From: an uncultured archaeon | GTDB lineage: Archaea > Iainarchaeota > Iainarchaeia > Iainarchaeales > CSSED10-239 | Direction: 5' to 3' | NCBI GenBank assembly: GCA_964463155.1 | Contig: CAYXAY010000001.1 | Location: forward strand, 1 to 32,000 | Length of the DNA stretch: 32,000 nt | Shown here: positions 1-32,000 of the stretch, piece after piece | Layout: each line of letters starts with the position of its first letter | Numbering within the stretch: position 1 is the first letter of the stretch | Notes under the pieces: model-generated | Databases searched by the model: none | Seen by the model: the letters and a program-made list of their open reading frames with translations, nothing else | Told to the model about the DNA's origin: nothing | Made by a program: the position numbers and the translations under genes

Positions 1-351
1 ATAATACATTTTGTAATGTTTTTATGAGCGAAATAGTAAAAGACATTTTTAATGTCGTATCTCAAAAATATAATATCAAAATTCATACGCAAGAAACAGC
101 TGTTGGTCAGATACATCTGTTTCTTGAATTGCCAACAACAATGTGCATACGACAAGCAATCTGCTTGTTGAAGTCAAACACAGCACACAACAGTTTTACA
201 ATCTTTCCGGGATTAAAAAAAAGATATCCCAAGGGGGCATTTCTGGAGTAAATATACTTACTATGAAAGTATAGGGAAAGTAACTGCAGAAACAGTACGA
301 AAATATATTAACGACGGACAAAAAAAGTATGAGCAGTTACATGCAAATTAA
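1..351 (+). pseudogene. tnpA: IS200/IS605-family Y1 (HUH) transposase TnpA, truncated by the left window edge and frameshifted
   Basis: Frame 3 (open from the window edge to stop 249-251) reads ...AVGQIHLFLELP...LKSNTAHNSF..FPGLKKRYPKG. Frame 1 continues from about 229 as HFWSKYTYYESIGKVTAETVRKYINDGQKKYEQLHAN, with stop at 349-351. Together they match the IS200 TnpA layout: HUH strand, LKG.S, LWs.sYf..svG, ..kYI..Q. The frames switch at the G5 run at 233-237. The HUH position reads Q-I-H. Confidence 0.6.
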
Positions 352-359
352 TTAATAAT

Positions 360-433
360 GGAGCCCGCTAGTAATACTGCACACTTGTGTGCAGATAAGA
401 GCTCCCGATAAACATTAAATCGCGAAGCGATTT
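360..433 (+). repeat. Nested or adjacent perfect hairpins just downstream of the tnpA remnant, a candidate IS200/IS605 subterminal (right-end) structure
   Basis: ctgcacac(377-384) tt gtgtgcag(387-394) forms a perfect 8-bp stem. It is enclosed by ggagc(360-364)/gctcc(401-405). A second hairpin is aaatcgc(417-423) gaa gcgattt(427-433). IS200/IS605 ends carry subterminal hairpins recognised by TnpA. Confidence 0.4.
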
Positions 434-662
434 GGTTCATTCTGCAAAACCCCGATTTTGTAAAGCAAATTATTGGGTTTTTGATTTTGAGGGGAACTAT
501 AATTCAGATTCTATATTTTTGTTAAATATTAAAACCGATCAAGAATATTCTATTTTATTAAAAAATGAATTAGAAAATATACACCTTCCATTTTTAGGAT
601 ATAATATTTATTTAGAAAAAGAAAACGCAATTTATTATAAAAAAACAAAATATAATAATTAA
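432..662 (+). CDS. hypothetical small protein (76 aa, TTG start); may be spurious
   Basis: Only an ORF in an AT-rich spacer, convergent with topA. No recognisable motif, no clear RBS, and the start lies inside a hairpin. Confidence 0.2.
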   Translation: MVHSAKPRFCKANYWVFDFEGNYNSDSIFLLNIKTDQEYSILLKNELENIHLPFLGYNIYLEKENAIYYKKTKYNN

Positions 663-2869
663 TTTTTTGTTTTTTTAACAACTTTTGGTTTCTTTTTTTC
701 TTTATCTTTTATTTTTGTTGATTTTACTTTTTTTGATTGTGTGTCGGTTTTTTGTTTGATTTTTTCTGCCTTTAACTTTTTTTTATATGCGTCTTTCTCT
801 GCTTTTTCTACTTTGGCTTCTTCTTTTTCAGCAACCCTGGCCTCGTATTCTTTTTGTTGTTCAATCCTTTTAAAGCATTTATGATTCAAACAAACGTCAA
901 TTCCACCACTTCTTGTAAGTATCTTAATAATAGGATATTTACATTCTTCACAAATCTTTCCAGTGCCATCCACCTTATACTTCTGTGGCAAAGGGAAAGT
1001 GTTCTTACAAGCAGGATATCCAGAACACGCAGCAAACTGTTTATTACTCTTACTAATCCTTACAATCAATTCTTTGCCGCACAAAACACATTTCCCAAGA
1101 ACAGAATCACATCTTGTGGCAGTCCTTAGTTCTTGCGAAATTTCGTTTTTTTCTTTAATCAATATCTTAACAATATCTTTAAGAGTAATTCTTGTTTTAT
1201 CTACAACTTCTTTTTTGTCCATTTTTCCAACAGCAACCATTTCCATATCTTCTTCAATCAATGATGTCAATTTAGGTTGAGTAATCAATTCACAATGCTT
1301 GTTAAGAACAGAGCACACTGCAATTGCTATGTTAGTTGCACTAATGCTTTTTGTTCCTTGAATATATCTTCTGTCTCTTAGTTTCTTAATAATTACTGGT
1401 CTTGTTGATTTAGTTCCGAGGTTTTGTTCTTCCATAAGTTTGATAAGCCCTGCTTCTGTATAATGGATAGGTGGCGTTGTTTCTTTGTCTTCCTTTAATA
1501 TTTCAAGAACAGGGACAATATCTCCTTTTTTTAAATCAGGCAAAATTGTTTCATTTAATTTAGAGAAATAATATATTTTCTTCCACCCCGGTTCAATAAT
1601 TGTTTGCCCATTTACTACAAAAGGCGCGTTTTTGATATCTATGATTGCAGAAATGTTTTCGGTTTTTGCATCCTTATAAAGTGTTGCCAAAAATCTTCTA
1701 GTTACCAAATCAAATATTTTTTTTTCAGCTCCAACAAGCTTGTTTGAATAACTAACCGGATAGATTGGCGGGTGATCCGTTGTTTCTTTTTCTCCTCTGG
1801 AAGGATGTATGGGATTTGATAATATCTCTTTTGCAATTTCTTTGTAGTCCTTGTCTTGAGAAACAATTTCTACAATTTCTTTAATATTAATTGTTGCAGG
1901 ATAAACCGTATTGTCTGTTCTTGGGTAACTAATAAGTCCTTGTTGATACAAATTTTCAGCAATATTCATGGCTTGGTTTGTGCTAATCCCAAAAATACTT
2001 GATGCTGCTCTCAAAAAGCTGGTGGTATTAAACGGTTCTGGTCTGTTAAGTGTTTTTTCTTTCTTTGAAACGACCTTAACAATCCCTTCTTTTTCATTCT
2101 TGATATTTTCAAAAATCGTTTTTGCTTTTTCAGTATCAAAAAACTTTCCTTCTTTGTGGTTTCCTGAAAACTTAATCTTGTCTTTTTCAAAATTAGCAAT
2201 TATTTCAATATATTTCTCAGGAACAAATTTTAATCTTTCAAGTTCCCTTTCAACTACAAAATTCAATAAAGGAGTTTGTACTCTTCCCGCAGAAATGAAA
2301 AGTTTTCCTTTTCTGTTTGATACAACAGAAAGATATCTAGTAAGTATTGCCCCCCACAAAAGATCAACTTCTTGACGCGCAAAAACAGAATCTGCGTAAT
2401 TGAAATCAACTTTTCTTAAATTATTAAAAGAATCAATAACTTCCGTTTCTGTTAATGCACTAAAATATGCTCTTTGAAGATTAGCGTTCTTGTTTTGTTC
2501 AGCAACATAATTATAAGCCTCCACTCCAATTGCCTCTCCTTCTCTATCAGCGTCTGTTGCAATAATTATATTGTCTAATTTTTCTCTTTTCTTTCTAAGG
2601 CAAGAAATTATTGCCTTTTCAACCTGAAGATAAGTAAGTTCCTTATCTGCCAAAAGATCAAGAACATAAATGTTCCAATAGTTATTGTCTCCAACAAAAT
2701 CAACAGTGTTTATGTGTCCTCTAAGAGGAATTACAAGAGCATTCTGTCCCTCCCAATCAAAAGAAAAGCAATTAACGCCGTTTTCGACTATGGTGTCAAA
2801 CTTGTTTCTAGAGAGGATGCTTGCAAGTCTTTTTCCTGCAATGGCTTTCTCTGAAATTATTAGCTGCAT
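659..2869 (-). CDS. topA: DNA topoisomerase I (type IA) with C-terminal zinc ribbons and a Lys-rich tail
   Basis: TOPRIM motif IIATDADREGEAIG, active-site Tyr context LISYPRTDN, Zn-ribbon Cys clusters (CVLCGKEL...CSGYPACKN; CEECKYP...CLNHKC), and a K-rich C-terminus. No helicase domain, so not reverse gyrase. Confidence 0.9.
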   Translation of the reverse strand: MQLIISEKAIAGKRLASILSRNKFDTIVENGVNCFSFDWEGQNALVIPLRGHINTVDFVGDNNYWNIYVLDLLADKELTYLQVEKAIISCLRKKREKLDNIIIATDADREGEAIGVEAYNYVAEQNKNANLQRAYFSALTETEVIDSFNNLRKVDFNYADSVFARQEVDLLWGAILTRYLSVVSNRKGKLFISAGRVQTPLLNFVVERELERLKFVPEKYIEIIANFEKDKIKFSGNHKEGKFFDTEKAKTIFENIKNEKEGIVKVVSKKEKTLNRPEPFNTTSFLRAASSIFGISTNQAMNIAENLYQQGLISYPRTDNTVYPATINIKEIVEIVSQDKDYKEIAKEILSNPIHPSRGEKETTDHPPIYPVSYSNKLVGAEKKIFDLVTRRFLATLYKDAKTENISAIIDIKNAPFVVNGQTIIEPGWKKIYYFSKLNETILPDLKKGDIVPVLEILKEDKETTPPIHYTEAGLIKLMEEQNLGTKSTRPVIIKKLRDRRYIQGTKSISATNIAIAVCSVLNKHCELITQPKLTSLIEEDMEMVAVGKMDKKEVVDKTRITLKDIVKILIKEKNEISQELRTATRCDSVLGKCVLCGKELIVRISKSNKQFAACSGYPACKNTFPLPQKYKVDGTGKICEECKYPIIKILTRSGGIDVCLNHKCFKRIEQQKEYEARVAEKEEAKVEKAEKDAYKKKLKAEKIKQKTDTQSKKVKSTKIKDKEKKKPKVVKKTKN

Positions 2870-2878
2870 TTTAATTCA

Positions 2879-3349
2879 TTAAAAAGTAGTTTGTAGTATT
2901 TTTCTTGGAAGATTCTTACTATTCTTGTGCTCCTTTAATATTGTAAGTATGCTTGCCTTTGTTATACCATCAATCTTGAAGATACTATCTAATAGTGCCC
3001 TTAAGTCAGACTTGTCAAGAGCCATGGCCCTAGCAAGAACATTATATTCTCCAGTGACCTCAACAACTTCCTTTAGATCTTCCATTTCTTTTAATTTTTT
3101 TATGATTTCGTTTTGTTTAGATGGGTCAATGGTAATTAATATTTCAACCTTTTCGTTAAAACCAAGAACCTCATAATCAATCTCTGTAGTAATTGATTTT
3201 ATTATTCCTCTTTGTATCAACCTATCAAGTCTTTTCTTTATAGCAACGTCTGTTAGATTTATGTCTTTTGCAATATTTGCAAATGACATTCTTCCATTGA
3301 TTGCTAATTGTTCAATTATATATTTATCTATTTTATCAATTATCTGCAT
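2879..3349 (-). CDS. Lrp/AsnC-family transcriptional regulator
   Basis: 156 aa. N-terminal wHTH (LAINGRMSFANIAKDINLTDVAIKKRLDRL) followed by an ACT-like RAM domain pattern, the typical size and architecture. Confidence 0.85.
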   Translation of the reverse strand: MQIIDKIDKYIIEQLAINGRMSFANIAKDINLTDVAIKKRLDRLIQRGIIKSITTEIDYEVLGFNEKVEILITIDPSKQNEIIKKLKEMEDLKEVVEVTGEYNVLARAMALDKSDLRALLDSIFKIDGITKASILTILKEHKNSKNLPRKILQTTF

Positions 3350-3366
3350 ACTAAATCTTTCCTATT

Positions 3367-4080
3367 TTATCTTATTGGCTTTAACAAATGATATTTGTCC
3401 AAATAAACTTCTGTTTTTAATATTTCAATAAATGGTATAACAAACATCACAAAGAACGCCGTTGCAATTATCGGTCCTGCAAATACTCCAAACAAAACAT
3501 CAATAATGTAGGTTATAAGTAGCAAAATAAACACCGTCAAGAAAAGATACACAAAATATATCCAGTTCTTTCTAATGTAGTTTAAATTTATAACTAACGC
3601 GTATTCTGCACTTTGTTTTTCCATAACAATGATTTGTGGGATAAACCAAAACAATATGGTTATGACTAGCAACACAATGTTTATGAAAATATTATTTAGC
3701 AAACCAAAATCAAACAAAAAGCAAAGAGCCAAATACAAAAGCAAATAGAATGAAACATTGAATTTAAACAACTCAATAAAAGGCCTTCTTAGTTCCTTAG
3801 AATATTTGCTTTCAAAATCATATTCTCTTTCAACCCTATAAACAATAATTGCTTGAAGCAAAGAATATGCAAATATTATTGCAACAAATGCAATCAAGGT
3901 AAGTATTATTATCAAGGCATCTTGATTCAAAAGATTATAAGTAATATTCAAACTACCCCCGGAAATACTAAACAAAGGATTTACTAAAAACAAAGTAAAT
4001 ATCAACAATAGACTTGTTGCAAAGACTAGCTTGATATTTTGCATATATTTCTTTAACGCTATATTAATGTCCAGACTCAT
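3367..4080 (-). CDS. hypothetical polytopic membrane protein
   Basis: 237 aa with about 6 long hydrophobic segments. No catalytic motif recognised. Confidence 0.55.
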   Translation of the reverse strand: MSLDINIALKKYMQNIKLVFATSLLLIFTLFLVNPLFSISGGSLNITYNLLNQDALIIILTLIAFVAIIFAYSLLQAIIVYRVEREYDFESKYSKELRRPFIELFKFNVSFYLLLYLALCFLFDFGLLNNIFINIVLLVITILFWFIPQIIVMEKQSAEYALVINLNYIRKNWIYFVYLFLTVFILLLITYIIDVLFGVFAGPIIATAFFVMFVIPFIEILKTEVYLDKYHLLKPIR

Positions 4081-4162
4081 AAAATCAACTCTTTATTTTT
4101 CTAATTTTTGACAAATTATTGTTTAGTTTATATAATATATTGACAGATTTCTTTTTAAATAA

Positions 4163-5389
4163 TTAACTTTTATTAGAAATAACCTTTCCAACTAGATACC
4201 TTGCCTTTGTCTCAGTTATCTTTACTTTTATTGTTTTTGAAAGCTCATAGTCACCAAATACAACAACCTGCTTATATTCTTTTGTTCTTCCTATGCTTGT
4301 TTTGTTTTTTCCTTTTTCAGTAATTAGTATTTCTTTTGTATTTCCAATAAGTTTTTTGTTGTTATCAACAGCAATTTTTAAGCAAAGCGCAGTTACAATC
4401 CTTGATCTTTCTTTTTTAATTCTTCCCGGGAGGTCCTTATATTTGTTTGCCTCAATTCCTTTTCTTTTTCCAAACCGCGAAACATTAACAACATCAAATT
4501 TGCATTTTTTTATAGTTTCTAATGTTTCTTGAAATTCTTTTTCCGTTTCTGTTGGGAAACCAACAATAATGTCTGTTGTAAGAGTCAAGTCTTTTATGTT
4601 TTTTCTAAAATAAGAAACCAAGTCAAGATATTCTTTTTTGGAATAATATCTATTCATTTTCTTTAAAACAACATTGCTTGCGCTTTGAATAGGGAGATGC
4701 AAGAATTTATACATTTTTTCTGATTTCATAACTTCAACAATTTCTTTTTTATAATTTTTGAAATGTTGCGGGTTGCCCATCCCAAGCCGTATTTTAAAGT
4801 TTTCAGGAACTTTTATTATTTCTTTTAAAAGCTTTCCAATATCTGTTTTTATATCTATACCATAACACCCAGTATCTTGAGCGGTAAGAAGTATTTCTTT
4901 TGCGCCATTTTCCACTGCGCCAATAACTTCTTTTTTTATTTCTTCAACATCCTTGCTTTTAAGTTTGCCTCTTGCAAACTTGACTGCGCAATATGCGCAA
5001 TTTCCAAGACAACCATTTGCAATGATTATTGCCTTTGTTAGTTTGTGTTCTTTTGATTGGTTATTTCTGTATTTGTCAAGATAAGAGATTAGTTTTTTCT
5101 TATCTTTGATTCCAACAAATTTAGCATTTGGCAAAAGTTCTTTTAGAGTCTTTGAATCAATATCCACAAGGCAACCAGTAATTATGATTTCCTTGTTCTT
5201 TAAAACATCAAAATTATCAGAAATATATTTGTAAATTTTTGTTTCTGTTTGTTCTTTGACACCACAGGTATTGATTATAACAATATTTGCGTTTTTTTCT
5301 GTTTTTGCAAAATACATTCCAGAGACAATATCTTGACTATCTCTTTGGTTTAAGGTACAACCAAATGTTTTAATAAAAATAGTTTTCAT
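4163..5389 (-). CDS. Radical-SAM tRNA methylthiotransferase, archaeal MiaB-like/CDKAL1-type (UPF0004 + radical SAM + TRAM)
   Basis: N-terminal Cys triad contexts (FGCTLNQ, NTCGVK, TGCLV), radical-SAM CxxxCxxC (CLGNCAYC), and a C-terminal TRAM-like beta domain. Confidence 0.85.
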   Translation of the reverse strand: MKTIFIKTFGCTLNQRDSQDIVSGMYFAKTEKNANIVIINTCGVKEQTETKIYKYISDNFDVLKNKEIIITGCLVDIDSKTLKELLPNAKFVGIKDKKKLISYLDKYRNNQSKEHKLTKAIIIANGCLGNCAYCAVKFARGKLKSKDVEEIKKEVIGAVENGAKEILLTAQDTGCYGIDIKTDIGKLLKEIIKVPENFKIRLGMGNPQHFKNYKKEIVEVMKSEKMYKFLHLPIQSASNVVLKKMNRYYSKKEYLDLVSYFRKNIKDLTLTTDIIVGFPTETEKEFQETLETIKKCKFDVVNVSRFGKRKGIEANKYKDLPGRIKKERSRIVTALCLKIAVDNNKKLIGNTKEILITEKGKNKTSIGRTKEYKQVVVFGDYELSKTIKVKITETKARYLVGKVISNKS

Positions 5390-5398
5390 AATTTTTAA

Positions 5399-5785
5399 TT
5401 ATTTTTTAGAAGCAATTATTCCAATTGCTCCGGCTATAACAAATCCAAAAAATGAAGATGAGATAAACTGTTGCCAAAACCGCAAATCCCTTGGAACCGC
5501 CATATTATTTAATACAACGTACAATTCATAAGCAAAAATATAAACAACAATATAATAACAAATAATTGAAATCACAATAAACAATGCAAATATAGTCCAT
5601 TTATTCCAGTTAGTATATTCTTCAATGACTGGCATTACAAGAAACATTCCAAAGAACGAAACAATCGGCAAAAGAATATACATTGGGCTTGTAAAGAAAT
5701 TGTCCTTTGCTAAAAAATAATAGACAACTTGCGCCAAAACATAAGCCAAAATAAAAAATAAACTGATTTTAAGGATTTTAGTCAT
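5399..5785 (-). CDS. hypothetical small membrane protein (4 predicted TM segments)
   Basis: 128 aa, four hydrophobic stretches, 10 nt upstream of the methylthiotransferase gene on the same strand. Confidence 0.5.
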   Translation of the reverse strand: MTKILKISLFFILAYVLAQVVYYFLAKDNFFTSPMYILLPIVSFFGMFLVMPVIEEYTNWNKWTIFALFIVISIICYYIVVYIFAYELYVVLNNMAVPRDLRFWQQFISSSFFGFVIAGAIGIIASKK

Positions 5786-5929
5786 CTATATCACTAAATA
5801 TATTCTACTCCAAAAGAGTTTTAAATAGTTTAGAAAATTAAAAGAATATATTTAAAAACAAGTTGTTAAACAAATAAAATAGTTATATAATATATTAGTT
5901 AGTTACAATAAAATTTAAATGGAACAATT

Positions 5930-6892
5930 ATGATTAGCGCCTCAGCACCATGGACTGAAAAATACAGACCTCAAATACTTGATTATATATCAGGCCAAAA
6001 ACACGTTGTTCTAAAACTTAAAAAATATGTTGAAACCAAATCAATACCAAACATGCTTTTTGCTGGACCGCCAGGAGTTGGTAAAACCTGTTGCGCAATT
6101 GCATTAGCAAAAGAATTATTTAAAGATGGTTATTCCCAAGATTTCTTGGAATTAAACGCCAGTGATGAAAGAGGAATAGGAGTTGTTAGAGGAGCAATAA
6201 AAGATTTTGCAAGAACCATGGCGCTAACATCAAATTTCAAAATTATATTTCTAGACGAAGCAGATGCTTTAACCCCCGAAGCGCAACAAGCATTAAGAAG
6301 AACAATGGAAAAATACACTAACACCGTAAGATTTATTTTAAACGCAAACTATTCTTCTAAATTGATCCCGCCAATACAAAGCAGATGCGCATTATTCAAA
6401 TTTAAACCATTAACAAAAGAAGACATTAAAGACAGAATAGAATATATTGTTAAAGAAGAAAAACTAAAGATTGATAAAGAAGCAATTGAAGCAATTAACG
6501 AGGTTTGCGAAGGCGACTTAAGAACTGCGATCAATCTTTTGCAGACCGCTGCGTCAACTAACAATCACATAACAGAAAAAGAAATTTACATAGTTTCAAA
6601 TTCTGCTCAGCCACAAGACATAATACATTTAATTGATGCTTGTCTTTCAAAGGATTTCTTAAAAGCAAGAACAACACTTGAAACTTTGCTGTTTGATCAC
6701 GGCCTTTCCGGAGAAGACATAATCAATCACATCTATAAAAAAATAATAACCTATCCTGAAAACAAAATAAGCACTAACAAAAAACTAAAAATCATTGACA
6801 AGATTGCAGAATTTAATTACAGATTAGTGCAAGGCGCAAATGACAGAATTCAACTTGAAGCATTAATCTCACAAATAATATTAATTGAGTAG
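5930..6892 (+). CDS. rfcS: Replication factor C small subunit
   Basis: PWTEKYRP box, Walker A GPPGVGKT, Walker B FLDEADAL, SRC motif (QSRCALF). At 320 aa there is no intein. Confidence 0.92.
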   Translation: MISASAPWTEKYRPQILDYISGQKHVVLKLKKYVETKSIPNMLFAGPPGVGKTCCAIALAKELFKDGYSQDFLELNASDERGIGVVRGAIKDFARTMALTSNFKIIFLDEADALTPEAQQALRRTMEKYTNTVRFILNANYSSKLIPPIQSRCALFKFKPLTKEDIKDRIEYIVKEEKLKIDKEAIEAINEVCEGDLRTAINLLQTAASTNNHITEKEIYIVSNSAQPQDIIHLIDACLSKDFLKARTTLETLLFDHGLSGEDIINHIYKKIITYPENKISTNKKLKIIDKIAEFNYRLVQGANDRIQLEALISQIILIE

Positions 6893-6903
6893 GTGAAAAA
6901 AAC

Positions 6904-8655
6904 TTGGTAACAACATCATACATAGACGAATTAAAAGAACAAATGGCAAAGGACTTAGAAAAGGCCAACAAAAACATTGAAGATAAAAAAGCAAAAGAGG
7001 AACAAAAAACAATCGCGCCTCCTGAAACAAAATCCATTATTTCATCAAATGAAACAAAACTGGATAATATTAAGGACACTTCTAAATCATCAGCCACAGA
7101 TGATCTTGACCAGTTTGTGCCAAGGCAGACAAGTGAGTCAATAAAAACCTTTATGACTACAATAAAAAATGACAAGGAAGCAGACATTTTAATTTCTAAA
7201 TGGGAATCAACAGGAAAGCTTGTAACAAAATATGCGGACACAGAAATCTACAGGGTTCTAGACGAACCTCTTCTTTATTATAAAACATCAATACCAAAAC
7301 CATCCCCAAACCAAAAACTAATAATAAACACATTAAAGGAAGCAACGACCAGACTAATAACAACAGACCCTTATAAGATCAGAGACCCAATCCAAAGACA
7401 AAACATTTATTACCAAAAAATTTTAGAGATTCTAGAAAACGCTCCAGAAATCAATGTTCCAAAGCATTTGTTTGACTTCTACGCTAAAGCGGTTGTTACT
7501 GAAATGGTTGGCTTTGGTATGATTGATACTTTGATTCACGACACAAAGCTTGAAGAAATAATGATTATTGGTCCAAAAAAGCCAGTATATATTTATCACA
7601 GAGACTATGGAATGATGTATACCAACATTATTTTCTACACAGACGAAGAAATACAAGACATCATTGACAAGATTGCAAGAGTTCTTGGAAGAAGAGTAGA
7701 CATCTCTAATCCATTACTAGATGCTAGACTTCCAGACGGCTCTCGTGTAAATGCAACAATACCACCGGCATCAATTGATGGTTCAACAATAACTATTAGA
7801 AAATTTAGAGAGGACCCTTACACAATCGTGGACTTGATAAACTTTTCAACAATCAATATGGAAGTGGCAGCATTCCTTTGGTGTGCGGTTGATGGCATGG
7901 GCGCAAAACCAGCAAACCTATTAATCTCTGGTGGAACTGGTTCTGGTAAAACAACATTACTAAATGTTCTTGCAAACTTTATTCCAAATTCAAGTAGAGT
8001 TCTAACAATTGAAGACACTGCAGAATTAAAACTTCCAATAAAACACATAATAAGATTTGAAGGAAAGCCTCCGGGTTTAGAAGGAACAGGAGAATTAACT
8101 CTTGACATCCTTGTAAAAAACACTTTAAGAATGAGACCCGACAGAATAATAGTGGGCGAAATCAGACACGCAGAAGCAAGCACGTTGTTTACTGCCATGA
8201 ATACAGGTCACGACGGCTGTATGGGAACAATACACGCTAACACAGCAAGAGAAACCCTTGTAAGAATAACTTCTCCACCAATGGATGTTCCAATGCTAAT
8301 GCTTGCCGGTCTAGACTTTATTGTTGTTGAAAAAAGAATGAACACCACCAGAGGTTTGGTCAGAAGAATAATTGAAGTTGCAGAGATTACAGGGGTCTAT
8401 GAAAACAATCCAAAATGTAATACGATCTTTAGATGGAACCCTCAAACAGACAATCTTGAAAGAACACCTGAGCCAATAAGATACTTTGATATTATAAAAA
8501 CCTATACAAAAAACACAGATGCAGATATTAAGGCAATTGTGGAGAAAAAGATAAGTATTTTAAATGGTTTAGTTAAAAAGAATATTAGGTCCATAGATGA
8601 GGTTTCAAAGGTCGTCCAGGATACTTACACTCAAGAAATGAAGCCCAATATGTGA
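6904..8655 (+). CDS. Type IV pilus / type II-IV secretion family ATPase (archaeal EpdL/ArlI/TadA-like) with a roughly 110-aa low-complexity N-terminal extension
   Basis: Walker A SGGTGSGKTT, Asp box TIEDTAEL, Walker B PDRIIVGEIR, His box GHDGCMGTIHAN. TTG start at 6904 lies 7 nt after AGGTGA; an alternative ATG is at 6943. Confidence 0.88.
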   Translation: MVTTSYIDELKEQMAKDLEKANKNIEDKKAKEEQKTIAPPETKSIISSNETKLDNIKDTSKSSATDDLDQFVPRQTSESIKTFMTTIKNDKEADILISKWESTGKLVTKYADTEIYRVLDEPLLYYKTSIPKPSPNQKLIINTLKEATTRLITTDPYKIRDPIQRQNIYYQKILEILENAPEINVPKHLFDFYAKAVVTEMVGFGMIDTLIHDTKLEEIMIIGPKKPVYIYHRDYGMMYTNIIFYTDEEIQDIIDKIARVLGRRVDISNPLLDARLPDGSRVNATIPPASIDGSTITIRKFREDPYTIVDLINFSTINMEVAAFLWCAVDGMGAKPANLLISGGTGSGKTTLLNVLANFIPNSSRVLTIEDTAELKLPIKHIIRFEGKPPGLEGTGELTLDILVKNTLRMRPDRIIVGEIRHAEASTLFTAMNTGHDGCMGTIHANTARETLVRITSPPMDVPMLMLAGLDFIVVEKRMNTTRGLVRRIIEVAEITGVYENNPKCNTIFRWNPQTDNLERTPEPIRYFDIIKTYTKNTDADIKAIVEKKISILNGLVKKNIRSIDEVSKVVQDTYTQEMKPNM

Positions 8656-9809
8656 TTTTTAAAATGCAAGAAGATGATAAAAATTTAAAAAATTTTAAAA
8701 AAGAACTGGAGAAAGACGAGTCAAAGCCAACAATTGATTTGGATGCTGTTCAAAACATAGTTTCTAAATTAAAAGATAAAGACAGAGTAAAAGGGCTTTC
8801 AGGAACTGTTTCTGAAGGACACTTAAAGGAATTAAGAGACATCATTTCTGAAGGAAAGCTTGCAAAATTAAATGTTGATACAGAAACAAAACTTCTTGCT
8901 AACTCTGAGTCACAAATCAATAAAGGGGCAGTAAAGATTTATGGCGCCTTTCAAGGGCCCATTAATGCTATTGTCAAATCAATAATCAAGCAAAGCATAG
9001 GAAGAAAAATCGCATTTTATTTATATTCTGCAGGCACAAAAAAAACTCTTGTTCAACATCTTGTTCTTTCAGTCATCTATTCTTTAATAGTGACTGTAGG
9101 ACTTGGTTTTTTTATGCTAATAATACTTGCAATAGTTAATCCGTTGTTTTTGATATTCTGGCCTGCAATAATCATATTTGTGTTTATATTTGCATTAATA
9201 TCATTTGCTTATCTTGTGCCTATGCAAAAGGCAAGGCTTAGAGGAATAATGATTGACACAGAGCTTCCATATGTTCTAAGACACATATCAACAGAGTTAC
9301 AGGCGGGCATTGGTCTTTACAAGACATTACAGTCTGTTGCAAAAAACGATTATGGTGTTTTGTCAGAGGAAATGGCAAGAACAATAATTGAGATAGAAAA
9401 TGGAACAGACACAAAAACAGCACTAAGGCACATGGCTCTAAGAAGTCAATCAAAAAGCTTTAACATAGCAATCTTTCATATTGTAAGAACATTAAACACA
9501 GGTGGCAATCTTTCACAAAGTATTGATAGTGTTGCTAACACAGTTTCCTTTGAATTACTAGAGTCTTCAAAACAGTTTGGAGAAAAAATGAATTTCTTTG
9601 GAATAATATTTATTTTTGTTGCAATTGTTCTTCCAGTGTTTTTAGCAATATTAAGTGCTATTGCAAACGCACCGATTGGACAAGATGGTTCTTTGTTTCT
9701 TCCAGGAGTACTGACTCCAACATTACTAACTATAGTTTATTTGGTAGTAATGCCTGCAATCTTTGTGTTTATATCCTATTATATTAAGATGATAGAACCA
9801 AAAATGTAA
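8652..9809 (+). CDS. Pilus platform membrane protein with a single T2SSF domain (TadB/TadC / EpdJ/K-like)
   Basis: T2SSF-like segment ELPYVLRHISTELQAGIGLYKTLQSVA...ENGTDTKTALRHMALR...NTGGNLSQSID flanked by TM helices. The GTG at 8652 overlaps the ATPase stop (ATGTGA); the ATG at 8664 is an equally plausible start. Confidence 0.75.
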   Translation: MIFKMQEDDKNLKNFKKELEKDESKPTIDLDAVQNIVSKLKDKDRVKGLSGTVSEGHLKELRDIISEGKLAKLNVDTETKLLANSESQINKGAVKIYGAFQGPINAIVKSIIKQSIGRKIAFYLYSAGTKKTLVQHLVLSVIYSLIVTVGLGFFMLIILAIVNPLFLIFWPAIIIFVFIFALISFAYLVPMQKARLRGIMIDTELPYVLRHISTELQAGIGLYKTLQSVAKNDYGVLSEEMARTIIEIENGTDTKTALRHMALRSQSKSFNIAIFHIVRTLNTGGNLSQSIDSVANTVSFELLESSKQFGEKMNFFGIIFIFVAIVLPVFLAILSAIANAPIGQDGSLFLPGVLTPTLLTIVYLVVMPAIFVFISYYIKMIEPKM

Positions 9810-9822
9810 ACGAGTAGAAAAA

Positions 9823-10758
9823 ATGGCAAATACATTAAAAGAATCGTTAGATAGATACCAAATATATCTTTATTCAATGAAAATAAAGATGAAAGCACTT
9901 TATTGGTTTGCATTAATAATAGTTGTTGCTGTGATTTTTGGAGGGCTTTTTGTATTTTTAGATGTGATGTTTAAAGGTTCTGGCGCATTAACAAAGGTTG
10001 GTTTTCTGGTTTTTGCAATAACTCTTAATTTAGGTCTTGGTCTCCCGTATTATAAATATTTTAAGAATCTTGAACTTATTGAAAAATATTGGCCCGATTC
10101 CTTAAGACTTATTGCAGACACTATGAAATCAGGTTCATCACTTGACTATGCTATAAGAGAAGCAAGTTCTGCTGATTTTGGACCGTTGTCTTTGGAGTTT
10201 AATGAAATTATAAGAAGACTAGAGATGGGAGACACCATGTCTCAAGCACTTAACCACATGTCTCTAAGAATAGAATCTAAGATTGTAAGAAGAACAATAA
10301 CATTGATTCAAGAATGTTTAAAGACAGGGGCTCAGCTTGCTGATGTCCTAGAGGAAATTGCTCAAGACACCAAGCAGGTGTTTAGAATAAAAAAAGAAAG
10401 GGAAACAAAAACACTTCTACAAGTTATTTTTATTTTTGCAGCAGGAGCAGTTATTGCACCGTTTATCTTTGGTCTTACAAATGTGATTACGGTCTTTTTA
10501 ACTAACATTTCAGCTAACTCCGGGGTTGCTTCTGCTGACGCTCTTGCTAAATCAATAGTAGCTCAAAAGACAATGAGTTTGCTTCTAGATGCTTACCTAT
10601 TACTGGAAGTTGCAGCTGCTTCAGTAATCATTAGTCTTATGAGATCAGGAACGTTTACAAATGCAATTGCGTTTTTCCCGGCCATGATAACAATAGCATA
10701 TATAGTTTACATTGTTTCTCAAGCAACAATAAATGGAATATTAATTGGAGTTGTATAG
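9823..10758 (+). CDS. Second pilus platform membrane protein with a single T2SSF domain (TadB/TadC / EpdJ/K-like)
   Basis: WPDSLRLIADTMKSGSSLDYAIREA...EMGDTMSQALNHMSLR...LKTGAQLADVLEEIA, bracketed by TM segments. Paralogous in layout to the preceding gene. Confidence 0.75.
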   Translation: MANTLKESLDRYQIYLYSMKIKMKALYWFALIIVVAVIFGGLFVFLDVMFKGSGALTKVGFLVFAITLNLGLGLPYYKYFKNLELIEKYWPDSLRLIADTMKSGSSLDYAIREASSADFGPLSLEFNEIIRRLEMGDTMSQALNHMSLRIESKIVRRTITLIQECLKTGAQLADVLEEIAQDTKQVFRIKKERETKTLLQVIFIFAAGAVIAPFIFGLTNVITVFLTNISANSGVASADALAKSIVAQKTMSLLLDAYLLLEVAAASVIISLMRSGTFTNAIAFFPAMITIAYIVYIVSQATINGILIGVV

Positions 10759-10761
10759 ATT

Positions 10762-10944
10762 ATGAATAGATTAAAAAAATTATTAAAGGAAAAAAGAGGG
10801 CAAGTAAGCCTTGAAGTGTTGTTGATTGTTGGAATAATTGTTCTTGCAGCAATACTTGTTGGTTATTATCTAAAGCAAATATCTTATAACAACAGCCAAA
10901 AAGTAAAACAATATACTGAAGCAACAACTTCTGGCAGATCATAA
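10762..10944 (+). CDS. Mini prepilin (60 aa) with class III signal peptide
   Basis: MNRLKKLLKEKRG-QVSLEVLLIVGIIVLAAILVGYY: basic leader, G-Q junction, E at +5, hydrophobic helix, and only about 25 further residues. Confidence 0.65.
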   Translation: MNRLKKLLKEKRGQVSLEVLLIVGIIVLAAILVGYYLKQISYNNSQKVKQYTEATTSGRS

Positions 10945-10959
10945 ATCGGTGATTTTCGG

Positions 10960-11430
10960 ATGTTAAAATTAAACAGAAAAGGGCAGGGCGCTTTAGAGTA
11001 TCTTTTGGTAATTGCAGGAGTAATACTTATTGCAATAATTGTAATTTACATAATAGTTACAAGTGGTTCGTCAAGCAGAGATAAGGTAGACGATTCTTAT
11101 CAAAAAGTAAACAACCTGACTGACAGCGCAATATTTCCACCAAGAATCAAATCAGTAACTTGTGCTTATAAAGACATTAATACAATAAGATTTAATTTAA
11201 GGATCTTTGAATCCCCAACACCAGGAATTGACACATATTGTCTTTATCTTTCAGGAAGAGACATTAACAGATGTAGCGTTTATTCTGGGGCAACATTAGT
11301 TTATGATTACAATATACTAACAAACATTGTTGCAATAGACAATAACACATTTAATTTAACATTAATTTCTTTGCTTGATGAGAACAACTTCTCAAACCCA
11401 AGCGTTTCAGAAAGATGCACCATAAGATAA
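10960..11430 (+). CDS. Prepilin (156 aa): class III signal peptide + 4-Cys Ig-like module
   Basis: MLKLNRKG-QGALEYLLVIAGVILIA, then the IFPPRIKSVTC...TYCLYLSGRDINRC...ERC module. GGTGA RBS lies 7 nt upstream. Confidence 0.75.
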   Translation: MLKLNRKGQGALEYLLVIAGVILIAIIVIYIIVTSGSSSRDKVDDSYQKVNNLTDSAIFPPRIKSVTCAYKDINTIRFNLRIFESPTPGIDTYCLYLSGRDINRCSVYSGATLVYDYNILTNIVAIDNNTFNLTLISLLDENNFSNPSVSERCTIR

Positions 11431-11433
11431 AAT

Positions 11434-12948
11434 ATGTTTGAAGATATTTTTAATATGTTAAAAAAGCAAAAAGCACAAACAGCAGTTGAGGTGCTAATAA
11501 TCATCAGCGGAATATTGATTGTTGCGGTTGTTGTTGTTATGATTTTTATATCAACAGGCTCAGCAAAAGCAGACGACATAACAAAAACAGATACCGCCCA
11601 TCAAAAACTGCTTGACAACACAATCTTTCCCCCAACACTTGATTCTATTAAATTAACAGATAGTAACGACACAAATGTAACTATTCAAGTAAGTATTACA
11701 GAATCCCCATCTTCAAATATTAAAGATTATTGTTTGGTTGTTAATGACAACATAACAAATTATTGTAATAGTCCAGGCACTAGTGGAAATATGGTTTTTA
11801 ATATTCCAAAAGAAACCACAAATTATTATTCTGTATCTCTTGTCTCAAGAAGCAACCAAGATAAGATTTCCTCATCAAGCTTTGTTTTAACTGGAAGTAT
11901 TGCTACTGTTGGCACAGGCGGCACTGACGACACAGGCGAAACTGGACCGCTACTATTAAACTTTACTTGTCCGACAGGCTATGCAAAAGTTCCGGGACTT
12001 GCAGAATATAATACAATAGGCGATAAAAACGGTTTTTGCGTTATGAAATGGGAAGCAAAAATTAATTTTGATAATGATCCATTAGGATTGGGAGACATTA
12101 ATACTAGTTGTGAACATTTTGTGGCAAGACCTAACCACACTTTGCGTTATGGTATTTGGGATATAATGGCCACTGGTTGTCGCATTACTTCAATAACTAA
12201 TAGATTAGTTTCCACTGCGGAAGGATACCCTATAGGAAATGTAAATCAAAACGAAGCGAGAAATTATTGTCAAGGATTGGCCACTTCAACAGGCAAAGAT
12301 TATCATTTAATAACAAACAATGAATGGATGACAATCGCAAGAAATATAGAGGATCAAAATGTTAATTGGATTAGCGGGGCGGTGGGCGTGGGACCATTAA
12401 AAAAAGGAAACACCTATGGTCGCATCCCCGCAATTCCAGGAGAATATGGCGTTTCTTGTGTTATAAGCGCCGTAGCAGAGAGATGGTTAATCGATTATGT
12501 GGGCGCACCATGTTCTGCTTCACCAAATCATAGAAATCAACTATCATTAGCAAGATTGGTTTTATCTACAGGAGACGAAATTTGGGATTTTTCGGGGAAT
12601 ATGGAAGAGTGGGTTGATAAAACTGTTTATTCTTATGTTGAACCAAAACCAATTGATGAACAAAATTATTCTTCACCAGCAAGATTTGAATTTACATTAA
12701 TTGATCGCACTAAATTACACCCTTCTTTTCCTGAAAACCAATACCGCCCAAAAAATTTAAATTGGAACTCAATACAAGGCGTTGGTCAGATATTTAGTCA
12801 CTGGAGAAGTGGAAACGCAACTCATGGCATTTTAAGAGGAGGGAGGGTTTTTTTAAATAACGGACCAACAGGAATTTATACAATTGATTTTTACACTCCA
12901 ACAACTAGAACCATATATGCCGGATTTAGATGCGTGTATGTGCCATAA
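11434..12948 (+). CDS. Giant prepilin (504 aa): class III signal peptide + Ig-like module + Gly/Thr/Asp linker + FGE-sulfatase/C-type-lectin-like domain (putative pilus adhesin)
   Basis: MFEDIFNMLKKQKA-QTAVEVLIIISGILIV; IFPPTLDSI...DYCLVVND..NYC...VSLVSRS; linker GTGGTDDTGETG. The C-terminal domain has SUMF1-family landmarks: FCVMKWEAK, EARNYCQ...GKDYHLITNNEWMTIARN, WDFSGNMEEWVDK, LRGG, GFRCV. Confidence 0.75.
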   Translation: MFEDIFNMLKKQKAQTAVEVLIIISGILIVAVVVVMIFISTGSAKADDITKTDTAHQKLLDNTIFPPTLDSIKLTDSNDTNVTIQVSITESPSSNIKDYCLVVNDNITNYCNSPGTSGNMVFNIPKETTNYYSVSLVSRSNQDKISSSSFVLTGSIATVGTGGTDDTGETGPLLLNFTCPTGYAKVPGLAEYNTIGDKNGFCVMKWEAKINFDNDPLGLGDINTSCEHFVARPNHTLRYGIWDIMATGCRITSITNRLVSTAEGYPIGNVNQNEARNYCQGLATSTGKDYHLITNNEWMTIARNIEDQNVNWISGAVGVGPLKKGNTYGRIPAIPGEYGVSCVISAVAERWLIDYVGAPCSASPNHRNQLSLARLVLSTGDEIWDFSGNMEEWVDKTVYSYVEPKPIDEQNYSSPARFEFTLIDRTKLHPSFPENQYRPKNLNWNSIQGVGQIFSHWRSGNATHGILRGGRVFLNNGPTGIYTIDFYTPTTRTIYAGFRCVYVP

Positions 12949-12961
12949 TTTATGAGAAAAT

Positions 12962-14554
12962 ATGTTTGAAGAGATTTTTAATAAGTTAAAAAAGCCAAAA
13001 GGGCAAACGTCTTTAGAAATACTTATTGTTATGGGGGGATTAGTTATTGTTGCAGTAGTTGTTGTAACTGTGATTCTTGCAGCAAGCAAGAACAAGGTCG
13101 CGGAAATTACAAATGCAGACAGGCAAAATGCAATGGTTATTGACACTACATTGTTTCCGCCAAACATTAATTCAATAAGATGTAATTTAAAAGAAGACAA
13201 TACAGGCATAGACATTTCATTATCAGTTATTCCTTCAGCAACAAAAGATATTTCAGATTATTGTTTAGTAATAAACGGAAGACCAACAGAAATCTGCGCG
13301 TCTTCTTCATTAACAGAATTATTATTTACTACTGCCGAAGTTGGAAACGGAAACTTCAAAGTAGCTTTAGTTTCAAGAAACAGCAGAAATGCAATATCAA
13401 GTAACAGCGTTAGTTTTAATTGTAGAGTAACATTGCCTATTGGAGGAATAATCATTCCTCCAGATAATAATCAGACAACACCAGAGAAATTACCATTAAA
13501 TTTTACATGTCCAGCGGGCTATGCGAAAGTTCCGGGACTTGCGGAATATAACACAATAGGCGATAAAAATGGTTTTTGTGTTATGAAATGGGAAGCAAAA
13601 ATGGATTTTGATAATGATAATATTGGCGACACAAATGTAAATTGTATTCGCTTTTTTAGATCAAATTGCACTTATCACAATATTTGGGATGTACGCACCT
13701 GTTCAGTTCCAAACAACACAAAAATAACTAGTACCTCTCAAGGATTGCCTATAGCAAATTTAACATTAGCTGATGCTAGAAATTTTTGTTCAAATCAAGG
13801 TAGCGGATATCATTTAATTACTAATGACGAATGGATGACGATAGTAAAAAATATAGAGGATCAAAATGTAAATTGGAGCGGGGGGGTAGTAAACGTCGGT
13901 AGTTTAAAAGTAGGAAATGCCGGTGGGTCAAGTGGTCGAATAACTTACAATCTTGCGAACTCAAATGTGTCTCCATATGGTCCACTGTCACTAGGGCAAG
14001 CGTGTTCTACCTATAGCTTATTATATGATTATAACGGACACCCCGCACCCAATTCAGTTTATTGTACTACCGGTTGTACTGAAAACAATAATTTAACACA
14101 ACCCTCTAAATTAAGATTATCGACAGAAGACGAAATTTGGGATTTTTCTGGAAATCTTATGGAATATGTAGATAAAACACTATTTAGAGGGCATTTACCA
14201 ACGCCCGAAATTAATGGGGAACCACAAACAAATATTTGGACAGAATTTATAAATATAAATTCCACAAACAACACTTACCTTCAAGATAAAGAATACAAAC
14301 CAACAAATTCAAATTGGCATTCTGCGGTAGGAATTGGCAAATTTATGATTAATCAATATACCCAACCAGAAACGATGATTTTTATAAGAGGAGGTGGCGC
14401 ATTTTATTATGTTAACAATTTTGACGCGTCGGCAGCCGGCATCTATTCATTATATCTATTAAGAACCACAACAACCGCGGTTCCAAGTGGCCCACATATT
14501 GACCAAGGTCCAGGCATTGGCTTTAGATGTGTTGGTCCAGGAACTCTAAATTGA
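12962..14554 (+). CDS. Giant prepilin paralogue (530 aa): class III signal peptide + Ig-like module + FGE-sulfatase/C-type-lectin-like domain (putative pilus adhesin)
   Basis: MFEEIFNKLKKPKG-QTSLEILIVMGGLVIV; LFPPNINSIRC...DYCLVINGRPTEIC...VALVSRNSRN...FNC; then LNFTCPAGYAKVPGLAEYNTIGDKNGFCVMKWEAK, DARNFC..GSGYHLITNDEWMTIVKN, WDFSGNLMEYVDK, IRGGG, GFRCV. Confidence 0.75.
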   Translation: MFEEIFNKLKKPKGQTSLEILIVMGGLVIVAVVVVTVILAASKNKVAEITNADRQNAMVIDTTLFPPNINSIRCNLKEDNTGIDISLSVIPSATKDISDYCLVINGRPTEICASSSLTELLFTTAEVGNGNFKVALVSRNSRNAISSNSVSFNCRVTLPIGGIIIPPDNNQTTPEKLPLNFTCPAGYAKVPGLAEYNTIGDKNGFCVMKWEAKMDFDNDNIGDTNVNCIRFFRSNCTYHNIWDVRTCSVPNNTKITSTSQGLPIANLTLADARNFCSNQGSGYHLITNDEWMTIVKNIEDQNVNWSGGVVNVGSLKVGNAGGSSGRITYNLANSNVSPYGPLSLGQACSTYSLLYDYNGHPAPNSVYCTTGCTENNNLTQPSKLRLSTEDEIWDFSGNLMEYVDKTLFRGHLPTPEINGEPQTNIWTEFININSTNNTYLQDKEYKPTNSNWHSAVGIGKFMINQYTQPETMIFIRGGGAFYYVNNFDASAAGIYSLYLLRTTTTAVPSGPHIDQGPGIGFRCVGPGTLN

Positions 14555-14570
14555 TCTAATTCTAATGTTT

Positions 14571-14589
14571 TTTAGTTTGCCAAACTAAA
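14571..14589 (+). terminator. Hairpin after the second giant pilin gene (candidate terminator or RNA-processing structure)
   Basis: tttagtttg c caaactaaa is an inverted repeat 17 nt after the stop, preceded by a T6 run (14568-14573). An archaeal terminator assignment is tentative. Confidence 0.3.
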
Positions 14590-14634
14590 CAGAAAGATAT
14601 ATAAATATAATCTATAACAATAATAGTAATTATT

Positions 14635-14694
14635 TTATTATATAAATAAAATATAAATCACTCAAAAACTGAGTAATTAAACGGAGGAATAAAA
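14635..14694 (+). promoter_or_regulatory. Candidate promoter (TATA-like ttattatataaataaaatataaat) plus strong Shine-Dalgarno GGAGG for the 136-aa pilin gene
   Basis: AT-rich TATA-like run at 14635-14658, a small hairpin actca-aaaac-tgagt at 14660-14674, and GGAGG at 14683-14687, 7 nt before ATG 14695. Confidence 0.3.
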
Positions 14695-15105
14695 ATGAAG
14701 TTTAATAAAGGTCAAGGTGCACTTGAATACCTATTATTAATCGGCGGAGCTGTATTAATCGCAGTTATCGTAATCGCATTACTTGTAGGTATGGGTTCAT
14801 CCAGCAGACAAGGAACACAAGAAAGGCAAGAAAGCATAGACAATACAATTGCAGGAACAGCTATCGCTCCGATATTGAATGCGGTGACATGTGCCAATAA
14901 TACTTTAAATTTAAGATACATTTATAATGGTGGAACATTGGAATATAGCTTAAACAACGGAGCTTGGACCGCAGTAGGGGAAACAGATGGAAATACAAAT
15001 ATTTCTGTAACAACTTGTCCGGTAGTACCATATTCAGTACAACTTAGATCTACAAATGCAAGTGGTCAGATAGCTCTATCAAGTACATTCACTGTAAGAA
15101 CATAA
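14695..15105 (+). CDS. Prepilin (136 aa), candidate abundantly expressed pilin
   Basis: MKFNKG-QGALEYLLLIGGAVLIAVIVIA, followed by a divergent copy of the module (IAPILNAVTCANN...TTCPV...VQLRSTN). It has its own 140-nt upstream spacer, a GGAGG RBS and a downstream hairpin with T-tract. Composition is visibly more GC-rich than neighbouring genes. Confidence 0.8.
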   Translation: MKFNKGQGALEYLLLIGGAVLIAVIVIALLVGMGSSSRQGTQERQESIDNTIAGTAIAPILNAVTCANNTLNLRYIYNGGTLEYSLNNGAWTAVGETDGNTNISVTTCPVVPYSVQLRSTNASGQIALSSTFTVRT

Positions 15106-15117
15106 ATACAGTAATTT

Positions 15118-15145
15118 AACCAGGGGTTTCCTGGTTTTATTTTTG
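15118..15145 (+). terminator. Stem-loop followed by a T-rich tract (candidate intrinsic-like terminator)
   Basis: aaccagg(15118-15124) ggttt cctggtt(15130-15136), followed by ttatttttg. It lies 13 nt after the stop of the 136-aa pilin gene. Confidence 0.45.
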
Positions 15146-15170
15146 TTATAATAAAAAAGGGGAAAAAACA

Positions 15171-15629
15171 ATGAATTTCAATCTTACTTTTTCAAAGAAA
15201 GGACAGGGCGCCTTGGAATATTTAATAATTATAGGTGCGGCAATATTAGTCGCAGTTATTGTTGTTTCTTTAATAATTTCAGTTAGCAGGGCTAACACAG
15301 ACATAACAACAACAAGCAACGAACAATACACAAACATGATTGATAACACAATAATCCCGCCAATGATAATAGGTGTTGACTGTAATGCGGTAGCTGATCG
15401 TGCAAGATTTACAATAAATCCTTCAATAACCGAAGCAGTAAGTCAATATTGTTTGGTTGTAAATGGAGACGTAAATATAACTAATTGTCAAAATACAAAT
15501 TCTGTATTGACTTTCCCATACAATTCATTTGTAAATGGCACAGCATATCGTATGTCTTTAGTAGGGAAAAGGGGAAATGTTTTTTCGTCGCCAACAGCAC
15601 CACCAACATCATGTACAGCACACAACTAA
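15171..15629 (+). CDS. Prepilin (152 aa): class III signal peptide + 4-Cys Ig-like module
   Basis: MNFNLTFSKKG-QGALEYLIIIGAAILVAVIVV; IDNTIIPPMIIGVDC...QYCLVVNGDVNITNC...MSLVGKRGN...SC. Confidence 0.75.
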   Translation: MNFNLTFSKKGQGALEYLIIIGAAILVAVIVVSLIISVSRANTDITTTSNEQYTNMIDNTIIPPMIIGVDCNAVADRARFTINPSITEAVSQYCLVVNGDVNITNCQNTNSVLTFPYNSFVNGTAYRMSLVGKRGNVFSSPTAPPTSCTAHN

Positions 15630-15645
15630 AGATAAAAAGGTAAAT

Positions 15646-15828
15646 ATGATAAAAAGATTAATTGACGATAACAGGGGACAGGTTTCCCTTGAATATCTTG
15701 TTATGATTGTCTTTGGGGTTATGCTTGTAATAATAACCGGCATAATGATCATCAATTTAAGCGTACTTATTTCTGTGGCCAAAGCAAAAATACTAAACTA
15801 CAGGCACAATATTCTAAATACAATATAA
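15646..15828 (+). CDS. Mini prepilin (60 aa) with class III signal peptide
   Basis: MIKRLIDDNRG-QVSLEYLVMIVFGVMLVIITG. I prefer ATG 15646, which is preceded by aaaagg. The track ORF starts at 15577, but that extension overlaps the previous gene and encodes a His/Gln-rich stretch. Confidence 0.6.
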   Translation: MIKRLIDDNRGQVSLEYLVMIVFGVMLVIITGIMIINLSVLISVAKAKILNYRHNILNTI

Positions 15829-15840
15829 ATAAGAAAAAAG

Positions 15841-16944
15841 ATGTTTTATGCAAATATAGCAATATTATTTTTTGTTTTCTTGTTTCTATTGCTTGCTTCT
15901 TTTTCTGATATTAAAACTAGAACAATATCTAATAGATTAATTCTTTTCTTCTTAATATTTGGAGTTTCGTTTAATGTTCTTATGGCAATCTATCTTAATA
16001 ACTATAGTCCATTATTATCATTATTATTTTCAGCAATAATAGGCTTTGTTGTCTTTTTCATATTATGGGAATTAGGCGTCATTGCTGGAGGAGACGCAAA
16101 ATTATTTATGGCAATATCAATGATGCTTCCAACAATGCAAAACACTTTTCAGATCTTTAACATAGGACAAGAAAAAATATTTACTTTTCCAATATTCACA
16201 ATATTATTGTTTGTTGTTAGTGTGTTTATGGTTCTGCCATGGATATTATTATATTCTAAATACCTATTATTCAAAAGAAAAAACTATTTGCATCTTTTAA
16301 AGGAGATTTTTTCAAAAAAGAACCTTATATCGATTATGGATTCAGTTCTTGTAGTTGTTCTTCTAGGCCTAATAATGTCTATCTTATCTCTTACAAGCAT
16401 CCGATACATTCTAATAATCTCTTTTGTATTTACCTATCTTATATTTAAAATAAAAATAAAAAAACACTTCTATACTTTTATTATATCTCTATACTTAGTT
16501 GTTTTTTTCATGTTCCTATTAACCTCAAGAAAAATAAACTATTTACTACTATCAAACACGCTAAACACAATAGTCTTTGTGTTTATATTCTCCGTATTAA
16601 TCATATATTACAGATACATAAAAGAAAAAGTGTTTGTTGAAACAAAAACAATCTCTCAACTAACGGAAGGAGATGTCCCGATATACAATTACTATTATAT
16701 TAAGAGGAAGTTAATTATTAAAGAATCAAATTTCTTTAGAAAACTAAAAGAGTTGGCACAAGGAACCTATTACAAGGGTTTAAAGGTTGATTCCAGCAAG
16801 GCCTGTGGCATTTCAGTAAAAGACATAGCTTTTTTAAAAGATATGTATAAAAATAAATTAATAAACAATAAAATATATGTAAAGAAGACTATTGCATTTA
16901 CGCCAGCAGTTCTTCTTGCATTTATATTGTTGATAATATTTTAA
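15841..16944 (+). CDS. A24-family archaeal prepilin (class III signal) peptidase, EppA/PibD-like, with a long C-terminal extension
   Basis: Two catalytic Asp contexts: SFSD23IKTRTISN (codon 15907-15909) and AGGD85AKLF (codon 16093-16095), spaced as in PibD-type enzymes. It is polytopic. Residues from about 150 to 367 add further TM segments and a roughly 90-aa soluble insert. Confidence 0.8.
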   Translation: MFYANIAILFFVFLFLLLASFSDIKTRTISNRLILFFLIFGVSFNVLMAIYLNNYSPLLSLLFSAIIGFVVFFILWELGVIAGGDAKLFMAISMMLPTMQNTFQIFNIGQEKIFTFPIFTILLFVVSVFMVLPWILLYSKYLLFKRKNYLHLLKEIFSKKNLISIMDSVLVVVLLGLIMSILSLTSIRYILIISFVFTYLIFKIKIKKHFYTFIISLYLVVFFMFLLTSRKINYLLLSNTLNTIVFVFIFSVLIIYYRYIKEKVFVETKTISQLTEGDVPIYNYYYIKRKLIIKESNFFRKLKELAQGTYYKGLKVDSSKACGISVKDIAFLKDMYKNKLINNKIYVKKTIAFTPAVLLAFILLIIF

Positions 16945-16957
16945 ATTTTGAGAAAAT

Positions 16958-17404
16958 ATGAAAAAAGGCCAACTTTCAATTGAGATTGTAATTCTATTAG
17001 CCATATTTCTATTGTTCTTTCAAGCAATGATACTTCCAACCATTGAGTTTTCAGAAAACATATTACAAGACACTCAAGCAATAGTGATAACCAAAAAGAA
17101 CATAGACAACCTTGCAACAAACATTGAGCAACTATCCAATCAAGAAGGCTACGGGCAAAGAAAAGTATATTTCTATTTGCCATCAAATGCAATTATGAAA
17201 TGTAATAATACTCTAAAGCAATTAGACTACAATATAACAATCTCAAAACAACAGCCAATCCCATCACAATGTGACAATATGGGGCTATGTAGCTTTAACA
17301 AGCAATTACTCGTAAGAAACATAGACTGTAATGCGATAGGCCCCGGCCATAAAGGAATAATAACAATACTAAAAAAAATTGATGGAAACATCACAATCGG
17401 TTAA
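16958..17404 (+). CDS. Prepilin-like protein (148 aa), different globular domain
   Basis: MKKG-QLSIEIVILLAIFLLFF carries the same G-Q...E(+5) signature. The mature part has 4 Cys but lacks the PP..C/YCLV module. Confidence 0.6.
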   Translation: MKKGQLSIEIVILLAIFLLFFQAMILPTIEFSENILQDTQAIVITKKNIDNLATNIEQLSNQEGYGQRKVYFYLPSNAIMKCNNTLKQLDYNITISKQQPIPSQCDNMGLCSFNKQLLVRNIDCNAIGPGHKGIITILKKIDGNITIG

Positions 17405-17757
17405 TGTTTATGAAATCCAAAGCACAAATAAGTTTAGAGTTTATTGTAATACTAGGATTTATACTTGTAATCGCCTTGTTCTTTGCAAACAACATATTTG
17501 GAACAACAGACATTAACAAGTCAATAACAAGAGTGAAGCTAAGAACCTTGGAGGTGTTTTCAACAACAGATTCAAGAGCTCAACTAAACAAAATAGATTA
17601 CTATGTTTCAGACACAAACCTTCAATTAAATCTTTATATTAACAGGTTTGATGAAAACTTCTCATTATCAGAGGAATATTATTCATCAACAATAGATAAT
17701 CTAGAAAAATCAACAATCTTTAAAAATGTAAGAGTATCATTTACATATATTAACTAA
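17404..17757 (+). CDS. Prepilin-like protein (117 aa)
   Basis: MFMKSKA-QISLEFIVILGFILVIALFF. Its start overlaps the upstream stop (TAATG). Confidence 0.6.
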   Translation: MFMKSKAQISLEFIVILGFILVIALFFANNIFGTTDINKSITRVKLRTLEVFSTTDSRAQLNKIDYYVSDTNLQLNLYINRFDENFSLSEEYYSSTIDNLEKSTIFKNVRVSFTYIN

Positions 17758-17772
17758 AAAGAGAAAGAAATA

Positions 17773-18363
17773 ATGCACGGCAAATATTTGTTATTTCAAT
17801 TGTTTTTCATAATAAGTGTCTTTGTAAACTTATTTGTTAATGACAATTTGTTTTTAAAAATACTTTTAGTTTTCTTATTGTTCCTGTTTGGACTATTAAT
17901 ACTTCCAGAATTTCAACATAACAAAAACAAGTTTTTATTTACAGGAATAGGGTTTGTAATTCTTTCTATTCTCTTCTTGTTTGCTGGATATTTCATAAAT
18001 CTTACCTACATAATCGTCCTAACTTGTATACTTGTGGTTTTCTTCTATTGCTCAAAGGTGCTTTTTAGCACAAGCTATGGCGAAGTCATATTTTCAACAG
18101 ACAGAACTGCCCAAATAAAGATAAAAGATGTCTTTTACAATCTTAACAAGATTTATTCTATTGAGACATCAAAGAAAATCGCATCAGGCTCAATAGTATC
18201 AATATGTCTTGACAATTCTATTCTAAGAAAGCCAACAAAGATAATTGATGTTATTTGTGAATCTACAACAACAATTCCAAAAACTTCAAAAACACAAAAA
18301 ATCCCAAAGAAAGCTATAAAAACTAGAAAGAACACAAAAATCTCTAAGAAGAAAAAGAGATGA
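17773..18363 (+). CDS. hypothetical membrane protein with a soluble C-terminal domain and Lys-rich tail
   Basis: 196 aa, about 4 TM segments, then a beta-rich-looking segment and the tail ...KTSKTQKIPKKAIKTRKNTKISKKKKR. No family recognised. Confidence 0.5.
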   Translation: MHGKYLLFQLFFIISVFVNLFVNDNLFLKILLVFLLFLFGLLILPEFQHNKNKFLFTGIGFVILSILFLFAGYFINLTYIIVLTCILVVFFYCSKVLFSTSYGEVIFSTDRTAQIKIKDVFYNLNKIYSIETSKKIASGSIVSICLDNSILRKPTKIIDVICESTTTIPKTSKTQKIPKKAIKTRKNTKISKKKKR

Positions 18364-18367
18364 GTGT

Positions 18368-18748
18368 GTGTTTGATTCAGATTTTAGAAAGATAATTATC
18401 TTTAGTGCAGTTTTTGGATTACTTGGAATCCTATTGCTAATGTATTATTTTGAAACATCAGAGTTATCTGTTTCTGCAGTTTCTGAAAACCACATAAACA
18501 AGACATTAAGCGTTACTGGAAATGTAAAGTATATAGCCCTAAAATCAAATACTCTTTTCTTTGAGCTCTGCGATTCTTCTGCTTGTATTTCTTGCGTTTA
18601 TTTTAATCCTTCTAAGAAACTTATAATAGACCTTAAGGAATTACAAGAAAGCAACAAAGAAATAACAGTAAAAGCAAGATATCAAAAATACTATGAAACA
18701 AAAGAGCTTATTGTTTATGGTTTGTCAGAAAAAGGGGAGGAGAAATGA
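18368..18748 (+). CDS. Membrane-anchored small protein, possibly OB-fold
   Basis: GTG start, an N-terminal TM helix (IIIFSAVFGLLGILLLMYYF), then about 95 aa with an alternating beta pattern (LSVTGNVKYIALKSNTLFFELCD..ACISCVYF...ITVKARYQKY) resembling OB/tRNA_anti-type domains. Fold call only. Confidence 0.4.
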   Translation: MFDSDFRKIIIFSAVFGLLGILLLMYYFETSELSVSAVSENHINKTLSVTGNVKYIALKSNTLFFELCDSSACISCVYFNPSKKLIIDLKELQESNKEITVKARYQKYYETKELIVYGLSEKGEEK

Positions 18749-19905
18749 TTTTTCTTGACATCTTTCTTGGCATAGTTATTGGCTTTGTATTGGGATTAAT
18801 TCCCTGCTTTCACATTAATGTATTAGCTTATCTCCTAGTTATTATTGGCGCTTTTCTTTTGTTTCCAGACAAATTTTATTTTTTCTTTAGTCTTGCAATA
18901 ACAATGACAATTATAAGTCTTGTTCCTTTACTTCTCTTTAACATTTCTACGCCAGACAATTTCACACTAAATCTTGGACGAGATAAAACCCACACAATTA
19001 CAACATATATCTATGGCACATTTTTTGGTTCTCTCTTTTCTATTCTCCTATTACCTATCTTTTACATGTTGTTTGTGCTTTTCTCTGATTTTTACCTCTT
19101 GATTTTTGCAATCCTTTTTTTGGTTTTAATATATTTGGTGTTTTTAGAACGCAGAGTTCTTTTGTCTTTAACAATCATTTCTTTTGCAGGAGCCCTAGGG
19201 CTTATAACCCTAAAATACAATTTCGTTTTCTTTGAACCGCTTCTACCTTGTATCTTTGGGTTGTTTGCCTTGCCAACTCTGCTGGTGTCGTTATGGGACA
19301 ATAAGAAGATAGGCTACGTGTCGCCTGTCCAAGAAATAGTGTGTTTTAAATCAATTTCTGTCTTTTCTTTTCTTGGTGCTCTTTTCTCTTCAGTCATAGC
19401 AATAATTCCTTCCCTAAGCCCAGGCATAGCAACAATCATTCCATCAGTTTTTTCTAAAGACTATTCTTTAGAAAAAAGAAAAATACTTCTTTCAAGTACC
19501 CTAATCTCAGTAATACTTGTGTATTTTTTCATGGCTGCAATATTTAGAAAATCAAGAATAGGCTATGTCTCAATTCTCCTTTCAAGTAATCAGATTCCAA
19601 GATTGCTACTCCCAGACATCTTCCTTTTTTGCTTTGTCTTCTTGTTTGTTGTTTCAGTTGTATGTTTTCTTCTTTTGCATTTCTATCCGCATTTCTTTTC
19701 AATTATGCAAAAGCTTCCGAAGAAAAAAACAACCATTGTTGTTATTGTGTTTTCCATAATTTTGATACTGCTTATAACTAACATCTATTCAATATTTCTA
19801 ATAATTCTCTCTTGTGCGATAGGCTTCTTACCAATAGTCTATAATAAAAACAAATTGCTTCTTATGTCTTATTTAATACTGCCAACAATTTTGTTTTTTA
19901 TATAG
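18745..19905 (+). CDS. Polytopic membrane protein, possibly DUF112/TctA-like
   Basis: 386 aa with 9 or more hydrophobic segments. The N-terminal GIVIGFVLGLIPCFHINV resembles the G..G.iPG.h.n motif of the TctA/DUF112 family. ATGA start/stop overlap with the upstream gene, plus an internal GGGGAGG RBS at 18734-18740. Confidence 0.45.
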   Translation: MIFLDIFLGIVIGFVLGLIPCFHINVLAYLLVIIGAFLLFPDKFYFFFSLAITMTIISLVPLLLFNISTPDNFTLNLGRDKTHTITTYIYGTFFGSLFSILLLPIFYMLFVLFSDFYLLIFAILFLVLIYLVFLERRVLLSLTIISFAGALGLITLKYNFVFFEPLLPCIFGLFALPTLLVSLWDNKKIGYVSPVQEIVCFKSISVFSFLGALFSSVIAIIPSLSPGIATIIPSVFSKDYSLEKRKILLSSTLISVILVYFFMAAIFRKSRIGYVSILLSSNQIPRLLLPDIFLFCFVFLFVVSVVCFLLLHFYPHFFSIMQKLPKKKTTIVVIVFSIILILLITNIYSIFLIILSCAIGFLPIVYNKNKLLLMSYLILPTILFFI

Positions 19906-19916
19906 AGGAAATAAAT

Positions 19917-20288
19917 ATGGAAACCTGGAAAATAAAAAAAAAAGTTCTTCTTTCAATCATGGAACTAGCAAAGGCGGCCTTTCCAAACGAGTTTAGTGGA
20001 ATGCTTGTTGGTGACAATGAGGAAAAAGTAGTTGATGACATCTATATAATCCCAGTAACAATAAATAGTCGCTTTTCTTCAACAATAAGAACTGATCTTG
20101 TTCCAATGTCGCTATCAATTATAGGTTCAGCGCATTCTCACCCTTCAAGCTATGCTCGTCCGTCTTCTGCAGACCTTAGTTTTTTTCAAAGCAAATCAAT
20201 AAACATTATCGCCCACTATCCTTATGGTCCAAAAGATTTTACGGTTTTTGACAGCAAAGGCAAGGAAATCCAAGTTGAGGTTATCTAA
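19917..20288 (+). CDS. Minimal JAB1/MPN/Mov34 (JAMM) metalloprotease
   Basis: 123 aa. Conserved Glu context FPNEFSGMLVG and a complete JAMM motif H-S-H-PSSYARP-S-SA-D (HxHx7Sx2D). Confidence 0.8.
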   Translation: METWKIKKKVLLSIMELAKAAFPNEFSGMLVGDNEEKVVDDIYIIPVTINSRFSSTIRTDLVPMSLSIIGSAHSHPSSYARPSSADLSFFQSKSINIIAHYPYGPKDFTVFDSKGKEIQVEVI

Positions 20289-20381
20289 TTTTCTCTAAAA
20301 ATCCGTCTAAAAAAACAAAAATTTATAAAACAAACAGCAAAAAGCATTTATTATTTTTGCTACACAATTACATTAGAGGGA

Positions 20382-20399
20382 TAGAATAATACTATTCTA
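20382..20399 (+). promoter_or_regulatory. Perfect 7-4-7 palindrome upstream of grpE (candidate operator)
   Basis: tagaata atac tattcta lies 40 nt upstream of the grpE ATG. A TATA-like tttataaa is at 20322-20329, and an AT-rich hairpin agcaaaaa/tttttgct at 20336-20361. Function unproven. Confidence 0.2.
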
Positions 20400-20438
20400 G
20401 CAACTATTTACTAAAAACCTTAAAATTAAAGATTAGCT

Positions 20439-20933
20439 ATGACTATTGACAAAACAATCCAAGAAGAAATAAACCTTATTAAGCAAAAGCTAGAAGAGCA
20501 AGACAAATTATCAAAGGAATATCTAGACCTTCTTCAAAGATCACAAGCAGACTTCATTAATTACAAAAACAGAATAGAAAAAGAAACAAAAGATATCCTG
20601 TTTATTGAAGCTTCAAAAATTTTCAATGATTTTCTAAGTTACAGAGAGATTCTTCTAAAAGCAATAGAGTGCGAAACAGAGCCAAAACTAAAAGAAACTC
20701 TTTTTCATCTTCTAACAAGCCTTGACAATATTCTAAAAAGACAAGGCCTTGAAAGATTAGATGTTCAAGATAAAGACTTTAACCATAACACAAGCGATTG
20801 CATATCTAAACAAGAGATTAAAGATGAAAAGCAAAACAATAAAGTGATAACAGTAATAGAAGACGGTTATCTTCAAAACAAAAGACTAGTAAAACCAGCA
20901 AAAGTAATTGTTGGAGTTTATATTAAAAAATAA
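20439..20933 (+). CDS. grpE: Nucleotide exchange factor GrpE
   Basis: N-terminal coiled coil with the signature [20 protein letters not shown]-terminal beta domain ([18 protein letters not shown]). Lies immediately upstream of dnaK. Confidence 0.85.
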
Positions 20934-20935
20934 AA

Positions 20936-22765
20936 ATGGTGAAATATATGACAAAAGTTATTGGTATTGATTTAGGAACAACATTTTCTGCAGTTTCAAT
21001 AGTTGAAGCAGGCCAGCCAAAGATTATAATAAACAGAGAAGGCTCAAGAATAACTCCTTCTGTTGTGGGTTTAAGTAATGGCGAAATTATTGTTGGGGCT
21101 CTTGCTAAAAGGCAAGCAGTAATAAACCCTGAAAACACCATATATTCAATAAAAAGAAAAATGGGAACATCCGAAAAAGTAATGTTTGGTGGAAAAGCCA
21201 ACAGCCCAGAACAAGTTTCAGCTTACATCCTTCAAAAACTAAAAAAGGATGCTGAGGAGCAGCTAGGTCAAAAGATAACAAAAGCAGTAATAACAGTTCC
21301 TGCATATTTTTCAGATTCCCAAAGAAAAGCAACAAAAGCAGCAGGTGAGATTGCAGGTCTAGAAGTTCTAAGAATAATTAATGAGCCAACAGCTGCAGCT
21401 CTTGCTTACGGTCTTGACAAAAAACATGTCCACACAATTCTGGTTTTTGATTTTGGTGGGGGAACCTTTGATGTTTCAATACTTGAATTATCAGATGGCG
21501 TCTTTGAAGTCAAAGCTACTGCTGGCGACAACCACTTAGGCGGTGACGACATTGATTCAAAGATCATCGATTATTTAGTTACTGAATTCAAGAAAAAAGA
21601 AGGAATAGACTTAACAAAAGACAAGATGGCAATGCAAAGATTAAAGGACGAATCAGAAAAAGTAAAGATAGAGCTATCAACAACATTAAAAGCAACAATT
21701 AACATACCTTATATAACAGCAACCCCAGAGGGCTCAAAACATCTAAACATAGAACTAACACGAGCGAAGCTCGAAGACATGTGTTCTGACATATTCAAAA
21801 GACTAGAGGGTCCAACAAAACAAGCAATAGCTGATTCAAAGATTGATGTTTCAAAACTTGATGAAGTAATTTTAGTAGGCGGTTCAACAAGAATGCCTAA
21901 AGTTGTTGAACTTGTTGAGAAACTAACAAAAAAGAAAGCAAACAAATCAATCAACCCTGACGAAGTTGTTGCTATGGGCGCAGCAATCCAAGGCGCGGTT
22001 CTTCAAGGAGAGATAAAAGATGTTTTGCTTCTTGACGTAACTCCTTTGTCTCTAGGTATAGAAACCTTAGGTGGAGTCTTTACAAAACTTCTTGAAAGAA
22101 ACACAACAATTCCAACAAAGAAGTCTCAGATTTTTTCAACAGCCTCAGATTCCCAAACAGCAGTAGACATTCATGTTCTTCAAGGCGAAAGACCATTAGC
22201 AAAAGACAACTTGACTCTTGGAAGATTCCAGTTAGTAGGCATCCCTCCAGCACCAAGAGGAGTTCCACAAATTGAAGTTACTTTTGATATTGATGCTAAT
22301 GGAATAATACATGTCACCGCAAAAGACCTAGGCACAGGAAAGTCTCAAAACATAAAAATCACTTCAACAACTTCTTTAAGCAAAGAAGAGATTGAAAGAT
22401 TAAAAAGAGAAGCAGAGGAACACGCAGAGGAAGATAAAAAAACCAAAGAGAAAATTGAAGTTAGACACAAAGCAGAGACTTTAGTCTATTCAATTGATTC
22501 TGTTCTTGAAGAGGCAAAGGACAAGTTATCTACAGAAGATACAGAAGACATAAAAAAACTAAAAACAGAACTCCAAGAAGCAATAGATAATGATTCTCCA
22601 AATCTTGAAGAAAAAACAATTGCTCTTCAGACAAGGCTTTATGATATTTCAAAGAAGCTTTATCAACAGGCATCTTCACAGTCTCAAAATCAAGAAGAAC
22701 CAAAGGACGACAAAAAAGACAATGGAAAAACAGTAGATGCAGAATACACAACAGAAGACAAGTAA
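20936..22765 (+). CDS. dnaK: Hsp70 chaperone DnaK
   Basis: [28 protein letters not shown] and other canonical Hsp70 motifs. The probable true start is ATG 20948 ([10 protein letters not shown]), since GGTGA at 20938-20942 is 5 nt upstream. Confidence 0.95.
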
Positions 22766-22784
22766 AAAGGATTGAGACAAGAAA

Positions 22785-23933
22785 ATGTCAAGCAACAAAA
22801 ATTTTTATGATATTCTTGGAGTCAAGAAATCAGCAACAGCAGAAGAGTTAAAACAGGCTTATAAGCAACTAGTAAAAAAATACCATCCAGATATCTCCAA
22901 AGAACCAAATGCTGAAGAAAAGCTAAAAGAAATAACTCATGCTTATTCAATTCTTGGCGATGAAAACAAAAGAAAACAATATGATATGTTAGGCGAGGCT
23001 GCATTTAATGGTGGGGGTTACCAGGATTTCAATTTCAGCGAAGACTTTGATTTTGATCTTTCAAAAATATTTTCCAGGTTTGGCTTTTCTGAAGATGATT
23101 TCTTTGAAGAGTTTTCTGGTTTTAAAAATCGCGGTTTTGGTTCTCATGGGAAACGCCAAGAGTGGGCAGACCTTAACTTGAAAACAAAAATAAATGTTGA
23201 TTTTGTTACTTCTGTTAAGGGCGGTAAAAAAGAAATAAAACTTGACAAAGATGTTGTCTGCTATACTTGTGAAGGCACAGGATCAAAATCAAAATCAAAA
23301 ACAACCTGTTCAACTTGTGGCGGCAAAGGCAGAACAATTTTAAGAAAGCAAACTCCTTTTGGTATGTTTGCAATTGAACAATTATGTTCAAAATGTAAAG
23401 GACATGGCACAATAATCTCTGATTTATGCAAGTCTTGTGGTGGCAAAGGTCACCTAAAAAAATCAGTAACCTTAAATGTTGATGTTCCTGCAGGTGTCAA
23501 TAATGGCGATATCATAAGACAAAGAGGCGCAGGAAACACTCATGATGGTCAATCAGGTGACTTATTCATTCAAGTTTTTGTATCCAACCATGAGTTCTTC
23601 AAAAGAGAAGGCTTTGATCTTTACTGTGAAGTCCCAATCATTTATAGCGACTTAATTCTTGGAACAAAAATAAAAATCAAAGGCATCCAGGACACAATCA
23701 CCTTAACAATCCCGTCAGGCACAAAATATGAAACCGTCTTTAAGATTTCAGGTAAAGGGGTTCCAGACCCTAATAGAAGAGGACTTCATGGTTCTTTGTT
23801 TGTAAAAGTTCTTCTTGCTGAACCCATTGATGTCAGTCGCGAATATAAACAGCTTCTCGAAAGACTAGCACAGATTGATTCAAAGACAAAAAAGAAAATC
23901 CAAGATAAGTTTAAAGATTATATAAGTTTTTAA
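22785..23933 (+). CDS. dnaJ: Hsp40 co-chaperone DnaJ (type I)
   Basis: J domain with HPD (KKYHPDIS), a G/F-rich region, and four CxxCxGxG repeats (CYTCEGTG, CSTCGGKG, CSKCKGHG, CKSCGGKG). Confidence 0.93.
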   Translation: MSSNKNFYDILGVKKSATAEELKQAYKQLVKKYHPDISKEPNAEEKLKEITHAYSILGDENKRKQYDMLGEAAFNGGGYQDFNFSEDFDFDLSKIFSRFGFSEDDFFEEFSGFKNRGFGSHGKRQEWADLNLKTKINVDFVTSVKGGKKEIKLDKDVVCYTCEGTGSKSKSKTTCSTCGGKGRTILRKQTPFGMFAIEQLCSKCKGHGTIISDLCKSCGGKGHLKKSVTLNVDVPAGVNNGDIIRQRGAGNTHDGQSGDLFIQVFVSNHEFFKREGFDLYCEVPIIYSDLILGTKIKIKGIQDTITLTIPSGTKYETVFKISGKGVPDPNRRGLHGSLFVKVLLAEPIDVSREYKQLLERLAQIDSKTKKKIQDKFKDYISF

Positions 23934-26900
23934 AAATACTCAGACAATGACCTTTGTACCCTTGATTTTTTGTCTGAGAAAAGTGAATTGATTTCGTCTT
24001 CGCTAAGCTGTATTCTTTGTAAAAGATGAGGATTCAAGTTATAATCGATCACAAGGTTTTTAGCAACTTCTAGATATTTCTTAATAGAGCCCTGTGCAAT
24101 TGTTAAGATTAATTTCCCACCGCAATCGCAAACTCCAGAAAGTGGTATTCGTCTATATTTCTTATTGCACTTTACGCATCTTAACTTTTGGCGAGCAAAA
24201 GCCCTAGTGTTACCAATAATGTCCGGGAAAAGATGATAATGCAAAAGTCTTTCAAGAGAGTCTTTGTTATCAACAGCTTTTATTCTTCCCTGAAGCTTTG
24301 CTTGTTTTTGCATTTTGTCTGCCATTGATTTGATTGAAATATAATTTGATTGCTTAGGTCCTTCATCAAAAGCAAAAGTGTCATGTGTAAACTTTATACA
24401 ATCATATTGTTCTTCTGTTCCAAGTATTTTTCCGGCATTAACAATTTCAAAAACCTTGTCTGCTTCAGTGAAGTTTTTTGTGGCCTGATAAAACTCATAA
24501 GGATATTCTGTGTTAGTCTCTATCTCATGTGACTCGTCATCAATCTCAAATGGCGAAAGCACAGTGGTAAAAGCAATAGGCGCATCCATTCTCCCTCCCC
24601 TTCCTGCACTCAAATATGCGCAAGAGAAATTAAGCATAGAGTCCATTAACAAAAGCATAGAGTCTTGGTCACCATCAACATTTCTTCTTTTTGCAGTAAT
24701 ATAATAGGGATGCCCCCAAGCAAGTTTAGATTTAGAATAACCAATTATTCTTCCTACAATACCGGCAGAGGTATGTGGAGCAAGTCCAATTACAAGTTGT
24801 CCAATAAGGTCTTCTTTAGTCTTAGCATTATAAAATCTTGAAAGCTTATAAAACTTTTCAAGTTCATCATCAACAAAAGCAGCGACTCTCAAAAAATAGT
24901 CCCCGCAATGTTCGTCAACAATAATGTCTTGAGGAAAGATAGACACTCTCTGGTTGTCATCTTTTAAGTCATTTCCAAGATAATCGTGCTTATACCCAAG
25001 TTCTTTTAGCCTTTCAACATTTATTCCAAGTTCTTTTGCAGACACTTGAGTAATAGTCGCATTCAATGCTTCATATCTGCAAGTGCCGTCTCTAAAAATA
25101 TAAACATTATGTTTTGCTCTAAGTATTCCTTTCTCAAGTGGCTCTGAGTGTTTTTCTCTGCTGATAAGTCCCTTGACCCCCTTTAAAGTTTCAGGCACCC
25201 CCACTAGAAGATTGTTTGCTGCCTGTTCAATTTGTTTGTCAATATTTATTTTATGTTCAAGTTTAGGTTTAGTTTCAATATTACATTTATTACATATTTC
25301 CTGCAATGTTTGGCTCTTACATTTTATACATTCTCTTATGGTCTTTGTGCCAGTCCTACAATCAAAGCAATAGTTCCCAAACAATATCTTCTTACAATAA
25401 GGGCACATATATGCTTTAATTTCAACACAATTTATCCCAACATCATGTTTTGTTTCTCCATTAGCGCTTTTCCTTGTTGCCTTAATCAAATCTCTTGAGT
25501 TTCCAAAGCCTCTTCCGATAGGGAAAAGAGCATGTGGCTTTCCGACCATCTCTCTTTCATGTGCGGCTTCAGGTCTTCCCATTCTTGCTCCAATCCAAAA
25601 CCCGGATTTCTCTCTAATGTCTATTTTAGATATATGACTTAAAATATCTGTTGCCTTCTTGTCTTCGTCTTCAATTTCTTCCTTAAATTCCTCTAAAGGA
25701 TCAATAGCATTCATTGCCCCAACAGTCTTTAGGAAAGGATATGCTTGTTCTTGTTCAATCAATATTTTGTTTTCTTCTTCCAAATACTTATGAACAAGCC
25801 CTATCTTTTCTAATATCCCTTTAATGTAGCTATCATATTCAATTTTCAAGCCAATAATCTGTGATTCTTTTTTTGTTAATATCTCTGTTCCAATAACTTC
25901 AATTGTTTTTTCCAAGATGTCTTTTATGCTTTCAAAGATTGTAGGTTTATTTTTGGTTTCTTCTTCTTCTTCTTCGTTTGTTGAAAATACCTTATCTGTG
26001 TTTCTTACCTGTCTTATTAATGTTTTTAATTCTTCATGATTCAAAAGATCATAATAAAATATATACTTAGGAAACAATGGCAAATTATATTTGATACTTA
26101 ATGCAACAGCGCTATAAGGGTTTGGCTTTTGATAAAACTCTTTACACATTTCAAGAACAGGCCTTGGTATCTTGTGTGTTCTAAAAAGATATTCAATCTC
26201 AGAAAGCCATTCTTCCTCAACATACCCAGATTTAATCAAAGGGTGACCTGTTTTCCTAAAGTCCCCAACAGAAATAAGCATGTCTCCAACAAAAAGAATC
26301 CTATCTATCTGCTCAATATATTTTTTTGCGTCTTCAACATAGTCAATAGCAACAACATCTTTGTTCTTTAATCTAACAATTGGCCCATCAATTGTTGAAC
26401 AAGGAAAATATTGCAATGATTTTCCTGGTCTTTCAATTCTTCCATGTGTTCCAACAGCAATGAATTCATCTAAGACAAACATTGTTGAAGGATTAATGGC
26501 TTTAGCCATAAGTCCAGTGTTTCTAGCTTTACCATATCTGAGTCTAAACCCACCTTCCCTAAAAGGATAAGCAAAAACTGGTCTTCCAGCAGCCAGACCT
26601 TCAAGATATTTCGTTGATGGCTTTAACTCAACCCCTTCAGCAGTCTTCTTTACTTTAACAAGTTTTTCCATCCAAGACCAATCAAGTCCTAATTTTTTAC
26701 TAGTGTTCATGATCTTTAAGGCTCTAACATAAAGCCCGTCAATAAGAACAAGACACATAGCCCCTCTAACCTTGTTTGTGTCAATTCCAGGAACATCTCT
26801 GTTAGCAACAATTTCAACTTCACTATCCGCAAAGCTATTTATCCTTATTGGACAATTCTCAACCAAGATTTTAATTTCAGTTTCAGTAACTCTTTGCTGT

Positions 26901-27526
26901 CTAGCAACAACTTCTTCCTGATAACGCATTGCTTCTTCAATAACTCTGTTAACTTCTCTTTTGCTTGGTTTATATATGTCAATATTTAATTTTTTTCTTG
27001 CAAGATCTCCAAGTAACAACGGCAATGTCTGAGCGTTACCGCCAGCGGCTCTGATAGGTCCGGCATAATAAATGTCAATAAAATCAGAATAGTCTTCATT
27101 TTTTGAAATCTTAATCTGTGGCAAACCATCAATGGGGGAAACAACAACACCCCCTGTCTCAATAATAAGCGCAGTTCTTAATGCTTGGTCCAGTCTTTTT
27201 TCAGGGTCTTCAATATCTCCAAGTTGCTTGTCAAGTATCATATTAAATATCTCTAGCATTACTGGAAACCTGCGCTGATGTTTTTCCCATAATGTATTAT
27301 ATACTTCTGCAACTCCCGGAGGACCGACCAAAAGCTCTGTCTTTTCTGCAATACCTTTAGCAGGAACTGATTCAATGTCTTTATGCACATCTTTTCCTTG
27401 CTTTCTCGCATTTCTTGCAAGCGCTATAGCGACATCTATTTGTTCAGTCAATTTATGGTAATATTCCTTAATATCCTTGTTTGCTAAAATATTTGTCTCA
27501 CTCATAACCCACTTCTTCTCTTTCAA
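23930..27526 (-). CDS. polC: DNA polymerase D (Pol II) large subunit DP2
   Basis: About 1190 aa with typical DP2 N-terminus and conserved blocks (GGVVVSPIDG, GPIRAAGGNAQ, WIGARMGRPE, multiple Cys4 zinc modules, GLAPHTSAGIVGRIIG, NVDGDQD). No intein. The track start at 27526 is TTG; ATG 27505 (MSETNIL...) overlaps the DP1 stop as ATGAGTGA and is the likelier start. Confidence 0.93.
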   Translation of the reverse strand: MKEKKWVMSETNILANKDIKEYYHKLTEQIDVAIALARNARKQGKDVHKDIESVPAKGIAEKTELLVGPPGVAEVYNTLWEKHQRRFPVMLEIFNMILDKQLGDIEDPEKRLDQALRTALIIETGGVVVSPIDGLPQIKISKNEDYSDFIDIYYAGPIRAAGGNAQTLPLLLGDLARKKLNIDIYKPSKREVNRVIEEAMRYQEEVVARQQRVTETEIKILVENCPIRINSFADSEVEIVANRDVPGIDTNKVRGAMCLVLIDGLYVRALKIMNTSKKLGLDWSWMEKLVKVKKTAEGVELKPSTKYLEGLAAGRPVFAYPFREGGFRLRYGKARNTGLMAKAINPSTMFVLDEFIAVGTHGRIERPGKSLQYFPCSTIDGPIVRLKNKDVVAIDYVEDAKKYIEQIDRILFVGDMLISVGDFRKTGHPLIKSGYVEEEWLSEIEYLFRTHKIPRPVLEMCKEFYQKPNPYSAVALSIKYNLPLFPKYIFYYDLLNHEELKTLIRQVRNTDKVFSTNEEEEEETKNKPTIFESIKDILEKTIEVIGTEILTKKESQIIGLKIEYDSYIKGILEKIGLVHKYLEEENKILIEQEQAYPFLKTVGAMNAIDPLEEFKEEIEDEDKKATDILSHISKIDIREKSGFWIGARMGRPEAAHEREMVGKPHALFPIGRGFGNSRDLIKATRKSANGETKHDVGINCVEIKAYMCPYCKKILFGNYCFDCRTGTKTIRECIKCKSQTLQEICNKCNIETKPKLEHKINIDKQIEQAANNLLVGVPETLKGVKGLISREKHSEPLEKGILRAKHNVYIFRDGTCRYEALNATITQVSAKELGINVERLKELGYKHDYLGNDLKDDNQRVSIFPQDIIVDEHCGDYFLRVAAFVDDELEKFYKLSRFYNAKTKEDLIGQLVIGLAPHTSAGIVGRIIGYSKSKLAWGHPYYITAKRRNVDGDQDSMLLLMDSMLNFSCAYLSAGRGGRMDAPIAFTTVLSPFEIDDESHEIETNTEYPYEFYQATKNFTEADKVFEIVNAGKILGTEEQYDCIKFTHDTFAFDEGPKQSNYISIKSMADKMQKQAKLQGRIKAVDNKDSLERLLHYHLFPDIIGNTRAFARQKLRCVKCNKKYRRIPLSGVCDCGGKLILTIAQGSIKKYLEVAKNLVIDYNLNPHLLQRIQLSEDEINSLFSDKKSRVQRSLSEYF

Positions 27527-28991
27527 AATCCTTTATACAAAGTTTTTGGTTTTTTAAATTAAACAACACGACCTTTGACACAGTTGGCATGTGTCCCATC
27601 TCTTTCTGAAAAGATGTGATTGATTGCCAGCAAGAAGTGCTAACAAGATGACAGCTCTTGTATCTAGAGTATGCATGATGATGTATGTGTCCGCAAATAA
27701 AAACATCTGGTACTTCTTTTATTGTCAAAAAGTTCTTTTCAATAGGAATAAATGTTTGCTTTTCCCCAAACTGCGGCATCAAGTCTCTTCTTCTAATAAG
27801 TTCTTTTTGCGCTAAGTCTGGTCTATCCATTTTAATATCCTTTACTTTTCCAAATATCCCATGAAGAGCAAATCCGTGATATGTTAAAAACATTAGCCCC
27901 TCAAGTTCTATCCAAGCAGGCGAACCTAAAAGATGAATATTTTTCTTAAGATAAAGATTAGGTAAAAACTTTTCAGAAATTGCAGGCTGAGGATCAGAAA
28001 TCCTTACAGCATCGTGGTTTCCAGGTATCAAGAAAACCTCAATATTCTCTGGAATCCTTAAAATAAAATCTTCAAATGCCTTATATTGTTCAAATATGTC
28101 AGTGATTGCAAGTTCGTCATACTGCTTATTGTATATTCCAATACCATCAACCAAGTCTCCTGCAATAATAATATATTTAATTTTTTCAATAATTCTCTTG
28201 TCTTCATCATTAACATTAAAGCTATTTAACCATTCAATAAAATCATTAAATTCATGTTCTCTAAACAACTTACTTCCAATATGGGTGTCTCCAAGTATAA
28301 CAACAAAAGAATCATCCTTAAGTTGTTGTGTTTTTGTGCTATAAGGAATATCAGCATATGTCATTTCTTTTGCAATAAACAGGTCTTTAGAAATAATAGA
28401 ACACTTAAACCCCAAAACATTATCCATTAATATCTCTTTTGGGTTGACATTGTATCTTATCCCATTGCAGTTATTGTCAATCCTTGTTCCTTCTGTTTTT
28501 TCCATAACAACAATATTGACTTTTCCGGTGGGATCGTCAACGGTCAGCAAGAGATTTCCGTTTTTGGTTATTCTTTTGTCAAGAACCATTCCAATAATAT
28601 CAACTTCTTTTCCTTTTAGTTCTCTTTTAGCATCAGCAATCGTTTGATGATTAAATCCTTCTCTTTTTCTAATAATCTCAAACAAAGTATTGTATTTGTC
28701 TAAAAACAAAGCAAGAAAGTCATCAACCTGCCCCTGTGACAGTTGCTTTCCAGTAACATCATAAGCGTCAAATATTCTAAAGTTCTTTCCATTATTAGAG
28801 ATTACATTTTCCACAGATTCAACCATTGAACTTATAATCTTTCTAACATCTTCTGTGCAAACAAAAATCTTGTTTTCAGCAGCCAATCTGTCAAGTATTT
28901 TCCTATAATTATTTGAATTCAATAATCTAAGGCAATCCTCATTAATTATCAGATTTTTATCTTGTGCGTAACAAACAATCTTTGAATCCAT
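27498..28991 (-). CDS. polB: DNA polymerase D (Pol II) small subunit DP1 (Mre11-like 3'-5' exonuclease)
   Basis: OB-fold region followed by calcineurin-like phosphoesterase motifs GDTHIG, GDLVDG, GNHD and GHIHHH. Directly upstream of, and overlapping, DP2. Confidence 0.9.
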   Translation of the reverse strand: MDSKIVCYAQDKNLIINEDCLRLLNSNNYRKILDRLAAENKIFVCTEDVRKIISSMVESVENVISNNGKNFRIFDAYDVTGKQLSQGQVDDFLALFLDKYNTLFEIIRKREGFNHQTIADAKRELKGKEVDIIGMVLDKRITKNGNLLLTVDDPTGKVNIVVMEKTEGTRIDNNCNGIRYNVNPKEILMDNVLGFKCSIISKDLFIAKEMTYADIPYSTKTQQLKDDSFVVILGDTHIGSKLFREHEFNDFIEWLNSFNVNDEDKRIIEKIKYIIIAGDLVDGIGIYNKQYDELAITDIFEQYKAFEDFILRIPENIEVFLIPGNHDAVRISDPQPAISEKFLPNLYLKKNIHLLGSPAWIELEGLMFLTYHGFALHGIFGKVKDIKMDRPDLAQKELIRRRDLMPQFGEKQTFIPIEKNFLTIKEVPDVFICGHIHHHAYSRYKSCHLVSTSCWQSITSFQKEMGHMPTVSKVVLFNLKNQKLCIKDFEREEVGYE

Positions 28992-28998
28992 CTTGTTT

Positions 28999-29274
28999 TC
29001 ATTTTATACTTTCTTTTAAGTTTTCTAACTTACTAATAAGCGACCACATAGCACTTCTGCAAAATTGCGGCACATTGTTGTTGTTTGTTATGTCTTCCAA
29101 TTCATAAAGTATGCTTGATATCTCTATATCGTCACATTTCTTCTTTAGTCTTTCTTCAATACCATTTAACAACCGCTTTAGGTTCTTTGGTATTGATCCA
29201 TCTTCTATTAGAAACTCAATCTCTGAAACAATCTCTTGTATCATCTTAGAAGTGTCTACTATCTTCTTTGGCAT
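28999..29274 (-). CDS. UPF0147-family small helical protein
   Basis: 91 aa. DGSIPKNLKRLLNGIEERL and NNNVPQFCRSAMWSLISKLE resemble the D.SVPRNIRR / DPNMP.h.Rt.iW..l..LE blocks of archaeal UPF0147 proteins, from memory. Confidence 0.55.
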   Translation of the reverse strand: MPKKIVDTSKMIQEIVSEIEFLIEDGSIPKNLKRLLNGIEERLKKKCDDIEISSILYELEDITNNNNVPQFCRSAMWSLISKLENLKESIK

Positions 29275-29351
29275 ATTATCACTTCCTTAATTGTTAAAAA
29301 TAGCAATTAATATATATTTTTGCAGTAAATCATTTTTAATAGCTTTTGGTT

Positions 29352-30287
29352 TTATTCCCATCTACTTTTTTTGTTTTTCTTTTCAATAGGATAGGTTTCC
29401 AAAAGCTCTCTGATTGTAATGTTTTTTTCGCCTTTCATAAACTGGTTCTTTTCATAGCCACTTGATACCACAATTTCTTTTCCTGGATTATTTTTTTTTA
29501 TAAAATCCAACATGTGCTTTTGTTCAGTTTCTGAAAGATTCGGGTTGTAAATAAAAACAATCAAATCAGATAATGCTTTGATTGCGGCAATTGCTTGTTT
29601 TTCAATAGCATTCATGTTCTTAAATTCAGTGTGCAAAAGTCCGGGGGTATCAATAACTTGATATGTCTCTTGTCTTCTATTTAAGTAACCTATATTAAGT
29701 GCTTTAGTTGTAAAAGCATAAACATTAATTTCGGGCGTGGCTTCAGTTATCTTTGTAAGATATGTTGTTTTTCCAGCATTTGGAAGTCCAATAAGAACAA
29801 TAGTTCTAAGATTAAAATCAGGACTTGCAATTCTTCTAAAGCCTTTCTCCAAATCAATCAGCTTGTCAAAAGTGCTATCTAAGTTCTTAAGAACAGAAGC
29901 AAGCCTTCCAACATATTCTTTCTTTATTTTTACAAACTTGTCTTTATCAAATTTACTTCCTCTTCTTTCCTGCATCCTCAGTAATAATTTTTTGTATTTT
30001 TCTGAAAGTTTGTTGATAACGGTAATTGTACTGGTTATGTGGTTTCTATATTTTTCAATTGTTGTTTTTGGACAGATGTTTTTAAACATCAGCTTATAAT
30101 ATTCGTTTTTTATCTCATAATTTGGTAACCTGTCAGAAACACACTTAAGTTTGTCAGTAACCCCCACTTGATAAGCAGAGATATACTTGTGCGCAAGGTC
30201 GTTTCTTTGAAAGTCCTTGGTTTTTCTAACTTTATTAATAATAACATCCAATATATCCTTGGATTTAGTGATTTTTGGGAAGTTCAT
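29352..30287 (-). CDS. Nog1-like GTP-binding protein (archaeal NOG1 N-terminal domain + G domain)
   Basis: N-terminal helical domain, then G1 GLPNAGKTT and G3 DTPGLL. A G4 NKxD motif is not obvious. Confidence 0.65.
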   Translation of the reverse strand: MNFPKITKSKDILDVIINKVRKTKDFQRNDLAHKYISAYQVGVTDKLKCVSDRLPNYEIKNEYYKLMFKNICPKTTIEKYRNHITSTITVINKLSEKYKKLLLRMQERRGSKFDKDKFVKIKKEYVGRLASVLKNLDSTFDKLIDLEKGFRRIASPDFNLRTIVLIGLPNAGKTTYLTKITEATPEINVYAFTTKALNIGYLNRRQETYQVIDTPGLLHTEFKNMNAIEKQAIAAIKALSDLIVFIYNPNLSETEQKHMLDFIKKNNPGKEIVVSSGYEKNQFMKGEKNITIRELLETYPIEKKNKKSRWE

Positions 30288-30386
30288 ATTTTTCTTATTT
30301 TGATTAAGTATTTAAAGGATTTGGTTATAAATATATATAATAATATAATATTTTATATATTCTTCTTTTAAAACGGTGTAAAATCT

Positions 30387-31472
30387 ATGAAAGTAATTAC
30401 AGAAAAGAACTATAAAAAATTAATGTTAATACCATTAATAATAGCAATAATTTGTTTGTTCCTGATATTTGTACATCCAAAGGTACATAGAGGAATAGAC
30501 CTAAAAGGAGGAAACCAATTGATCCTAAGACATGAAGGAGAATCAATAGAGCATTCAACCCTTGAGAGCATAATCCGGCAAAACTATTCATTAAAAGAAG
30601 TATCAATTAACGAGACAACTGGACCTGGAAGCATAGGACTAATAATAGAGTATTCAAACAGCCCAGAGATAGAGAACGCAAAGCTTTCAAGAAATAGACT
30701 TGATTTTAAAAATTCAAATATTGAGGACCTAAAAGTAAAATCAAAAGATGTATTGTCTCCTCTTCTTGCAAAAAAATACATTTCTCAAAAAGAAATAGAT
30801 TACATTGATGATTTAAAAAACAAAGAAGACCTAAAAAATTATGTCACTGAAACAATAATTCTTGCAAATAATAATTTTAATAATTCTTTAGTAAACCTAG
30901 TAAAATCTGAATTAAAGCTAGGAGAAGAAGCAAGAATCCAGACAAGAGAGATTTCAGCAACTCTTGGTAAAGACTTTGTAAAGTCTTCAATAACAGTAGG
31001 AATAATTGCTTTTACTCTTCTAACAATAGTAATATTATTGTTCTTTAGGGAAATAATTCCTTCTGGATTAATTATCTTTGCTGCAATATTTGATATCCTT
31101 GTAGGTCTTGCAGGAATGGCATTAATAGGTTTGCCACTGGGCCTAACAACAATTCCTGCCCTATTGATGCTTATTGGTTATTCTGTTGACACAGATATTC
31201 TTCTAAGCACAAAGTTATTAAAGCACAGGACAACAGACCCATACACAGCAGCAAACGATTCAATGAAAACAGGACTAACGATGACGATAACAACTCTAGC
31301 AACAGTTCTAGTGATGATGGTTGTTGCTTACTTTACTCAAATGCTTGTGGTTTTGGAAATCGCAGTGATTTTGTTCTTTGGTTTACTTGGAGACTTAATA
31401 TCAACATGGTTCTTCAATGCGTCAGCATTAATATCTTATGTTAAACACAAGGAGAAAAAAAGTCAAATTTAA
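30387..31472 (+). CDS. secF: Protein-export membrane protein SecF
   Basis: N-terminal TM, then GIDLKGGNQL (the GxDFxGG-type motif), an extracytoplasmic domain and a C-terminal 5-TM bundle. Immediately followed by secD. At 361 aa the first loop is longer than usual. Confidence 0.8.
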   Translation: MKVITEKNYKKLMLIPLIIAIICLFLIFVHPKVHRGIDLKGGNQLILRHEGESIEHSTLESIIRQNYSLKEVSINETTGPGSIGLIIEYSNSPEIENAKLSRNRLDFKNSNIEDLKVKSKDVLSPLLAKKYISQKEIDYIDDLKNKEDLKNYVTETIILANNNFNNSLVNLVKSELKLGEEARIQTREISATLGKDFVKSSITVGIIAFTLLTIVILLFFREIIPSGLIIFAAIFDILVGLAGMALIGLPLGLTTIPALLMLIGYSVDTDILLSTKLLKHRTTDPYTAANDSMKTGLTMTITTLATVLVMMVVAYFTQMLVVLEIAVILFFGLLGDLISTWFFNASALISYVKHKEKKSQI

Positions 31473-31489
31473 AAAAGGGGTTTTTCAAA

Positions 31490-32000
31490 ATGAAAAGTTT
31501 ATTAAAAAGACCAAGAATCATAATTTGGATTTTAATTGTAATAATAGCAATAGTACTACTAGCAACAAAGGGACTACAATATGGTGTTGATTTTTCTGGG
31601 GGAACAGCATTTCAAATAGTTCTGGAAAAGCCTGTTGAGCAAAACGAGATGCCACGTGTTGTTGCAGTAATCTCAAGAAGACTTGACTGGGCAGGACTAA
31701 AGGATGCCAAAGTGACTTCAGCAGGTAACCAGTATATAACTGCTCAGCTTGCAGAGTCTGATCCTGATGAGATTGCTAGACTTAAAAACACTCTTTTAAA
31801 ACAAGGTAAGTTTGAGGCCATCCTTGATGGAGAAGTGTTGTTTGTTGGTGAGGATATAAGAACGGTCTATAAAGACCCAGCAAGAGGGTATGGTATTCAG
31901 ACAATAGACAAGTCCGGCGCAAGCCAATGGGTACTGCCATTTATGCTTTCTCCTGAAGCATCTAGAAGGTTTGCAGAAATGGCTTTCCACAAATGCACCC
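31490..32000 (+). CDS. secD: Protein-export membrane protein SecD (N-terminal part, runs off the window)
   Basis: ATG 31490 is preceded by aagggg. It reads MKSLLKRPRIIIWILIVIIAIVLLATKGLQYGVDFSGGTAFQIVL...AGNQYITAQL...LLKQGKFEA and is open to the window end. This ORF is not in the supplied track because it is incomplete. Confidence 0.8.
   Translation, partial: MKSLLKRPRIIIWILIVIIAIVLLATKGLQYGVDFSGGTAFQIVLEKPVEQNEMPRVVAVISRRLDWAGLKDAKVTSAGNQYITAQLAESDPDEIARLKNTLLKQGKFEAILDGEVLFVGEDIRTVYKDPARGYGIQTIDKSGASQWVLPFMLSPEASRRFAEMAFHKCT

Follow-up and report, generated by a model that had tools for sequence, protein, structure and literature searches.

The neighbouring genes gp1 and gp2 encode two giant proteins, which are probably minor pilins of modular build that belong to an Epd-like (TFF system 1) type IV pilus and act as adhesins. 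Their large C-terminal head is a member of the variable-protein family of diversity-generating retroelements (DGRs), and the stretch between the head motifs RGG and GFRC is the variable, ligand-binding region of that family. This relationship is the closest one of the heads and was missed in a preliminary description of the two genes. The 32 kb analysed contain no DGR components, and the clade of gp1 and gp2 varies the same stretch by indels and substitutions. The two proteins are good candidates for the molecules with which this cell grabs surfaces or a host.

The pilus locus and the pilin stalks

The 32-kb stretch of DNA that was analysed (the window) comes from a DPANN archaeon of the Diapherotrites/Iainarchaeota lineage, in agreement with the earlier assignment to an archaeon. 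Two tandem open reading frames had been described in it, and their coordinates proved exact (Table 1). They are embedded in a complete archaeal type IV pilus locus, which contains on one strand an ATPase, two T2SSF platform genes, at least seven class III pilins with PF04021 and a peptidase with A24 and Arc_PepC domains. The intergenic gaps flanking gp1 and gp2 measure 3-15 nt. Two platform genes are a mark of the archaeal TFF 'system 1' (Epd-like) locus (preprint 10.64898/2026.04.22.720090). The synteny of the locus is kept in the related genome L002, where three giant pilins are found. The second mini-pilin is listed as an 83-aa ORF beginning at 15577; an internal Met is probably its true start, and its ortholog in L002 (12939-13121) has 60 aa.

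Table 1. Features of the pilus locus and of the giant pilins in the window.
Feature	Position	Strand	Evidence
Pilus assembly ATPase (T2SSE/PilB-like)	6904..8655	+	PF00437 T2SSE E 1.6e-46; syntenic in L002
Platform protein 1 (T2SSF/PilC-like)	8652..9809	+	PF00482 E 2.7e-15; NCBIfam UpsF, ArlJ-like matches
Platform protein 2 (T2SSF/PilC-like)	9823..10758	+	PF00482 E 3.6e-17
60-aa helix-only class III mini-pilin	10762..10944	+	PF04021 36.7 bits, E 3.7e-9
156-aa class III pilin, helix + beta-sandwich, gp1-stalk homolog	10960..11430	+	PF04021 31.5 bits
gp1, giant modular pilin, type A stalk, 504 aa	11434..12948	+	ORF, AlphaFold2, Foldseek
gp1 predicted class III leader, aa 1-14	11434..11475	+	Read from sequence; aligned with PF04021-positive neighbours
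gp1 pilin beta-sandwich, aa 68-155	11635..11898	+	Seven model strands; small-pilin homology
gp1 Gly/Thr-rich flexible linker, aa 156-178	11899..11967	+	pLDDT <50 at aa 159-170
gp1 head, FGE-subtype C-type-lectin-fold (CLec) domain, aa 179-504	11968..12945	+	PF03781, profile, Foldseek
gp1 DGR variable-region equivalent, aa 468-501	12835..12936	+	Homology to DGR variable regions
gp2, giant modular pilin, type B stalk, 530 aa	12962..14554	+	ORF; paralogy to gp1
gp2 head, FGE-subtype CLec domain, aa 183-530	13508..14551	+	AlphaFold2, Foldseek
gp2 DGR variable-region equivalent, aa 476-524, 49 aa with insertions	14387..14533	+	Alignments
136-aa class III pilin	14695..15105	+	PF04021 32.9 bits
152-aa class III pilin, gp2-stalk homolog	15171..15629	+	PF04021 31.1 bits
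Second 60-aa mini-pilin	15646..15828	+	PF04021 18.8 bits, E 0.0015
Dedicated class III prepilin peptidase, EppA/FlaK-like	15841..16944	+	PF01478 E 3.2e-16, PF06819 E 1.5e-9
Two more class III-signal proteins, 148 + 117 aa	16958..17757	+	PF04021 17.1, 27.5 bits; L002 orthologs, synteny conserved

The two giant pilins are full-length paralogs (41% identity, E 1e-107). Over the first 165-171 aa they show homology to the adjoining small pilins: residues 1-165 of gp1 match the 156-aa pilin (BLASTP E 9e-15, 31% identity) and the stalk of gp2 matches the 152-aa pilin (BLASTP E 4e-21). The AlphaFold2 model of gp1 (pLDDT 85.2) contains a helix at residues 17-62, a beta-sandwich, a low-confidence linker and the head. 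The Ig-like module that had been proposed to be common to giant and small pilins is evident both in these alignments and in the sandwich of the model, which has FnIII/Ig-like Foldseek matches (E about 1e-3). The linker is the gappiest and least conserved block across the orthologs. The density of sequons is 1.6-2.6 per 100 aa in the giant pilins compared with 0-1.0 in cytoplasmic proteins of the window, and gp1 and gp2 have even numbers of Cys; we count these extracellular features in favour of the pilin reading.

Sulfolobus carries class III signal peptides on sugar-binding proteins, which are assembled by a dedicated system. Following this precedent, gp1 and gp2 could be bindosome-like surface receptors, in which the leader serves to anchor or assemble the protein at the surface, in a short pseudopilus or in the membrane, and the CLec heads capture nutrients or solutes; a subsystem 4I bindosome is mentioned in the preprint (10.64898/2026.04.22.720090). 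The architecture of a leader plus a ligand-binding domain fits this reading equally well, and we only infer that gp1 and gp2 are placed in an extended filament. Nevertheless we consider such receptors unlikely. Both genes lie between bona fide pilins, with which the proteins share the complete globular module and not the leader alone, and no ABC transporter partner adjoins them in the window. Furthermore, the solved relatives of the heads are phage or DGR receptor-binding or variable proteins and not solute-binding proteins.

Head domains and the RGG..GFRC stretch

The heads comprise 326 aa in gp1 and 348 aa in gp2. Every motif quoted in the preliminary description is present in both proteins: FCVMKWEAK, the motifs EARNYC...YHLITNNEWMTI and DARNFC...YHLITNDEWMTI, IWDFSGNMEEWVDK and IWDFSGNLMEYVDK, RGG (aa 468-470 in gp1, 476-478 in gp2) and GFRCV (aa 497-501 and 520-524). 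AlphaFold models made independently for the two proteins, together with Foldseek, recovered the proposed FGE-sulfatase/CLec-type domain in each. The profile searches that had been suggested as a check gave a divided answer. PF03781 matched gp1 marginally and partially (24.6 bits with a cut-off of 23.3; aa 258-312 only) and gp2 not at all in the Pfam search, while PF04021 stayed under its cut-off of 23.7 bits in both (17.2 and 11.9 bits). PF03781 is matched singly by 72 of the 93 aligned members of the head family. Together with this fraction, the number of homologs (2,189 representative clusters at E<=1e-3; 965 at E<=1e-10) indicates that the family is not a product of chance.

The head-family profile found TaqVP (E 1.7e-7) and SUMF2 (E 2e-5) among PDB sequences. 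TaqVP (5vf4) is also the best Foldseek match of gp1 (E 2.3e-7) and of the gp2 head, which was modelled alone with an overlapping homolog alignment (AlphaFold2, pLDDT 80.8, pTM 0.88; E 4.5e-6, TM 0.47) and otherwise matched only FGE-superfamily folds. For both heads TaqVP is followed by Mtd, PvdO, ToxD, TvpA, FGE, EgtB, pFGE and PorK. A search of the gp2 head against BFVD returned phage tail-fibre proteins (best E 1.8e-7). The TM-scores of 0.26-0.47 are modest because of the large insertions in the heads; the poorly modelled loops are at aa 333-372 of gp1 and aa 150-210 of the gp2 head.

What is new here is that at least 17 relatives of the head, DPANN pilins included, are real DGR targets, with a template repeat (TR) which spans exactly the stretch from RGG to GFRC and shows adenine-specific mismatches. 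Ca. Forterrea and one Paceibacterota genome proved to contain complete target-Avd-TR-RT cassettes. The equivalent region of gp1 (RGGRVFLNNGPTGIYTIDFYTPTTRTIYAGFRCV) has the length (34 aa) and the landmarks of the template-encoded RGGNWNNGTNAGVLNLNLNNTPGNRNNNIGLRCV of DPANN relatives, aligns with the variable region of TaqVP and contains no Cys ahead of that in GFRC. Since the TaqVP region has been described as a ligand-binding site (PMC6328139), the RGG..GFRC stretch of gp1 and gp2 is a predicted ligand-binding surface. The DGR templates of the relatives encode Asn-rich peptides; the equivalents in gp1 and gp2 lack this richness in Asn and differ by indels. The phylogeny of the heads is a rough NJ tree that carries no support values. 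The spacer between RGG and GFRC varies from 31 to 78 aa in the gp1/gp2 clade versus 33-34 aa elsewhere. Each genome of the clade has 2-3 tandem paralogs, the heads of which diverge much faster than the stalks (stalk/head identity pairs of 65/39, 82/43 and 97/66), and their indels cluster in the RGG..GFRC stretch.

It is conceivable that a DGR with its template in another part of the genome still hypermutates gp1 and gp2. Homologous heads are in many cases DGR targets, those of Iainarchaeum and Forterrea among them, remote targets are known from the DGRs of Treponema and Legionella (PMC5758913), and the genome was viewed over 32 kb. However, this is very unlikely. No template repeat, Avd or reverse transcriptase was found in the window, which contains neither a template-like copy of either 3' end (word size 7, E<=10) nor an ORF with RVT_1 or bAvd; none was found in a 21.7-kb stretch around the syntenic L002 locus either. 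Furthermore, the variable-region equivalents have 34 aa (gp1), 49 aa (gp2) and up to about 76-78 aa (L002), so that one template could not serve all copies.

The absence of the FGE Cys pair, which had been pointed out before, was confirmed: the residues that separate RGG from GFRC include no Cys in gp1 or gp2, nor in almost any of the 133 homologs that were inspected. Because this pair is missing, the heads are not an FGE-type enzyme. The C-terminal segment of the head finds its best alignment, which is in register, in PorK and pFGE, two members of the superfamily that do not perform FGE-type catalysis, and a domain search detected no DinB-type iron-binding domain (of the EgtB/OvoA kind) in gp1 or gp2. 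The earlier view that binding is likelier than catalysis is strengthened by the kinship with DGR variable proteins. The heads do fall within the SUMF1/EgtB/PvdO superfamily, some relatives are named 'SUMF1/EgtB/PvdO family nonheme iron enzyme' by NCBI, and the authors of the TaqVP study did not formally exclude other activities (PMC6328139). Still, it is highly improbable that gp1 and gp2 are surface-displayed enzymes, which modify an extracellular substrate by oxidation or in another way with an FGE/EgtB/PvdO-like domain: the would-be catalytic site is less conserved than any other part of the domain and is mutated by DGRs in relatives, which cannot be reconciled with a fixed active site.

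Leaders and the proposed assembly

Both proteins begin with a class III (EppA-type) prepilin leader, as the preliminary description had stated. The sequences are MFEDIFNMLKKQKA/QTAVE in gp1 and MFEEIFNKLKKPKG/QTSLE in gp2, with the slash at the predicted cut between Ala14 and Gln15 or, after a leader of aa 1-14 in gp2, between Gly14 and Gln15. After Glu at +5 comes a hydrophobic stretch of about 25 residues. The motif K[GA]Q..E occurs in the same register as in the PF04021-positive neighbour pilins and is kept in 10 of 10 full-length orthologs; an eleventh, P0009, is without its N-terminus. The cognate peptidase is encoded 1.3 kb downstream of the giant pilins. In addition to PF01478 (Peptidase_A24) and PF06819 (Arc_PepC) it has NCBIfam matches to EppA (aa 10-366), a match to FlaK and the Asp-bearing motifs SFSDIKT and AGGDAKL. 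The PF04021 scores below the cut-off would also suit uncleaved membrane anchors or Sec signals on plain membrane-tethered surface proteins, but this is barely credible given the conserved motif, the dedicated peptidase within the locus and a hydrophobic segment that, unlike a Sec h-region, runs into a predicted 46-residue helix.

For gp1 and gp2 as pilins, we propose that the EppA-like peptidase would remove the 14-residue leader at K-[A/G]/Q and that the ATPase and the two platform proteins would place the subunit in the filament by its small-pilin module, the N-terminal helix and beta-sandwich. The giant pilins are probably of low abundance or located at the tip; this is assumed because a head of ~35 kDa on each subunit misfits a compact filament. 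The head would be the ligand-binding module, from a family which is subject to DGR hypermutation in related members of DPANN and CPR, and homology to DGR variable regions and TaqVP suggests RGG..GFRC at its C-terminal end as the binding surface. No DGR being found in the window or around the L002 locus, tandem paralogs, fast head divergence and indels in this stretch supply the variation instead. The giant pilins would most likely mediate adhesion from the pilus, with a glycan or protein at the surface of another cell or of a substrate as the target.

Known systems and distribution of the head

In Streptococcus sanguinis the modular type IV pilins PilB and PilC carry a vWA and a lectin module respectively (PMC8179133), and PilX1 and PilX2 of Saccharibacteria are lectin-like minor pilins (PMC11623550). 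Like gp1 and gp2, these proteins start with a pilin module, which a short linker joins to a bulky effector module that binds a ligand and is displayed on a filament. They are minor pilins that take part in adhesion or in binding to a host, whereas gp1 and gp2 are known from sequence and models. The bacterial modular pilins have a G/FTLxE N-methyl leader, an alpha/beta pilin fold and vWA, ConA-like or beta-propeller modules; gp1 and gp2, in contrast, have an EppA-type K[GA]/Q..E leader, a beta-sandwich stalk and an FGE-type CLec head.

The locus resembles that of the Epd pili of Methanococcus maripaludis, which also has an ATPase, two platform genes, a dedicated EppA-like peptidase and numerous pilins of PF04021 (formerly DUF361) that have Gln at +1. 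Among the class III proteins of the Epd locus, adhesin-like and galactose-binding ones were noted (preprint 10.64898/2026.04.22.720090). The Epd host is a methanogen and not a DPANN archaeon, and the text consulted on Epd pili contains no FGE/CLec-headed pilin.

TaqVP, TvpA (2y3c) and Mtd (1yu0-4), the best structural matches to both heads, share with them the C-terminal RGG..G[FL]R[CV] scaffold, which is the ligand-binding site in DGR proteins. TaqVP and TvpA consist of one domain and Mtd forms the trimeric tip of a phage fibre, whereas in gp1 and gp2 the domain is grafted onto a pilin; direct homologs of the latter in DPANN and CPR are bona fide DGR targets. PorK/GldK and pFGE/SUMF2, which match the C-terminal segment of the head best in profile-sequence comparison, have GNVxEW and RGGxW...GFRCV in register and likewise no Cys pair. 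PorK is a ring-forming periplasmic lipoprotein (T9SS/gliding) and pFGE is ER-resident; neither is a pilin or has the long insertions of gp1 and gp2. SUMF1 and the EgtB/OvoA sulfoxide synthases share with the heads the superfamily fold, FxMxKYE, an LPTExEW-like motif, GNVWEW, RGG and GFRC. The heads differ from them in the missing Cys pair and DinB-like iron domain, in their extracellular location and in the hypervariability of the 'active-site' segment.

This architecture is not rare. In CPR the same head is found fused to N-methyl pilins of the bacterial kind, and in DPANN to other archaeal pilin leaders; in Bdellovibrionota it follows lipobox-like N-termini, and these proteins are probably lipoproteins of predatory bacteria. 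Annotation pipelines already name many of these fusions, and Dataset S1 of Raynaud et al. 2021 lists 8 bacterial IPR012902-IPR005532 (pilin + SUMF domain) proteins (PMC8179133). The architecture is catalogued though uncharacterised: its novelty was overstated, and the part of the claim that stands is that none of these proteins has been characterised. What is new is the large family of heads on CPR bacterial pilins, two kinds of archaeal pilin and probable lipoproteins.

Type IV pilus locus and host lineage

The window has a G+C content of ~32% and is archaeal chromosome; its archaeal chromosomal genes are PolD DP1 and DP2, the RFC small subunit, NOG1, topoisomerase I and a GrpE-DnaK-DnaJ operon. 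Scans of the whole window for tRNAs and Rfam families gave no match. The closest named relatives of its PolD DP2 are "Candidatus Diapherotrites archaeon" (~63% identity) and "Ca. Iainarchaeum"; therefore the host is a DPANN archaeon of that lineage. The synteny from RFC to DnaJ is kept in a related genome, L002 (440-kb contig; PolD 76% identical), which encodes three giant pilins (555, 485 and 581 aa) where the window has two, gp1 and gp2.

Features of the pilus locus in the window
Feature	Position	Strand	Remark
T2SSE ATPase	6904-8655	+	profile match
T2SSF platform genes, two	8652-9809, 9823-10758	+	profile matches
60-aa mini-pilin	10762-10944	+	class III, helix-only
156-aa pilin	10960-11430	+	class III pilin; matched by gp1 stalk
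gp1, 504 aa	11434..12948	+	ORF
gp2, 530 aa	12962..14554	+	ORF
136-aa pilin	14695-15105	+	class III pilin
152-aa pilin	15171-15629	+	class III pilin; matched by gp2 stalk
second 60-aa mini-pilin	probably 15646-15828	+	class III, helix-only
prepilin peptidase	15841-16944	+	A24 + Arc_PepC; EppA/FlaK-like NCBIfam matches
two further class III-signal proteins	16958-17757	+	downstream of peptidase

Judged by its gene content, this is a complete type IV pilus locus. The assembly machinery (T2SSE and two T2SSF) and the cognate peptidase (A24 and Arc_PepC) share the strand of gp1 and gp2. The locus has an ATPase, two genes for the platform, several pilins and a signal peptidase of its own. These are the components of the archaeal TFF "system 1", the Epd-like type of methanogens and DPANN, in which an ATPase and a platform protein encoded in two parts go together with numerous PF04021 pilins and a dedicated peptidase (2026 preprint, 10.64898/2026.04.22.720090).

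Two 60-aa mini-pilins flank the pilin cluster, the second of them concealed in an ORF call of 83 aa with its start at 15577. The major pilin of Methanococcus maripaludis is very short, and by analogy the mini-pilins could be candidate major subunits of the filament. Three ORFs, of 196 aa (17773-18363), 128 aa (5399-5785) and 237 aa (3367-4080), have no significant family match. The first two have counterparts at the same position in L002; because the 196-aa ORF also sits after the pilus genes, it may be a member of the locus.

Architecture of gp1 and gp2

The preliminary description had placed two giant pilins in tandem; both ORFs were recovered on the + strand with the coordinates and lengths ascribed to them, and every sequence motif quoted for them was found in both proteins. 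They are full-length paralogs with 41% identity (E 1e-107). The N-termini read MFEDIFNMLKKQKA/QTAVEVLIIISGILIVAVVVVMIFIS in gp1 and MFEEIFNKLKKPKG/QTSLEILIVMGGLVIVAVVVVTVILA in gp2, where the slash marks the predicted cleavage point. The junctions are KA/QTAVE and KG/QTSLE respectively, each followed by ~25 hydrophobic residues. This leader pattern, K[GA]/Q..E with Glu at +5, is in register with that of the PF04021-positive neighbouring pilins and is kept in 10/10 full-length orthologs. The earlier assignment of prepilin-type N-termini is thus borne out by a basic leader, a [KR]-[GA]/Q junction, an acidic +5 residue and a hydrophobic helix in both proteins. The PF04021 search suggested at that time gave no such result: gp1 scored 17.2 bits (E 0.0049) and gp2 11.9 bits (E 0.24), both under the gathering cut-off of 23.7 bits.

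The module that the giant pilins were said to have in common with the small ones is real. Over their entire first 165-171 residues gp1 and gp2 show homology to the small pilins, with E 9e-15 for gp1 against the 156-aa pilin and E 4e-21 for the gp2 stalk against the 152-aa pilin. An AlphaFold2 model of full-length gp1 (mean pLDDT 85.2, pTM 0.70) shows an N-terminal helix of 46 residues (17-62) and then a seven-stranded beta-sandwich (68-155) with structural matches to FnIII/Ig-like domains. A Gly/Thr-rich linker of low confidence (~156-178) leads to the C-terminal head. In this model gp1 has the composition of a modular pilin, namely a pilin module (1-155), a short linker (156-178) and an independent module that is not specific to pili; the same head is also found on lipobox-like (probable lipoprotein) N-termini, on Sec-signal proteins and on phage fibres. 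We infer that the leader is cleaved by the peptidase of the locus, and that gp1 and gp2 are incorporated into the filament and hold a position in it. A search with the stalk profile for other types of head brought up little besides small pilins and a set of proteins of ~290 aa, and a wider head repertoire on stalks of the gp1/gp2 type is unsupported.

The C-terminal domains had been assigned to the FGE-sulfatase/C-type-lectin (CLec) fold. The suggested PF03781 search (gathering cut-off 23.3 bits) gave a partial match in gp1 (24.6 bits, aa 258-312 only) and none in gp2; DUF1566, the other family proposed, had no match at E<=1 in either protein. When the gp1 sequence was searched directly against PDB chains nothing meaningful was found, and solved structures were reached only via the family profile. 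A homolog search collected 243 proteins, in most of which the head alone was covered, and 72 of the 93 aligned family members matched PF03781 individually (best E 1.3e-14). Against PDB sequences the family profile matched TaqVP (E 1.7e-7) and SUMF2/pFGE (E 2e-5), and also PorK/GldK, EgtB and FGE.

A Foldseek search with the gp1 model ranked TaqVP first (E 2.3e-7), followed by PvdO (2.6e-4), Mtd (3e-4), ToxD, TvpA and PorK. Since gp2 has no PF03781 match by sequence alone, its fold is settled by the model. The gp2 head, modelled separately and alone (pLDDT 80.8, pTM 0.88), also has TaqVP as its top match (E 4.5e-6, TM 0.47), and after it only folds of the FGE superfamily (ToxD, Mtd, FGE, EgtB-IV, pFGE, CarF). 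Among predicted viral structures the head is matched best by phage tail-collar-fibre proteins and by proteins with a SUMF domain (best E 1.8e-7). Two models run separately thus match solved members of the superfamily, and the fold assignment stands for both domains. Direct Pfam evidence for the head is thin; the family-level and structural evidence is much stronger.

The probable role of gp1 and gp2 is that of pilus-borne adhesins: minor modular pilins in an Epd-like pilus, with a non-catalytic head of the FGE-type CLec fold. They would be displayed by the pilus, and the C-terminal surface of the head, as the predicted binding site, would contact an external ligand on a presumed biological partner. 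The alternative that fares best is a bindosome-like surface receptor. It would suit a binding head equally well; the complete pilus locus around the two genes and the homology of their stalks to its small pilins argue for the Epd-like pilus.

DGR homology and the RGG..GFRC segment

TaqVP, Mtd and TvpA are all variable proteins of diversity-generating retroelements (DGRs), so we searched for template repeats. No template repeat for the 3' ends of gp1 and gp2 was found within the 32-kb window, where the sole match was the other paralog (69% identity over 52 nt), and no RVT_1 or bAvd was found among the window ORFs. The 21.7-kb stretch around the L002 locus also contained no template repeat, and the contexts of three relatives (P0037, P0040, P0073) no reverse transcriptase. 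As a positive control, the same scan over all fetched loci found template repeats for at least 17 of 73 head C-termini. In these cases the second copy is 102-128 nt long and lies within a few kb of the head C-terminus, with mismatches almost solely at the template's own adenines (18/18, 18/18, 16/16, 15/15, 11/11 and others).

The DGR-target loci include archaeal pilin-headed proteins (L011, L016, L048 (Iainarchaeum) and L055, from the complete genome of Ca. Forterrea) and CPR N-methyl pilins (L053, Paceibacterota; L080, Saccharibacteria). In these and others an archaeal xSPLIAT-type or a bacterial N-methyl leader is fused to the same CLec head. Canonical cassettes of target, bAvd, template repeat and reverse transcriptase were verified in Ca. 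Forterrea multitransposorum CP045477 (L055 3527-7403) and in Paceibacterota (L053 3470-6462). Type IV pilins go unmentioned as DGR targets in the accessible DGR literature; a CPR/DPANN survey may have described them earlier.

The templates encode Asn-rich peptides (RGGNWNN...NNNIGFRC), e.g. RGGNWNNGTNAGVLNLNLNNTPGNRNNNIGLRCV with 12 AAY codons. Because these peptides span RGG..GFRC, the DGR variable region is exactly this segment. Its equivalent in gp1, RGGRVFLNNGPTGIYTIDFYTPTTRTIYAGFRCV (aa 468-501), aligns to the variable region of TaqVP, has the 34 aa of the relatives' DGR templates and has the landmarks TP..R and GFRCV in common with them; in gp2 the equivalent is aa 476-524, with insertions. 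The heads thus end in the RGG..G[FL]R[CV] scaffold of a DGR variable protein, but unlike their best structural relatives gp1 and gp2 have no template repeat, reverse transcriptase or Avd in the window. As DGR targets within the window they are rejected. A DGR located elsewhere in the genome and acting on them is an unlikely alternative.

The catalytic Cys pair of FGE (human C336/C341) is located in the RGG(S)-GFRC segment. This segment, 33-34 aa long in most homologs, is free of Cys in both gp1 and gp2 and in almost every one of 133 homologs inspected; the lack of the catalytic pair had been pointed out before. That it corresponds to the catalytic segment of FGE is deduced from profile alignments and from the TaqVP paper, in which the last ~40 residues form a variable ligand-binding site that overlays the catalytic segment (PMC6328139). 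In the profile of the C-terminal third of the head, GNVxEW and RGGxW...GFRCV are in register with PorK and pFGE, superfamily members without FGE-type catalysis. The DinB-type domain used by EgtB and OvoA was not detected in gp1 or gp2. A surface enzyme would agree with the superfamily fold; an FGE-, EgtB- or PvdO-like reading is rejected on the missing Cys pair and the undetected DinB-type domain, and by their residues the heads are not FGE-type enzymes. Also unlikely is an unprocessed membrane anchor, for which the PF04021 scores could speak and against which stand the conserved leader, the pilin stalk and the peptidase of the locus.

Distribution and diversification of the head

When 1.84 billion cluster representatives were searched exhaustively with phmmer, 2,189 matched at E<=1e-3; the number falls to 965 at E<=1e-10 and to 29 at E<=1e-30, and just ~6 clusters match gp1 from end to end. 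Among the top 150 representatives ~30 have lipobox-like N-termini, ~13 a bacterial G/FTLxE N-methyl leader, nine a class III K[GA]Q..E leader (one of these is a protein of 1,805 aa with five head copies) and six an archaeal xSP[LIV][IV]A pilin-like leader. The head has at least 441 relatives in GTDB representative genomes. The best 80 of these fall into three groups: CPR lineages (Morani-, Pacei-, Doudna-, Shapiro-, Ames-, Roizman- and Dojkabacteria, Saccharibacteria, Minisyncoccia), DPANN archaea (Nanoarchaeota, Iainarchaeum, Ca. Forterrea) and predatory Bdellovibrionota/Bacteriovoracaceae/Oligoflexales. Organisms with a cell-attaching way of life are enriched among the carriers of this family.

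Many relatives already have pipeline names such as "flagellin-like protein" or "SUMF1/EgtB/PvdO family", and eight IPR012902-IPR005532 pilins are entered, uncommented, in Dataset S1 of Raynaud et al. 2021; the fusion of head and pilin is therefore catalogued and uncharacterised. In the literature searched, it is described for neither bacteria nor archaea. Modular pilins and CLec-fold variable or receptor-binding heads are both known, and the bacterial fusion is catalogued; for the archaeal class III version with beta-sandwich stalk and tandem paralogs no description was found, and it appears to be new. The preliminary description was right in its structural reading but set the uniqueness of the architecture too high, as the same head also sits on pilins of CPR bacteria and of other DPANN archaea.

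Within the clade of the window the stalks form two orthologous types; stalks of one type are 46-97% identical to each other, those of different types 31-41%. Type A comprises gp1, the 485-aa L002 protein, P0002-P0004 and P0006; type B comprises gp2, the 555-aa and 581-aa L002 proteins, P0007, P0008 and P0010. The heads are ~36-48% identical whatever the stalk type, with some closer pairs including P0002/P0003 (60%) and P0007/P0008 (59%). Stalk/head identities are 65/39% for gp1 versus P0006, 82/43% for the 555-aa L002 protein versus P0008 and 97/66% for the two type B copies of L002; in one pair the order is reversed (83/97%). The stalk is thus generally conserved and the head variable. In a rough neighbor-joining tree of the heads, computed without support values, the clade's heads are monophyletic with types A and B interleaved, and the other archaeal heads are scattered among bacterial ones. 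The tree is suggestive, though not proof, of head exchange. Column conservation over 11 full-length proteins peaks (0.82-0.88) at FCVMKWEAK, HLITNNEWMT and IWDFSGNM and is minimal in insert loops and at aa 471-490; the RGG..GFRC spacer varies from 31 to 78 aa across the clade.

Little is known of how ultrasmall DPANN and CPR cells recognize and attach to partners; pili are prime suspects. As pilus subunits with a predicted binding head, gp1 and gp2 are concrete, testable candidates for DPANN cell-cell recognition, and the homology to DGR variable proteins singles out a precise stretch of 34-49 residues where ligand contact is expected. The wider survey places such heads on pilins in both domains of life. 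Some genomes of DPANN and of CPR contain a retroelement by which the head of the pilin is hypermutated. This links the abundant DGRs of these organisms to their abundant type IV pili, two traits that had so far been recorded apart from each other; the clade of the window, where the same surface seems to diversify free of DGRs, is a natural comparison.

A broader proposal is more doubtful, and we advance it tentatively: the FGE-type CLec head may be a cross-domain receptor-binding cassette for cell-cell recognition, common to and probably exchanged among episymbiotic DPANN, CPR, predatory Bdellovibrionota and phage tail fibres, and carried on type IV pili in DPANN and CPR. Its specificity would be tuned at the RGG..GFRC surface by DGR hypermutation (Forterrea, Iainarchaeum, Paceibacterota, Saccharibacteria) or, in the clade of the window, by an expansion of tandem paralogs in which heads are swapped and indels arise, with no retroelement involved. 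If so, gp1 and gp2 would set the host range of the archaeon, as receptor-binding proteins do in phages.

Several single loci deserve mention. The three giant pilins of L002 (6860-11746) are arranged in B-A-B order. Its two type B copies have long insertions in RGG..GFRC, Cys-rich in the 581-aa copy (5 Cys), and their nearly identical stalks with divergent heads suggest a recent stalk duplication or gene conversion along with rapid head divergence. Giant proteins with 5-8 tandem head copies also occur (P0254, P0255, P0256, P0266, P0336); P0254 (1,805 aa) has a class III K-N-A/Q..E leader at its N-terminus and would therefore be a pilin-anchored multi-head protein. At loci of Bdellovibrionota and Bacteriovoracaceae (L020, L027, L074, L079, L083-L085) the head follows lipobox-like signal peptides of probable lipoproteins and not pilin leaders, and at least one head of the predatory bacteria (L068) is a DGR target. 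At a locus from a bacterial relative of P0037 (L003 1731-5946), T2SSE/T2SSF genes and those of two Laminin_G_3 (ConA-like lectin) proteins are a few genes away from a pilin-CLec gene, which suggests that one CPR pilus locus deploys several different lectin-type modules. Large CHB_HEX_C_1/Fn3_assoc/DUF2341/Laminin_G_3 repeat proteins that related genomes encode close to these loci (at L002 21364-21746 and L005 15192-17207) are candidates for further surface adhesins of the lineage.
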